DNA from: an uncultured Verrucomicrobiae bacterium
GTDB taxonomy: Bacteria; Verrucomicrobiota; Verrucomicrobiia; Chthoniobacterales; Chthoniobacteraceae
Assembly (NCBI GenBank): GCA_963769025.1
Contig: CAVYKI010000009.1
Coordinates: 992,001-1,056,000 of the forward strand
Reading direction: 5' to 3'
DNA: 64,000 nt
Shown: one piece after another, positions 1 to 64,000 of the stretch
How the letters are laid out: each line of letters begins with the position of its first letter
How positions within the stretch are numbered: position 1 is the first letter of the stretch
The notes under the pieces: generated by a model
The model's database searches: none
Seen by the model: only the letters and a program-made list of their open reading frames with translations
What the model was told of the DNA's origin: nothing
Program-made: the position numbers and the translations under genes

Positions 1-19
1 TCCGTTCTTCTCGCGCAGG

Positions 20-1383
20 TCAGGCGACGATCTGCGAGATCGGCGCGACGCTGTCCTGGAACTTGTCCACCTTCACATCCACGCGCTGGAGCATCGTGAG
101 GAGCAGGTTGCTGACGCGCGCGTTGTCGTCCACGGGCTTCGAGCAGATGCGGTAATGCGTGATCGCGTCGGCGACGTCGTATTTGCCGATCTTCGGGAGG
201 TTGAAATCGACGTGCGTGCCGTGCTTGTAGCCGAGCGCTTTTCCGCCGGCGAGGATGGTGGGCAGGTTGGCATTGCCGTGGCTGTGGCCGTAGGCCATGC
301 CGCTGCCCCAGAGCACCTGCGTGGTGTCGAGCAGCGTGCCGTTTTCCTCGCGGTGCGACTTGAGCTGGTCGAGGAAGTAGCTGAGCTGATCGATGAGGAA
401 GGTGTCCGTCTGCGTGAGGCGGCGGAGCTGCTCGGGGTCGCCATTGTGGTGCGACAGGCCGTGGCGCGTCTGCAAAATGCCGATCTCGGGGATGCCGCTC
501 GCTGTTGCCTTCGCTGCCGATGCCGCAGGTGATGACGCGCGTGGAATCCGTGCGCAGCGCCATGACCATGAGGTCATAGAAGAGCCGGTAATATTCGCCG
601 GCCTCGGCCATGCTCGAGCTTGCGCTGGAGGCGCGCGGCCTCGTCGGCGGGCACGAGCGGCTTGGGGACGTTCAGCCATTCATCGGCGCGGCGCGTGCGT
701 TCCTCCACCTGGCGGACGGCGGTGAAGTATTCGTCGAGCTTCGTGCGATCCTCGCTGCCGAGTTTTTTGTTCACGCGCTTCGCGTCATCGGCCACGAGAT
801 CGAGGATGCTGCCGCGGCGGCTGAGGCGGCGGCGGATGGTCTCCTTGCTGTCCTTTTCCACGCCGAAGAGCATGTTGAAAATCTGCTGCGTGTTCCGCTC
901 GGCAGGAATCTGGATGCCGTCCTTCGACCACGCGAGCGAAGTGCCCTCGATGGCCATTTCCAGCGAGGAAAAACGCGTCGCCGCGCCCTGCGCATCCGCG
1001 ATGAGCTGGTCGGCCGAGACCGTGTTGCGGAATGCGCCGCCGTCGCCGGGGACGTTCGCGCCGGTGAGCCAGACCTTTTCGCAGTTGTGATGCTTGCCGA
1101 TCACCATCGGGTGATGCAGTCCGCTGATGGGCGTGATGTCGGCGCGGTGCTTTTCGAGCGACTTCAGCGGCGCGGTGAATTCGTAGTCCGCGCCCGCCTT
1201 TTCGATCTGCCACGTGAGCGTGTTCACGCCGTTCGGAATGTAGAGAAAGACGCTGCGCTTCGGCTTCGATGGCACCGGCAGCACGGCCATGCAGTCGAGG
1301 AGCGGCAGGGCGATGGTGGCTCCGAGGCCGCGCAGCATCTGGCGGCGGCTCATGCGCCAGCGGTTGAGATTGAGGTTGCTCAT
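20..1383 (-). CDS. DUF1552-family protein (Tat-like leader), interrupted by frameshifts at about 480-620
   Basis: N-terminus [41 protein letters not shown]-terminal frame HGLSHH...[25 protein letters not shown]; split over ORFs 574..1383 and 20..679; downstream of a DUF1592-type gene. Confidence 0.85.
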
Positions 1384-1413
1384 GGGGTGCTCCTGGTTGG
1401 TGCTGCGGTTGGG

Positions 1414-3866
1414 TTAGCGCTTTTGGAAGAGGTCTGAAAGGACGAATGCTTCGACGATGTCGCGCAGGCGGTAGTCCTTCGCCTTGCCCGCGGCGGCGAT
1501 GGCCTTCAGCTCGTCGCGGTCGCTGAAGGACATGCTGCGGCGCAGGCCGTAGGTCGCGAGCTTCTCGACGAAGGTGTGATTGAACGCGTCGATGTCGGCG
1601 AGGAGCAGCTTCTTGAATTCGTCGGCGTCGCTGTAGTTCGCGGCCGTCGGGGAGTTTGCCGGCAGGATCGACCTTCGGATTCGCACCGGTGCCGTCGGTG
1701 ACCTCCTCGGTGCGCCAGCGGCCGATGGCGTCGTAATTTTCAAACGCGAGCCCAAGCGGATCGATCTTGCGTGACAGGCGGCGCAGGTCGGATCGTGGAT
1801 GTGCGCGTCGAGCTTCATGCGCAGCGTGGCCTTCGGCGCATCGAGCGCGATTCGTCGCGATGGGCTCGACATTCGCCGGCGGCGGCGGCGGCGATTTGCC
1901 GAAGATGGCCTCGGAGACCCACACGCCGCGATGCACCGGCCGGTGCCGCGTGCCGTCGGACGTGAGCGAAAGGATCGACGCCTGCGTGAGCGAGTCCGCC
2001 GCGTTTGCTGTCGGCCGGCAGCGACGACGCGCTGGAAGCCGTCGCGCGGCAGCCCCGCATCCGGCAAGGCCGTAAAACTTCGCGAGCCGCGCGTTCACCA
2101 TGCTCCAGTCCGAGTGCAGGAATTCGCGCAGCGTGAGGCCGCCTTGCAGCACTTCGCGGAAGAACGCCTTCGTCTCGCCGACCATGCTCGCCTCGAGCGT
2201 CTTGTCGTAGTCGGGATAGAGCTTCTTGTCCGGCTGGAACATGCCGACCTTCCGCAGCCGCAGCCACTGGGTGGCAAAGGAGTCCGTGAAGCGCGTGGCG
2301 CGTTCGTCCGCGAGCATCCGCGCGACCTGCCGCGAGAGCTCGGCCTTGTCCCGCAGCTTCCCTTTTTCCGCGAGCGAGAACAGTTCCTCGTCCGGCATCG
2401 TGCTCCACAGCAGATACGAAAGGCGCGAGGCGATCTCCCAGTCGTTGAGTGTGTCGCGGTTCGCGTTCTCGTCGCCTTCGGCGATGAAAAGGAAACTCTT
2501 CGAGCAAAGGATCGCCAGCATCCCAGCCTTCACCGCGTCGCGGAATTTCTCCTTCGCGGCGAGCTCCGCCTTCACGATGCCGACATAGCCGTCCAGTTCC
2601 TCATCCGTGACCGGCCGGCGGAATGCACGGCGCGCGAGCGTGCGCGAGGCAGTCGCGCACCTGCTCCATGTTCCCCTCCTCGCGCGGGAAATACGTCGGC
2701 GCGGCGGCTTTGCTCCTCGTCGGTGATGATCGGCCCGCGCCAGGAGACCGAATCCATGATGAGGAACGGATACCGCGCGCGACCCTGCTCGTCGGTGAGC
2801 TTCATCTGCCAGGGGATGCGCCCGTCCTTGATGCTGATGAACGGCTTGTCTCCATGGCGGCCGGAGCGCGGAAGTATTCGACGGCCCCGGCACCTCGTTA
2901 TACACCTCGATGTTCGGCCGGCCCTTCGGCAGATGCGCGCGGAAAGTGACCGTGATCGGCTGCGTCCTCGGGCGCGATGATGTCCTGCTCGAAGAGCACG
3001 CGATCCAGCTTCGCCTCATACACCTTGAGCCGCGGCGCCCGGCCATTTTCCGGCTTCAGCCCGCTGAGCGTGTAGCTGATCTCGTAGATGCCCGCCTCCG
3101 GCAGCGGGTCCTGCAGATTCGAGTAGCGGAACATGTCCCCCGGCCACATCTCGTAACGCACCTTGTCCAGCAGCCCGAGTTCGCGCAGGCGCTCACGATG
3201 CCGCTCGTTCACCTGGTTTTCCAAAATCGCTCGCTTCGTGCCGCCGAACGGAGGGACGGGCTTCGCCTTTTTGTCCGGCGGATCGGGATACGCCTCTGCG
3301 AGGATCACCTCCGCCGCGCCGAGATACTTTTCGATGTTCGACGGCGAGAGCGTGAGCACCGAGCCGATGCGCTCGAAGCCGTGCCACTCCGGGTCCTCGA
3401 GAAAGGCGCCGGGATCCTTCGCGTCGTAATGAACGCCGATGAGGTCGCTCACCGTGTTCACATATTCATCCCGCGTGAGGCGGTTGTAGGACACACGCCC
3501 GCGCGATGCCATGCGCGCCGACTCGCCTTCCTTCATCCGCGCCGCCAGCCATGCCACCACCTTCGCGCTCTCCTCCGCCGTGGGCTTCACCTTTTCCTTT
3601 TTCGGCGGCATCTCGCCGGAGTTGATGCGCTCCATGATCTCCAGCCACTGCGGCGTATTCTCAAAGCCGACCTTCGGGGAGAGCGTGTCCATCCGGAACT
3701 CGCCCTTTTGCTTCTCCGCGCCGTGGCAGTTCAGGCAGTGCTTTTCAAAGTAAGCCTGCACCGTCGGGTCCAACCCTCCCGGCACCGCCGCGCCTAAATG
3801 GCCAGCCGCGGCGAGCAGCAACGAGACAACAGATAATGTGAGAGCGGGATGACCGGACTTGAGCAT
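1414..3866 (-). CDS. DUF1592/DUF1588-type (PSD/PSCyt) planctomycete cytochrome-c-domain protein, several frameshifts
   Basis: Signal peptide MLKSGHP..., CLNCH haem motif, MPPK, RLTRDEYVNTV, EIASRLSYLLWSTMPD, CAACH, C-terminal FVEKLATYGLRR...SDLFQKR; pieces in ORFs 2898..4334, 2572..2805, 785..3046 and 1414..2067. Confidence 0.85.
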
Positions 3867-3978
3867 GGGACAGGTGACAGAATACCCAGACCGCCTTCCC
3901 CTTAGCCAGAATGCTCGGCAGCGACAAACGCACTGGCGGGCCAATTGACTTGGACGCTCGCCCTGCCACGCTCGGCAC

Positions 3979-4761
3979 GTGATGAATCCCCCTGCCCGTC
4001 TCCTCGTCGCGCTGCTTGCCTTTGCCGCCAGCGTCAGTCTTTTCGCCGCCGACCCGGGAACCGCGCCCACTCCCACGCACTCCACTCCGCCCGACGGATT
4101 CGTGTCGCTATTCAACGGCAAGGACCTGGATGGATGGACCGTCCGCCAGCCCGACAATGGCGCATGGAGCGTCGTGGACGGCGTCATCGATTGCGACCCC
4201 AAGGGCGACGCGAAGGGCGACCAAAACCTGTGGACCACGAAGGACTTCGGCGACTTCGATCTGTGGGTGGATTGGCGGATCAAGGAGAGCCCGTTTTTCA
4301 ACCGCAAGGCGCGCATCATTCTTCCCGATGGCACCTACAAAAAGGACGTTTCCGGCAACGTCCTCGCCGTCACCGCGCCGAACACCGACTCGGGAGTCTT
4401 CCTCCGCGGGCAGCACAAATCGCAGGTGAACATCTGGTGCTGGCCTGTCGGCTCGGGCGAGGTGTGGGGTTACCGGACAGACCCGGCCCTTTCCGCAAAG
4501 GTCCGCGCCGGGGTGACTCCGAAGGTGAATGCGGATCGGCCAGTCGGCGAATGGAACACGTTCCATATCGTGATGCAGGGCGACCGCCTCACGGTGACGC
4601 TCAACGACAAACTGGTGATCGACGATGCCGAGTTGCCCGGAGTTCCGCGCAAGGGCCCGCTGGCCCTGCAACTCCACTCCGAACGGAAGGACGGCGAATG
4701 GGGCGCGTCGCTGGTGCAATTTCGGAACATCCGGATCAAGGAGCTGACGGGCGTGAAATAG
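3979..4761 (+). CDS. DUF1080 / 3-keto-disaccharide hydrolase-like secreted protein
   Basis: Signal peptide; GFVSLFNGKDLDGW, DSGVFLRG, GEWNTF, GPLALQ.H, FRNIRIKEL motifs. Confidence 0.85.
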   Translation: MMNPPARLLVALLAFAASVSLFAADPGTAPTPTHSTPPDGFVSLFNGKDLDGWTVRQPDNGAWSVVDGVIDCDPKGDAKGDQNLWTTKDFGDFDLWVDWRIKESPFFNRKARIILPDGTYKKDVSGNVLAVTAPNTDSGVFLRGQHKSQVNIWCWPVGSGEVWGYRTDPALSAKVRAGVTPKVNADRPVGEWNTFHIVMQGDRLTVTLNDKLVIDDAELPGVPRKGPLALQLHSERKDGEWGASLVQFRNIRIKELTGVK

Positions 4762-4837
4762 CAGTGCGCAGTAACGGCGCGCTTCGTCCCCTCGCCGGCG
4801 AAGCAATTTCGGCCGGAGGCGCTGCGTTGATTGAACG

Positions 4838-5311
4838 TCAAACGGCGTTCTCGGATCGGCTGAAAAGCTCGCGCACCGCCTGCTCGCGGAATGCAAAAAT
4901 CTTAGCGAGCTGCGGCTTGACCAGGAAGGGATGCGCGAAATTGCCGAGCGGGCCGAAAGGCAGCACGTACGTCACCCGGTCGGTGATTTCGACGCGGCCG
5001 CCCGCGAGTTCCTTGAAGTGGTGCTCGTGGTGCCAGATGCGGTAAGGACCGATGCGCTGCTCATCGACGAAGAACTGTCGCGGCTCGACATGCGTGATTT
5101 CCGTCACCCAACGGGCGGGGATGCCAAGCAGCGGGCGCACCCGGTACTCGATCATCATGCCCGGATAGATGCGCTCCGGGAGCGAGGTGAGGATCTTGAA
5201 GTCCAACTCGGGCGGAGTGATTTTTTCGAGATTGCGTGGATCGGAAAAGAAATCCCATGCGCGTTCGAGGCTGGCTTCGATGATTTGGGAGGCTTCGAGG
5301 ACGTGAACCAT
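4838..5311 (-). CDS. SRPBCC family protein
   Basis: AWDFFSDPRNLEKITPP, WVTEIT, FVDEQRIGPYRIWHHEHHF, IFAFR. Confidence 0.85.
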   Translation of the reverse strand: MVHVLEASQIIEASLERAWDFFSDPRNLEKITPPELDFKILTSLPERIYPGMMIEYRVRPLLGIPARWVTEITHVEPRQFFVDEQRIGPYRIWHHEHHFKELAGGRVEITDRVTYVLPFGPLGNFAHPFLVKPQLAKIFAFREQAVRELFSRSENAV

Positions 5312-5350
5312 GACGAGGAAAGGATGACGCGAAGGGCCCGGATGAGTCGT

Positions 5351-6412
5351 TCAGGCGTCCGAACGCGCCGGTGGCGCCGGTTTGGATGGTCCCGCATGAC
5401 TGGCGAGCAATTGTTCGATCTGCGTATTCAGCGCGGGCGCGCCGTCGAGTTCATTCCTAAACTTCGACGGAATCCCATCGGTTCCGGCTGCGGCCCCGAG
5501 CAGCGCGCCTACGACCGCGCCACGGTGGCAGTTGTCGCCGCCGACGTTGGTGTTCGCGATGACTCCCGCCTCGAAATCATCGGCGTACTTCCACGCGAGG
5601 TAGAGCGAGGCTGGGAATGCATCGGCGATGTAGCACGCGGGGCTGACACATTGACCGATGACGACCTCGTCCGGCTCGTGCGACCACTGCGCCGCGGTGC
5701 GTGCCGGGAACCAGTCGCTGCCATGCGCGACGATCGCTTCACGCAATCCGGAGCCGGAGACGACGGCTCCGACGATCCGCACCATCGCGTCCGCCGCGGC
5801 GAGCACCTCCGGTACGCGGTGCGTTAGCGCGACGTGTTCGCGCACGGCATCCCGGCTGGCGGCGAGGTCGCCGCCGAAGAAGGCGCAGAGCACACCGACA
5901 TGCGCGAGGCCGCCAATGTGGATGTCGCTGCCTGCGCATTTGCGGGGAGGGGTGCCACGGGCGTACGCGGTGAAGAATTTCCGATGGCACTCCTCGACGT
6001 AGGTATCCCGGTGCCGGCCAGGGCTGAGCATGAAGTCAATATACCGATCGAGATAATCGTCGGCGTCGTAACCACCGCGCGCGATAAGCGATCCGATGAG
6101 CACTTTCGCGAGCTGGAGGTTGAGGGTGTTTTCGCCGGCGCGGAGGAACTGGTGGTAGTGGATGCCACGCCGTCCCCAATATTGCGCCTGCTCGTGCAGG
6201 ATGTCGCCGCGCGCATTGAGCGGCGTGTATTCGGAACGCCAGAGGATGCTGTCGGGATGGGGATTTCGCGGCGCAACGTAGTCGCGCACGAGGCCGTAGT
6301 CGCGACGCAGCGCGGCGCGGTCGTAATACCAGTGAACGGGCATCGCGAGCGCGTCGCCGATAAATGGTCCCCAGGCGAGACCTTGGAGCTTATCGTGAAT
6401 GGAAGCGGTCAT
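5351..6412 (-). CDS. ADP-ribosylglycohydrolase family protein
   Basis: GPFIGDALAMPVHWYY, ALTH, NTNVGGDNCHRGAVVGALLGAAAG. Confidence 0.8.
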   Translation of the reverse strand: MTASIHDKLQGLAWGPFIGDALAMPVHWYYDRAALRRDYGLVRDYVAPRNPHPDSILWRSEYTPLNARGDILHEQAQYWGRRGIHYHQFLRAGENTLNLQLAKVLIGSLIARGGYDADDYLDRYIDFMLSPGRHRDTYVEECHRKFFTAYARGTPPRKCAGSDIHIGGLAHVGVLCAFFGGDLAASRDAVREHVALTHRVPEVLAAADAMVRIVGAVVSGSGLREAIVAHGSDWFPARTAAQWSHEPDEVVIGQCVSPACYIADAFPASLYLAWKYADDFEAGVIANTNVGGDNCHRGAVVGALLGAAAGTDGIPSKFRNELDGAPALNTQIEQLLASHAGPSKPAPPARSDA

Positions 6413-6436
6413 TGGTCGGTCGCGTGCTGAAGTTTT

Positions 6437-7294
6437 TCATGGGGACGCTGCGAAATCAGCCGGAAGGCCGGCCGGTTCCCAAGCATCAAGTTCCTTTTCC
6501 ACATCGGCGAGTTTCCTGCGCGCTTTTTCGTTCGCGTATTTTCCGAGCACGAGTCGCAGCGGCGGGGAATCGGATTCGACGGCGGCCATGATCGCTTCCG
6601 CTGCCTTCCCCGGAACCCCCGGCTGCCTGCCTTCCATCGTTTCGAGGAAGCGCAGGAATTTTCCGCTCGTGCGATCGTAATCGGCGATGTGGCTGCCCGC
6701 GCGCTCGAGCGAACGCGCGATGAAGCCGGTGCGAAACGGCCCCGGCTGCACGATCGTCACTTTGATCCCAAGCGGCTTGAGTTCCGCGGCGAGTGATTCC
6801 GACACCCCTTCGAGCGCACACTTGGTCGCGCCGTAGATCGAAAAACCTGGATAGTTCGCAATGGCCGCCGCGGCGGAGATGTTCACGATGTGGCCGCTGC
6901 GCTGCGCACGCAGGATCGGAAGCGCCGCCCGGACGACCTCCAGCGCGCCGAAGAAGTTCGTGTTGAAACTGCGCGCGATCTGCTCCCCGCCGAGTTCCTC
7001 GAATGCGCCCACGAGCCCGTAGCCCGCGTTGTTCACGATCACATTGAGCCGGCCAAATGCCTCCGCACTCCGTGCGACCACATCCCTCACTTGAGCGGCG
7101 TCAGTGACATCGAGGGCAAGCACCCGGCAAGTCTCGGGATGACGCGCGGCAAGTTCGTCGAGGGTGGCCGGTTCACGCGCCGTCGCGACCACTCTGTGCC
7201 CGCGTGCGAGTACGTGCGCAGCGAGCGAGAGTCCGAGCCCGCTGGAGCAGCCGGTGATCAGCCAGACTAGGGAGGGTGTTGTTGAATCGGGCAT
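6437..7294 (-). CDS. Short-chain dehydrogenase/reductase
   Basis: WLITGCSSGLG, NNAGYG, YGATK (YxxxK), VQPGPFRT; start taken at MPDSTT. Confidence 0.9.
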   Translation of the reverse strand: MPDSTTPSLVWLITGCSSGLGLSLAAHVLARGHRVVATAREPATLDELAARHPETCRVLALDVTDAAQVRDVVARSAEAFGRLNVIVNNAGYGLVGAFEELGGEQIARSFNTNFFGALEVVRAALPILRAQRSGHIVNISAAAAIANYPGFSIYGATKCALEGVSESLAAELKPLGIKVTIVQPGPFRTGFIARSLERAGSHIADYDRTSGKFLRFLETMEGRQPGVPGKAAEAIMAAVESDSPPLRLVLGKYANEKARRKLADVEKELDAWEPAGLPADFAASP

Positions 7295-7543
7295 GTTGCC
7301 TCGAACCTTACGCCCGGCCTTGCCGGATGGACGTGACAAAGCGCGAGCGTTCATCTGCGCATGCGGCCTCAACGGACTTCGTGCCGCCGCAAACCCACGG
7401 GATTGCGGACCCCTTCGGCGGACGCCACGGTTCGCGCGAGCATCGCGTAGCGCCGGGAAGAAGCACCGCCCCCCCGGGCGGTGGACGGCATTATTCGCGA
7501 TTTTGGCCTGCCACTTGAGCCCGAGGTTTCATACGCTTCTCCG

Positions 7544-7894
7544 ATGCACGACTTGGCGATTTCCCTGCAAGCTTTCGTAGCCGCCTCGATCTTTTTCGTT
7601 TGGGTCGTGCGCTACGACAACATCATCGCGGAGTTCAAACAGTATCGCCTGCCGGACTGGCTCCGCGATTTGGTCGGGATTCTCAAGCTCGCCCTGTCTC
7701 TGCTGCTGCTGATCGGAATCGAGCGCCCGCGCTTCGCCATCGTGGGCGGGCTGGGCATCGCTGTCCTGATGGCGTGCGCCTTCGTCGTGCATCTGCGGGT
7801 GAAGAACCCGCCGTTCAAGATGCTCCCCTGTCTCACGCTGCTCGTCCTTTCCGCCACGATCGCATTCATCAACTACCGGCTCGTGAACGCGTAA
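7544..7894 (+). CDS. DoxX-like small membrane protein
   Basis: EFKQYRLPDWLRDLVGILK, LMACAFVVHLRVKNP; four hydrophobic segments. Confidence 0.75.
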   Translation: MHDLAISLQAFVAASIFFVWVVRYDNIIAEFKQYRLPDWLRDLVGILKLALSLLLLIGIERPRFAIVGGLGIAVLMACAFVVHLRVKNPPFKMLPCLTLLVLSATIAFINYRLVNA

Positions 7895-7904
7895 GTTCCG
7901 GAGC

Positions 7905-8675
7905 ATGGGTTCCAGCGAAGCACCAGCGCGGGTTCCCGATGATGCGCAGCGGCTCGCGGCGCGGGCTCGGCCAACGGGGCGACCGGTGATGTATCAGCAA
8001 TGGCGCGACCTGCTCTTTCTCCACTGGGAATATCCAGCCGCTGCGATTCAGGCGACGCTGCCGGAGGGCCTGTTTGTGGATACGTTCGGTGGAAAGGCGT
8101 ATCTCGGCATCGTCCCGTTCTTCATGCGCAACATCCGGCCGCGCTTTCTGCCTGCGGTGCCGGGCATCTCGAATTTCATGGAGGTGAACCTGCGCACCTA
8201 TGTGCATGATCGATCCGGTGTCCCCGGTGTGTGGTTCTATTCGCTCGATGCGAACCGATGGCTCGCGGTGAAAATTGCGCGGAGGTTTTTTCATCTGCCC
8301 TACGAGCACGCGAGGATGCGGGCGAATCGCGCACCCGACGGCCGCATCCGCTACGAATCGCTGCGCACCGGCGAGCGGGCGAACGGCGCGAGTTGCCTTT
8401 TTGAATACGCTGCCGGAGCGGAGCTTCTGCCGCCGTCGCCCGGCTCGCCGGAGTTTTTTCTCGTCGAGCGCTACCGGCTCTATTCCCGCGCGCCCTGCGG
8501 GCTGCGGCGCGGCGCAGTTTCTCATCAGCCGTATCCGCTTTGCCGCGCGGATGTGTCGGCTTGGGACGACCACTTGCTGACGCTCGACGGCTTCGCCCCG
8601 GCTGGCCGCCCGCCGGATCACATCGTCATGTCGCGCGGGGTGGACGTGACGATTTTTCCGCTGGAGCGGGTGTGA
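7905..8675 (+). CDS. DUF2071/YqjF family protein
   Basis: MYQQWRDLLFLHW, EVNLRTYV, PGVWFYSLDA, FLVERYRLY. Confidence 0.85.
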   Translation: MGSSEAPARVPDDAQRLAARARPTGRPVMYQQWRDLLFLHWEYPAAAIQATLPEGLFVDTFGGKAYLGIVPFFMRNIRPRFLPAVPGISNFMEVNLRTYVHDRSGVPGVWFYSLDANRWLAVKIARRFFHLPYEHARMRANRAPDGRIRYESLRTGERANGASCLFEYAAGAELLPPSPGSPEFFLVERYRLYSRAPCGLRRGAVSHQPYPLCRADVSAWDDHLLTLDGFAPAGRPPDHIVMSRGVDVTIFPLERV

Positions 8676-8756
8676 AACCGCTCTCTCGCCGATGTCTTCC
8701 TGCGACCTTCCGGTTTCTGTTGTCGCGAAGTCCGGATTCCATCATTCTCGGCGGGC

Positions 8757-9336
8757 ATGGAACAGGAACCCGATCCACAGCTCGATGCGGAGATCGCGCT
8801 CTTGCGTCGGGTCGCGCAGGGTGACCGCCGGGGTTTCGAGGAACTTTACGATCGCTTTTCCGGCGTCCTTTTTTCCACCGCGCATCGCGTGCTGAACAAC
8901 CAGGAGGCCGCCGAGGATGTGCTGCAGGATGTGTTCATCCAGATCTGGGAAAAGGCGCCGCTATACGACCCGTCGCGCGGAAAGCCGATGACGTGGGCGA
9001 TCACTCTCACCCGGAACAAGGCGATCGACCGCCTGCGCTCCACGCAGCGGCGCGGCCGGTTGCAGGAGGAGCTGATGCAGGAAACGCAAACTTCCGAGCA
9101 ATTCGATGATCGGAGTTCCTTCGATGCGGCCTCAGCGGGCGACACGAACAAGCTGGTCCACGAGGCGATGCAGAAGCTCTCGCCCGATCAACGCGAGGCG
9201 ATCGAACTCGCCTTTTTTTCCTCTCTCACGCAGATGGAAATTTCCGAGCGGCTCAAGCGTGCCGCTCGGCACTGTGAAGGCACGCATCCGCCGCGGCATG
9301 ATGCGGCTGCGGGATCTGCTGGGTCCGCGATTGTAG
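8757..9336 (+). CDS. ECF sigma-70 factor (SigK-like), frameshift at about 9255
   Basis: Region 2 AEDVLQDVFIQIWEKA...WAITLTRNKAIDRLRS; region 4 LSPDQREAIELAFFSSLTQMEISERL continues in another frame as VPLGTVKARIRRGMMRLR*. Confidence 0.9.
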
Positions 9337-9345
9337 CCGCCCGGA

Positions 9346-9920
9346 TTACGCCGCGATGCGGTCCGTCAGTTCACGTTCGCGGGCGACGAGCCAGAGCGGC
9401 TGGCCCTCGCCGTTGAGAATCGGCGTGATGGCGACCTCGACCCAGTAAGGTGTGCCGTTCTTGTGGTAGTTGAGAATCGTCTCCTTGCACGGCTGGCACT
9501 CGTGCACCGCGCTCCGCATGCGCGCCGCGACCTCCCGGTCGGTCCTGGCGCCTTGCAGGATCGGGCCGAGATTTTTTCCACGCAACTCGTCGAGAGAATA
9601 TCCGCACATCTCGGTGAAGGCGGGATTGACCCATTGCACGAGGCGATCCGGGCCGCACACCACGAGCGCTTCGGACGCCACGTGCTGCGGGCGCTGGCGA
9701 TCAGGCCAGCGATGCGAGCCTTGAGCCCCGGCGAAGGCGATGGGTCTGCGGCGCGGCGCGTGGAGAGCGTCAGCGCCGCACCCACCTCCGACATCCCGGC
9801 CGCGAAATCGCGGAGTTCATGGTGAAATTCGAGGAGGAGTTCAAACTGCTCGCGCTCCTGCGGAGTCATGGCTCCGGAGGAGAAGAGTGCGGCTTGGTCC
9901 TGGAGGAATTCGTTGAGCAT
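9346..9920 (-). CDS. Putative soluble anti-sigma factor: anti-sigma-like N-terminal domain plus LOV-like PAS domain, frameshift at about 9690
   Basis: N-terminus MLNEFLQDQAALFSSGAMTPQEREQFE...PSPGLKARIAGLI (inside ORF 9366..10649) joins PAS ALVVCGPDRLVQWVNPAFTEMCGYSLDELRGKNLGPILQG...LNYHKNGTPYW (ORF 9346..9681) after a one-base correction. Confidence 0.7.
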
Positions 9921-9962
9921 CGGATGCGGGGATCGGGTGGAGAAGGTTAAGGATGGAAGCGC

Positions 9963-9989
9963 TACGTTCCATCGCCTGCTTTGGATACA
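9963..9989 (-). promoter_or_regulatory. Candidate ECF-sigma promoter TGTATCC-N16-CGTA
   Basis: Minus strand reads tgtatcc aaagcaggcgatggaa cgta, about 42 nt upstream of the ATG at 9920; resembles the TGATCC..CGTA promoters of RpoE/ChrR-type systems. Confidence 0.5.
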
Positions 9990-10058
9990 TTTTACGCCGA
10001 AATTTTCCAAGCGGCCAGAATCGGCTAGCCGGCGTATCGCCACCATGTTCACGCCCCA

Positions 10059-11440
10059 ATGAAACGCGCCCGAAAGCTGAGGAATCTCATCCTCGTCCTC
10101 GGAGATCAACTGGACGAGCGCTCGGCGGCATTCGATGGCTTCGACCCCCGCATGGACGCCATCTGGATGGCGGAGGTCGCGCACGAGTCCGAGAAGGTCT
10201 GGGTGGCAAAACCGCGCATCGCCATTTTCCTCGCGGCGATGCGCCACTTTCGCGATGCCCTGCTCGAGCGCGGCTGGCGGGTCTTCTACCGCGCGCTCAC
10301 GGCGAAATCCGCGGAGTGGAGCGGACTGAGCGGCACGGGATTGCCCGGCGAGACATTCGCCGCGCAACTCGCGTGGGCCATCGCGCAGACGCATCCGGAA
10401 AGGCTCATCATCGTCGAACCCGGCGAGTGGGGCGTGCGCGACGAAATCGCCGCCGCCACGCGCGAAGCGAAAGTGCCGCTGGAGATTCGCACAGACCGCC
10501 ATTTTCTCTGCTCCGCCGAGGAGTTCGCCGCGCACGCGAAAGGCCGGAAGCAACTGCGCATGGAATATTTCTACCGCGAGATGCGCGTGAAGACCGGCGT
10601 GCTCATGGACGGCGACAAGCCCGCGGGCGGCGAGTGGAATTTCGACCACGACAATCGCGAATCCTTCGGCAAAGACGGCCCCGGCTTCCTGCCAGCGCCG
10701 CGCCGATTTCTGCCGGACGAGACGACACGCGAAGTGATGGCGATGGTCTCCGCGCGCTTCGCGAGCATCCGGGGGAGTTGGAAAAGTTCGACTGGCCCGT
10801 GACCGCCGCGCAGGCGCGCGAGGCGCTCGATGATTTCATCGCGCACCGGCTCCCGGATTTCGGCCGGTGGGAGGATGCGATGTGGTCGGGCGAGCCGTGG
10901 CTCTACCATTCGCGCCTCAGCGCCGCGCTTAATCTCAAGCTGCTCGATCCCCGCGAAGTGCTCACCGCCGCCGAGCGCGCATGGCGCGAAAAGCGCGCGC
11001 CGATCGCGAGCGTCGAGGGTTTCATCCGGCAAATCCTCGGCTGGCGGGAATACGTGCGCGGCATCTACTGGCGGCTCATGCCCGGCTACGTCGGGCGCAA
11101 CGCGCTCGGCGCCGACGAGCCGCTGCCGGCATTCTACTGGACGGGCGAGACGGAGATGAACTGCCTGCGCCACGCGCTTCGCCAGACGCTCGACCACGGC
11201 TACGCGCATCACATCCAGCGGCTCATGGTCACCGGACTCTTCTCGCTGCTGGTCGGAGTCCGCCCGCGGGAGATCGAGGAGTGGTATCTGGCCGTGTACG
11301 TCGATGCCGTGGATTGGGTGGAGCTGCCGAACACTCTCGGCATGTCGCAATACGCAGACGGCGGCGTGATGGCCTCGAAGCCCTACATCGCGACCGGCAA
11401 ATACATCCAGCGCATGTCGAACTACTGCGCCGGCTGCCGC
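10059..11440 (+). CDS. Cryptochrome/photolyase family, FeS-BCP (PhrB/CryB-like) type; frameshift at about 10762 and C-terminally truncated
   Basis: [73 protein letters not shown]; runs straight into fasciclin sequence. Confidence 0.85.
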
Positions 11441-11849
11441 GAAGCGAAAACCATCGTCGGCGTTGCTTCCGGTGCCGGAGCAGTTCAACACCCTCGTGGC
11501 CGCCGTCAAGGCAGCCGGCCTCGTGGACACCCTCAATGGCGCCGGACCTTTCACCGTCTTCGCGCCGACTGACGAAGCGTTCGCGAAGCTCCCCAAGGGC
11601 ACGGTGGAAGACCTGCTCAAGCCCGAGAACAAGGCCAAGCTGGCATCGATCCTCACTTACCACGTGCTCGCCGGAAAAGTCATGGCCGCGGATGTGAAAA
11701 CCATGGGCGCCAAAACCGTGAACGGCAAGGAAGCGTCCATCAAGGTGGGTGGAGGCAAAGTGACCATCGGCGCCGCGAATGTCGTGAAGACGGACATCGC
11801 CGCAAGCAACGGCGTTATCCACGTCATCGACACCGTCCTCATCCCGTAA
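11441..11849 (+). CDS. Fasciclin (FAS1) domain protein lacking start codon and signal peptide
   Basis: [61 protein letters not shown]; extra base at about 11480. Confidence 0.85.
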
Positions 11850-11859
11850 CGAACCTTCC

Positions 11860-11897
11860 GTGAGGGGCTGGCGGCTCACACCGCCAGCCCTTTTCAC
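11860..11897 (+). terminator. Intrinsic terminator after fasciclin
   Basis: gtgaggggctggcgg-ctcaca-ccgccagcccttttcac hairpin with T-run. Confidence 0.75.
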
Positions 11898-11924
11898 GAT
11901 TGGGTGCACTACCCGCCGAGACCT

Positions 11925-12116
11925 ATGTTTCACAAAATCGACTACCCGTTCCTGATCGGGGCTTTCGTCAGTTTCCTCGCCAGCGTCACGCTCTGGTTTC
12001 TGAAAAGTCACGAGTACCGGCTTTTCGTCGGCCTTTGGGTGCCGAGCATTCTCAGCCTGTGGGTCGGAGTGCGCATCGCCATTCTCTCCACCGGCATCAC
12101 GATGAGAAGGCCCTGA
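11925..12116 (+). CDS. Small two-helix membrane protein
   Basis: MFHKIDYPFLIGAFVSFLASVTLWF...LFVGLWVPSILSL; hydrophobic; GC3-biased codons. Confidence 0.6.
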   Translation: MFHKIDYPFLIGAFVSFLASVTLWFLKSHEYRLFVGLWVPSILSLWVGVRIAILSTGITMRRP

Positions 12117-12119
12117 CGC

Positions 12120-12257
12120 ATGGAATACCTCATCGCCATTTTCGGCCTCGGTGTCGCCGTGAGCGGCGTCGTCATGAAAGGCATCTTCCATGCCGAAGAG
12201 TTTACAAAGACTGAGTTGGACCGCCGAAACGAGGAAGGCAACAGAGGATCATCCTGA
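12120..12257 (+). CDS. 45-aa single-pass membrane peptide (below the ORF-track cutoff)
   Basis: MEYLIAIFGLGVAVSGVVMKGIFHAEEFTKTELDRRNEEGNRGSS*; starts 3 nt after the previous stop. Confidence 0.5.
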   Translation: MEYLIAIFGLGVAVSGVVMKGIFHAEEFTKTELDRRNEEGNRGSS

Positions 12258-12354
12258 AACTCGATGACGGCCCCGCTAATCCACCACTTCATTCAAAAGT
12301 AGCCATCACGAATCATTCATTCGCGACTGAATCCAGACTGACCGAACCAACGCC

Positions 12355-12697
12355 ATGAACATCGGACTCTCTGACAGGACCCGGAACACCGTCATCAAAA
12401 CGCTGCAACCGCTGCTTGCCGGTCACGCAGTGCTCGCGATGCAAACGCGCGCCGCTCACTGGCGGCTCACGGACCGGCTCTTCAAGCCCGTGCACGAATG
12501 GCTCGGCGAGCAATACGAAGAATTCTGCCGAAGCGTGGCTGAAGTTGCTCCTCGCTCACCGCGAAGCATTGATCTGCCAGCTCCGCAGCGCGGCAGATGC
12601 GGTCGGCTCCGCAGGGGACAGCGGCACGCAGGACTTTCTCATCGGCCTCATGGAGGACCATGAAAAGACCGCGTGAATGCTGTGTTCCAGTGTCTGA
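12355..12697 (+). pseudogene. dps: Degenerate Dps/ferritin-like gene
   Basis: MNIGLS...AHWRL...VHEWLGEQY, then an internal deletion/frameshift, then GDSGTQDFLIGLMEDHEKTA*ML with TGA where HEKxAWML has Trp. Confidence 0.7.
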
Positions 12698-12768
12698 CCA
12701 GGCCGCGCTTGGTCACTCCCCGCCTTTCGGCACGCAATGGCACAGGCTGACGCGAAGTGTCGGCGCGG

Positions 12769-12933
12769 GCAATGTAGGACAGGCTTCCAGCCTGTCCCGA
12801 ATGGAATGAAGGCACGCGAAGACCGCGAGTGCGTCCTGCCGGATTCGACGCGTGGACTGCGACCGGGCGACCCGTACTGATTTTGTCCGCCCATCTTCCA
12901 TCCGGGACAGGCTGGAAGCCTGTCCGACATTGC
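12769..12933. repeat. REPIN-like inverted pair (GTAG + gacaggcttccagcctgtc hairpin)
   Basis: 38-bp arms at 12769-12806 and 12896-12933 are reverse complements at 36/38 positions; each arm is internally palindromic. Confidence 0.8.
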
Positions 12934-13091
12934 TGCCACGGCACCGCTGAGGCTCATTTCACAAAATCACGCTCGTGCGTTCCACGCCTGTTGGTGACTC
13001 AGCTCCTTGATGCGTCAGCCCTTCGCGATGGCACTTGCGTGGACGACGCGACAGGCGCAGGAACGGAGGGTCACCCCACAGCGAAAAATCC

Positions 13092-14135
13092 ATGAGCCAG
13101 CGCCAGCGCATTTTCCTCCCGTTCATTCCAACCACCCGGCGATTCGCCGCCTGCGTTGCCCTGCTATCACTTTTCGCACTGCCGCCGGCGGGGTTCGGGA
13201 AGGAGTCCAAACTGCCGCCGCCCGTCCGCATCGAATCCGGCGTCAGCGGGCACATTCATCCGGCCCTGTGCATTACCAGCAAGGGAACGCTCGTCGCGGT
13301 CTTCTGCAAAAAGGAACGCGCGCCACATCTCATCACCCGCTCGACCGATGGCGGGAAGACATGGTCGCTGCCAGCGCTCTTTCCTCCGACGATCAAGACC
13401 GGCATCTATCCCGGCTCGCTGACCACGCTCGCCGACGGGCGCATCGTCTCGACGTGGAATGTCTGGTTTGCCGTCCAGGAAAAAATCGCGTCGCGTTACG
13501 TCGCCTTTTCCATCAGCAGCGACGACGGCGTGACTTGGAGCGAGCCGGTCAGCCTCGCGAAGGCCGCCGACCCGAAAATCCACAGCGTCATCCGCCATCC
13601 CATCGTCGAGCTGTCGCCCGAGTCGTGGATGTTCCCCCTCGCCGACCGCACGGTGCTCTACCATCCGAAGTCCGGCGTCGAAAGCCCGTTCGGCGATGCC
13701 ACCAATCACGGGCTGGTGCCGATTGTCCGCACTGCGGCCGGGACATTTGTCAGCGGCAAAGGCTCCCGCTCCACGGATGGCGGCAAGACATGGAAGCCCA
13801 TCGCCCCCTTCCCCGACGTCTTCACGCAAGGCTGGCGGCATCAGATGATCGCGCTGAAGAACGGCTCGCTGCTCGCTTCGCAAATCCCCGGCCCCGGCGT
13901 CGGCGGTGATCGCATCAATTTCATCGTCTCCCGCGATGACGGCGCGTCGTGGGACATGGAGCATCCGGTGGAATTCTACAATCCAAACCGTGCGATCGGC
14001 GGCAGGGCGTGCCCGCGCACCGTCGAACTCGACACGCAGACGCTCGGAACAATCTACTATGACACCGACGAAACACAGCCCGGCGGCTCCGGTGTGTTCT
14101 TCCGGACGATGCCGATCGCGAACTTGGAACCCTGA
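13092..14135 (+). CDS. Secreted BNR/Asp-box repeat (sialidase-like) protein
   Basis: Signal peptide; Asp boxes RSTDGGKTW (x2), SSDDGVTW, SRDDGASW. Confidence 0.8.
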   Translation: MSQRQRIFLPFIPTTRRFAACVALLSLFALPPAGFGKESKLPPPVRIESGVSGHIHPALCITSKGTLVAVFCKKERAPHLITRSTDGGKTWSLPALFPPTIKTGIYPGSLTTLADGRIVSTWNVWFAVQEKIASRYVAFSISSDDGVTWSEPVSLAKAADPKIHSVIRHPIVELSPESWMFPLADRTVLYHPKSGVESPFGDATNHGLVPIVRTAAGTFVSGKGSRSTDGGKTWKPIAPFPDVFTQGWRHQMIALKNGSLLASQIPGPGVGGDRINFIVSRDDGASWDMEHPVEFYNPNRAIGGRACPRTVELDTQTLGTIYYDTDETQPGGSGVFFRTMPIANLEP

Positions 14136-14296
14136 ACGAAAGGCACACGCAATATTCATCGATCGCGGTTCAAGAATGGAACGGGTAATGAATCGGTACG
14201 GCGTAACCCTTCCCGGCCGTGTCGCGCTCCGGATCGCTGTCAGTGCTTCAAATAGTCTTCTCGCAGACGGGTGATCAGACCTTGTACATCCGCCTC

Positions 14297-16636
14297 ATGA
14301 CCCATCGCCCTCCCTCCGGCTTGGCAGCGCTCAGTGCACTTGCGCTGCTCGCCGTTGACGTGCGTGGCGCCGATCCGAAGCCTTACAGCGGTGCGGGCTG
14401 CGCGGCGGCGGATGAGTTCTTCAACGACCATGTCTGGCCGAAGGTCGCCGCGGAGTCGTGCCTGAAATGCCACAAGGCCGGCGGCGATGCCGAGGACAGC
14501 AAACTGGTGCTGCGCGATCCGAAGCGCGAGCCGGATGCGGCGCAGGCGGAGGTGATGCGGCACAATCGCGGGGCGTTCGCGCGCATGGCGACAACGATGG
14601 AAGGCGGCCAGTCGCGGCTGCTGCTGAAAGCCGCAGGCAAGCTCAAACACGAGGGCGAGGAGGTGCTGAAGCCGGACTCGGCGGGTTACGGTGTGCTCGC
14701 AAGTTTTGTCCGCCGCGTAAATGCGCCGCCGGCCGCAACGCTCGCGAAAGAGACGGCGCCGGACAGGAATGCTCCGCCATTTTTCGACGGCATCGTGATG
14801 ATGGACGACCGCCGGCTGCTCCGCCGCGTCACGCTTTCGCTCGCGGGCCGGCTGCCGACGGATGCGGAGATCGCAGACGTGAGCAGGAATGGCCTGAAGG
14901 CGCTGCCGGCGATCCTCGATGCCGTGATGAAGGAGGACGCCTTCTACGACCGGCTGCGCGAGGGGTTCAACGACATCTTCCTCACGCTCGGCGCCGACGG
15001 AAATGCGGACCAGACGTTCCTTTCCTACGATCATTTCCCGCAGAGGCACTGGTATCAGAAGTGGGAGTTCAAAGACATCCCGGACGAGAAGGACCGCAAG
15101 CAGGCCGGCTACAAGATGGCGCGTGAATACCGCGAGGCGCTCCACGGCGAACCGCTGAGACTCATCGAGCAAATCGTGCGCGAACGGAAGCCTTTCACCG
15201 AGATCGTCACGGCGGACTACATCATGGTCTCACCCTACACGGCGCGGGGCTACGGCATGTTCGACGAGCTCCAGGCGCAGTTCAAAAACGCGGACGATCC
15301 CTTTGAATACATCCCGGTGAAGCTCCACGCGCTCAAGGGACGCGCGAAGCCGCAGGATCAGGAGTCGCCGACCGGCTTTTATCCGCATGCGGGACTGCTG
15401 AGCACCTTCCAGTGGCTGTGCCGCTACCCGACGACGGAGACGAACCGCAACCGGCTGCGCGCACGGATGTACTACCAGCACTTCCTCGGCGTCGATGTGC
15501 TCGAGCTCGCGGCTCGCGTGTCGGACGCCGCCGCGGCCACGGCTAAATTCAAGGTGCCGACGATGGAGGCCAGCGAGTGCGTGGTGTGCCATAAGACGCT
15601 CGATCCCGTCGCGGGGCTTTTTCAGGACTACTGGAAGTTCGCCGACCAGGGCGTGTACGGGCGGCGGAAGGACGGCTGGTTCACAGACATGTTCGGCGCG
15701 GGATTCGAGGGCGAGAATCTGCCGGCGGAGGAACGCTGGCGATCGCTGCAATGGCTCGGAGAACGCACGGCCAAGGATCCGCGCTTCGCCGTCGCGATGA
15801 CCGAGCACGCCTACTACATCCTGACCGGTCGCAAGGTGCTGCTGCCGCCGAAGGATCTCGATGACCCGCTCGACGCCGCGAAGCGCCGTGCGTACCAGGC
15901 CCAGCGAAAGCAGACCGAGGCCATCGCCGCGCGCTTCGCGCAGACGGGGTTCGACTTCAAGAGCGTGATCAAGGACTGGGCCGCGTCCGACTTTTACCGC
16001 GCCGACGGACTCGCGACCGTGGCGGCCAAGCCCGAGCGTCGCGCGGAACTCGACGACATCGGCGTCGTGCGAATGCTCGCGCCCGAGCAAGTCGAGCGGA
16101 AGCTGAACGCCATTTTCGGCAAAGGATGGGGACGCCTGAGACATGGTGACGGCGGCATGGCCATGCTCTATGGCGGCATTGACTCGAAGGAAGTCACCGA
16201 TCGCGCCACCGACCCGAGCGGCGCGATGGGCGCGATCCAGCGCATCCTGTCCAACGACGTGGCGTGCAAGCAGACCGCCCTCGACTTCAGCCGCCCGCCT
16301 GCTGAGCGGATTCTTTTCCCAAACATCGAGCCGGACGTGCTGCCCGGCGATTCGCCCGAGGCGGACGCGAAAATCCGCAACGCGATCGTGCATCTGCACA
16401 AGCGCGTGCTCGGCCGCTACGACACACCGGACTCGCCCGAGGTCGCGCGCACGTTTCAGCTTTTCTCCGGAATCGTCAGCGACGCCGCCGAGCACAGCAA
16501 GACGCTCGACAAACAGGAGAGCTACTCCTGCCGCCAGGGCCTCCTCGCTCCCGTGCCCGATCCGAAATACGCCGTCCGCGCATGGCGCGGTGTCGTGACC
16601 TACCTCCTCCGCCAGCACGAGTTCCTCTACGAGTGA
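14297..16636 (+). CDS. Large secreted c-type cytochrome-like protein, related to DUF1588/DUF1592/PSD families
   Basis: Signal peptide, CLKCH and CVVCH motifs, LRRVTLSLAGRLPT, HAGLLST, TNRNRLRAR; upstream of a DUF1501 gene. Confidence 0.7.
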   Translation: MTHRPPSGLAALSALALLAVDVRGADPKPYSGAGCAAADEFFNDHVWPKVAAESCLKCHKAGGDAEDSKLVLRDPKREPDAAQAEVMRHNRGAFARMATTMEGGQSRLLLKAAGKLKHEGEEVLKPDSAGYGVLASFVRRVNAPPAATLAKETAPDRNAPPFFDGIVMMDDRRLLRRVTLSLAGRLPTDAEIADVSRNGLKALPAILDAVMKEDAFYDRLREGFNDIFLTLGADGNADQTFLSYDHFPQRHWYQKWEFKDIPDEKDRKQAGYKMAREYREALHGEPLRLIEQIVRERKPFTEIVTADYIMVSPYTARGYGMFDELQAQFKNADDPFEYIPVKLHALKGRAKPQDQESPTGFYPHAGLLSTFQWLCRYPTTETNRNRLRARMYYQHFLGVDVLELAARVSDAAAATAKFKVPTMEASECVVCHKTLDPVAGLFQDYWKFADQGVYGRRKDGWFTDMFGAGFEGENLPAEERWRSLQWLGERTAKDPRFAVAMTEHAYYILTGRKVLLPPKDLDDPLDAAKRRAYQAQRKQTEAIAARFAQTGFDFKSVIKDWAASDFYRADGLATVAAKPERRAELDDIGVVRMLAPEQVERKLNAIFGKGWGRLRHGDGGMAMLYGGIDSKEVTDRATDPSGAMGAIQRILSNDVACKQTALDFSRPPAERILFPNIEPDVLPGDSPEADAKIRNAIVHLHKRVLGRYDTPDSPEVARTFQLFSGIVSDAAEHSKTLDKQESYSCRQGLLAPVPDPKYAVRAWRGVVTYLLRQHEFLYE

Positions 16637-16642
16637 CCGGCC

Positions 16643-17011
16643 ATGAGACGCGATTTCCTCCACCTGTGCATCGCAGCCGGCGCGGGCTTTGTAACGTGGG
16701 CCGCCTCGACACTGCCTGCTCGCGCTGCGGACGATGCAGGTGGCAGGGATCAATCTGCGCGTGATCTTGGCATCAAGGTGCTCGCGGTGCAGAAGGCGCT
16801 CAGACACCCAAAGGCTCCCGGCGCGATGGATGCGATTACGGCGCTGGGACGCGACTCGCGCTACTACGTGATGGTGCGCGGCTGGCTGGTGCAGGAACTC
16901 GCAGGCGCTGAAAGCATCCGCGACGCAAACCGGGAAGTGATCGCAGCCGAACTGCGCGAGCGGATTGATTTTTTGCACAAGGCCATCCGCGCGATCGACC
17001 TCGAGAAGTGA
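16643..17011 (+). CDS. Hypothetical protein with Tat-like leader
   Basis: MRRDFLHLCIAAGAG...ARA; lies in operon context. Confidence 0.65.
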   Translation: MRRDFLHLCIAAGAGFVTWAASTLPARAADDAGGRDQSARDLGIKVLAVQKALRHPKAPGAMDAITALGRDSRYYVMVRGWLVQELAGAESIRDANREVIAAELRERIDFLHKAIRAIDLEK

Positions 17012-17062
17012 ACCGCACTCCCGCGAAATCCACGAAACAAACACAACCGCTCCTTTTTCATC

Positions 17063-18346
17063 ATGAGACGTGATTTTCTAAAACTCTGCGGCCTGCTCGG
17101 CCTGGGCTTCGCCTGCCCCGGCGGCATGACCTCGATCCTGCGCGCGGCGGTGAAAGAAGAACCGCCCTACGTCGGACCGTTCTACCTCGTGTTCAACGCC
17201 TCGGGCGGCTGGGACACGACCTGCCTGATGGACCCGAAGGGCATCAATGAAATCAACCGACTGTACAAGGAAGGCGACATTCTCACGAAAGGCGCGCACA
17301 AGTTTGCGCCGACGGACAAGCACAAGGCCGGCGGCATGAGCAACGAGGAGTTCTTCGGCGAATTCGGCGGCGAACTGCTCACGCTGAACGGCCTCGACTA
17401 CTCGGTGAACAACCATTCGCCCGGCGCCCGCTACATGGCCACCGGCAAGCTCGACAGCCTCGCGTATCCGACCTTCGCCGCGCTCGTCGCCGCGTGCAAA
17501 GGTCCGGCCTGCCCCCTCTCCTTCCTCACGTTCGGCAACTACTCCAACACCGGCAACCTCGTCGCGATGTCGCGCGTGCCGTACATCCAGTCGCTGCGGC
17601 AAATCGCAAACGCCGATTCCGTCGAGGGCAACACGCGCTCGCCTTACCACGACGATTTCGCCCTCGCGCGCATCGAGCAGGCGTTGCGCGACCAGCGCGA
17701 ATCGCGCACTTCGCTGCCATTGCTCCCGCGGCAGGAGCGCGCCGAAAACATGCTCTACGCCGCGCAGGTGAACTCGAAGGCGATGCAGCGCGTCACCCCT
17801 TTCATCCCGAGTTCGATGCCCAAGGAGCGTCTCGCGCAGCAGGCTGAGATTGCGCTCGCGTCTTTCAAGGCCGGCGTGTGCGTCTCGGCGAATCTTTCCA
17901 TCGGCCAGTTCGACAGCCACGCAAACAACGACGCCGACCAGATGAAGCTCATCCCCGAGTTGCTCGAAGGCATCGCGTATGTCCTGCGACGCGCCGAGGA
18001 GTTGAAGATCCGGGAAAAGCTCGTCGTAGTCATGCAGAGCGAAATGGGCCGCACGCCGGATTACAACAAAGGCAACGGCAAGGACCACTGGTCCGTCGGC
18101 TCGGTGATGTTCCTCGGTCCCGGCATCAAGGGCAACCGCGTCATCGGCGCGACGGACGAGAAACAATTCCACGTCCCGCTCAATCCGCAGACGCTCGCGT
18201 GCGACAGGGTTGCGGGCATCAAAGTGCGCCCGGAGCACATCCACGACGCGCTGCGCAGATACGCCGGCATTGCCGAACATCCGCTCAGCAAGAAGTTCCC
18301 GCTCGTCTTTCCCGAGAAGGAACGGCTCAAGGGATTGCTGGCGTAG
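17063..18346 (+). CDS. DUF1501-family protein
   Basis: MRRDFLK leader, SGGWD, FDSH, SEMGRTP, GKDHW, GIKGNRVIGATD. Confidence 0.8.
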   Translation: MRRDFLKLCGLLGLGFACPGGMTSILRAAVKEEPPYVGPFYLVFNASGGWDTTCLMDPKGINEINRLYKEGDILTKGAHKFAPTDKHKAGGMSNEEFFGEFGGELLTLNGLDYSVNNHSPGARYMATGKLDSLAYPTFAALVAACKGPACPLSFLTFGNYSNTGNLVAMSRVPYIQSLRQIANADSVEGNTRSPYHDDFALARIEQALRDQRESRTSLPLLPRQERAENMLYAAQVNSKAMQRVTPFIPSSMPKERLAQQAEIALASFKAGVCVSANLSIGQFDSHANNDADQMKLIPELLEGIAYVLRRAEELKIREKLVVVMQSEMGRTPDYNKGNGKDHWSVGSVMFLGPGIKGNRVIGATDEKQFHVPLNPQTLACDRVAGIKVRPEHIHDALRRYAGIAEHPLSKKFPLVFPEKERLKGLLA

Positions 18347-18451
18347 GATTGGGAAAATCGCATTTGCAAGCGACCCGAACACGCGTCCGCGCGCAGGGCC
18401 AACACCGACAATGCGCTGGCGTCCCCCCGCCCCCACGGTCACTTTCACCGC

Positions 18452-20176
18452 GTGCCTGAATCCCTAGCAGAGCCCCGCCTTTCCCAGGCCGCGCCGGAAC
18501 TCGCGGGCCACCTCGCGCGCGTTCGCCGCCGGCAAAGTGCCGTCGCGCTCCGCACGGGTTTTGCGATGGCGCTGGTCGCGGTGTTCGCGTGGCTCGCAAT
18601 CGGGATGCCGCTCGACTGGCTGCTCGCGCTGCCGTTCGCCGTGCGTGCCGTGCTCCTCGTGTGCGGGCTCGGCGGCGCGGCGGCGCTTGCGTGGGGGTTC
18701 GGCGTCCGAAAGTGGCTGCACCAGCCCGATGACGATCGTGTGGCGCTCGCCATCGAGCGCGCGTTGCCGCAATTCCGCAGCCGCTTCATCGCCAGCGTGC
18801 AGCTCGCGCGGCAGCACCACGCGAGCGATTCGAGCGGAGCCAGCGACGGGGTGAGCCGCTCGCTCGTGAATGCGCTGCTGAAGGAAACGGCCGCAGTCGC
18901 GGCGGATGCCCCATTCGACAACGCCGTGAAGACGGAGTCGCTTCGCCGCTGGCTGCGGATCGCGGCAGCCGCGACGGTCTGCGCAGCCGGACTGTGGATC
19001 GTCGGCGGACGCGCGAGTTGGCCCTTGTTCCAGCGCGCGTGGCTCGTGAATGTGCCGGTCCCGCGAAAGACGATGATCGTCGCCTTCACCGGTGACCGCG
19101 CAGTTGCGGTCGGCGACAATGTCACCCTCGAGGCCACGACCGCCGGAATTATTCCGAAGTCCGGCAGGCTGCTTATCGAAACCGCGTCCGGTCGTCGGCA
19201 GGAATTCGCACTCGACGCCACGGCCACCGAGCCGGTGCGCTTTTCCCGCATCCTGCAAAGCGTGCAGGAGAGCTTCCGCTACCGCATCGAACTCGGCGAC
19301 AACCGCACGGCGTTCGCGAGCGTGCGCGTTCGCCCACGTCCGGCCATCGCGGATCTCGCCTGCGAACAGATCTGGCCCGCATACACAAGGCTCCAACCCG
19401 TGCAAAGGCAGCCCGGCAACCTCAAGCTGCTCGCGGGATCGAAGCTCGCCGTCCGCATGAATTCCACCACGCCGCTCCGAAACGCCACGCTGCGGCTCAC
19501 CGGCGCGGAGCCTGCGCAGACCGTCCGCACCGCGCCGCTCGCGACGGATGCAAAGACTCCGGAAGATTGGACGGGCGCGGTGGAAATCCCCGCGAAGGAT
19601 GTGGCCGGGATGACTTTCCAGCTCACGGATGTGGAAGGCGTGGAGTCGCGCGCGATGGCCGTGCATCGCATCGAGGTCGTGCCCGACCAGCCCCCCAGCA
19701 TCCGCATTTTGCAGCCCTCTCGGCGCGAGGAACTGCTCACGAAGAAGGCGACGCTGCTGCTCGGTTTCGAGGCAAAGGACGACTTTGGCGTCGCAAAAGT
19801 GCTGCTGCATTACGCCGTGAACTGGACCGAAGGCGCGCCGCACAAGACGCTCGAGCTCGACCTCGGCGGCGACGAGCCGAAGTCACTCACGCGGCGCTTC
19901 GAGTGGAAGATCGAGCGCATCACGCCCGCGCCCGCGGAGAACGACACCATTGATTTTTGGCTGGAGGCCCGCGATGCGAACAACGTGACCGGCCCCGGAA
20001 TCGCGGTGCTGCCCGAGCACTGGCAGGCGCGCATCGTGAGCGAGGAGGAAAAGCGCGCGGACCTCGCGAACCGGCTCAACGACACGTTGCAGACCCTAGA
20101 CGCCGTGCGCCAGAGCCAGGAGGACCTCGCGAAAAAGCTCGGCGATCTCATCCATGAAAAGCCGGCCAAGCCGTGA
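18452..20176 (+). CDS. Membrane-anchored DUF4175-like protein with Ig-like periplasmic domains
   Basis: Two N-terminal TM helices, ALAIERALPQFRSRFIASVQL, third TM, PAYT, PDQPPSI, AKDDFGV, LEARDAN. Confidence 0.65.
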   Translation: MPESLAEPRLSQAAPELAGHLARVRRRQSAVALRTGFAMALVAVFAWLAIGMPLDWLLALPFAVRAVLLVCGLGGAAALAWGFGVRKWLHQPDDDRVALAIERALPQFRSRFIASVQLARQHHASDSSGASDGVSRSLVNALLKETAAVAADAPFDNAVKTESLRRWLRIAAAATVCAAGLWIVGGRASWPLFQRAWLVNVPVPRKTMIVAFTGDRAVAVGDNVTLEATTAGIIPKSGRLLIETASGRRQEFALDATATEPVRFSRILQSVQESFRYRIELGDNRTAFASVRVRPRPAIADLACEQIWPAYTRLQPVQRQPGNLKLLAGSKLAVRMNSTTPLRNATLRLTGAEPAQTVRTAPLATDAKTPEDWTGAVEIPAKDVAGMTFQLTDVEGVESRAMAVHRIEVVPDQPPSIRILQPSRREELLTKKATLLLGFEAKDDFGVAKVLLHYAVNWTEGAPHKTLELDLGGDEPKSLTRRFEWKIERITPAPAENDTIDFWLEARDANNVTGPGIAVLPEHWQARIVSEEEKRADLANRLNDTLQTLDAVRQSQEDLAKKLGDLIHEKPAKP

Positions 20177-20236
20177 CGATTCTTTCCGCGACAATCGCCC
20201 TCAAACACGTAGCTTCGCTCCGTCACCGTCCGACGC

Positions 20237-23200
20237 ATGAAACTCCCTCTGCTCCTCCCCGCGAGACTGATCCTTGCATCCGTAGTGCTTGCCGCAGGTG
20301 ACGCATTCGCCGAGCTGCCGACCGCGCCGATTCGCGAAAGCGAGCAAAAGCAGGCGCAGATTCAGGGAGAGACGAAACTCCTCTCCGACACGCTCACGGC
20401 GATGCTCGGCGAATATGAGCGGAACAATCTCGCGGGTGACGACGCCGCGACCGTGCGCAAGCTGCGCGAATCGCTCGGCGCGCTGTCCTCCACCGAGATG
20501 CGGCAGGTCGTGGATTTGCTCCAACGCGCGCGAGCGGCGTCGGATCCGAATGCGACAGTGAGGACGGTCGCGGATGCGTTCACGACCCAGAAACAAATCC
20601 TCGTGGCCATCCAGCGCATCCTCGCCGAACACGCGCGTGAGCAGGAGGCGGCGGAGATTTCCAAGCAACTGCATGCGCTCGCCGACCGGCAGGCGCGCAA
20701 TCTTCGAAACGCGATCGAACTCGGACGGATGACGGCCGGCGGACAGGCGGAGAACGCCGGAGCCATGCAGCAGGCGCAACTCGAGACGCAGCGCGGCGAG
20801 CAGTCGGCCATCGCCGAGGAACTGAAGATGATTCGTGGCAAGGTCGCGCGTTTCGCGGCGAATCCGGAGAACGCGGGCGCGGCGGACAATTTCAATGCGG
20901 CGGCGAAGCAGCTCGAAGCCGTGGAGCCCGTCGCCGAGGCCGCGGCGGAAGCGCTGAAAGCCGGGCAGCTTTTCAAGGCGGCGACAGACGAAAAGGCGAG
21001 CCGCGAGGAATTGCGGAAGGTCGCGCGACAGATTGCACCGCGCGAGCAAGGGCCCGAGGCGCTGCGGAAGGCGGAGCGCGAACTTGGCGAGGTGATCGCC
21101 GAGCAGCGCCAATTGCGCGACTCGACGGCGGGACAGCGGAAACAGCAGGACCTCGACAAATGGCTGGCGGAAAAGCTCGCCGGAGAGGGCAAGAACGACG
21201 CGCTTCCGTCGAAGTTTCGAAACCAGCCGGCATCCGCACTGCGTGAAAATCCGGAGATCCGCGCGCGCTTTGAAAACGAGGAGAGGGCACAGGAGGCGCA
21301 GCTCGCACGCATCGAGGATCAGCAGGGTGAACTCGCCTCGAAGACCGATGCGCTCGCGCAAAAAATCGCCGAGGTCCCGCGGGCTGCGGAAGGACTGAAG
21401 GGCGCGACGGGAAAAATGCAGGAGGCGCGCGCCGCGATGCAGGATGCAAACGCACCGCAGGCCGCGCAGCAGCAGGACGCCGCCCTCGCACGGCTCGACA
21501 CGGCGCACGCGGAACTGAAACGCCGCGCCGACGAGGCCGAGGCACTGGCCGCACGGAGCGACGACAAGGTCAAGGATCTCGAACAGCTCAAGAATGTCGC
21601 CGAGGCGCTCGCACGCGAGGAGGGCGCAGTGGCGAAGGAAGCGAAACCGGACGCTGCGGCACAGGCGGACATCGCACGGCGGGCAAATCAACTCGCGCAG
21701 CGCGCGGCCGCGGCCGCGCCTTTGGCCGCGCAGCCGGCACAGGCGGCGGCGAACAACGCGCAGCAGGCCGAGCAGGCGATGCAAGCCGGCAAGCCTGCCG
21801 AAGGCCGTGCCGCGGCGGAGCAGGCCGCGCAAAATCTCGCGGAGGCAGCGAAACAAATCGCGCAGGAACTTGCCAAGGCGCAGGCGGCCCAGCAGCAGGC
21901 GGATGCGGCGCAGGCGGCGCTCGCGGACCTTGGAAAATTGATCCAGGCGGAACAGACGCTCGAACTCGAAACCGCAAAGGCTGTCGCGCTCGTCTCGCAG
22001 AAAATGCCCGCGCCTTTTGCGGAACTCGGAACACGACAGGGTGCGGTGCAAGCCGATGCGGCGAATTTCAGAGGCACGCTCACCGCGATGGCTCCGGACG
22101 CGGGGCAGGCAGTCGGGGACGCCGCGATGGCGATGGGCGATGCACGCGTTCAACTCGATGCGGCGAAAGGTGCCGAGGCACGGGTCGCGGAGCAGCGGGC
22201 GATCGAAAGGCTGCTCGCGGCGCAGCATTTGCTCGGTGCGATGCTCGATCAGGCGCAGGCCGCGCTCGGCCAACCGAATGCCGCAAACGCGGCGCAGATG
22301 GCAGCGGCGGCGAACCAACTCGCGCAGGCGCAGCAGCAGGTGCAGCAGGCGCAGGCAAATCTCCAACAGGCAGCGCAGCAATCCGGACAACAGGCGGCGC
22401 AGAACGCCGCGGAAGCTGCCCAGCAGGCGGCGCAGGCTGCACAACAGGCCGCACAAGCTGCGCAGGCCGCACAGCAGCAAGCGGCGCAGGCGGGCAATCA
22501 GCCTGCGGCACAGCAAGCCGCTCAGGCCGCGCAGCAGGCCGCCGCCGCCGCCCAAGCCGCCCAGCAAGCCGCTCAAAATGCGCAGCAGATGGCCGCGAAT
22601 CCCGGCCAACCCGCAGCACAGGCGGCGCAAGAGGCGGCCCAGCAGTCGGGCCAGGCCGCGCAGGCCGCGCAGCAAGCCGCGACCGCCGCGCAAGCGGCAC
22701 AGCAAGCGGCACAACAGGGTGCCCAACAGGCGGCTCAAGCGGGACAGCAGGCTGCGCAAAATGCGAATCAGCAAGCAGCGCAGCAAGCCGGCCAGGCTGC
22801 CCAAGCTGCGCAGCAGGCGGCACAGGCTGCACAGCAGGCGCAGCAGATGGCGCAGGCAGCGGCGCAAGCCGCGCAGAACGGATCACAAACCGCGAACGCT
22901 TCGATGCAGCAGGCCGCACAGCAACTCGCGCAGGCCGCGCAAAGCGCGGGGCAGGCGGCGGCCCAGCAGGGTGGCCGGATGTCACCCTCCGCACAGCAGG
23001 CGACACAGCAGGCCGGGCAGCAACTTTCCTCCGCAACCGGCCAGGCGATGAGCGGGCAGAACAGCGCAGCGCAGCAGGCCGCGCAGAGCGCTTCGCAGTC
23101 GCTCGCGAAGGCGCAGGCCGCGATGGCTGCGACGCAGGCGGGACTCTCGGCTTCGCAAGGCGCGCCGATGCCGGGCGGGCAAGGACAGCCGGGACAGGGC

Positions 23201-23470
23201 TCGCAGCCGGGACAGGGGCAGGCTCCGGGGAAAAATTCGCAGGCAGGCACAGGGCCTTCGCAGGGCGCGGAAAGTTACACGCCCGGCGACCCGAAGGCGG
23301 TGGAGCGCGGTGCGCGCGAGGCGGCGCTGAAGAAGGCGGACTTCATCGGACTTCCCGCGCGCGAGCGTGCAGCGATCCAGCAGTCGCTCCGGGAAAAATA
23401 TCCGCAGGAGTACGGCCCGCTCGTCGAGCAATACCTGCTGAACCTCGCGAACGAGAGCGGGAAAAAGTAA
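20237..23470 (+). CDS. Large secreted Ala/Gln-rich coiled-coil protein
   Basis: Signal peptide; long heptad-like A/Q/E/L helices; C-terminal LPARERAAI...YPQEYGPLVEQYLLNLA motif seen at the end of PVC DUF4175-type proteins. Confidence 0.75.
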   Translation: MKLPLLLPARLILASVVLAAGDAFAELPTAPIRESEQKQAQIQGETKLLSDTLTAMLGEYERNNLAGDDAATVRKLRESLGALSSTEMRQVVDLLQRARAASDPNATVRTVADAFTTQKQILVAIQRILAEHAREQEAAEISKQLHALADRQARNLRNAIELGRMTAGGQAENAGAMQQAQLETQRGEQSAIAEELKMIRGKVARFAANPENAGAADNFNAAAKQLEAVEPVAEAAAEALKAGQLFKAATDEKASREELRKVARQIAPREQGPEALRKAERELGEVIAEQRQLRDSTAGQRKQQDLDKWLAEKLAGEGKNDALPSKFRNQPASALRENPEIRARFENEERAQEAQLARIEDQQGELASKTDALAQKIAEVPRAAEGLKGATGKMQEARAAMQDANAPQAAQQQDAALARLDTAHAELKRRADEAEALAARSDDKVKDLEQLKNVAEALAREEGAVAKEAKPDAAAQADIARRANQLAQRAAAAAPLAAQPAQAAANNAQQAEQAMQAGKPAEGRAAAEQAAQNLAEAAKQIAQELAKAQAAQQQADAAQAALADLGKLIQAEQTLELETAKAVALVSQKMPAPFAELGTRQGAVQADAANFRGTLTAMAPDAGQAVGDAAMAMGDARVQLDAAKGAEARVAEQRAIERLLAAQHLLGAMLDQAQAALGQPNAANAAQMAAAANQLAQAQQQVQQAQANLQQAAQQSGQQAAQNAAEAAQQAAQAAQQAAQAAQAAQQQAAQAGNQPAAQQAAQAAQQAAAAAQAAQQAAQNAQQMAANPGQPAAQAAQEAAQQSGQAAQAAQQAATAAQAAQQAAQQGAQQAAQAGQQAAQNANQQAAQQAGQAAQAAQQAAQAAQQAQQMAQAAAQAAQNGSQTANASMQQAAQQLAQAAQSAGQAAAQQGGRMSPSAQQATQQAGQQLSSATGQAMSGQNSAAQQAAQSASQSLAKAQAAMAATQAGLSASQGAPMPGGQGQPGQGSQPGQGQAPGKNSQAGTGPSQGAESYTPGDPKAVERGAREAALKKADFIGLPARERAAIQQSLREKYPQEYGPLVEQYLLNLANESGKK
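22260..23160 (+). repeat. Low-complexity coding repeat (QQAAQAAQ-like), about 300 codons
   Basis: Degenerate cag/caa/gcg/gcc tandem units within ORF 20237..23470. Confidence 0.85.
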
Positions 23471-23633
23471 TCCGCTGATCGCCGACGGCCGCGGTGGCCC
23501 AGTCCAATCTGAGTCGGGATTCATCGAGCAGCGTCGGCACAGAGCCCGGATATCCTCCGACGACGTGCTGATTCGTTCAGATGAATTTTTCCGCCAAACG
23601 TGCATGCGAATCCGCAGCCGGGGCGGCGCTTTA

Positions 23634-24968
23634 TCACACCCACATGCCGTCGGGCAGCACGGCGCCCTTCGGGATGACGACGATGCCGTCGCGGACATAC
23701 CACAACGGCTTTTCCGAGCCGTCACCCCATCGCACGGGGGGTCCGTCGCATTCATCGGGCTTGCCGTCGGGCGTGATGACCACGCCGTTTCCGACCCGCG
23801 CGTTCTTGTCCACGATGGCGTGGTCCACGACGCAATTCGAGCCGATGCCGAGCGCCGGCTCCCCTTCCCTTCCGGGGCGCACTTCCTCGTAGTAGTCCGC
23901 GCCCATCACCACGCTGTTTTTGATCGTCGAGCCGCTCTTGATGATGCTCCGCAGACCGATGACGGCGCGCTCGATGTTGGCGTCGCTGATGATGCAGCCG
24001 TCGCTGATGATCGCCTGGCGCACCGTGGCGCCGTTCACTTTGCTGCCCGGCAGGAAACGCATGTGCGTGTAGATCGGCGCGGTCGCATCGAAGAAGCTGA
24101 ATGGAGGAAGCGGATTGGTGAGCGCGAGATTCGCATCGAAGAACGCTCGGATGGTGCCGATGTCCTCCCAGTATCCTTGGAAGATATGCGCGTGGACGCG
24201 GAGCTTTCCGAGGGCCTCGGGGATCACGTGCTTGCCGAAATCCATGAGCTGGTTGTCGAGCGACTGGCGCAGCGCCTCGCGGTTGAAAATGTAGATGCCC
24301 ATCGAAGCCTGAAACAATTCCGCCCCCGCATCGCGCCCGAGTTCCGTGAGGAGCGGCGCGGGAATCCGCAGTGTATCGAGCACCGCAGGGTCTTTCGGCT
24401 TTTCGACGAATTGCGTGATTCGCCGCCCCGCATCCGTATGCATGATGCCGAAGCTCGACGCATCCTGCCGCCCGACGGGGATCGTCCCGACCGTCAGCTC
24501 CGCCTTCGTCTCAATGTGTTGCTCGAGCATGCGGCGGTAATCCATCCGGTAAAGCTGATCGCCGCTGAGGATGACATAGTACTCGAACGGCCCGTTGAGA
24601 AAATCCGCGAGATTCTGGCGCACCGCGTCCGCCGTGCCCTGGTACCATTGCGAATCGGTCGGCGTCTGCTGCGCGGCGAGGATCTCGACGTAGCTTCGCG
24701 AGAACTGGTCGAACTTGTAAGTCGCGTGGATGTGCCGGTGCAGCGAGACGCTGTTGAACTGCGTGAGGACGTAGATGCGCCGAAGGCCCGAGTTCAGGCA
24801 GTTCGAGATCGGAATGTCCACGAGCCGGTACTTTCCGGCCAGCGGCACGGCGGGTTTGGAACGCTCCTTTGTCAGCGGAAACAACCGCGAACCGGCGCCG
24901 CCTCCCATGATGATCGCGAGGGTTTTCTCGGTGACTGCAGGCCAGTTGAAGTTGGAGTCGATTCCCAT
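23634..24968 (-). CDS. glgC: Glucose-1-phosphate adenylyltransferase
   Basis: GGGAGSRLFPLTKERSKPAVP, WYQGTADAV, LSGDQLY, FVEKP, ASMGIY, YWEDIGT. Confidence 0.97.
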   Translation of the reverse strand: MGIDSNFNWPAVTEKTLAIIMGGGAGSRLFPLTKERSKPAVPLAGKYRLVDIPISNCLNSGLRRIYVLTQFNSVSLHRHIHATYKFDQFSRSYVEILAAQQTPTDSQWYQGTADAVRQNLADFLNGPFEYYVILSGDQLYRMDYRRMLEQHIETKAELTVGTIPVGRQDASSFGIMHTDAGRRITQFVEKPKDPAVLDTLRIPAPLLTELGRDAGAELFQASMGIYIFNREALRQSLDNQLMDFGKHVIPEALGKLRVHAHIFQGYWEDIGTIRAFFDANLALTNPLPPFSFFDATAPIYTHMRFLPGSKVNGATVRQAIISDGCIISDANIERAVIGLRSIIKSGSTIKNSVVMGADYYEEVRPGREGEPALGIGSNCVVDHAIVDKNARVGNGVVITPDGKPDECDGPPVRWGDGSEKPLWYVRDGIVVIPKGAVLPDGMWV

Positions 24969-25076
24969 GCACCGAGGCTAGACTGAAAACATCGTGCGAT
25001 GGAAGCTGCGAAAGTTTCCCTCCGGCTCACGTCTCTGTTGCCATTCACGGAAGCGAATGCGTAGAAGGAAAGCTTT

Positions 25077-25718
25077 ATGGCCGACCTGAAGCACCTGCTC
25101 GACAACAACCGCGAATGGGCGGAGGACATCAAGAGTCGCCATCCTGATTTTTTCCGGAACCTCGCGCATCTCCAGGCCCCGGAATACCTGTGGATCGGCT
25201 GCTCGGATTCGCGCGTTCCCGCAAACCAGATCACGGGCCTCGCGCCCGGGGAGGTTTTTGTGCACCGCAACGTCGCCAATGTCGTCGTGCACACCGATCT
25301 GAATTGCCTGTCGGTCATGCAGTTCGCCGTGGATGTGCTGAAGGTGAAACACATCATCGTCGTCGGTCACTACGGCTGCGCCGGCGTGCTCGCGGCTCTG
25401 AAGCGTCATCGCTTCGGCCTCGTGGACAACTGGCTGCGGCACATCCAGGACGTGCGGCACAAACACGCCGGACTCATCGAGCGATTCCCCGCGGAGCGGC
25501 AGCAGGACACGCTCGGCGAGTTGAACGTCATCGAGCAGGTGCTCAATGTCGGCGAGACCACCGTGGTCCGCGACGCATGGGAGCGCGGACAGCCGCTCTC
25601 GATCCACGGCTGGATCTACCGCCTCGACGACGGGCTGATCCGCGACTTGAAAATGGACGCCTCGGATGTCGCCGAACTGGACCGTGCATACCGCGACGCC
25701 ATTGCCGCGATTGCGTAG
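25077..25718 (+). CDS. can: Beta-class carbonic anhydrase
   Basis: WIGCSDSRVPA, HRNVAN, GHYGC zinc ligands. Confidence 0.95.
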   Translation: MADLKHLLDNNREWAEDIKSRHPDFFRNLAHLQAPEYLWIGCSDSRVPANQITGLAPGEVFVHRNVANVVVHTDLNCLSVMQFAVDVLKVKHIIVVGHYGCAGVLAALKRHRFGLVDNWLRHIQDVRHKHAGLIERFPAERQQDTLGELNVIEQVLNVGETTVVRDAWERGQPLSIHGWIYRLDDGLIRDLKMDASDVAELDRAYRDAIAAIA

Positions 25719-25792
25719 CACCGGAGAGCCGCTTCAGGCTGACGCTTCGGAGTTGCCGAATGCTCGGCGACGCCTCTACCGTCTCGCGCTTC

Positions 25793-27200
25793 ATGCCGAC
25801 GCGCTTTTTCAACACCTACTCGCGACAGCTCGAAGAGTTCCGCCCGCTCGATCCTGACGGCAGAGGCGTGAAACTCTACACGTGCGGGCCGACGGTCTAT
25901 AATTTCGCGCACATCGGGAATTTCCGCGCCTACATCTTCGAGGACCTGCTGCAGCGGCATCTGGAGGCGCGCGGCTTCGAGGTCGAGCGCGTGATGAATC
26001 TCACCGACGTGGACGACAAGACGATCCGCGGGTGCCGGCAACTCGGCGTGCGGCTCGCGGAGTTCACGCAGAAGTTCAAGGACGCGTTCTTCGAGGACCT
26101 CGGCACGCTGCGGGTGAAACGCGCGCAGCATTTTCCTGCCGCGACTGATTACGTCGCGCAAATGATCGGGATGATCCGCGTGCTGGAGCAAAAGGGCATC
26201 GCGTATCAGGCCGAGGACCAGTCGCTGTATTTCCGGCTCAGCAAGTTCCCCGACTACGGGAAGCTCGCGCATCTGAACCTCGACGAACTGCGCCCGAGCG
26301 GCCGCGTGACGAGCGACGAATACGAGAAGGAAAACATCGGCGACTTCGCGCTGTGGAAGGCGTGGGATGAAAACGACGGCGACGTGAAATGGGATTCACC
26401 GTGGGGCCCCGGTCGCCCCGGCTGGCACATCGAGTGCAGCGCGATGGCCACCGCGCTGCTCGGCCCGGAGATCGACATCCATTGCGGCGGCGTGGACAAC
26501 ATTTTCCCGCACCACGAGGCGGAGATCGCGCAGAGCGAATGCGTGAACGGGGAAGAAGTTCGTCCGCTACTGGCTGCACTGCGCACACCTCATGGTCGAG
26601 GGGCAGAAGATGGCGAAGAGCGCTGGGAACTTTTACACGCTGCGCGACTTGATCGAGAAAGGCTGGACCGGACGAGAGATCCGCTACGCGCTCATCACCG
26701 TGAACTACCGGCTGCCGCTGAATTTCACATTTGACGGTCTCGCCGGGGCGCGCAGCGCGCTGGGGAGAATCGATGAATGGGTGGCGCGCCTCACAGACCG
26801 CGCCGTGAGCGCCATCCTGCCGGAGGCACTGCCCGCTCAGTTCGCGAATGCCATCGAGTCGTTTTTCACCGACTTGGACGACGACCTGAACATCAGCGGC
26901 GCGATGGGCCGGGTGTTCGACCTTATCCGCGAAACGAATCGTGCACTCGATGCGGATGAGATCAGCCCGGGCGTCGCAGCCGCGATTGTCGGCGGCTGGA
27001 AGCGGATCAATTCAGTGCTCGGTCTCGAACGCGAAGCGCACACTCCGTCGCCGGAAGTTCTCGCGCTCGTCGAGGAACGCCAGCTTGCCCGCACCAACAG
27101 GCAATGGTCCGAGAGCGACCGTCTGCGAGACGCCATCGCGGCGCTCGGCTGGGTTGTAAAGGACACCAAGGAAGGCCCGAAGCTCTCGCCAAGAACGTAG
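25793..27200 (+). CDS. cysS: Cysteine--tRNA ligase, frameshift in a G-run at about 26550
   Basis: CGPTVY, HIGN, DFALWK, GRPGWHIECS, FPHHE, KMAKS, SDRLRD. Confidence 0.95.
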
Positions 27201-27358
27201 CCGACGACGGCAGGAGGCGGGCTCTCAGCGGATGGCCACATTCTCCCCGAACAAGTCAGGGCGCGCTCGGCGAGCACGCTCCACCGGTAGGGCGCGACCG
27301 CACGGCGCGCCCAAACTCCACCGTCGAGATCAGCCCGCCTCCTGCCGTCGGCGGCTAC
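27197..27358. repeat. Nested REPIN-like element between convergent cysS and tpiA
   Basis: Outer arms gtagccgacgacggcaggaggcgggct and its reverse complement at 27332-27358 match 26/27; inner back-to-back GTGG/GTAG hairpins at 27259-27312. Confidence 0.8.
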
Positions 27359-27368
27359 TGACGGGCGA

Positions 27369-28140
27369 TCACCGCGCCAGCTTCACCGTCGCGAGCACGA
27401 TCTCCGCGAAGCCGCGCGGGTCGAGGCTCGCGCCGCCGACGAGTGCGCCGTCGATGTCCGGTTGCGACATGAGTTCCGCGGTGTTCGCGGGCTTCACGCT
27501 GCCGCCGTACTGGATTCGCACCTTGTCCGCCGCCGCTGCGCTCCAGAGTTCCGTAAGTTTGCGGCGGATGAATGCGTGCGCGTCCTGCGCCTGCTGCGGC
27601 GTCGCGGTGCGTCCGGTGCCGATGGCCCAGACGGGCTCGTAGGCGATCACGGTTTCCTCAAGCTGATCCGCGCTGAGCCCCGCGAGGCTGCCGCGGATTT
27701 GCCTGTCGAGCACGGCCTCCACCTGGTTCCCGTCGCGCTCGGCGAGCGTCTCGCCGACGCAGACGATCGGCCGCAGCGTCGCGGCGTGCGCGGCGTGCGT
27801 CTTCTTGTTTACCGATCTCATCCGTCTCGCCGAAAATCGTCCGGCGCTCGCTGTGGCCCAGCACCACGTAGCGGACGAAAAGCTCGCGCAGCATCGCCGC
27901 GCTGATCTCGCCGGTGAATGCGCCCGATTTCTCCGCGCTCATGTTCTGCGCGCCGAGCTTCACATTCTGCACGTTGCGCAAAATTTCCCCCGCCTTCGCG
28001 AGCGCGGTGAACGGAGGCACGATGACGACGTCCGCCCGTTTCTCCGATCCGATTTCGATGAGGAACGATTTGAAGAACCCTTCCGTCTCTCCGACGGTCA
28101 TGTTCATCTTCCAGTTGGCCGCGATGATTTTTTTGCGCAT
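27369..28140 (-). CDS. tpiA: Triosephosphate isomerase, frameshift at about 27813
   Basis: [45 protein letters not shown]. Confidence 0.95.
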
Positions 28141-28161
28141 GGGATTTTGAAAATGGGCTGC

Positions 28162-29376
28162 CTACTTGTCATTGAGCGCGGCGACGCCGGGAAGCACTTT
28201 TCCCTCGAGGAGTTCGAGCGATGCCCCGCCGCCGGTGCTGATGAATGTGACCTTGTCCGCGACGCCTGCGCGCTTCACGGCCTTCACGCTGTCGCCGCCG
28301 CCGATGATTGTCTTCGCGCCGCGGTTCGCAGCGATGGCCTCGGCGATGTCGAAGGTCCCCTTTGCCGTCGCCTTGATTTCAAAGACGCCCATAGGGCCGT
28401 TCCAGATGACCGTCTTCGCCTTCGCAATTTCCGCGGCGAAGAGCTTCACGCTCTCGGGCCCGATGTCGAGGCCCTCCCAGCCGTCGGGGATGCTCTCGCC
28501 GGGCGGCACGACTTTCGTCTCGCCGATCGTCTTCGTGTCAAAATCGAACTTGTCCGACACCAGCGCGTCCACGGGGAGGAGCAGCTTCACGCCGCGCTCC
28601 TTCGCCTTTGCGATCGCGGCCTGCGCGATGGGCTCCCACTCGGGCTTGTAGAGGCTCTTCCCGATTCCGATCCCCTCGACGAGTTTGCGGAAAGTGTAGG
28701 CCATGCCGCCGCCGATGATGATCGTGTCGGCCTTTTCGAGCAGCCGGTTGATGACCGCAATCTTGTCGTTCACCTTCGCGCCGCCGAGGATCACCACGAA
28801 AGGCCGTTCGGGCGACTCCAACTCGTCGTGCAAATAGGTGATCTCCTTTTCCATGAGCAGTCCGCTCACGGCAGGCAGCAATGCCGCTACACCCGCCGTC
28901 GAGCTGTGCGCGCGGTGCGCCGAGCCGAATGCGTCGTTCACGAAGACATCCGCGAGTTCCGCCATCGCCTTTGCGAGCGCCGCGTCGTTCTTTTCCTCTC
29001 CGGCTTCGAAGCGCACATTCTCCAGCAAGGTCACGTCGCCATTCTTCATGTGCGCGATGATTTTCGCAGGCACTTCGCCGATGACGTCGTGGCTGAATGC
29101 GACAGGATGATTGATGAGCGAGTGCAGGTGATCCGCGATGGGGCGCAGGGATTCCTTTTCGCTGCGTTTGCCCTTGGGCCGGCCGAGATGCGAGCAAAGG
29201 ATGACCTTCGCACCTTTCCCGATGAGATGCCTGATGGTCGGCAGCGTCTCCTTGATGCGCGTGTCGTCGGTGATGACCATGTGCCCGTCCTTCTCGTCGA
29301 GCGGCACGTTGAAATCCACGCGCACGAGGCAGCGCTTCCCGGTTACTTCGATGTCACGAATGCTTTTCTTGGCCAT
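28162..29376 (-). CDS. pgk: Phosphoglycerate kinase
   Basis: RVDFNVP, SHLGRP, DAFGSAHRAH, GGAKV, WNGPMGVFE, STGGGASLE. Confidence 0.97.
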   Translation of the reverse strand: MAKKSIRDIEVTGKRCLVRVDFNVPLDEKDGHMVITDDTRIKETLPTIRHLIGKGAKVILCSHLGRPKGKRSEKESLRPIADHLHSLINHPVAFSHDVIGEVPAKIIAHMKNGDVTLLENVRFEAGEEKNDAALAKAMAELADVFVNDAFGSAHRAHSSTAGVAALLPAVSGLLMEKEITYLHDELESPERPFVVILGGAKVNDKIAVINRLLEKADTIIIGGGMAYTFRKLVEGIGIGKSLYKPEWEPIAQAAIAKAKERGVKLLLPVDALVSDKFDFDTKTIGETKVVPPGESIPDGWEGLDIGPESVKLFAAEIAKAKTVIWNGPMGVFEIKATAKGTFDIAEAIAANRGAKTIIGGGDSVKAVKRAGVADKVTFISTGGGASLELLEGKVLPGVAALNDK

Positions 29377-29454
29377 AAATTTGAGCCGGCGATGAATCGC
29401 CACCGGAAGCGGAAAGACAAGCTCTTTGCTGGGAAAATCCGTAGCGGCGCTGAA

Positions 29455-29591
29455 GAATGAAACGCAGAGGCGCGGAGACGCAGAGGACGGAAAACGAGCT
29501 TCAACCAGCCACTCGCGCTCGACCCAGATCCGCCGAAAAATGCACCTTCATCCTTCTTCTCTCCGCGCCTCTGCGTCTCTGCGTTTCATTC
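29455..29591. repeat. Inverted repeat built of RCGCRGAG 8-mer tandem units
   Basis: gaatgaaacgcagaggcgcggagacgcagag ... ctctccgcgcctctgcgtctctgcgtttcattc. Confidence 0.75.
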
Positions 29592-29631
29592 ATGCTTGGC
29601 CGGACGCCACGCGCCCGCTTTCCTGCGCATC

Positions 29632-30693
29632 ATGCGCATCCTTTTCTCCCTGCTCCTCATCGCATCCTCACTCACCGCCGCGGAAATCCGCACCGTCGCC
29701 GGCACCGGCATCGCGGGCTCCGCGGGCGACGGCGGCTCGGCCACCGCCGCTCAGATCGACAATCCCTTCGGCGTCATCCGCGGGCCGGACGGCAACATTT
29801 GGTTCTGCGAATACACCGGCCAGCGCGTGCGCAAAATTACGCCGGACGGAAAAATTCACATCGTCGCGGGCACGGGCGCGAAAGGCTACACCGGCGACGG
29901 AGGCCCTGCGCTGCACGCCACATTCAATCTCCCCCACGAGATCCGCTTCGACAAAAAGGGCGACCTTTTCATCGTGGACATGACGAACCACGCCGTGCGC
30001 CGCGTGGACATGAAGACCGGCATCATCACCACGTTCGCCGGCAGCGGCAAAGCCGGCTACTCCGGCGACGGCGGCCCGGCGAAGGACGCACAGTTCAAGC
30101 AGCCGCACAGCATCCAGTTCGACCCCGCGGGCGACCTCTACATCTGCGACATCGGCAACCACGTCATCCGCAAGGTGGACATGAAGACCGGCATCATCAC
30201 GACTTTTGCCGGCACCGGAAAAGCCGGCCCCACGCCCGATGGCTCGCCGATCGCCGGCACGCCACTGAACGGCCCGCGCTCGCTCGACTTCGACGCGGAA
30301 GGCAACCTCTGGCTCGCCACGCGCGAGGGGAACCAGGTCTTCAAATTCGACATCAAGGCCGGCAAGATCCTCCACGTCGCAGGCACGGGAAAGAAGGGTT
30401 TCACCGGCCACGGCGGCCCCGCGAAGGACGCCACGCTCTCCGGCCCGAAAGGAATCGCCGTCGCCCCGGACGGCAACGTCTGGCTCGCTGACTGCGAGAG
30501 CCACAGCATCCGCATGATCGACATGAAGACCGGCAAACTCGAACTCATCGCCGGCACAGGCGAAAAAGGCGACGGTCCCGACGGCGATCCGATGAAGTGC
30601 AAAATGGCCCGCCCGCACGGAATCTTCGTGGACAAGGACGGAAGCGTCTTCATCGGCGACAGCGAAGCGCACCGCGTGCGGGTGCTGAAGTAG
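29632..30693 (+). CDS. Secreted NHL-repeat beta-propeller protein
   Basis: Repeated GDGGPA..A....P.....D..G.LYI.D..NH.IRKVD units; signal peptide. Confidence 0.85.
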   Translation: MRILFSLLLIASSLTAAEIRTVAGTGIAGSAGDGGSATAAQIDNPFGVIRGPDGNIWFCEYTGQRVRKITPDGKIHIVAGTGAKGYTGDGGPALHATFNLPHEIRFDKKGDLFIVDMTNHAVRRVDMKTGIITTFAGSGKAGYSGDGGPAKDAQFKQPHSIQFDPAGDLYICDIGNHVIRKVDMKTGIITTFAGTGKAGPTPDGSPIAGTPLNGPRSLDFDAEGNLWLATREGNQVFKFDIKAGKILHVAGTGKKGFTGHGGPAKDATLSGPKGIAVAPDGNVWLADCESHSIRMIDMKTGKLELIAGTGEKGDGPDGDPMKCKMARPHGIFVDKDGSVFIGDSEAHRVRVLK

Positions 30694-30696
30694 CGG

Positions 30697-31671
30697 TCAG
30701 TTCCCTTCCGCCGTGCGCTTGATGTGATTCAGCACGCGCTCGTGGATTCGGTGGATCATGTAGTCGGAAATCGGACCCCAATACCACTGAGGCGCCAGCG
30801 TGTGCGCGTACCAAGTCGTACCTTCCAGCACCACGGCTCCACCTTCCTGCACGAGGCGGAACTGCCCGCGTTTTGAAACCATGTGGCCGTGGAGATGCGG
30901 GGCATTCACCTGTTCGTAGGGCGAAAGCTCCTTCATCGGCGGTGGCGACGAGCTCACATCGAAGGCGAGCAGGCCGGGCGACTCCCATCGCGTAATCGGT
31001 TCGACGAAGCTCCCTGTGGAAAAAACGCAGTGCCGGACGGCACCGACGCCGGCGCCTTCAATCCGCGCCTCGATGGGATATGCAATGCCGAGGCAGAAAA
31101 TGCCCGACGGCGGCTCTGAAATCTTCGGGAACGCAATAACGGTATCCCACACGCGGCTGATCGGCGCATGCACGAGGACGCTCGTCGTCACACTGCGAAC
31201 AGACGGAGCCGACCGCGATGTATAGTCAAACGCGACGAACGCCGGGAACAGCAGGACGATCAGCAACGGCAGTGCGGACCGCACCCCTTTCCCGCACGCG
31301 CGGCCAGCCACCCGGCCGAGCGCGGCAGCGACAATCGCGAAGCACCATGCCAATGGCAGCGCCATGAGCAGACAGATGAGGCCATCCATCGCGAACAACA
31401 TGATGACGGCACCCAGCACGAGCACGCCGGCCGTCGCGGATCCATAGACCGCTGACTGCGAGACATCGCGACGAAACGATCGGAGAAACGCCGACAGGAA
31501 ACCCACCTCGACCGGCACGCCAAGGAAAAGGCTCCAACCGTAAAACTGCAGATTTTGGACGCACAACGCAGTGAGCCCAAATCCGATCAACGCCGGAGCC
31601 AGCGTCGCAAACCAGAAGCTGTTGATGGTCTTCAACAATGCGCTGCTAGCCGGTGCGCTCTCATGGAGCAA
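30697..31671 (-). CDS. Membrane protein with C-terminal SRPBCC-like domain
   Basis: Several TM helices (DGLICLLMALP), then GIAYP, GVGAVRHCVFSTG, PPPMKELSPY, IHRIHERVL. Confidence 0.65.
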   Translation of the reverse strand: MLHESAPASSALLKTINSFWFATLAPALIGFGLTALCVQNLQFYGWSLFLGVPVEVGFLSAFLRSFRRDVSQSAVYGSATAGVLVLGAVIMLFAMDGLICLLMALPLAWCFAIVAAALGRVAGRACGKGVRSALPLLIVLLFPAFVAFDYTSRSAPSVRSVTTSVLVHAPISRVWDTVIAFPKISEPPSGIFCLGIAYPIEARIEGAGVGAVRHCVFSTGSFVEPITRWESPGLLAFDVSSSPPPMKELSPYEQVNAPHLHGHMVSKRGQFRLVQEGGAVVLEGTTWYAHTLAPQWYWGPISDYMIHRIHERVLNHIKRTAEGN

Positions 31672-31693
31672 GGTATGAGCCCGAGTGAGGCCA

Positions 31694-32950
31694 CTACCTC
31701 ACCCCCGTCACCACCGGCTGCGTCCACGCCTGCTCCATTTCATCCGGCGAGAGGACGCCTTCCTTGCGCTTCGAGGAGACGATGCGGGCGCGGACGTAGA
31801 GTTCGTCGCCCTTGAATGCGTAGCCCGCGGTCGTGCCGTCGGCGGTGGCGAGGATGCGGCCCACGTCCTTGCTGTAGCGGCGCGTGGTGCGGAGGGTTTC
31901 GCCTTTTTCGCCGAGCACGGGCTCGCTCGCGGTGTCCCAGCCTTTGCGCGTGCCGATGAATTCCGTCCGGAACGTCACGCCCGGCTGCGGCTCGATCTCG
32001 ATGGTGATGCCCTTCGCGTCGTGGCGCACGTCGCGCAGCGTCACGCCGGAGGATGCGTAGAAATCCCCCGCCTCCATCGCGGCGATGAGGCTCGCGGCGT
32101 CGAGCTTTTCCGAGCGCACCATCACCCAGCCGCGGCCGGTGCGGCTCTGCTTCTCCGGCGCGGGGTTCTCGTGGTAATTGTGCGCGTCGTCCGTCGCCAT
32201 TCCGTAGAGCACGCGCTTGCCGGCGGTGGCGCGCATGGTGAGCACGATGTCCCAGATGCGCGCGGTGCTCGCGCGGGTAGCGTCGCCCTCGTTGTGGACG
32301 GTCGGGTGGCCATTGTACACCTCGAAAAACTGCTCTTCCTCCACCTCATTCAGTTCCTCCGCGGTGAGCGCCCAGTTGAAGTTCGGGTGGTTGATGTGTG
32401 CAAACATCGGCACTCCCGTGCGCGTGCGCTGCTCGAGCACTGCGGCGAGGTTCCGCTGCATCACGTCCACGGGATTCCGCCCGCCCTGCGGCTTGATGAC
32501 TTCCTGCACGTTCGTCGCGTTGATGTGGATGGGCGCGCTGAGAAAGCGGTCGCTGATCTCCTCGCTCGGCACCATCAGGAAGCGCGCCGGCTCCTCCAGC
32601 TTCGTGCGGAATTCCGAGAGCATCTTCAGCCGCACCTCCTTCCCCGTCTCCGCGGGGCGCGTCTCCACCCACGCCGCGCCGAAGCGCGCGAAGTATTTGT
32701 CGAACGCCAATTCCTTGCCCTTGGTCTTCGCAATGTCCACCCAGCGCTCGTGGTCGGCGATGATGTTGTGATCCGACAGCGCGAGAAAATGGTAGCCATG
32801 TTCCTTGTACCAAGAGGCGATCATCTCCGGGTAGTCGTCGCCATCGCTCCACAGCGAATGCGTGTGCAGGTTCCCCTTCCACCAGCGCGGCTCGGCGGTG
32901 GCTGAAAATTGCAGTGCACAGACGATAAGAAGGCAGGGAATCAGGCGCAT
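31694..32950 (-). CDS. Secreted PHP-domain metallohydrolase (histidinol-phosphatase-like)
   Basis: Signal peptide MRLIP..., WWKGNLHTHSLWSDG, LSDHN, NHPNF, EVYNGH, TDDAH, GDFYASSG. Confidence 0.8.
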   Translation of the reverse strand: MRLIPCLLIVCALQFSATAEPRWWKGNLHTHSLWSDGDDYPEMIASWYKEHGYHFLALSDHNIIADHERWVDIAKTKGKELAFDKYFARFGAAWVETRPAETGKEVRLKMLSEFRTKLEEPARFLMVPSEEISDRFLSAPIHINATNVQEVIKPQGGRNPVDVMQRNLAAVLEQRTRTGVPMFAHINHPNFNWALTAEELNEVEEEQFFEVYNGHPTVHNEGDATRASTARIWDIVLTMRATAGKRVLYGMATDDAHNYHENPAPEKQSRTGRGWVMVRSEKLDAASLIAAMEAGDFYASSGVTLRDVRHDAKGITIEIEPQPGVTFRTEFIGTRKGWDTASEPVLGEKGETLRTTRRYSKDVGRILATADGTTAGYAFKGDELYVRARIVSSKRKEGVLSPDEMEQAWTQPVVTGVR

Positions 32951-33065
32951 GGATTGGGAGATCGGGACGACGGCTACACGGTGAACCCGCGCGTCCGACG
33001 CACGAAAGGTGTTTTGTGCGCGGGCTCGGGACTGGAATGTGGTGCCGACGATTCGGCGGCGCGCG

Positions 33066-34304
<1,239 letters not shown>

Positions 34305-34345
34305 CTAATGGACGACACGGTCAGCGGGTCTGAAATGTCCGTAAG

Positions 34346-36833
34346 ATGAAATTGCAATCCTGCCTCGCCCTGTCCGCGTTTGCGGCTTCGGCAATTTTAT
34401 GGAGTGGAAGCGCGAATGCCGCGGCAAAGGCGCCAGACGGCGCGAAGATGGTTACGGCCGTTTCTCGATCAGCACTGCACGGGATGCCACGACGCGACGG
34501 AGAAGAAGGGCGGGCTGGATCTGGAGGCGCTGCCGGTGAAGTTCGACACGGCGAAGGAGCGCGCGGAGTGGGTGAAGGTTTTCGACCGCGTGCTTTCGGG
34601 TGAGATGCCTCCGCCGAAGAAAGCGCGCCCGGACGCGAAGGAAAAGCGGGCGGTGCTGGAGACCATCGGCGGTGCGATCGTGAAGGCGGAGACGGCGACG
34701 CAGGCCGCGGATGGGCGCGTGCCATTCCGCCGGCTGAACCGCGTGGAATTTGAGCGCAGCGTGCAGGAGCTGCTGGGCGTGGAGACGGCGATGCGGCACA
34801 TTTTGCCCAACGACACGCCGTCGCATGGCTTCGACACGGTGGCGGAGGGGCTGCGGATTTCGCAATTGCACATCGAGAAATATCTGGAGGCCGTCGATGC
34901 GGCGATTGTCGATGCGCTGGCTTTTCAGCCGCCGCCCGATGCGACGGTGAAGCGCTACCAGTACAAGGACGAGGCGGGCGTGAAGAAGCAGTTCGAGATC
35001 GCGGACGGCACGCCCGACCCGAAGAATCCGAAGAACGTCCGGCGGCAGGTGCTGAAGGAATTGCCGGATGCCGCCGTGTGGTTCAACGCCGGTTACCCGC
35101 ATGCGGAGCTGAAGCAGTTTTCCGTGCGGCAGTCGGGGCGGTACAAGCTGCGATTTTCGGCCTACGGCTATCAGACGGGCGGGCGGAATGTGATGATGCG
35201 CGTGTACACGGACAACTACCGGACGCGGCGCTTCCTCGGCTACTTCGACATCCCGCCGGACAAGCCGCGCGTGGTGGAGCTGAATGTCGCGCTGAACGCC
35301 GGCGAGTTCATCCGCGTCGAGCCGACCGGGACGGGCTACGACGCGGACGGGAAGAACGTGAACAACATCGGCGCGCCGAATTTCAAGGGCTCGGGCCTCG
35401 CGCTCCAGTGGGCGGAGGTCGAAGGTCCGCTCGTGGAAAGCTGGCCGCCGCCGGGGACGAAGCGGCTCTTTGGCGATGTGCCGCTCGTGGAGGTGGCGCA
35501 GAACAAGCAGGTCTGGCGCAAGAACCGCAAGGTGCCCTACGCGCTGAAGCCCGAGCAGCCGAAGGAGGCGGCGCAAAAGATGATCGAACGCTTTGCGCAG
35601 CGCGCATTCCGGCGTCCGCTGGAGAGCGGCGAGGCGGAGCCGTTCGCGAAGCTCGTGACGGACGCGCTGGACGCGGGAAAGTCGTTCGAGGACGCGATCG
35701 AGGTCGGTTTCCGCGCGGTGCTCACGGCGCCGCAATTCCTCCTGCTCGAAGAGCGCCCCGGCCGGCTCGATGACTTCGCGCTCGCGTCGCGGCTTTCATA
35801 TTTCCTCTGGAGCACGATGCCCGACGACGAACTGCTCGGCCTCGCCGCCGCGAAAAAGCTCGGCCAGTCCGCGACGTTGCGCGCTCAGGTGGAGCGGATG
35901 CTCGCGAGCCCGAAGGCGCGGGCATTCACCGAGAATTTCACGGGCCAATGGCTCGACCTGCGGAACATCGAGGCGACCACGCCGGACAAGCGGCTCTACC
36001 CGGAATTCGACGAGGTGCTGCAGGCCTCGATGATCGGCGAGACGGAGTCGTTCTTCACCGAGATGCTGAAGCGCGACGAGAGCACGGTGAATTTCATCCA
36101 CTCCGACTGGCTGATGGTGAACCGCACCATCGCCGAGCACTACGGAATCGAGGGAATCAAGGGCGAGGATTTCCAGCGCGTGAAGCTCCCGGCAAATTTG
36201 CCTCGCGGCGGGCTGCTCACGCAGGCGGGCATCTTGAAAGTGAGCGCAAACGGGACAGTGACATCGCCGGTAATCCGCGGCGCCTGGGTGATGAAGCGCC
36301 TCCTCGGCAAGCCGCCGCTGCCGCCACCACCGGAGACCGGTACCATCGAGCCCGACACGCGAGGCGCGACGACGATCCGCGAGCAGCTCGCGAAACATCG
36401 CAGCGTGGAGTCGTGCGCCTCCTGCCATCGCACGATGGACCCGCCGGGATTTGCGCTGGAGAGTTTCGATGTCATCGGCGGCTGGCGCGATCGCTACCGC
36501 TCGCAGGAAAAGGGCGACAACCCGAACCGGAAAATCCACGGACGAAACGTATGGGAATACAAGCTCGGGCTGCCCGTGGACTCCACGGGCGAACTCCCCG
36601 ACGGGCGGAAATTCCAGGACATCGGCGAATTCAAAAAGCTGCTGCTCGACGAGCGCGACCAGGTGCTGAAGAACGTGACCGAGCAACTGCTCACCTACTC
36701 GACCGGCGCTGGCATCCGCTTCGCCGACCGCACCGAAGTCACGCGCATCACGGCGAGCGTGAAGGCGAAGGGCAGCGGCCTGCGCACGCTCGTGCATGAG
36801 ATTGTCCAAAGCCCGCTCTTTCTGAACAAATAG
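34346..36833 (+). CDS. DUF1592/DUF1588-type cytochrome-c-domain protein, frameshift near 34445
   Basis: Signal peptide in ORF 34346 frame; CTGCH, MPPPK, RRLNRVEF, LASRLSYFLWSTMPD, TSPVIRG, CASCH, SPLFLNK. Confidence 0.88.
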
Positions 36834-36845
36834 CCAATCCTCGAT

Positions 36846-38126
36846 ATGAATATCGCTCACCAACCCATCTCCCGCCGCGCATTTCTCCGGGGCGCCGGCG
36901 TCGCGCTCGCGCTCCCCTATCTCGATGCGATGTGGCCGCGCGCATTTGCCGCCAGCGCCGCGGCACCGAGGCGGATGGTCGCCATCTGCACCTCGCTCGG
37001 CATCTACACGCCGAGCCTTTTTCCGAAGGAGGCCGGGCGCGACTACACGCTCACGCCGTACCTTGAGCAGCTCAAGGAGCACCGCGGCGACTTCACTGTT
37101 TTCTCCGGCGTCTCGCATCCCGACCAGGCAGGCGCGGACGGGCACACTTCGGAAATGACGTGGCTCACTTCCGCGAAGCATCCGGGGCTCGGCGGCTTCC
37201 GCAACACGATCTCACTCGACCAGGTCGTCGCGGAGAAAATCGGCATCCAGACGCGCTTCCCATCGCTCGTGCTCGGCACGAACAACACCAGCCAGAGCTT
37301 CACGCGGAGCGGCGTGATGCTGCCCGCGGACTCGAAGCCCTCTCAGGTCTTCGCAAAACTCTTCCTCGAAGGCACCAAGGACGCCGTCGCCGCGCAGATG
37401 CAGAAGCTGCGGGAAGGCCGGAGCATCATGGACACCGTGCATGCGCAGGCGAAGCGCTTTGGCTCCCGCGTCGGTTCGGCGGATCGCGAGAAGCTCGACG
37501 AATACTTCACGTCGATCCGCGAGATGGAACAGCGGCTCGTCCTTTCGGAGGAATGGGCGCGAAAGCCGAAGCCAAAGGTGGACGCACAGCCGCCGACGGA
37601 CATCACCGAGGAGAAGGATCTCATCGGACGGATGCGGCTGCTTTTCGAACTCATCCCGCTGGCGCTACAGACGGATTCCACGCGCGCCATCACGGTCCTC
37701 GTGCAGGGCCGCGGCGACGTGCCGGTCGTGGACGGCGTGAGCATCGCGCACCACGAACTTTCGCACCACGGGCAGGACCCGGAGAAGCTCAAGCAGCTCG
37801 CGCTCATCGAGACCGCGGAAGTGCGCGCGCTCGGCGAACTGTTCACCGCGCTGAAGGCGAAGAAGGAAGGCAACGGCTCGCTGCTCGACAACACGATGGT
37901 GCTCTTCGGCAGCAACCTTGGGAACGCGAATTCGCACGACACGAAAAACCTCCCGCTGCTGCTCGCCGGCGGAGGTTTCCGGCACGGCCAGCACCTCGCG
38001 CTCGACACGAAGAACAACACGCCGCTGTGCAATCTCTTCGTCCAGATGCTCCAGCGGATGAACGTCGAGACCGACTCGTTCGGCTCGAGCACGAAGGCAA
38101 GCCTGCCGGGACTCGAAGCGGCCTGA
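36846..38126 (+). CDS. DUF1552-family protein
   Basis: SRRAFLRGAGVALALPYLDAM, NTISLDQ, LDEYFTSIRE, HELSHHG, GSNLGNANSH, NLP. Confidence 0.9.
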   Translation: MNIAHQPISRRAFLRGAGVALALPYLDAMWPRAFAASAAAPRRMVAICTSLGIYTPSLFPKEAGRDYTLTPYLEQLKEHRGDFTVFSGVSHPDQAGADGHTSEMTWLTSAKHPGLGGFRNTISLDQVVAEKIGIQTRFPSLVLGTNNTSQSFTRSGVMLPADSKPSQVFAKLFLEGTKDAVAAQMQKLREGRSIMDTVHAQAKRFGSRVGSADREKLDEYFTSIREMEQRLVLSEEWARKPKPKVDAQPPTDITEEKDLIGRMRLLFELIPLALQTDSTRAITVLVQGRGDVPVVDGVSIAHHELSHHGQDPEKLKQLALIETAEVRALGELFTALKAKKEGNGSLLDNTMVLFGSNLGNANSHDTKNLPLLLAGGGFRHGQHLALDTKNNTPLCNLFVQMLQRMNVETDSFGSSTKASLPGLEAA

Positions 38127-38140
38127 CGCGGGAAAAGCCG

Positions 38141-39400
38141 CTACGGCTTTGCGAACTGAACGTCGGTCGTGACCATCGCGTCGCGGTCGTCGGTCACCGA
38201 AATGAACCACGTGTTCGCATCGGCAGGCGGGCGCGGTGCGGTGATCGTCCCATTCGCGATGGTCGCGGGCGTGCTCTTCCACGTGCGCTTTGAGCGGAGG
38301 CCCTCGTCGGTCGTATAGTGGAGCGCCGCGGACTTCAGCGTGTCGCCGCCGGTGCAGGTGACGCGGACATTTTCGCCCTCGACGACCGGCTTGCCGGGAA
38401 TCGGCAGCGGGCGGCTACCGTTGCAGTATGAATCGATGAACATCCCGATTTCCTTCGGCTCCCATCCGGCGGGATGGCTGTGGCGCATGTTCACCTCGAT
38501 GCGCATCTGCTTCACGCCCGGCACGCGTTCGAAGGACTTCTGGTAGCTGTCGAGCACGTAGTGGACGTCGTTGGTGCCATTCACAAAAAGGATCGGCACG
38601 CGGCAGCGCGGCAGCAGGCTCGACGGGTCATACTTTTCCACCCAGCGCTGGCGGAGGTCGCCCAGCTTGTCGATGGATGGCTTTTGCACGGACTCGCCTT
38701 CGTGGAGAAAGCCGCAGCCATAGACGGGGACCGCGGCCTTGAAGCGATCGTCGAGCGACGCGACGAGGCACGTCGTGTAGCCGCCCCAACTGATGCCCGT
38801 GACCGCCGTGCGCTCCGCATCCACCTCGGGAAAACTGCGGAGCAGCGAGTGCGCGCGGATGACTGCGGCAGCGGCGTGGAAGGGCCACTGCTCGCTCGTC
38901 TCGCCGCCGATGCTGTCGAATTTTTCCGGGATGCCCCTGATCCGGTCCGCCGTTCGCGAGCCTCGTCCGCGTTTCCTTTTTCGCGGTCTGATTCAGCACG
39001 GGGATGCCCGTCTTCGGGTCATAGACAGGCGCGATCGGCTGCGCGCCGCCGAGGTCCATCGCGATCGCCGCGTAGCCGCGCTGCGCCCACAGCCACGCCC
39101 ACTCGGCGAACGCCGTGCCGCCGCCCCCGTGGATGAGCACGACACCGGGGAACTTCTTCCCGGCATCCGCCTTCCCGAGCGTCGCGGGCGAGGCGTAGAA
39201 CGCGAAGACCTCCGTCGGGTGGCCCTTGTAGTTTTCGCCGGTGTAGAAAAGGGAATGCACCGGGCCGGATTGATTCACCCAGCGCATCGCCGGGGCTTTC
39301 TTCAACTCGGCGAGATTCCACGGGCCGACCTGCGCATCGGCGGCGAAGGCCGTGAGTGAAACGGTGAACCACAAAAGCAAAGCGGCGGGAGGTTTTTCAT
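38141..39400 (-). CDS. Secreted alpha/beta hydrolase (acetylxylan esterase-like), two frameshifts
   Basis: PGVVLIHGGGG, RGYAAIAMD, GISWGG nucleophile elbow, GTND, H; split over 38628..39380 and 38141..38824. Confidence 0.8.
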
Positions 39401-39696
39401 GCGTGTGTGCTTTGAGGGTGAAATTTCGCGCCGTTGCAAGTCGGTGTTTTCAAGGTCTCTGGACGCGACAGCGGGGCAGCGGCGAGCGAATGAAGGACAC
39501 GCATCCTCCCTGTCCGCCTCATGGGTGAACTCCGAGCGGCGCACAAATGCTGAATCAGCCACGGCAGACACCCTCTGCGATTCCGCGCTCCGCCGCAGGC
39601 CGGCCAATCCCCGCGATTGCATCGCGCCGCACAGCCTGCAACACGACAGCGCGTGCATCCCAAGTCCAGCACTTCCAACTCCGTGTTCGCCTCGCG

Positions 39697-40400
39697 ATGA
39701 TTGATCTCCCGGTTGCCATCCTTGCCGGCGGGCTCGCGACGCGACTGCGTCCGATCACCGAGAAAATCCCGAAGTCACTGGTGGACGTCGCGGGCGAGCC
39801 TTTCCTATCGCACCAGCTCCGGCTTTTGCGCTCGCATGGAATCCGCAAGGCGGTGCTCTGCGTCGGCCATCTTGGCGAGATGATCGAGAGGGACTTCGGC
39901 GATGGCACGCGATTTGGAATCGAGCTTCGCTATTCATTCGACGGCCCGGTGCTGCTCGGAACGGGCGGCGCGCTTCAGCAGGCGCTGCCGCTGCTCGGCG
40001 AATCCTTCTTTGTCCTCTACGGGGACTCGTATCTGCCGGTGGACTACGCCGCGGCGGAAGCGGCCTGGCGCGCGAGCGGGAAGGACGCGCTCATGACCGT
40101 CTTCCGCAATGAAGGCGCGTGGGACACGAGCAACGTGGAGTTTTCCGACGGCAAACTCCTGCGCTACGACAAGCGCGACCGCACACCCGCGATGCTGCAC
40201 ATCGACTACGGCCTCTCGATTTTCACTGCAAAGGTCTTCGCGCATCGCGCCGCTGGCGAGCGATTCGACCTCTCGGACGTCCAGAGGGATTTGGTCGCGC
40301 AGGGCCGCATGGCCGGATACGAAGTGCGCGAACGCTTCTACGAAGTCGGCTCGCATGCCGGGCTCGAGGAACTCAACCAACTTCTGGCAAAAAATCATGA
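39697..40400 (+). CDS. Nucleotidyltransferase, HddC-like heptose-1-phosphate guanylyltransferase
   Basis: ILAGGLATRLRP, PKSLVDVAG, LGTGGAL, YGDSY; one extra A in the A-run at about 40390 would give a TGA stop overlapping the gmhA ATG. Confidence 0.75.
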
Positions 40401-40993
40401 GCTACTCCAAACAACACATCGGCGAGGCCATCAGCATCCTCGGACAACTGAATCTGGAGACCCTCGAAAAGATGGTCGCGCTCCTCGCTGCGACCCGTGA
40501 GCGCGGCGGGCGGCTGTTCATCCTCGGCGTCGGCGGCAGCGCGGGGAATGCGTCGCATGCGGTGAATGATTTTCGGAAAATCTGCGGCTTCGAGGCCTAC
40601 GCGCCGACGGACAATGTCTCCGAACTCACCGCGCGCACGAACGACGAGGGCTGGAGCACCGTCTTTGCCGAATGGCTGCGCGGAAGCCGCCTGCGGAAAG
40701 AGGACGCGCTGCTCGTGCTAAGCGTCGGCGGCGGCAACCTCGAGAAAAACGTGAGCCCGAATCTCGTCGAGGCTGTGAAGCTCGCGAAGGAACGCGGCGC
40801 GACCGTGCTCGGCATTGTCGGCAAAGACGGCGGCTACACCGCGCAGGTCGCGGATGCGTGCTGCATCGTGCCAACCGTAAATCCCGCGACCATCACCCCG
40901 CACTCCGAGGCCTTTCAGGCGGTGGTGTGGCATCTGTTCGTCTCGCACCCGGCGCTGAAAATGAAGGAGACGAAATGGGAGAGCACGAAGTGA
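40397..40993 (+). CDS. gmhA: Phosphoheptose isomerase (SIS domain)
   Basis: GVGGSAGNASHAVNDF, TARTND, SVGGG, HSEAFQ. Confidence 0.8.
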   Translation: MSYSKQHIGEAISILGQLNLETLEKMVALLAATRERGGRLFILGVGGSAGNASHAVNDFRKICGFEAYAPTDNVSELTARTNDEGWSTVFAEWLRGSRLRKEDALLVLSVGGGNLEKNVSPNLVEAVKLAKERGATVLGIVGKDGGYTAQVADACCIVPTVNPATITPHSEAFQAVVWHLFVSHPALKMKETKWESTK

Positions 40994-41072
40994 ATGCAGG
41001 ATTTCAGATTTCCCCCTCCGCAGCCCGCGGCTGTCCCGCTACGCCCGGCTCAGACTTGACCTTTGCACGGCG

Positions 41073-41607
41073 ATGAAACGCGCGGTGTTCCTAGACCGCG
41101 ATGGCGTGATCAACCGCCCCGTCGTCCGCGACGGCAAACCGTATCCACCAGTACGCGTGGAGGAATTTGAACTGCTGCCGGGCGTCGCCGATGCCTGCGT
41201 AAGGCTGAAAACTGCGGGCTTTCTCCTCGTCGTCGCGACGAACCAGCCGGACGTCGGACGCGGCACGCTCGCGCGCGAAGACGGTCGAGGCCATCCACGC
41301 GAAGATGTGCGCAGCGCTGCCGTTGGATCGCGTTGAAGTCTGCTACGATCCCGGCCATGGCGTGCCGAGCGAGTTCCGCAAACCAGCCCCGGGCATGCTG
41401 CTGAGCGCCGCACGCGAACTCGGCATCGACCTGCGCCAGAGCTGGATGGTCGGCGACCGCTGGCGGGACATTGATTGCGGCGCCGCGGCCGGATGCCGGG
41501 CCATCTTCGTGGACCACGGCTACGACGAAAAGCTGAAGGCTCGTCCGGATTTCACCGTCCGGAGTCTCTCCGAGGCCGCGGAGGTAATCCTCGCGCAAGC
41601 GTCATGA
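41073..41607 (+). CDS. gmhB: D,D-heptose-1,7-bisphosphate phosphatase (HAD), frameshift at about 41280
   Basis: FLDRDGVIN, TNQ, RKPAPGML, MVGDRWRDI. Confidence 0.85.
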
Positions 41608-41896
41608 GCGCCTGAATACTGCCTGGGGCTGTTCCCATCCCGCCCTTCCGCTGATGAATGCGGGATCAAACTGGCCGTGTAGCACAACCCGCTCACTTCC
41701 TGCGCAGATTTCCACCTTATTGCCTTGGCAATATCTGAGGCCGCTTGGCAATGTGCTGGGACTTGAGGGAAACACTTGGCCTCTCGGCATTGCGCGCACC
41801 CCTCCATTCACCGCAAGCGCCGGGTGACGCAGGACCTTCGATTGGCGCAAAACTAATGCCCATATCGCCATGGGCTCAGTAACAGACCTAACACCT

Positions 41897-42421
41897 ATGA
41901 AAATCCACACCTCGTTCAAAGCAACCATCCAAGCCGCATTCCTTCTCGCCGCCTGCCTGTTTTACTCCGTCCCGGCTTTTGCCAAGGAAATCAAGCTGCC
42001 GAACGACGAGTTTGCCATCGCCTCCATCACCATCCCAGGGAGTTGGAAGCCGGAAGCCGTCGAGCATGGCGTCGAGGCAGAGAGCGCCGACGGCGCGATC
42101 TACATGTCAGTCGTCGCAGCCGGCAGCGAAAAGGGACTCAAGGCAGACATCGACACCACTTTCGAGATGCTCGCCGAACACAAGGTGAAAATCGATGAGT
42201 CGTCCAAGAAGGAAGGCAAAGGCAAAATCAATGAGTTCGAAACCAGCAGTCTGACGTTCAAAGGCACTGACGAAGACGGCGCCTGCACCGTCGCCATCAT
42301 TTTCGTCCCGATTAAGAAAAAGGTACTCATCATGACATTCTGGTTCTCAGACGAAGGAGCGGACAAGCATTCCAAGGAAATGGACAAGATCCTCGCCAGC
42401 TTGAAGGCCGTCTCCGAGTAG
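41897..42421 (+). CDS. Hypothetical secreted Lys/Glu-rich protein
   Basis: Signal peptide ending AFA; ITIPGSWK; more A-rich than the flanks. Confidence 0.7.
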   Translation: MKIHTSFKATIQAAFLLAACLFYSVPAFAKEIKLPNDEFAIASITIPGSWKPEAVEHGVEAESADGAIYMSVVAAGSEKGLKADIDTTFEMLAEHKVKIDESSKKEGKGKINEFETSSLTFKGTDEDGACTVAIIFVPIKKKVLIMTFWFSDEGADKHSKEMDKILASLKAVSE

Positions 42422-43045
42422 GCCTGTCTCCCGACAGCGGGCAGACTTCGGGCCAACATCACGCATTGGAGTACACCAAGCCTCATGGAGTTGGGTTGAA
42501 AGAAGGACCTGTGCTTGGTAAGTACATCCCGACATTAGGCTCTGCACGGCCCACAAATCTGACCAAAAGAATGCACATCCCAGCTACCTCACCAACGAGA
42601 AGCGGGCGTCCTGCGTACGCCATTATCGATTAGCGGATGCGGCTCGTACCGATCGCCCTCCGGCACTTCGGGAAAAGCGCGACTCCCAAGGCGAAGGAGC
42701 ACGGCAGCTTTCTGCAGTGATCACGATTCAATGCCGAAAGTCCGATCAGCATTCGCGTGGCTGGAATTCATGCGCGGCACTTTGTCGGCGGGGTGGGAAA
42801 AATTGTCATTCAGGATATCTTCCACCACAGGGTCTGCCGCGGACGGCTGTAGCCTCGAACTTGGTCGAACTTGATCGAGTTCAGCAGCTGCGCCTGGTGG
42901 GTGATCCCTTGGTCAGTTGGCTTCAGGGCATTGCTTTTTGATTGGCTTTGTATTGGGGAGAGTCACCAAGAGGCGCAATCGTGATTTGCAGCTTCTTCAA
43001 CCCGGGATACCGCGCGTCCTGGACCTAGATGTGGAGGCTCTACAG

Positions 43046-43966
43046 CTAGGCCTTCGCCTTCACCGCGAGGGTGACCTGCTCGCCTTCGCGTGCAGATTCG
43101 ACGCGCATCCCGCTCCCCATTGCGATCCGTTTCGCCTTTTGCAGCATCCGATCGAGGAATTCATCGTCGTGCGAAGGATCGTGGTGAAACAGGTGGAGCC
43201 GCTTTACCCGCGCATCCCGTGCGAGCCGGACGGAGTCCTCCATGCAGCTGTGCCCCCACCCTTCGCGGCCGCGGTATTCCTCCGTGGTGTACTGCGAATC
43301 GAGGATCACGAGATCCGCCTCGTGGATCAACTGCGCAACCGCCACCGCTTCCGGTCCGGCGTTCGCGCCGTCCACCTCGTGATCAGGGATGAAGCAGATG
43401 CTGCCCGCGCTCGTGTCCAAACGGTAGCCATGGCAAATCCCAGGGTGCTTGGTCCGGCACGCGCTCACCCGGACATTTCCGATCTGAAGCCCCTCCAGAC
43501 CCAACTCCTCAAACACGACACCAACCGGCATCTGGGCGAGGGCGACGGGGAAATACGGAGCCTCCATCTGGCCGGCGAAGATCTCTTGGAGTCCGCGCCG
43601 GACATCCGAAAAGCCGCGGACATGAATCCGGTTCCATTCCTCGTACGCGGGTGCAAAAAACGGGAACCCTTGGATGTGATCCCAGTGCGTATGGGTGATG
43701 AGGATCGTCAAATCGAGCGGCAGGCCGCGAAATTCCGCGGCAAGCGAAATGCCAAGCGGGCGCAGGCCACTCCCCGCGTCGAAGATGATGATCTGCCCGT
43801 CAGCGCGCACCTCCACGCACGAAGTGTTGCCGCCGTACCGCACCGTCTGCGGTCCCGGCACCGGGATGCTGCCGCGCACACCCCAAAACCGGACCTTCGC
43901 CGGTTCATGATTGGCGGCACGCTTCATCGGGGTCTTTGGGCTGTGCGACATGTGGGTCGGAGGCAT
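43046..43966 (-). CDS. MBL-fold metallo-hydrolase (start uncertain)
   Basis: FWGVRGSIP, YGGNTSC, DAGSG, THTHWDH, WGHS, HHDP. Confidence 0.85.
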   Translation of the reverse strand: MPPTHMSHSPKTPMKRAANHEPAKVRFWGVRGSIPVPGPQTVRYGGNTSCVEVRADGQIIIFDAGSGLRPLGISLAAEFRGLPLDLTILITHTHWDHIQGFPFFAPAYEEWNRIHVRGFSDVRRGLQEIFAGQMEAPYFPVALAQMPVGVVFEELGLEGLQIGNVRVSACRTKHPGICHGYRLDTSAGSICFIPDHEVDGANAGPEAVAVAQLIHEADLVILDSQYTTEEYRGREGWGHSCMEDSVRLARDARVKRLHLFHHDPSHDDEFLDRMLQKAKRIAMGSGMRVESAREGEQVTLAVKAKA

Positions 43967-44046
43967 CCTCTTCGCTCATCCCGGGGATCGCAAGCCAGCC
44001 AAGCGGCAAGCTTGCCCGGTCGCGCCCGGACGCCATACTCGCGCGC

Positions 44047-44481
44047 ATGAGCGCTCCAGGTCCCCGCAGCCCACACGACAAGGTCAGCGGTCTGGTCTAT
44101 TTCGGTCGCATGCTCGACAAGATCCGCCTGCACCAGCGCGAGGAACTGGCAACCGAACTCCACGCGAATCTGGGCGAGGGCTTCGACAAGACATGCGCGC
44201 AGTTTCTCGGCGTCCCGTATTCGGATATCGTCGGGCACGTCAAAGGCGGCGCGTCCGACGAGGAAACGCTTGCGTGGTGCCGCTCGCGCGGACGCCCGTT
44301 CACGGATGACGACGCATTGGTATGGAGCGAGTTCATGCGGAAACGGGGGTGGAATGATCTCCTCAGTGAGCGTCTCAAGCAGCGCAAGGCTGAGAGCGGT
44401 TTGTCGAGCCGCGACGACATCCAGACGATGTTCGACTACATCGACGCCGACGAGGGGCGTCCGCTGCGTCCGCAGCCCTAG
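44047..44481 (+). CDS. DUF5069-like protein
   Basis: PRSP...GLVYFGRMLDKIRL, FD..C..FLGV.Y, FDYIDADEGR. Confidence 0.75.
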   Translation: MSAPGPRSPHDKVSGLVYFGRMLDKIRLHQREELATELHANLGEGFDKTCAQFLGVPYSDIVGHVKGGASDEETLAWCRSRGRPFTDDDALVWSEFMRKRGWNDLLSERLKQRKAESGLSSRDDIQTMFDYIDADEGRPLRPQP

Positions 44482-44978
44482 CTGCCGCTCTCGGCAGGCT
44501 GCTTCGCCGAGTCAGGCGCCGACGGGAGCGAACGAACCTGATCGGATGCCGCGCCGCCGAAAAATCGCTGGAACAAGGTGCGGGAAGCGGCCTTGCCGGC
44601 CTCCTCCTCGCAGAGTTCCTGCCACGCGGCCTGCTTCGCCTGCTCCCACGGCGAGGCAAAACCCGGCGCCGCGACCGTCATTTTCTTCTCGGCCCGCGCA
44701 AAGATCTCGAGCTCGCGCGCAAGCTTCTGCTCCGGCTGGGCGCTCAGATTCTGCACCTTGATCCGCAGGTTCTCGTTCTCCTTCCGCAACGAATCGAGTT
44801 CGCCCTTTTGCTTCGAGACGGCTGCCGCATCGATCTCCATCTTGTCGCTCAACATGCGGCGGTAGCGCGTGTATTCGCCTTTCACGCGGAGAAGATGGTA
44901 AAGCGCGAGGAGGAGGAGGACCGCGAGCAGGACGCAACCGGCGCCGAGTGTCGCGGGGTGGAGGAGGAAATCTTTCAT
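44478..44978 (-). CDS. Hypothetical single-TM coiled-coil protein
   Basis: N-terminal TM helix; LRKENENLRIKV coiled coil; APGFASPWE. Confidence 0.7.
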   Translation of the reverse strand: MKDFLLHPATLGAGCVLLAVLLLLALYHLLRVKGEYTRYRRMLSDKMEIDAAAVSKQKGELDSLRKENENLRIKVQNLSAQPEQKLARELEIFARAEKKMTVAAPGFASPWEQAKQAAWQELCEEEAGKAASRTLFQRFFGGAASDQVRSLPSAPDSAKQPAESGS

Positions 44979-45013
44979 TGTGGAGATGGGCGTTTGAGGC
45001 GCGCAGGCGTTCG

Positions 45014-45406
45014 CTACGCGAACATTTCTTCAAAACGGGAGAGCACGCCGGCCTCCGAGCGGATGATATTGTTCAGCTCATCGAGAATCGCCACGCGCGG
45101 CCGGTGATGCGCGGCTTCCTCGGCGGTCATCTGCGCGAAATTCATGATCGTCAGCCTGTCGCCGATCGCACCGAGATGCGCAGTCGCACCGTTCAACTCG
45201 ATGACGCCCGAGCCGCGGGGACCATAGATCACATAGGTCTCGAAGCGCGCCCCATTCGCCATGTTGCTCACGAGGATGCGCTCATAGCGGAGGAGACCGA
45301 CGCACTCCGCGATGTCCTCGGAGATCGTCATGCTTCCTTGGTAATCCACACTCGCCCCGGTAACGGTTGCGCGGTGAAGTTTTGATTTCAGCAAGGTCAG
45401 CTGCAT
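45014..45406 (-). CDS. panD: Aspartate 1-decarboxylase
   Basis: LKSKLHRATVT, YQGS cleavage site, NGARFETYVI, LNGA. Confidence 0.93.
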   Translation of the reverse strand: MQLTLLKSKLHRATVTGASVDYQGSMTISEDIAECVGLLRYERILVSNMANGARFETYVIYGPRGSGVIELNGATAHLGAIGDRLTIMNFAQMTAEEAAHHRPRVAILDELNNIIRSEAGVLSRFEEMFA

Positions 45407-45462
45407 TGCGCGGAAATCATGGAGGGAATCGCCGGGAATTGCAAGGAACCCCTCGTGTTGGG

Positions 45463-46641
45463 TCAAATCTCGGGCTTGTAAGTCCGGCCTTTCCACGAGA
45501 CGCCGCGTCCCGTCGAGAGGCGCCAGCTATTGAGGCCGATCAACATCAACAACAGGAAACCGAGCGGATGCAGCAGTGCTCCGATCCGGCTCGTGCGAAA
45601 GCGGGCGGCGAGGAGCAAGCGGATAAGAAAAATGATCGCGATCTGCAAACCCGCGACCCATCGCAAAGGCGGCGGCACAAGGAACACCGCGACGAACGGC
45701 CAGAAAAAACACGCCGCCTGAAGACCGCCGAACAGCCAGAACGTGATTCCGCGATCGTCGAACGCCGCGCGGATGTTCTTCGTGAAGCCCTCCCAAGTTT
45801 CCGCGAACGAGCGATACATCCGCACCGTGGAAAACTGGAGTGCGTCGCAGTTAAAGAGTCGCTCTCCCTCGGGAACATGCTCCGCGACCTGCCGGCCCAG
45901 CGTCACGTCTTCCACGACATGTGCGCGGACGCCGTCGTGGCCGCCGATGCGTTCGTAGGTCCGCCGGGCAAAAAACATGAACTGTCCGTTTGCGACGCCC
46001 ATGCCGCGCGGGTCACGCCCCCGTACGCGTTCGGGCTTTTCCTGAATCCAGCGCTGCAACCAGAGCGGGCAAAATGAAAACCCCACGAGGAGGATGACCG
46101 GCACGATCAGTTTCTCGCCCGGTGTGACCGTCACGAGCCTCGGCCAGGCGGAGACGAGACCCGCTCGGTTCCGCTGCGCATACGCCACGGCGGCGGTCAC
46201 CGTCCCCGGCGCATGCTCCGTATCCGCATCAGTGAAAAAGAGGAACTCGCCCCGCGCCGTCTGTGAAAGTTGATGGCAGGCCCAGTTTTTTCCCGTCCAT
46301 CCCTCCGGCAGCGGATGGCCGCGGAGCAACTGCGAACGAATGCCCGCAGGCCGTGCTGCCTCAATCAGCCGCTCCACGATCGCCCCCGTGTCGTCCTCGG
46401 AATGATCGTCCAGCACGAGGACTTCGCAGTTCGGGTAATCCTGCCGCAACAGCGAACCGACGCAGGCCTCGATGCTGCGCTGCTCGTTTCGCGCCGGGAC
46501 GAGGATGGACACCAGCGGCGGGCTTTCCGGCGGCTCAGCCGGGCGCAGGCCGTCAAACGAGCGGAGGTTTGCGAGCACGTTTGCGAGAATGAGCAGCAGA
46601 CAGCCCACGATCAGCCACTGGTAGATTGTGTGCGCGAGCAT
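45463..46641 (-). CDS. GT2 glycosyltransferase (CrtQ/HpnB-like)
   Basis: PARNE, DDHSED, GWTGKNWACHQL, FTDAD, NGQF, ED, RMY; N- and C-terminal TM helices. Confidence 0.8.
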   Translation of the reverse strand: MLAHTIYQWLIVGCLLLILANVLANLRSFDGLRPAEPPESPPLVSILVPARNEQRSIEACVGSLLRQDYPNCEVLVLDDHSEDDTGAIVERLIEAARPAGIRSQLLRGHPLPEGWTGKNWACHQLSQTARGEFLFFTDADTEHAPGTVTAAVAYAQRNRAGLVSAWPRLVTVTPGEKLIVPVILLVGFSFCPLWLQRWIQEKPERVRGRDPRGMGVANGQFMFFARRTYERIGGHDGVRAHVVEDVTLGRQVAEHVPEGERLFNCDALQFSTVRMYRSFAETWEGFTKNIRAAFDDRGITFWLFGGLQAACFFWPFVAVFLVPPPLRWVAGLQIAIIFLIRLLLAARFRTSRIGALLHPLGFLLLMLIGLNSWRLSTGRGVSWKGRTYKPEI

Positions 46642-46728
46642 GCGCGCGGAACGGAACCGATCCGCCGGCCGGTTGGCAAGCACCGTGGAAGTTGCCACTC
46701 CGCAATTTCGCACGTAAATGAACCGTGA

Positions 46729-47868
46729 ATGCACAGCACCGAGGAAATCCTGAACACTGACCGGCCATCCACCGTGCTTCGGAAGTTCGCGTCCCTGCTG
46801 GAACCGAAAAGCGACGCGGAACTCGAGGCGATGGCGCGCGAATCGGCGCTGCTCACACGGCGCAATTTTGGCAAGGTCATCCGCCTTTTTGCGCCGCTCT
46901 ACCTTTCCAACGAGTGCATCAACTCGTGCACCTACTGCGGATTTTCCCGCGACAACGCGATCCTCCGCGTGACGCTGGAAATCAAAAGCGTGCTCGCCGA
47001 GGCGCGCCATCTCGCCGCGGAAGGTTTCCGCAACATCCTGCTCGTCGCGGGCGAGCATCCGAAATTCGTGTCGAACGGCTACCTGGAGGCGTGCATCCGC
47101 GCCCTCGCGCCGGAGATTCCGACGCTCGCCCTCGAAGTCGCGCCGATGGAGACGGCGGACTACATCCCGCTCGTGCGCGCGGGCGCCGAGGGGCTCATCG
47201 TGTACCAGGAGACGTACGATCGCGCGACTTACGCCGAACTGCACACCGCGGGGCCGAAGCGCGACTTCGACTGGCGGCTCGCGTGCCCCGAGCGCGCGTA
47301 TGACGCCGGCTTCCGCCGCATCGGCATCGGTGCGCTCTTCGGCTTGTGCGATTGGAAAGGCGAAGCGCTCGCGCTCGCCGCGCATCTCGACCATTTGCTG
47401 CGCCGCTGCTGGAAGGCGCAGTTCACCGTGAGTCTTCCGCGCCTGCGACCTTGCGCGGGCGAGTTCACGCCACGGCATTCGCTGCCGGACCGCGAGTTCG
47501 TCCAGCTCGTCACGGCGCTGCGCATCTGCTTTCCGCATGTAGGCATCGTCCTCAGCACCCGGGAGCCTGCGGCGCTGCGCGACGCGCTGTTGCCGCTCGG
47601 CATCACGATGATGAGCGCCGGCAGCCACACCGAGCCGGGTGGCTACACGGGCGAGGGAAAGGACGACCTCCACCTCACCATCCGCGGCCGCCGCCAGGAA
47701 ATCGTTCCGGCTCTCCCCTCTCCCGACGGTTGCGATCACGATCAGTCCGCGACCAGCCAGTTTGAGATCTCCGACACGCGCTCGGCGTCGGAAATCGCGG
47801 ATCTGCTGCGGAGGCGGGGATTCGAAGCCGTGTGGAAGGACTGGGACCAGGCCATCGCCGCGCATTGA
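46729..47868 (+). CDS. thiH: 2-iminoacetate synthase (radical SAM)
   Basis: FAPLYLSNECINSCTYCGF, YQETY, SLPRLRP, LSTRE, SAGSHTEPGGY, QFEISD, WKDWD. Confidence 0.92.
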   Translation: MHSTEEILNTDRPSTVLRKFASLLEPKSDAELEAMARESALLTRRNFGKVIRLFAPLYLSNECINSCTYCGFSRDNAILRVTLEIKSVLAEARHLAAEGFRNILLVAGEHPKFVSNGYLEACIRALAPEIPTLALEVAPMETADYIPLVRAGAEGLIVYQETYDRATYAELHTAGPKRDFDWRLACPERAYDAGFRRIGIGALFGLCDWKGEALALAAHLDHLLRRCWKAQFTVSLPRLRPCAGEFTPRHSLPDREFVQLVTALRICFPHVGIVLSTREPAALRDALLPLGITMMSAGSHTEPGGYTGEGKDDLHLTIRGRRQEIVPALPSPDGCDHDQSATSQFEISDTRSASEIADLLRRRGFEAVWKDWDQAIAAH

Positions 47869-48065
47869 AAAGGATCACCGTCAACGGCCAGGCGCGCGAG
47901 ACCGCAGCCGAAAATGTCGCGGCGCTGATCGCCGAACTGGGCTTTGCGAAAGGCACCGTGCTCGTCGAGCACAACGGCACCGCGCTGCGTCCCGCCGAAT
48001 GGAACGGATGCCCGCTCAACACCGGCGATCACATCGAACTCCTCCGCCTCGCAGCCGGCGGATGA
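47865..48065 (+). CDS. thiS: Sulfur carrier protein ThiS
   Basis: ITVNG, VEHNG, GDHIE, C-terminal GG; TTG start overlaps the thiH stop. Confidence 0.85.
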   Translation: MKRITVNGQARETAAENVAALIAELGFAKGTVLVEHNGTALRPAEWNGCPLNTGDHIELLRLAAGG

Positions 48066-48072
48066 CTGCGGA

Positions 48073-48735
48073 TCACGTCGCACGCGAGCCCGCCACCACC
48101 ACGAACTCGGCACGGTAAAGCCCCGCGGCATTTTCCTCGTGCCGCTCGACGGCGGTGCCGAGCAACCGGCGGAACATTTCCATCTCCAACCGCGCGACGA
48201 CCGGATAGGCGCGCAGCACATCGAGAAACGGGCAGTGATGCTCGATGATGGAAATGCGACCATCGCCCCCCTTTTCCACCACGGCCATGTGGCCCGCAGC
48301 GTCACGGGAATTCGCGAGAGCCGCTGCGCGTGTCTCCGGGTCCGGACCCTGCACTTTCTCCTCAAGGGCGGCCGCCTTTTGCTGCCACACGAGCATGAGC
48401 AATTTTTCCGCCGCTGCGGGCCCGAAGAGCTTCTTCGCTGCGTCGAGCAGTTCGAGCGTGAGAGGATTGCTCGCGGCGGGAAAGAGATCGTTCGCGCGCT
48501 CGGTGAGACGGTAGAGGATGCGCGGGCGCCCCGTGTTGCCCTCGGGGCGCGGCTCGCGGCGCCCGTCGAGCAGTCCGCGCGCCTGCAGGTCCATGCAGAG
48601 GTCCTTGATGCCCATGTACGACATGCCGAGGTGGTCGGCGAGCTCCTGCACACTGAGTCCTTGCGTGCGCTTGAGGACATTCAGCACACGGAGGCGCGCG
48701 GAACGGGCGACGGCGGCTATCAGCTTCTGCGACAT
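48073..48735 (-). CDS. Winged-helix transcriptional regulator (SufR-like)
   Basis: HTH LSVQELADHLGMSYMGI, GRPRILYRLT, EHHCP, LE.EMF. Confidence 0.75.
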   Translation of the reverse strand: MSQKLIAAVARSARLRVLNVLKRTQGLSVQELADHLGMSYMGIKDLCMDLQARGLLDGRREPRPEGNTGRPRILYRLTERANDLFPAASNPLTLELLDAAKKLFGPAAAEKLLMLVWQQKAAALEEKVQGPDPETRAAALANSRDAAGHMAVVEKGGDGRISIIEHHCPFLDVLRAYPVVARLEMEMFRRLLGTAVERHEENAAGLYRAEFVVVAGSRAT

Positions 48736-48792
48736 CGGCGGGCAGCGTCGCTTTTTGAAAGGCGGACGTCCAACCCGGAATCGCGCCTCGCG

Positions 48793-49761
<969 letters not shown>

Positions 49762-49773
49762 CCCGCACGCCGC

Positions 49774-50199
49774 CTAGCGGAATCCGTAGGCCATGCCCCA
49801 GTGCGTCCGTTCGCGCGAAGTTTTCTCGACTTCGACGATCACGTAATATGTTCCCGAACGCTTTGGCACGACGCGCGCGGCGGCGAGCTGTCCCTTCTGC
49901 CAAGACTCCACCTCGCACAGATTCCCATCGCTGTCGTAAACATGCACCGAGACACGCGCCCCCTTCACGTCCGTGCCCATCCAGAACCAGTATTCGTTGC
50001 CTTTGAAAAGCTGCTGCGTGATCGCCTTCGGCTGCGACACGGCCATGTCGCCGCCCCAGTAGTCTTCGCGCACGGTGAAGCCTTCCTTCACGTACGGCTG
50101 GGCGGCCTCGAGCGTGTAGGAGAGGGCGTCGTCCACCGTCGCCAGCGCAGGGAGCGCGGCGCAGGCGAGGAAAAGGATGATTTTAAAAAGCCGGGTCAC
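49774..50199 (-). CDS. Hypothetical secreted small beta-sandwich protein
   Basis: Signal peptide; QLFKGNEYWFW, VHVYDSDG, SGTYYV. Confidence 0.7.
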   Translation of the reverse strand: MTRLFKIILFLACAALPALATVDDALSYTLEAAQPYVKEGFTVREDYWGGDMAVSQPKAITQQLFKGNEYWFWMGTDVKGARVSVHVYDSDGNLCEVESWQKGQLAAARVVPKRSGTYYVIVEVEKTSRERTHWGMAYGFR

Positions 50200-50214
50200 A
50201 GGTGTGCGGTGAGT

Positions 50215-51015
50215 TTAGCGACTATTGATTGCTTTGACCAGCCCCGCCGCGATGGAGCCTACTTCGCGGACGGACTTCGCCGAGATCTCCGACCCGTCGC
50301 GCAGGCCGAGGAGCGGGCGGATTTCCTGCAGCCCGGTCTCGATTTTGCCGATGACGGCGGCCTTCTTGTAGCGACTCTTGAGGCCGTCGAGCTGACCCGC
50401 GAAATATTCGAGCAACACCGGCTGATGGAGCAAATCCGCTCCGTCGCGCGAGTAGTCCTTGGAGACGACTTCGCAAAGCGCCTCCGTGCCGCGAAGCCAG
50501 CCTCCAAGGCTCACGAGCTGCGAGAGTTGCTCGCTGCCGAGTTCGGCCATTGCCTCCTTCACTTCGCTGAGGGCGCGGTCCAGTTCCTTGCGCACCTGTT
50601 TCCAATCTTTGTTGTTGCCGGCCTGGACGATTGCGTTCGCGCGTTTGGTCACGGCTTTGCGCACGCCCAGCGCGTCGCTGAGGCTTAGCACGCTATTGCC
50701 GATCTTTTGCACCTGATCGGCGTCCTCCGCTTCCACGGCCACAAAGCCCTCGGCGATCACAATTCCAAGGTTCAGCGCCACTTGCGCCTGCTCGCCGAAT
50801 GGCTTCGCCACGCCCTTCATCGGGCGCAGCACCTCGGCCCAGCGCGGCTTGCCCAGCTTGTCGAGCACGCCGAAAATTTCGCTCGGCACCGGCACGATCA
50901 CATCGCCGATGATCCGCGTCTGCTGCGGCAGCTTGCTGACGTCGATCTTTGGCGGTGGAGCGGCGTTCAGCGGCAGCACGGAGAGCAAAAGGGCAGGCAA
51001 AAGGGCGTGTTTCAT
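50215..51015 (-). CDS. Hypothetical secreted all-helical protein
   Basis: Signal peptide MKHALL...; VPVPSEIF, ALNLG, SLGGWLRG. Confidence 0.7.
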   Translation of the reverse strand: MKHALLPALLLSVLPLNAAPPPKIDVSKLPQQTRIIGDVIVPVPSEIFGVLDKLGKPRWAEVLRPMKGVAKPFGEQAQVALNLGIVIAEGFVAVEAEDADQVQKIGNSVLSLSDALGVRKAVTKRANAIVQAGNNKDWKQVRKELDRALSEVKEAMAELGSEQLSQLVSLGGWLRGTEALCEVVSKDYSRDGADLLHQPVLLEYFAGQLDGLKSRYKKAAVIGKIETGLQEIRPLLGLRDGSEISAKSVREVGSIAAGLVKAINSR

Positions 51016-51125
51016 CGTTTCGAGCATTCGTCCACGGGTGTGGACGTTGATCAGAACGCGGGGGCCACACGGCGGCAAGTCATCTTTTCCGCCGACGCCG
51101 GCTGGCCTGCGCTCCGAACATCGGA

Positions 51126-51827
51126 TCAATCGGTGCTGTTGGTCGCGATGGTCGTGCTTTTGAGACGGATTTTGTGCGTCCTTCCATCCCGTTCAATGGT
51201 GAAAGTCCCGCTCCATCCGGCGTCTTTGCACGGGCCGCTGAGCCACTCCACGGCACCCCTCGTGGCGTCGAAGGTGTAGGTTCCTTCGCCATAGTATTCA
51301 CCACTGCTGCGGCGCGAGATGCGATACTTGCCTCCCGCCTGCAGTTCGATATGGCCGAGATAAAGCGGCGGTCGTCCGATCGCCCCGTACGAATTGATGT
51401 TGTACTTCCCCAAGCGCGGTCCGGCACCTGCGGCAACACCCGCCGGCGCACTCGTGGAACCTCCCGGCGCAGCCGGAGCCACCGAAGGCGCTCGATTGCC
51501 CGTGCCGCCGGGCGCCGATGGTGCGGCAGGCGCGCCACCCGCAACCTTGCGAAAATAGACCGGACGCAGCCACCGGTCGTAGCTCGCGGGGTAGCCGTCG
51601 TAGTGGACCTTGAACTCGCCCTCATGCTCGCCGCCCGCCTTGCCTACTCCGATGATCACCGCCTTGTCCCACGAACCGAGTATGTTCACCTCGATTCGCT
51701 CGTTCATCTCGTATGCAGGTGCGGCGGCTGCGATCCGCGGCTGCGCCATGAGTGCGAAAATCGCAACGAGGCCAATCAGCCTCGCGGCCGACACGCACAC
51801 GATCCAATGAAATGAACGGCATTGCAT
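51126..51827 (-). CDS. Hypothetical secreted protein with Tudor/Agenet-like N-terminal domain
   Basis: Signal peptide; IEV...SWDKAVI...FKVHYDGYPASYDRWL; Pro/Ala/Gly linker; C-terminal beta domain. Confidence 0.55.
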   Translation of the reverse strand: MQCRSFHWIVCVSAARLIGLVAIFALMAQPRIAAAAPAYEMNERIEVNILGSWDKAVIIGVGKAGGEHEGEFKVHYDGYPASYDRWLRPVYFRKVAGGAPAAPSAPGGTGNRAPSVAPAAPGGSTSAPAGVAAGAGPRLGKYNINSYGAIGRPPLYLGHIELQAGGKYRISRRSSGEYYGEGTYTFDATRGAVEWLSGPCKDAGWSGTFTIERDGRTHKIRLKSTTIATNSTD

Positions 51828-51961
51828 GGCGGATGGTGGGATTTTGCCCGCGCGTAAGACAAGGCGAATGAACGCGCGGATGAGGCGCATCGGAAGGCGG
51901 ACGGTGTTCCGTCATCTTTTCCGTTGCGGACGCCCGCAATGCAGCGGCTATGCTCTGACAA

Positions 51962-53125
51962 ATGCCAAACAGCGCCGCATCGAAACTCGTGCTCGCCCCC
52001 TATTCCGAATCCGTCGTCGCGGAGGCGGCGAGCTCGGCGTTGCACGAGGCGGGCGGGCGAGTGAGCTGCGCATTCGTCTTTTGCTCGGCGGACTACCGGG
52101 CGCAGCTCGGCGAGTTCCTCGAAGTGCTCCAGGTCCACGGCCACATCCCGCTCATCGTGGGCTGCAGCGGCGCGGGCTTCGTCGGCACCGGAAAGGAAGC
52201 GGAAGCCGTGAGCGGCTTTTCGCTGCTCGTCCTGCATCTGCCCGAGACGCAGCTCCTGCCCTTCTCGTTCTCCTCGGCCGCAGCGCCCGCGTGGGACGAT
52301 GGCGACGCATGGCGGAAAGCCGCTGGCACCGAGAATGCGGACGCATGGCTGCTGCTGGCAGACCCGGCCACAGTCTCGCCTGAGCCGTGGCTGGCCGCGT
52401 GGAGCAAGGCCTTTCCCGACACGCCGTGCTTCGGCGGTCTCGCGAGCGGAGGAGGTTCGGCCGAGGACATGTTCGTCTTTCGCGACCGCGAACTCCTCGA
52501 TGGCGGCGGCGTGGCGCTGGGCTTCCGCGGCGGCGTGAAAATCAAGACGCTCGTCAGCCAGGGCTGCCGCCCGATCGGCGAGGCGCTGCCGGTCACTGGC
52601 GCGGAAGAGAACATCATCCAGACGCTCGGCTCCCGCCCCGCGTGGCGAATCCTTGACGACGCGTTCCAGTCGCTCACCTCCGAGGAAAAGGCGGCTGCAA
52701 AAGGCAACCTCTTCGCCGGCCTCGCGATGACGGAGTACCGCGAGGAATTCCACCGCGGCGACTTTCTCATCCGCAACATCCTCGGTGCCGACCAGGAGAG
52801 CGGTGCCGTCGCCATCGGAGCCTTCCCTCGCGTCGGCCAGACCGTGCAATACCAACTCCGCGACGCGACCGCGGCGGACGAGGATCTCACGCACCTCGCG
52901 GGCAGCCTCCGCGACAGCGGCGTAAAGCCGTTCGCGTCGCTGCTCTTTTCCTGCGGCGGGCGCGGGCGCGGGCTCTTCGGCGTGCCGAATCACGACGCTG
53001 GCGTCATCGCGGAAACCTTCGGGCCGCATCCGAGCGCCGGCTTTTTCTGCAACGGCGAGATCGGGCCGGTCGGCGGGAAAAACTTCGTCCACGGATACAC
53101 GGCGAGCGCGGCGCTCTTCGTCTGA
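51962..53125 (+). CDS. FIST N/C-domain sensory protein
   Basis: VGCSGAG, LADP, FGGLASG, VSQGCRPIG, FSCGGRG, GFFCNGEIGP, HGYT. Confidence 0.88.
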   Translation: MPNSAASKLVLAPYSESVVAEAASSALHEAGGRVSCAFVFCSADYRAQLGEFLEVLQVHGHIPLIVGCSGAGFVGTGKEAEAVSGFSLLVLHLPETQLLPFSFSSAAAPAWDDGDAWRKAAGTENADAWLLLADPATVSPEPWLAAWSKAFPDTPCFGGLASGGGSAEDMFVFRDRELLDGGGVALGFRGGVKIKTLVSQGCRPIGEALPVTGAEENIIQTLGSRPAWRILDDAFQSLTSEEKAAAKGNLFAGLAMTEYREEFHRGDFLIRNILGADQESGAVAIGAFPRVGQTVQYQLRDATAADEDLTHLAGSLRDSGVKPFASLLFSCGGRGRGLFGVPNHDAGVIAETFGPHPSAGFFCNGEIGPVGGKNFVHGYTASAALFV

Positions 53126-53134
53126 CACGCGCCA

Positions 53135-55081
53135 ATGGCCGCCGACATCTTCCCGGACGCACCGGAGGTTTTCCAAATCCGCACGACCGCCGCAGGGCCG
53201 CAGGGCGCACTCCCGCTCACCGCGGAAATGCTCGGCACCGCTCCGAGCGGCGACCTTTTCGGACTCTCGCAAAATGTCGGCATGGGCTGGGAGGCGGCGA
53301 CGGCGGCGGGCCCGCAGTTTCTCATCCTCAGCACGCAGGGCGGACTCCGCTCGCCGGACGGACGCCCGATCGCGCTCGGCTACCACACGGGCCATTGGGA
53401 AATCGCGCTGCAAGTCGAAGCCGCCGCGCGCGAACTGCGTCGCCTCGGCTGTGTGCCATTCGCGGGCGCGGTGAGCGACCCGTGCGACGGCCGCACGCAG
53501 GGCACGCACGGGATGTTCGACTCGCTGCCGTATCGCAACGACGCGGCAATCGTGATGCGCCGCCTCATCCGCTCGCTCCCGCTGCGGCGCGGCGTCGTCG
53601 GTGTGGCGACGTGCGACAAGGGACTTCCAGCCATGATGATGGCACTCGCAGGCTCGCCGGATCTGCCGGGCGTGATCGTCCCGGGCGGCGTAACGCTCCC
53701 GCCGACACACGGCGAGGACGCGGGGAAAATCCAGACCATCGGCGCGCGCTTTTCGCACGGCCTGCTCTCGCTTCAGGAAGCCGCCGACCTCGGCTGCCGC
53801 GCGTGCGCGACTCCCGGCGGCGGCTGCCAGTTCCTCGGCACCGCGGCCACCTCGCAGGTGATCGCCGAGGCGCTCGGCATGGCGCTCCCCCACTCCGCGC
53901 TCGCACCGAGCGGCCAACCCGTGTGGCTCGACATCGCAAAGCGTTCCGCACAGGCCGTGGTGGATTTGGACGCACGCGGACTCCGCAGCCGCGACATTCT
54001 CACCGAGGGCGCGGTTCGCAACGCGCTCGTCGTACACGCCGCCATCGGCGGATCGACCAATCTGCTTTTGCACATCCCCGCCATCGCGCATGCAGCAGGG
54101 CTCCCACGTCCGAAGGTCGCCGACTGGATCGCCGCAAACCGTTCCACCCCGCGGATCGTGGACGCCCTGCCTAACGGCCCCGTCGGGCATCCGACCGTCC
54201 GCGTCTTCCTCGCAGGCGGAACGCCCGAGGTCATGCTCCACCTCCGCGAACTCGGCCTGCTCGATTGCAGCGTGCTCACCGCGACGGGCCGCACGCTCGG
54301 TGAAAATCTCGACGCATGGCAGATGAGCGGGCGCCGCGCGAAGTTCCGCGAACTGCTGCGCGAACTCGATGGCGTGGATCCCGACGACGTGATCCTGCCG
54401 CCCGCGCGCGCACGCGAACGCGGACTCACCGGCACGATGATTTTCCCCGTCGGCAATCTCGCGCCCGAAGGCAGCGTGGTGAAGGCCACGTCGATCGATC
54501 CGTCAGTCGTCGGCCCGGATTCCGTTTACCGACATGAAGGCCCCGCGCGCGTTTTCCCCAGCGAAGCGACGGCCATCGCGGCGATCCGCGGAGGCGTGAT
54601 TCAATCCGGCGACGTGCTCGTCATCGCCGGCATCGGCCCAATGGGCACGGGAATGGAGGAGACTTACCAGGTCACAAGCGCGCTGAAGCACCTGCCATTC
54701 GGCAAGCACGTCGCGCTGCTCACGGACGCGCGCTTCAGCGGCGTGAGCACCGGCGCGTGCATCGGCCACATCGGCCCCGAAGCCCTCGCGGGCGGCCCGC
54801 TCGGCAGGCTGCGCGACGGTGACATCATCCGCATCGAGATCGATCGCAGCGCCATGACTGGCAGCGTGGATTTCATCGGCGAAAATGGCCGCACTTTCTC
54901 CTCTGAGGAAGGTGCTCGCATCCTCGCGGCACGCCCGATGCGCGATGACCTCGCGCCGCACGCCGCGCTGCCCGACGACACGCGCCTGTGGGCCGAACTG
55001 CAGCGGATCGGCGGCGGCACCTGGGCCGGCTGCGTGTACGACGTGGAAAAAATCATCGCGCGCCTGCGCGGTGAAAACTGA
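53135..55081 (+). CDS. YjhG/YagF-family sugar-acid (D-xylonate) dehydratase
   Basis: [47 protein letters not shown]. Confidence 0.88.
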
Positions 55082-55636
55082 CTACCGGATTACGAGCCGC
55101 GACAGTTCCGAGAGCGCCTCGGCCAGTCCCTCACCCTTCGTCGCCACCGTCGCAAAGCGCGGCGCTCCGAGGCGGTTCAGCACTTCGTCGAGGTATTCGA
55201 GCGGCGCGGCATTTGGAAGGTCGCGCTTGTTGTAGAGAAACACCATCGGCACATCCGAAAGGCCCGGCACCGCGGCGATCTGACGAAGCGCCTCGACGTT
55301 GTCCTCCATGCGTTCGCATTGCGAATCGGCGACGAAAAAGACGCCGTCGAGCTCACTCATCACGCGCTCGACGAGTGCAGGATCGGCGATTTTTCCCGGC
55401 ACGGTAATCGCCTTGCAGCGCGCGCGGTAGTCGGCGATCGGCACGAGATCCGGCGGCGTGAAATCGAAGCTGACGATCTGGTCTTCGCCGATCGGACGCA
55501 TGACCAGTTCCGCACGCATCTCGACCGGCAGTCCGGCGTGCAGACGCCAGAGCATCTGGGTTTTTCCCGCGCCCGCGGGACCCGCGACACCGAAGCGGAG
55601 CAGGACTTCTTTCTCGTTGTAATCGATGGTGGGCAC
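55082..55636 (-). CDS. MglA-like small GTPase with substituted catalytic residues
   Basis: GPAGAGKT, FDF, TVPGK, DGVFFVADS, NKRDLP, ATKGEG. Confidence 0.8.
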   Translation of the reverse strand: MPTIDYNEKEVLLRFGVAGPAGAGKTQMLWRLHAGLPVEMRAELVMRPIGEDQIVSFDFTPPDLVPIADYRARCKAITVPGKIADPALVERVMSELDGVFFVADSQCERMEDNVEALRQIAAVPGLSDVPMVFLYNKRDLPNAAPLEYLDEVLNRLGAPRFATVATKGEGLAEALSELSRLVIR

Positions 55637-55648
55637 GGAGCGGGGGTT

Positions 55649-57085
55649 CTAGTGCGCCTGCGTGCCGCCGGCCAGCAATTCGGCCACGCGCGCGAGCCGT
55701 TCGCGCACGCCGGGAACGGTGCTGCCGGCGGCGAGGACCGCGGCGACGCAGACTCCATCGTGGAGAAAAAGCGCGATGTCCGAGTCGCCGCGCTGCAGCG
55801 TTTCGGAAACGTTTCCGCCCTTCCGCGCCAATTCCGCTGACGCTGTGAGCACATCGGCCGGGCTCGCGCCGTGTGCAAAATCGCCGGCTGCCGCGTCGCC
55901 AGCCGCTCCGGAAATGACGCATGCCCGGACTCCCGGCAGTCCCGCTGCCAGCGCCGCAACGCCGCCGAGATCGAGCGCGATGCCCGTCATGAAAAGGTTC
56001 TGCAGTCCCGCAAAATCCGGCGCACTGCGCGGTGCCGACGATGTGGCTTCGTCATTCGCAGACACCACTGACGGACCTGTACCCGTTGGCGCGAGGACCA
56101 CCGGTTGCGCGCCGCCGACCACCGGCGCGATGCGCGGTGCAAGAATGAACCCCGGCGCGGATGATGCGGTCGCCGCGACTGGCCCGGCACCTCCGAGCAC
56201 CACGGCGCGGAGCGTGGTGGACGTCGAAACTTCTTTCTGCGGACGCAATTGCACCGGTTGAGAAGTCGGCTCGGTCGCGGTGATGGAAATCGTCGGCTGA
56301 TGCTCGGGAATCAACGGCGGTGGAGGCTTTACGACGGATGCGGGAAATTCCGGCTCCGGCGCGGTCTCCGCAGTCGCGTGCTCGCTCCCCACCGTGGGAA
56401 TGTCCGACCCTGGAAGCGGCGTCGCCTCGGCGGCAGGCGCCACCTCGACAGCCACCAACACCGACACCGGAGGATTATCCCACACGATGGATGGCAAACG
56501 CTCGGCGACAATCTCACCGCTCAACAAGGCGGCGGATTCCGCGGGGCGGTCCACCGGCGCGGGCTGGCGCTCCTCGCGCGCCGCCATTTTTTCCACCGGC
56601 ATCGCGGCGAGTTCCGCCGCGTAGCTGCCGATCTGCTGGAGCAGCTTTTGAATCGGCAGGCGAATCTGCGGATCATCCGTCTCGCCGCGCTCCCAGCGAA
56701 ACACTTCGGGCGCGAGGGCCACGAGCCGTGCGAGCGAAATTTCCGCGCGGCCGCGTGCGAGCCCGGGAGCGACGTCCGCCGCCGCGATGCGCACCACGCG
56801 GCGCTCGTCGTGCCGCCCCAGCCACATGAATTTCTCCGGCACGCGCGCGATCAATTCGCCGAGCGTCAGCTCAAACTCCGCCGGCATGCCATCCTGCTTC
56901 CGCACGCCCACAGCGGCCGCGATCGCGCCCAGGCCACGCACATTGCCGCCGCCTTCCGACGACGAGGGACGTTCGTCGGCCAACGCACTCCTGTGCCGGA
57001 AAAGTTGAGCAAGCAATACCATCGCCCTGTCTTTTGCCTCCAAAGGGACCCCGATGTAAAGGCGCTCAAATGCCTCCGGCGCCAC
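55649..57085 (-). CDS. Hypothetical protein: N-terminal domain, Pro/Ala-rich linker, C-terminal roadblock/LC7 (MglB-like) domain; start possibly 57022
   Basis: C-terminal LPGVRACVISGAAG...IALF..GVCVAAV...VRERLARVAELL pattern; immediately upstream of the MglA-like gene. Confidence 0.55.
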   Translation of the reverse strand: MAPEAFERLYIGVPLEAKDRAMVLLAQLFRHRSALADERPSSSEGGGNVRGLGAIAAAVGVRKQDGMPAEFELTLGELIARVPEKFMWLGRHDERRVVRIAAADVAPGLARGRAEISLARLVALAPEVFRWERGETDDPQIRLPIQKLLQQIGSYAAELAAMPVEKMAAREERQPAPVDRPAESAALLSGEIVAERLPSIVWDNPPVSVLVAVEVAPAAEATPLPGSDIPTVGSEHATAETAPEPEFPASVVKPPPPLIPEHQPTISITATEPTSQPVQLRPQKEVSTSTTLRAVVLGGAGPVAATASSAPGFILAPRIAPVVGGAQPVVLAPTGTGPSVVSANDEATSSAPRSAPDFAGLQNLFMTGIALDLGGVAALAAGLPGVRACVISGAAGDAAAGDFAHGASPADVLTASAELARKGGNVSETLQRGDSDIALFLHDGVCVAAVLAAGSTVPGVRERLARVAELLAGGTQAH

Positions 57086-57104
57086 GTCCGCGCGTGTCAG
57101 CGGC

Positions 57105-58430
57105 TCACTTTCCGATGCACCAGAGCTTCTCGCTCGTGCGGATGAAGAGGTTGCCGTCGCTCACGGCGATGCTGCTGCGTGTGGCGTCGCCGGCGCCCAT
57201 GGAGATCGTGGCGAGCACCTTTCCGTCGGCGAGGTTCTGCACCACGGCGGTGCCGCGCTCGCCGATGTTGTAAATTTTGCCATCGGCGACGGTCGGCGAG
57301 GCGCGGAAAATTTCCATGCCCTTGGCGCGGTCGAGCGTGAAGGCTTCCTGCCAGATCTTCGCGCCGGTCTTCGCGTCGAGGCAGGTCATCACCTGCTTGT
57401 CGCCGTTGAGCGCGTAGAATTTCCCGTCAAACGCCGCGGGCGTGCAGGTGTCGGGCGTGTTCTTCTCGTCGAAGACCCATGCGCGACCCTTCTCGGTGAT
57501 GTCGCCTTTGCCGGTCATCCGATAGGCGATGGCCGGGCTCTGCTTCGGCCCGCAGACGAGCGCGATGTCGCCGGATGCCACGGCGCTCGGCACGAGGCGC
57601 ATGAATCCGCCGCCGCTCAGGCCCTTCTTGTTATTGATGCCGCCGCCGCGCCACAGCTCGGCACCGGTCTCGGGATCGTGGCCGGTGAGGTAGTCGCCGC
57701 CGGCGATCAGAAGCTGCGTCTTGCCGCCGACGGTGTGCGGGATGGGCGTGGCGTAGGTTTCCTGCGTCTCCTGCTCCGCGTCGGACGGGCGGACGTGTTT
57801 CCAAAGCGTCTTGCCGGTCGCGGGATCGAGCGCGAGCAGGTAGCTTTCGCGCGGACCATGGTCGGCGTCCTCGATGCCGGGATAGCCGCCGTCGGCGGGC
57901 GTGCGCTGGAGCACGAGGACGTAGAGCTTCCCGCCGTAGAGCAGCGGGCTGCTGCCATAGACCCAGTTGATGTTGAACTTCCCGTAGTCCTTCGCGAGGT
58001 CGCGCGCCCAGACCTGCTTGCCGGAAAAATCGAACGCCGCGAGCTGCCCGGTGCCGACGAGCGCCCACACGGTCTTGCCGTCCGTCACCGGCGAAGGCGA
58101 GGTGCTGTTGCCGCGGCCCTTCGCGAGCGCGCCACCGGCGAGGTTGTGCTTCCACGCGACTTTGCCGGTCTTGCGGTCCACGGCGATGAGCCACTGGTTG
58201 TTCTCCGGGTCGGGGCTCATCACGAAGACGAGCCCGCCCGACACGATTGGCGTCGCGCCGCTGATGCCAGGCATGTCCAGCGACCACTTTACGCCCTCGG
58301 TCTGGCTCCACTTTGCGGGCAGATTCTTTTCCGGCGAAGTGCCGTTGAAGGCCGGGCCGCGCCATTGCGCCCAGTCGGCGGCGCTGGCGGTGGAGATGAC
58401 GAGGAGGGAAGCGAGCGTGAGGAGTTTCAT
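57105..58430 (-). CDS. PQQ-like beta-propeller secreted protein
   Basis: ADWAQWRGP, SPVTDG, SSP, GKTLW, ASP, LWCIG. Confidence 0.85.
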   Translation of the reverse strand: MKLLTLASLLVISTASAADWAQWRGPAFNGTSPEKNLPAKWSQTEGVKWSLDMPGISGATPIVSGGLVFVMSPDPENNQWLIAVDRKTGKVAWKHNLAGGALAKGRGNSTSPSPVTDGKTVWALVGTGQLAAFDFSGKQVWARDLAKDYGKFNINWVYGSSPLLYGGKLYVLVLQRTPADGGYPGIEDADHGPRESYLLALDPATGKTLWKHVRPSDAEQETQETYATPIPHTVGGKTQLLIAGGDYLTGHDPETGAELWRGGGINNKKGLSGGGFMRLVPSAVASGDIALVCGPKQSPAIAYRMTGKGDITEKGRAWVFDEKNTPDTCTPAAFDGKFYALNGDKQVMTCLDAKTGAKIWQEAFTLDRAKGMEIFRASPTVADGKIYNIGERGTAVVQNLADGKVLATISMGAGDATRSSIAVSDGNLFIRTSEKLWCIGK

Positions 58431-58559
58431 TTGGGAGATGTCGGAAAGGTTCATGGGACAATCCGGGCGGCGGAGTCAACTTAGCGCACGCGAGCGATGC
58501 CGCTTCCCTTTCCGCCCCGGCACTGGACTGGCGCGGAGAAAATCGTACGCTGCGGCATC

Positions 58560-59574
58560 ATGAGCAAAGCGCTGGCCCCCATCCTCGCCCTCGCCGCCAT
58601 CGGCGGCGCGGCATTCTCCTACATGCAGTACAACGCCCGCTCGGCCGCCGAGGCTGCAGCCGAGGAACGCGACCTGCGAATCTCCGCGCTGGAACAGTCG
58701 ATGCGCGACGCGGCCGACGCCGCCAAAAAGGCGCAGGACGAACTCGCGCTGGAAAAGGAGAACGTCGCGCGGCTGAAACGGGAACGCGACGACGCGCTCG
58801 AAAAGGCGAAGCGCGTCGCCGCGTCCGGCGCACCCGGAGCGCCCGGCGCGGACGGCAAACCGCAGTTCGACCTCCGCAATGCGCTGGGCGGATTCGCAAA
58901 GGCGTTCGACGATCCCGATCAGCGCAAGGCGATGCAAGTCCATGCAGGAGCGCATGGTGAGCGGCGCGTATGACAAGCTCTTCAAGGAACTCGGCCTCAG
59001 CGAAGCCGACTCCAAGCTGGTGTCCGAACTCCTCGGCGAGCGGAATTTTCTCGCGATGGACAAGGGGCGGAAACTCCTGACCGGCAAGACGGATGAGGCT
59101 TCCGTGGCGGCGATCCGCAAGGACATCGAGGCGACAAAGGCCGAATACGATTCGAAGCTGAAGGCCGTGCTCGGGGACGAGAATTCCGGCAAGCTCAGCG
59201 CGTACGAGCAGACCGTGGGCGACCGGCGCGCGCTGGATTCGCTCTCCAAGGAGTTCGAGCGCAAGGCGCAGCCGCTCGATGATTCGCAAAAGAGCCGCCT
59301 CACCGCCATCATGACCGAGGAACGCCTCCGCACGCCTTCGAACGAAATCCCGGACCTCGGCGGCGGGCCGGGGATGCAGATGCTCATGTCCGACGAGGAA
59401 GCGAAGGCCCGGCAGTCGCAGGAAGAGGCGTATCAGCAGCGTGTGTACGCCCGTGCCGCGGAGGCCGGTCTCACGCCGGATCAGCTCAACACGCTGCAGG
59501 ATTCGCAGAAGAGGCAGAACGAGCGGCGCGTCTTCAGCCGCACCATGGGCCGCGCCTTTCTGATCCCGAAATAG
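58560..59574 (+). CDS. Hypothetical single-TM coiled-coil protein, frameshift at about 58935
   Basis: MSKALAPILALAAIGG... frame joins the KSMQERMV... frame of ORF 58879..59574. Confidence 0.65.
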
Positions 59575-59638
59575 CGAGGGGCGCAGCGGCCATCGCACTC
59601 TTGCCTCGACCTTTGCGACCGCGTAACGCTCGCCGCAT

Positions 59639-60430
59639 ATGAAACGCCGTACCTTCCTCCAGTCTTCCGTCGCGCAGGCCGTCGTCGGGTCCGCCGCATT
59701 CGCCGCACTTTCCACCACCGCATCCGCCGCGGGAGAACCCCGCGAATACTACGAGCTTCGCACCTACACGCTGAAGACCGCGAAGAAGCCGATGCTGGAT
59801 GCCTATCTCGGCAAGGCGTTCATCCCGGCGCTCCGGCGCGCGGGCATCGGGCCGGTCGGCGTCTTCAGCGAGAGCCCGGCCGAGGATAAAGTCGCCGCGT
59901 ATGTGGTGATCGTCTTCAAGTCCGCCGATGAGGCCGCCACGCTGCCTGCGCGCCTCGCAGCGGATCCCGAATACCGAAGCGCCGCCGCCGGGTATCTGGA
60001 TGCGCCTGCGAGCGACCCGGTGTACGAGCGAATCGAGAGTTCGTTCCTCGGCGCGATTGGTGGATTTCCGAAACTCTCAAAGCCCGACGCGGCGCAGGGG
60101 CGGCTGCTGAATTTGCGCATCTACGAAAGCCACAACGAACGCGCCGCCGCGAAGAAGATCGAGATGTTCAACGAGCACGAGCTGGCGATCTTCCAGCGCG
60201 TGGGACTCACTCCCGTCTTCTTTGCCGAGTCCCTCATCGGCTCGAAAATGCCGAATCTCACCTACATGCTGGTGTTCCCCGATGAAGCCGGGCGCGCTGC
60301 GGCGTGGAATACCTTCAGGATCGATTCGCAGTGGGTCACGCTCAAGGCGATCCCCGAGTATGCGGACAAGGAGATTGTCTCGCGCATCACGAACAAGCTG
60401 CTGACGCCGGAGCCGTATTCGGAAATCTAG
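59639..60430 (+). CDS. Tat-exported double NIPSNAP-family protein
   Basis: MKRRTFL; YYELRTY; LRIYES; PNLTYML; AWNTF..D..W. Confidence 0.85.
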   Translation: MKRRTFLQSSVAQAVVGSAAFAALSTTASAAGEPREYYELRTYTLKTAKKPMLDAYLGKAFIPALRRAGIGPVGVFSESPAEDKVAAYVVIVFKSADEAATLPARLAADPEYRSAAAGYLDAPASDPVYERIESSFLGAIGGFPKLSKPDAAQGRLLNLRIYESHNERAAAKKIEMFNEHELAIFQRVGLTPVFFAESLIGSKMPNLTYMLVFPDEAGRAAAWNTFRIDSQWVTLKAIPEYADKEIVSRITNKLLTPEPYSEI

Positions 60431-60453
60431 GCCGCACCGCGCCGCGGACGCGG

Positions 60454-61665
60454 CTACCTCCCGCCGAGGTCGAGGCAGACCAGTTCGCCGGTATTGTTGC
60501 GGCAATAGGCTTTGCCATTCGCGAACACGGGCTGCACCCAGCAGCGGCCGCCGAGGACTTTCCTTCGGGCGAGTTCCCTGTAGGCCGCGCCCGATGCGGC
60601 GGCGATGACGAGGTCGCCGGTCTCGGTGAGAATGAGCAGCTTGTCGCCTGCGAGGATCAGCGAGCCGTTGGTCCCCGCCTTCGCGCGCCACTTTTCATCG
60701 CCGCTCGCGAGATCGAGGCAGACAAGCGCGGTGCGGCGCTTGCCTGCCTCGCCGTCCACTCCGAAGACGCTGCCATCCGCATGGACGGGGGAGTTGAAAT
60801 GCGCGTTGAAATTCCTCGTGAACCACACCTGCGACGGTTTGCCGCCGGAGAAGTTCACCATCGCCGCACCGTGATTGTAGGCGGCGGAAATGATCGCCAT
60901 TTCCCCCACGACGAGCGGCGTCGCTGCGTTCACCTTGAATGCGGTCTTCCAGTCGAAGCGCCACGCCTCGCGGCCGTCCGCCGCATTGAGCGCGACGAGA
61001 GCGTCGGCCTTCAGAATGAGGATGCGGTGCGCGCCGCCGTGCGTGGCAATGGCGCTGCCGTAGCCGGCCTCATCGTCGCCGGATTTCCATGCGAGCTCGC
61101 CGGTGAGCTTGTTGAGCGCGACCGTGCTCGCGCCCTTGCCGCCCGAATCGAGGATGACGTTGTTTCCGACAATCGTCGGCGAGCCGCTAAAGCCCCACTC
61201 AGGCCGCCTGCCGGCGAACTCGCTCATGAGGTTCCTTTCCCAAACCGGCTTGCCCGTCGCCGCCGAGACACAGGCGACATGCCCATCCGCGCCGAGCATG
61301 TAAATGCGATCGCCATCCACCGTCGGCGTCGCGCGTGGGCCACCCTCGAAGAGATAGGCACCCAGCTTTGCGGACCATGAGTGCGTCCACAGCACGCGGC
61401 CGTTTGCGGGGTTCACGCAGTAGAGGACTTCCTTGCCGTCCTTGAAGCCCGCGGAAAATGCGCGGCCATCCGCGACGGTCACACTGCTCAGCCCGGTGCC
61501 GAGCTGCACGCGCCACAGTTCGCGCGGACCACCGACGGGCAATGTGCCGATGCTTTCCTGCGTCGAGCCATTCATCGCAGGCCCCCGGTAGTGCGGCCAG
61601 TCGCCGGCAGGGAGCGGGCCGGAAAAAATCACACCGCACGCGAGGAGGGAGGCGACTTTGAACAT
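60454..61665 (-). CDS. PQQ-like beta-propeller secreted protein
   Basis: DWPHYRGP, GPRATPTV, WGFSGSP, YGS, LVCLD. Confidence 0.85.
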   Translation of the reverse strand: MFKVASLLACGVIFSGPLPAGDWPHYRGPAMNGSTQESIGTLPVGGPRELWRVQLGTGLSSVTVADGRAFSAGFKDGKEVLYCVNPANGRVLWTHSWSAKLGAYLFEGGPRATPTVDGDRIYMLGADGHVACVSAATGKPVWERNLMSEFAGRRPEWGFSGSPTIVGNNVILDSGGKGASTVALNKLTGELAWKSGDDEAGYGSAIATHGGAHRILILKADALVALNAADGREAWRFDWKTAFKVNAATPLVVGEMAIISAAYNHGAAMVNFSGGKPSQVWFTRNFNAHFNSPVHADGSVFGVDGEAGKRRTALVCLDLASGDEKWRAKAGTNGSLILAGDKLLILTETGDLVIAAASGAAYRELARRKVLGGRCWVQPVFANGKAYCRNNTGELVCLDLGGR

Positions 61666-61852
61666 GGAGCGAAGTAGGCGCGCGGGTTGGTTTCGTCAAC
61701 ACCCACGCCGGAGAACTGCGAAGGCGAACATCGGACTTCGCAAGACTCTGCATGCGGGCCATCCGGCGGTTGGATACTTGCAGAAAAGTTTCGCCGCCAT
61801 CATCATGCACCGTCTGCCGCTCCCGCACTGAACGTTTAAACCCTCTCCACAC

Positions 61853-63205
61853 ATGTTCTTCGCCTGTCCCAATTGCCAGATGTCCCTCCAAGCCGAGCCG
61901 GAATCGGCAGGCCGCGCGGTCAATTGCCCGGGATGCGGCACGCGTTTCGAGGTCCCGCAATTGACCCCGGCGGAAACCGCTGGCGCGGGGCAGGTCAAAC
62001 GCCAGGGCTGGCCGGAGACGGATCCTTCCAACGTCAACCTTTGGGTCGGCCTCGGCATCGGCATGGGGGCGATGGCGGTCGTGGTCGGGCTGCTTGCGCT
62101 CATTCGGAATACCTTCATCGGGCAGGTGTTTTTCTCGGGCGGCTGGGTCAACTACATGGAGTTCGTCCTGTTCTTTTGGGGCCTCGGCATTTTGTTTTTG
62201 AAATTCCGCAAGACCCGCCACCAGCGCGACGCACTGCTGCTCGATGTGCTGCCCGATCGCCTCGGCAGACGGGTCAACGCGACGACCATTGGGAAATTCG
62301 TGGATCACCTCTACGGCCTGCCGGCGACCCTTCGGGATTCGATGATGGTGAATCACATCCGCAAGGGCCTGGAGCTTTTCGAGGCGCGCAACAGCAACAG
62401 CGAAGTCGCCGCACTGCTGGATGCGCAGTCCGCGATCGACGCCAACAAGATCGGCAGCAGCTACGCGCTGCTGAAAGTGTTCCTGTGGGCGATTCCGATT
62501 CTCGGCTTCATCGGCACGGTGCTCGGCCTGTCGTTCGCGATGGCGGGTTTCGGCTCCGCGGATCTCACGGACATGGAGGCCCTGAAAGGCTCGGTGACCG
62601 CGATCACGAGCGGCCTCGCGACGGCATTCAACACCACGCTGCTCGGCCTCATTCTCAGCATGCTGCTCATTTTCCCGATGAGCAGCATCCAGAAAATGGA
62701 GGAGGACAGCCTCAACAACATCGATGCGTTCTGCAACGAAGTGGTGCTCCCGCGGCTCGACGACGGCGGCACGAATGCCGGTGCCAGTGCCGGCAGCATC
62801 CCGCAGCTCGTCGAGCAGCTCGCGGCGGGAATCACGGCGAGCCAGCGCGAGTTTCTCGAGGAGTTCAACAACTCGGCGGAGATCTTCCGCAATCTCGCGG
62901 TGCAGCTTCAGGAGGCGTCCGCCGCACACCAACAGAAGGTCGAGGAGCAGTTCACCAACACGCTCACCGAACTCACGACGAAGACGAACGACTCCATTGG
63001 CAGCGTTGCAAAATCGGTCGCGGATCTTACCGGCAAAACAGGCGCTGCCGTGGAGAAATCCACGGAGTCGGCGTCGCTTTACCTCCAGGCGCTGAACACC
63101 GGCATCCGCGGGCTGAACGAAGTGCTTACGAAGCTCGGCGAGAAACAGGTCCTCATCCAAAACGTCCGCACGGGCTGGTGGCCCTTCGGGAGCAAGAAGT
63201 CGTAG
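61853..63205 (+). CDS. MotA/TolQ/ExbB-family channel protein with N-terminal zinc ribbon and C-terminal helical tail
   Basis: CPNC...CPGC; IPILGFIGTVLGL; GLATAFNTTLLGL; about 150-aa tail. Confidence 0.8.
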   Translation: MFFACPNCQMSLQAEPESAGRAVNCPGCGTRFEVPQLTPAETAGAGQVKRQGWPETDPSNVNLWVGLGIGMGAMAVVVGLLALIRNTFIGQVFFSGGWVNYMEFVLFFWGLGILFLKFRKTRHQRDALLLDVLPDRLGRRVNATTIGKFVDHLYGLPATLRDSMMVNHIRKGLELFEARNSNSEVAALLDAQSAIDANKIGSSYALLKVFLWAIPILGFIGTVLGLSFAMAGFGSADLTDMEALKGSVTAITSGLATAFNTTLLGLILSMLLIFPMSSIQKMEEDSLNNIDAFCNEVVLPRLDDGGTNAGASAGSIPQLVEQLAAGITASQREFLEEFNNSAEIFRNLAVQLQEASAAHQQKVEEQFTNTLTELTTKTNDSIGSVAKSVADLTGKTGAAVEKSTESASLYLQALNTGIRGLNEVLTKLGEKQVLIQNVRTGWWPFGSKKS

Positions 63206-63211
63206 CACGCC

Positions 63212-64000
63212 ATGGCACAGGCACGCGCCCGTTCCGACGCCGAGGTTTCGCTCTTTCCGTTCCTGAGCATCCTCGTTTGCCTCATCGGCTCGCTCGTGCT
63301 GCTGATCGTCATCATGACCATCGTGCAGTCACGGATGGGCGACGGACGCACGCCGCAGGAGATGGACCGGGCCGTCGAGGCGCTGAAGCTGAAGAAGGAA
63401 ATCGCAGAGCGCGAGAAGCAGCTCGAACAGCTCAAGAAGGATTCGCCCGCCGCCGCAAACAAGGACGCGCTCCAGCAGAAGCTGGCCGCCATCGTCACGC
63501 TCCGGAAGGAACTCGCCCTCGGGGAGGACGCGCGGAAGACGAACAAGGAAATGAGCGCCGAGCTGCAAAAGAAACTCGAGGACATGCTCACCCAGCTCGC
63601 GGAAATGGCGAAGGAGAAGCCGCCTATCGACAAGGAGATCGCAAGGCTGAAGGCCGAACTCCTCGCTCGAAACAAGAAGCCTGACGACAAGCCGCCTGCG
63701 ATCATCGTCCAGGCCGGTGGCACCGGGACCTCGGCGAATGTGCGCCTCCATTTTGTGGAATGCAGCGCCGCGGGCATCGTGATGCACAAGAGCCTGACGG
63801 AGCAGGTGCGAATCACCTCCGCGAGCATCGGCGTGGATCCCGCCTACAACGCCTTCCTCGACGAGGCGCGCAAACAGCCGAACAGCATGATCCTCTTCCT
63901 CCTCCGCGACGACGGACTGGGCACCTACAACCGGGCCGCCGGATGGGCTGAGGGACAGTTCAACCTGCGCATCGGCAAACTCCCGCTGCCTGGCAAGGGC
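63212..64000 (+). CDS. ExbD/TolR-like single-TM partner with coiled-coil insert (partial; runs off the window)
   Basis: MAQARARSDAEVSLFPFLSILVCLIGSLVLLIVIM, coiled coil, FLLRDDG...Y; frame open to the window end. Confidence 0.6.
   Translation, partial: MAQARARSDAEVSLFPFLSILVCLIGSLVLLIVIMTIVQSRMGDGRTPQEMDRAVEALKLKKEIAEREKQLEQLKKDSPAAANKDALQQKLAAIVTLRKELALGEDARKTNKEMSAELQKKLEDMLTQLAEMAKEKPPIDKEIARLKAELLARNKKPDDKPPAIIVQAGGTGTSANVRLHFVECSAAGIVMHKSLTEQVRITSASIGVDPAYNAFLDEARKQPNSMILFLLRDDGLGTYNRAAGWAEGQFNLRIGKLPLPGKG

Follow-up and report, generated by a model that had tools for sequence, protein, structure and literature searches.

ChrR, the anti-sigma factor of sigmaE in Rhodobacter sphaeroides and Vibrio cholerae, acts in the response to singlet-oxygen and blue-light stress. 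It is soluble, carries a zinc-binding anti-sigma domain (ASD) at its N-terminus, senses through a cytoplasmic cupin and is co-transcribed with its sigma factor. LOV-type PAS domains are also coupled to alternative sigma factors, in the LOV-STAS protein YtvA of Bacillus and in the LOV histidine kinases of the EcfG response, but these proteins, which keep the NCRFLQ cysteine, act indirectly, namely through the stressosome and through a phosphorelay with partner switching. RskA, the partner of SigK in Mycobacterium tuberculosis (PDB 4NQW), has a zinc-free class I ASD, a transmembrane helix and an extracytoplasmic RskA_C domain; the two genes form an operon in which that of the sigma comes first, and RskA contacts both sigma-2 and sigma-4 according to PMC7406223. 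A redox-sensing cysteine pair has been described for SigK in PMC7826278.

Here we describe a locus within a window of 64,000 nucleotides, the whole stretch of DNA that was analysed, in which a SigK-like sigma gene converges on a gene for a protein that joins a class I ASD to a PAS domain (ASD-PAS). Our overall reading, to which we give a probability of about 0.72, is that ASD-PAS is a soluble, zinc-free class I anti-sigma factor with a LOV-lineage PAS sensor for the convergent sigma. What would be new is the direct fusion of a sigma-binding anti-sigma module to a PAS domain of this lineage, a mode of sigma-factor control that has not been characterised, whereas the anti-sigma factors named in the literature consulted sense through a zinc-binding anti-sigma domain or the ChrR cupin. 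The features to which the text refers are as follows.

7481..8675, plus strand: DoxX-like and DUF2071 genes that immediately precede the sigma gene on its strand (DoxX_2 2.7e-14, DUF2071 6.1e-69)
8713..8725, plus strand: conserved element core GTTTCTGTTGTCG upstream of the sigma gene
8757..9336, plus strand: SigK-like ECF sigma gene, ~192 aa (Pfam Sigma70_r2 1.9e-20, plus r4), with an extra base at 9258
9920 to 9346, minus strand: ASD-PAS gene, 191 residues if one base is added after 9693
9694..9920, minus strand: class I anti-sigma domain, residues 1 to ~76, predicted from profile searches, AF2, Foldseek and the modelled complex
9346..9693, minus strand: LOV-related PAS domain and stop codon (PAS_9, E 1.3e-14; best PDB sequence and fold matches LOV)
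9963..9988, minus strand: candidate ECF-type promoter (GTATCC-N16-CGTA) of the anti-sigma gene, with 43 nt between its end and the start codon
10059..11440, plus strand: FeS-type (6-4) photolyase-like gene (PF04244 DPRP, 1e-68), divergent from the anti-sigma gene
11441..11849, plus strand: fasciclin-domain gene (Fasciclin 2.4e-41), frameshifted, signal peptide missing
12355..12676, plus strand: Dps/ferritin-like gene (Ferritin family, E 9.2e-06), split over two frames

The ASD-PAS protein

The ASD-PAS gene starts at 9920 and stops at 9346-9348, and its N-terminal frame (MLNEFLQDQAALFSS...KARIAGLIAS) is offset from the PAS frame by one base missing after 9693. The first-pass annotation had fused the two halves by a one-base correction, with the caveat that they might be separate ORFs in homologues; each of the 11 orthologues examined from the same genus reads through in one frame of 190-191 aa, which bears out the fused product of 191 aa. 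An extra base behind 9692 is also present in a short-read contig that is ~90% identical (two public runs). The four public runs examined over the locus showed only relatives ~90% identical, and none of the public sequencing runs contained half of the sampled source words (best 0.10).

The family is widespread in Verrucomicrobiota, with relatives encoded in 133 of the 146 genomic stretches matched in a genome-contig search and in hundreds of metagenomic proteins; of 1008 candidates in the family search, 621 reached E<=1e-3, and a length of 191 aa prevails among the 120 family proteins listed. Where the sources name these proteins at all, it is only as 'PAS domain protein' or 'hypothetical protein', and the ESM Atlas gave only PAS-named clusters, from Verrucomicrobiota. 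Pfam assigns full-length ASD-PAS proteins to PAS families only (PAS_9, PAS_4 and PAS, all in the C-terminal domain), without RskA_C (PF10099) or the ChrR cupin (PF12973). In the AF2 model, four short helices precede a PAS fold and no transmembrane helix is present, as had been claimed. ASD-PAS thus differs from RskA in lacking both the membrane segment and the extracytoplasmic domain and in having a cytoplasmic PAS domain instead. With ChrR it shares solubility and the order of an N-terminal ASD and then a cytoplasmic sensor, although that sensor is a cupin in ChrR. A published description of an ASD-PAS or ASD-LOV architecture was not found by full-text literature searches, though the per-group supplements of ECF/ASDI classifications could mention one, nor did a term look-up find it in PMC7406223 and PMC7826278.

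For the N-terminal domain, AF2 models (pLDDT 90.4) predict helices at residues 4-15, 20-32 and 34-54 and, after a linker, at 64-74/75, that is, the three-helix bundle plus fourth helix of a class I ASD. When 1.84 billion proteins were searched with a profile of this domain, 153 representatives matched at E<=1e-3, and after its own family the next matches were RskA- and ChrR-type anti-sigma factors. Pfam analysis of 80 of the 153 gave 37 proteins with RskA_C, 23 with PAS, two with the ChrR cupin, five with other families and 13 with nothing; the 37 RskA_C and two ChrR-cupin proteins were matched at their N-terminal anti-sigma position, at E-values of ~2e-8 to 7e-4. Against the PDB, the profile had three matches at E<=10, the top one being the anti-sigma factor RslA (3hug_B) with a marginal E of 0.087. 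Foldseek placed anti-sigma domains (RskA, RslA, RsiW and ChrR; TM 0.54-0.69) at all of ranks 1-11, with RskA 4nqw_B as the best match (TM 0.66/0.67), at E-values that are weak for so small a domain (0.18-0.84). No Pfam family, the anti-sigma models RskA_N and zf-HC2 included, matched any of the 11 orthologue N-domains even at E<=10, nor the N-domain encoded in the window when searched alone. Direct reading of the latter found neither a cysteine nor an HxxxCxxC motif, and the residues aligned to the zinc motif of RslA read V...H..L, which sets the domain apart from ZAS domains. Hence it resembles the zinc-free ASD of RskA and differs from the zinc-binding one of ChrR. The earlier proposal of an RskA/ChrR class I N-terminus without zinc ligands, for which a fold check had been suggested, agrees with these profile and fold matches, and we conclude from sequence profiles and models that residues 1 to 75 form a class I anti-sigma domain of RskA/ChrR descent.

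The C-terminal domain is, by sequence profile and predicted fold, a PAS domain of the LOV lineage. Its best PDB sequence match is 6ywi (8.3e-24), LOV domains or LOV photoreceptors make up all of the best 60 of 163 PDB sequence matches at E<=1, and in structural comparison, too, flavin-binding LOV domains come out on top (CagFbFP: TM 0.93, rmsd 0.9 A, 34% identity). Across 34 aligned members (34-80% identity to the first sequence, mean column identity 52%), 13 PAS positions are invariant, including the pocket-lining Q123, N151 and E182. The flavin pocket was compared through the PDB sequence alignment, using those LOV residues which we take to be the flavin contacts. Q123 (of LQG), N151 (of NY) and mostly the helix-F Arg (R136) are kept. 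In contrast, the LOV motif GRNCRFLQG has become GK(N/K/S)(L/P)GxxLQG with one residue inserted, so that none of the 11 orthologues or the 20 more distant members inspected has the adduct cysteine, its place being taken by Leu or Pro. Three further contacts are replaced in every member inspected, namely the Arg after the Cys, the FWN Asn (Val161) and the I-beta Gln (the invariant Glu182), and no member with a canonical LOV motif was found among the 20 retrieved members and 11 orthologues. The description of the domain as a 'LOV-like PAS' therefore stands for fold and sequence and falls for the adduct cysteine and the three other contacts, and a flavin light/redox sensor is not supported in the form in which it had been proposed.

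Putative partner sigma factor, gene layout and candidate promoter

The sigma gene starts at 8757, and its stop at 9334-9336 is reached only with the extra base at 9258 skipped; the uncorrected ORF extends to 9416. The gap of 9 nt that had been noticed between the sigma gene and the convergent gene does separate the two stops, but only with this correction, a second frameshift that had gone unmentioned. In a search with the orthologue profile, the best PDB match was M. tuberculosis SigK (4nqw_A, 1.1e-27), followed by SigW (6e-21) and RpoE (9e-21). The Pfam r2 and r4 matches together with this best match identify the protein, at the level of sequence, as SigK-like (putative clade of ECF18/19), as had been recognised. 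Both proteins point to the SigK-RskA pair, the sigma through its best solved match and the N-domain through the RskA_C proteins that its profile retrieves. The cysteine pair of SigK was not found in the partner sigma, whose orthologue consensus is without cysteine. A single sigma orthologue, L009, has a terminal Cys.

A structure-prediction check of the sigma with its putative inhibitor had been suggested. The predicted complex of the sigma and ASD residues 1-80 scored an ipSAE of 0.82, compared with 0.00 for the best of three controls; among reference pairs, 116 of 157 solved complexes attain that ipSAE mark, as do 2 of 215 mismatched pairs. Three runs shared at least 90% of contacts, and the partner pLDDT was 86. 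In the model, ASD helices 1, 3 and 4 contact sigma-2 (residues 20-94) and sigma-4 (residues 130-192), so that the ASD is predicted to bind both regions, as RskA does. As the SigK-RskA complex is already solved, the score may reflect recall of, or likeness to, that complex. Taking these lines together, we consider an anti-sigma function of ASD-PAS very probable.

The convergent layout, remarked on earlier as atypical when compared with an operon, is conserved across Verrucomicrobiota, which also answers the suggestion to search for the ASD-PAS architecture beside ECF sigma genes. A sigma gene is present in 61 of 80 ASD-PAS loci and lies downstream, tail to tail, in 60: on the opposite strand within 170 nt in 51, and convergent across a gap of 0.6-2 kb in nine more. 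No sigma was found within ~3 kb in 15 of the 80 loci, which had adequate flanks (59 of 107 nearby ORFs scanned). For five such loci a sigma orthologue is encoded elsewhere in the genome, and in four of the five a canonical RskA_C gene comes next after it; in these genomes ASD-PAS is not the only, or not the obligate, partner of the sigma. The arrangement differs from the operons of rskA and chrR in being convergent and, in the case of rskA, also in that the ASD-PAS gene appears to have a promoter of its own. Between the convergent stops we found neither an intrinsic terminator nor an unusual RNA structure (z-score 0.74, no T-rich hairpin).

The promoter candidate at 9963..9988 is the only exact match of its motif in the window. 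Across the family, GNATCC-N16-CGTA lies 50-85 nt upstream of 67 of 75 anti-sigma genes, with a spacer that is constant in length and variable in sequence, and the 775 kb of loci contain 73 copies where 4.4 are expected. The motif resembles the V. cholerae sigmaE motif TGATC-N16-18-CGTAW given with Fig. 5 of PMC5241685. In the 80 loci, none of the sigma, photolyase, fasciclin, SDR or lipocalin genes has it upstream. Strict hits genome-wide are at the level of chance (23, versus 22 and 24 with other spacers), as are one-mismatch hits in the window (12, versus a mean of 10). A definition of the regulon by this motif was attempted and failed, because the motif stands only before the anti-sigma gene and its genome-wide hits are at chance. 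Upstream of the sigma gene, the element at 8713..8725 recurs among 57 orthologous upstream regions and, with one mismatch allowed, has no second copy in the genome bar one unrelated site; neither this sigma-upstream element (CCGGTTTCTRTTGTCG) nor the pattern GCGGC-N17-CGTAT upstream of the DPRP gene could be assigned to a sigma.

The photolyase-related, fasciclin and Dps-like genes said to adjoin the pair are present by Pfam, each interrupted. An intact DPRP orthologue (L029) matches PhrB 4dja at 1.5e-150, fasciclin orthologues begin MKK...AAAFA, and the Dps-like match spans only profile positions 78-128 of 142. The further claim that the sigma drives these three genes goes beyond adjacency: a DPRP neighbour occurs in at most 14 and a fasciclin neighbour in at most 18 of 80 loci, and the ECF-type promoter stands only before the anti-sigma gene. 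The full census of the 80 loci counted CPD photolyase in 10, DPRP in 12-14, fasciclin in 14-18, SDR in 11-17 and lipocalin in 10, with amine oxidase and peroxiredoxin genes also present in some neighbourhoods. These neighbourhoods, together with the CarH-like and carotenoid genes of the paralogous locus, point to a response to light damage or photo-oxidative stress, and the photolyase and oxidative-stress neighbours would suit a system akin to ChrR-sigmaE; we regard such a context for the module as an even bet.

Proposed mechanism and competing explanations

We propose that the four-helix ASD of this soluble, zinc-free class I anti-sigma descends from the RskA/ChrR types and that a cytoplasmic PAS domain of LOV lineage would have replaced the transmembrane segment and C-domain of RskA, or the cupin of ChrR. 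The PAS fold is a very versatile cytoplasmic sensor. Here it starts ~10 residues after ASD helix 4, and a signal perceived by it might change the presentation of helix 4 and the bundle and hence free the sigma. The freed sigma would then re-synthesise its own inhibitor from the GNATCC-N16-CGTA promoter, and the response as a whole may be one to light damage or photo-oxidative stress. A convergent, separately promoted layout of this kind allows negative feedback without co-transcription. Compared with YtvA and the LOV histidine kinases, ASD-PAS would likewise couple a LOV-type PAS to an alternative sigma, but it would do so by direct fusion to the putative sigma-binding domain and with the cysteine and three flavin contacts replaced. 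Recognition of the anti-sigma domain would give proteins so far called 'PAS domain' or 'hypothetical' a testable function and tie them to one particular sigma and one particular promoter. If the PAS domain proves light- or redox-responsive, a 191-residue protein with its sigma and promoter would make a very compact orthogonal switch.

In one competing explanation, the PAS domain might bind flavin and act as a direct blue-light or redox photoreceptor, light itself releasing the sigma in a one-component system, as the dominance of flavin-binding LOV domains among the best 60 sequence matches and the top structural matches would suggest. The three kept flavin contacts fit this view, as does the best-scoring chain 6ywi, a flavin-binding LOV domain whose Q148E substitution is the same Gln-to-Glu change, and the photolyase, CarH and carotenoid neighbours would suit a light response. 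However, Leu or Pro stands in place of the adduct Cys, the Arg that binds the phosphate is gone, the helix carries an inserted residue, and Val and Glu replace the FWN Asn and I-beta Gln in 20 of 20 members and 11 of 11 orthologues, among which no canonical-LOV member was found. Because these contacts are lost in every member seen, the photoreceptor is unproven, and we hold it to be unlikely. Signalling by Cys-less LOV domains exists, and a more specific version would invoke flavin photochemistry without cysteine, in which the Glu that invariably replaces the I-beta Gln, an invariant Tyr and a nearly invariant Trp might support photoreduction and N5 protonation and a change in the beta-sheet would pull ASD helix 4 and free the sigma. 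We consider this light- or redox-gated scheme improbable; were it true, no shorter route by which a photon or an oxidant acts on a sigma factor would be known, and the protein would be a compact optogenetic switch for a sigma.

Alternatively, the PAS domain might not be the switch at all and could serve as a dimerisation or stability module or bind a metabolite constitutively, with release of the sigma left to regulated proteolysis or to another partner protein. PAS domains without a ligand are common, 7 of the 80 loci have a Lon protease gene close by, six have a conserved TPR gene between the anti-sigma and sigma genes, and orphan ASD-PAS copies coexist with RskA-type pairs. On the other hand, the Lon and TPR neighbours are found in a minority of loci, and the high conservation of the PAS core, with its 13 invariant positions in 34 members and the three that line the pocket, points to a particular ligand or a conformational function, which leaves this explanation doubtful. 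A further alternative, that the N-terminal helices are an unrelated extension of a small PAS sensor and the adjacency of the sigma is incidental, could appeal to the missing Pfam match of the N-domain, the weak E-values against solved anti-sigma structures and the 15 of 80 loci with no sigma nearby. Nevertheless, we judge it very improbable: of the 80 proteins scanned, the 37 RskA_C and two ChrR proteins are matched exactly at the N-terminal anti-sigma position, every one of the eleven best fold matches is an anti-sigma domain, a convergent sigma is present in 60 of 80 loci, and the complex scored 0.82 against 0.00.

Interrupted frames and the paralogous pair

A last alternative concerns the window copy itself, which might be a true pseudogene, part of a duplicate locus undergoing decay, an intact paralogous pair elsewhere in the genome (C3:1353-1354.4 kb) doing the work. 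Five consecutive genes are interrupted within 3.9 kb (sigma, ASD-PAS, photolyase-like, fasciclin and Dps-like). The photolyase-like gene is frameshifted near 10790 and lacks its last ~58 codons, and a deletion of 440 nt at 11440, not a typical read error, has removed the photolyase C-terminus together with the fasciclin signal peptide (the latter by comparison with L030). Yet the rest of the sigma and ASD-PAS sequences is open and conserved, and the source assembly, with a completeness of 83% in 13 contigs, is rich in clumped frame errors: relative to a related genome, 22 frame switches fall in 9 of 57 genes, including eight in rpoB, four in nuoD, two in rpsA and one in cysS. Since this control of 57 orthologues shows similar clumps in essential genes, above all in rpoB, the single-base breaks at the locus are probably assembly artefacts, and decay of the locus becomes a somewhat unlikely explanation.

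Both ASD-PAS paralogues of the source genome have their own sigma. In the paralogous locus, a MerR plus B12-binding (CarH-like) regulator lies directly upstream of the sigma gene, with carotenoid-type CrtI/N-like desaturase genes beside it; a CarH-like gene adjoins ASD-PAS in only 2 of the 80 loci. The combination recalls the LitR/CarH and LitS system of B12-dependent, light-induced carotenogenesis, in which LitR is described with the partner ECF sigma LitS in Streptomyces (PMC11519972, a paper for which a term count gave no occurrence of 'anti-sigma'), and to which the verrucomicrobial module adds an ASD-PAS protein.

Reading frames of the window copy and its relatives

Three genes of the window enter the argument from the outset.

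8757 to stop codon 9334-9336, plus strand: SigK-like ECF sigma factor gene
9920-9346, minus strand: ASD-PAS gene, encoding a class I anti-sigma domain (ASD) and a LOV-related PAS domain
10059..11440, plus strand: FeS-type (6-4) photolyase-like gene (DPRP, PF04244), divergent from the ASD-PAS gene

The plus-strand ORF from 8757 encodes Sigma70_r2 and the start of r4 (Pfam) and departs at about 9258 from the frame that encodes the remainder of region 4 (PLGTVKARIRRGMMRLRDLLGPRL). On the minus strand, the ATG at 9920 begins the frame MLNEFLQDQAALFSS...KARIAGLIAS, and the PAS frame (PAS_9, E 1.3e-14), which is offset by one absent base, starts at about 9693 and ends with the stop codon 9346-9348. 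When aligned with seven orthologous loci, the sigma gene has one surplus base, at 9258, and the ASD-PAS gene lacks one after 9693. The corrected products have about 192 and 191 residues, respectively, with 9 nt between the two stop codons. As such, the first-pass annotation, which had described a sigma gene ending 9 nt from a convergent gene of about 190 codons and a one-base correction joining its N-terminus to a PAS domain, was accurate, and did not mention the frameshift of the sigma gene itself.

Separate halves in homologues, which that annotation had considered, are not what the relatives contain, as N-domain and PAS form a single unbroken ORF of 190-191 aa in 11 of 11 same-genus loci examined. 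A six-frame search matched the N-terminal 76 residues in 19 of 41 genomes (40 relatives and the window's own), and one orthologue, searched against 5.8 billion proteins, yielded 1008 candidates, of which 621 reached E<=1e-3. Of the 120 listed among these 621, most have a length of 191 aa; those that carry a name originate from Verrucomicrobiota or Chthoniobacter and are annotated as 'PAS domain-containing protein' or 'PAS domain S-box-containing protein', with 'hypothetical protein' in addition for one. Among species-representative genomes, a scan returned 146 stretches, 133 of them encoding an ASD-PAS relative, and 80 loci from MAGs of Chthoniobacterales, Terrimicrobiaceae and Verrucomicrobiaceae were retained for comparison. 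Contig C3 of the window's genome encodes a further copy, which is intact. Several MAGs have two or three ASD-PAS loci, each with its own sigma gene, as does this genome, which suggests that the two genes are duplicated together.

We consider the single-base breaks in the window to be assembly artefacts with a probability of roughly 0.7. Indel errors are frequent and clumped in this assembly (13 contigs, 83% completeness), at about 0.33 per kb of aligned coding sequence: 57 genes on a contig from a relative, compared with their counterparts in this genome, showed 22 frame switches in 9 genes (one or two of the switches are probably artefacts of ORF extension), with strong clumping in rpoB (8, at G000:C3:124490-128321 of the window's genome, against a 90-98% identical orthologue), nuoD (4) and rpsA (2). 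Within the window, one frame switch near 26550 separates the HIGH region of cysS from its KMSKS region. Given the clumps in rpoB, nuoD and rpsA, the interruption of five neighbouring genes in a row across 3.9 kb is within the damage that this assembly shows in essential genes. Such clumps make true decay of the locus the less likely reading, although about 440 nt of a relative (L030) are absent at 11440/11441. This loss, which takes the last ~58 photolyase-like codons and the fasciclin signal peptide and joins both genes, is untypical of read error; it may be a true deletion or have arisen in assembly. Reads of the source organism were not found among public runs (best share of sampled words 0.10); the runs examined contain ~90% identical relatives, one contig of which has the additional base, behind 9692.

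An anti-sigma domain joined to a LOV-descended PAS

None of 11 N-domain sequences matched Pfam, even at E<=10. A profile of these sequences, searched against 1.84 billion representative proteins, retrieved 153 at E<=1e-3, and 80 of the 150 listed, those of at least about 160 aa, were scanned with Pfam.

Pfam content of N-domain profile matches (80 proteins)
RskA_C: 37/80, several with weak RskA_N or zf-HC2 at the aligned N-terminus
PAS: 23/80
ChrR cupin: 2/80
No family: 13/80
Other or spurious families: 5/80

Helices 1-4 are collinear between the N-domain and RskA- or ChrR-type proteins in the alignment. The best match of the profile among PDB sequences was the anti-sigma factor RslA (3hug_B, E 0.087), whose HxxxCxxC region aligns with V...H..L. 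The proposed RskA/ChrR-type N-terminus devoid of zinc ligands is supported. AlphaFold modelled both the full protein and the N-domain alone at pLDDT 90.4, with N-domain helices at 4-15, 20-32 and 34-54 and, after a lower-confidence linker, 64-75. Foldseek ranks 1-11 for the N-domain were RskA (4nqw_B), RslA, RsiW and ChrR (TM 0.54-0.69); the E-values are weak (0.18-0.84), in our view because the domain is small.

The full-length profile had 163 PDB sequence matches at E<=1, and the 60 shown were without exception LOV domains or LOV photoreceptors, including CagFbFP variants (8e-24), PpSB1-LOV-type sensory box proteins, phototropins, EL222 and YtvA, and the PAS model superposed on CagFbFP with TMt 0.93, rmsd 0.9 A and 34% identity. 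The LOV signature is not conserved. GRN(C/A)-RFLQG of LOV aligns with GKNLGPILQG, with one inserted residue and the Arg lost; the Cys position holds Leu (Pro in distant members), the FWNQ Asn aligns with Val and the I-beta Gln with Glu. The LOV cysteine was found in 0 of 20 more distant ASD-PAS proteins retrieved. Q123, N151, Y152, Y159 and E182 are invariant among 34 diverse members, and C106 (MCGY) nearly so. The PAS domain therefore descends from the LOV lineage without being a canonical LOV; the flavin light/redox sensor of the first-pass annotation is a possible rather than a supported function.

By descent the protein is nearest to RskA, whose defining TM and RskA_C it lacks, whereas in function it would be like ChrR, with a predicted soluble ASD and a putative cytoplasmic sensor, but lacks the defining cupin; the defining features of ZAS proteins and the defining cysteine of LOV are likewise absent. 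Full-text literature searches, and term look-ups in the main texts of two classification papers (PMC7406223 and PMC7826278), revealed no account of a protein that joins an ASD to a PAS or LOV domain.

The partner sigma factor and gene layout

The best match of the sigma orthologue profile was M. tuberculosis SigK (4nqw_A, 1.1e-27), followed by SigW and R. sphaeroides RpoE. Complex prediction, as had been suggested, was run with the orthologous sigma at locus L008 and residues 1-80 of the neighbouring ASD-PAS, and gave an ipSAE of 0.82 against 0.00 for the best of three controls. Among solved complexes 116 of 157 attain that mark, as do 2 of 215 mismatched pairs. Runs share at least 90% of contacts, with partner pLDDT 86. 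The predicted contacts involve sigma-2 (residues 20-94) and sigma-4 (130-192) via ASD helices 1, 3 and 4, in agreement with PMC7406223, in which class I anti-sigmas contact their sigma through a dual interface. Since the SigK-RskA complex is already solved, this predicted pass shows likeness rather than proof of sigma binding.

A sigma orthologue was present in 61 of the 80 loci (tblastn, E<=1e-6), mostly in the convergent, non-operon layout noted earlier for the window.

Position of the sigma gene relative to ASD-PAS (80 loci)
Opposite strand, <=170 nt downstream: 51
Convergent, gap 0.6-2 kb: 9
Layout unjudged, short flank: 1
Without sigma: 19, of which 4 have <1 kb of downstream flank

No Sigma70 domain was found in the other 15 sigma-less loci (59 of 107 nearest ORFs scanned). 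In five such 'orphan' genomes the sigma orthologue lies at another place (E<=3e-49), and in four of the five a canonical RskA_C gene comes after it; a ChrR-paired sigma is additionally present in one genome. In Chthoniobacterales, then, ASD-PAS takes the anti-sigma's position beside the sigma gene, whereas Verrucomicrobiaceae have it as an addition that is not linked to the sigma gene. In four Verrucomicrobiaceae-type genomes (G042-G045, loci L112-L115), sigma is followed by an RskA_C anti-sigma and ASD-PAS lies elsewhere, beside Zincin_1, RDD and YebC; two anti-sigma-domain proteins may thus compete for one sigma there. In six loci (L051, L063-L066, L070), a conserved ~297-aa gene with TPR and RMD1-3-like repeats lies between ASD-PAS and sigma, on the strand of the former.

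Promoter motif and gene neighbourhood

Upstream of the ASD-PAS start, by 50-85 nt, G-N-A-T-C-C, exactly 16 variable bases and C-G-T-A were found in 67 of 75 genes with enough flank, orphan loci included.

9963-9988, minus strand: candidate ASD-PAS promoter, the sole exact match in the window

The motif resembles the sigmaE motif TGATC-N16-18-CGTAW of the V. cholerae ChrR system (PMC5241685, Fig. 5 legend), and the partner sigma would transcribe its own inhibitor. The strict motif occurs 73 times in 775 kb of loci against 4.4 expected. Of these sites, 54 were attributed to the ASD-PAS gene and 2 to another ORF cluster, and the remaining 17 to none of the selected ORFs. In these 775 kb it precedes no other named neighbour gene, including sigma, photolyase and fasciclin. 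The earlier proposal that the sigma drives the latter two is based on their adjacency. Genome-wide the motif is at chance level (23 strict sites), so a regulon is not definable by it. One strict site (G000:C12:236392, plus strand) lies 58 nt before an ORF resembling catalase-peroxidase KatG; it may mark a regulon member or have arisen by chance.

Two further elements differ from this motif. At 8700-8745, 30-45 nt upstream of the sigma start, conserved CCGGTTTCTRTTGTCGGCG is followed after ~17 nt by C(A/C)CAT(G/T)CT, and recurs among the 57 orthologous sigma upstream regions compared. At 10000-10040 and in orthologous intergenic regions, GCGGC-N17-CGTAT with embedded (G/A)GAA(C/T) lies upstream of the photolyase-like gene, with CGTA in common with the ASD-PAS promoter and a different -35 element.

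Neighbouring genes, clustered across the 80 loci and named with Pfam (number of loci)
Fasciclin: 14
FeS-type (6-4) photolyase-like DPRP: 12
SDR: 11
Class I CPD photolyase: 10
Lipocalin: 10
DoxX: 7 + 7
Lon: 7
Fatty-acid desaturase: 6
Amine oxidase: 6
HSP20: 6
AhpC: 4
SOUL: 4

An intact DPRP orthologue matched PhrB (4dja) at 1.5e-150. The neighbourhood is reminiscent of regulons known for light damage and singlet oxygen; each association is one of adjacency and occurs in a minority of loci. In the paralogous intact module of the window's genome (L093, G000:C3:1346000-1360000), a MerR and B12-binding (CarH/LitR-like) gene is followed directly by sigma, and then by the convergent ASD-PAS, beside two CrtI/N-like (amine-oxidase/desaturase) genes, an aldehyde dehydrogenase and a GT2 glycosyltransferase, which looks like a C30-type carotenoid cluster. 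In the window, the interval between the fasciclin and Dps-like genes contains, at 11904-12257, two small ORFs of 70 and 45 aa that include hydrophobic stretches.
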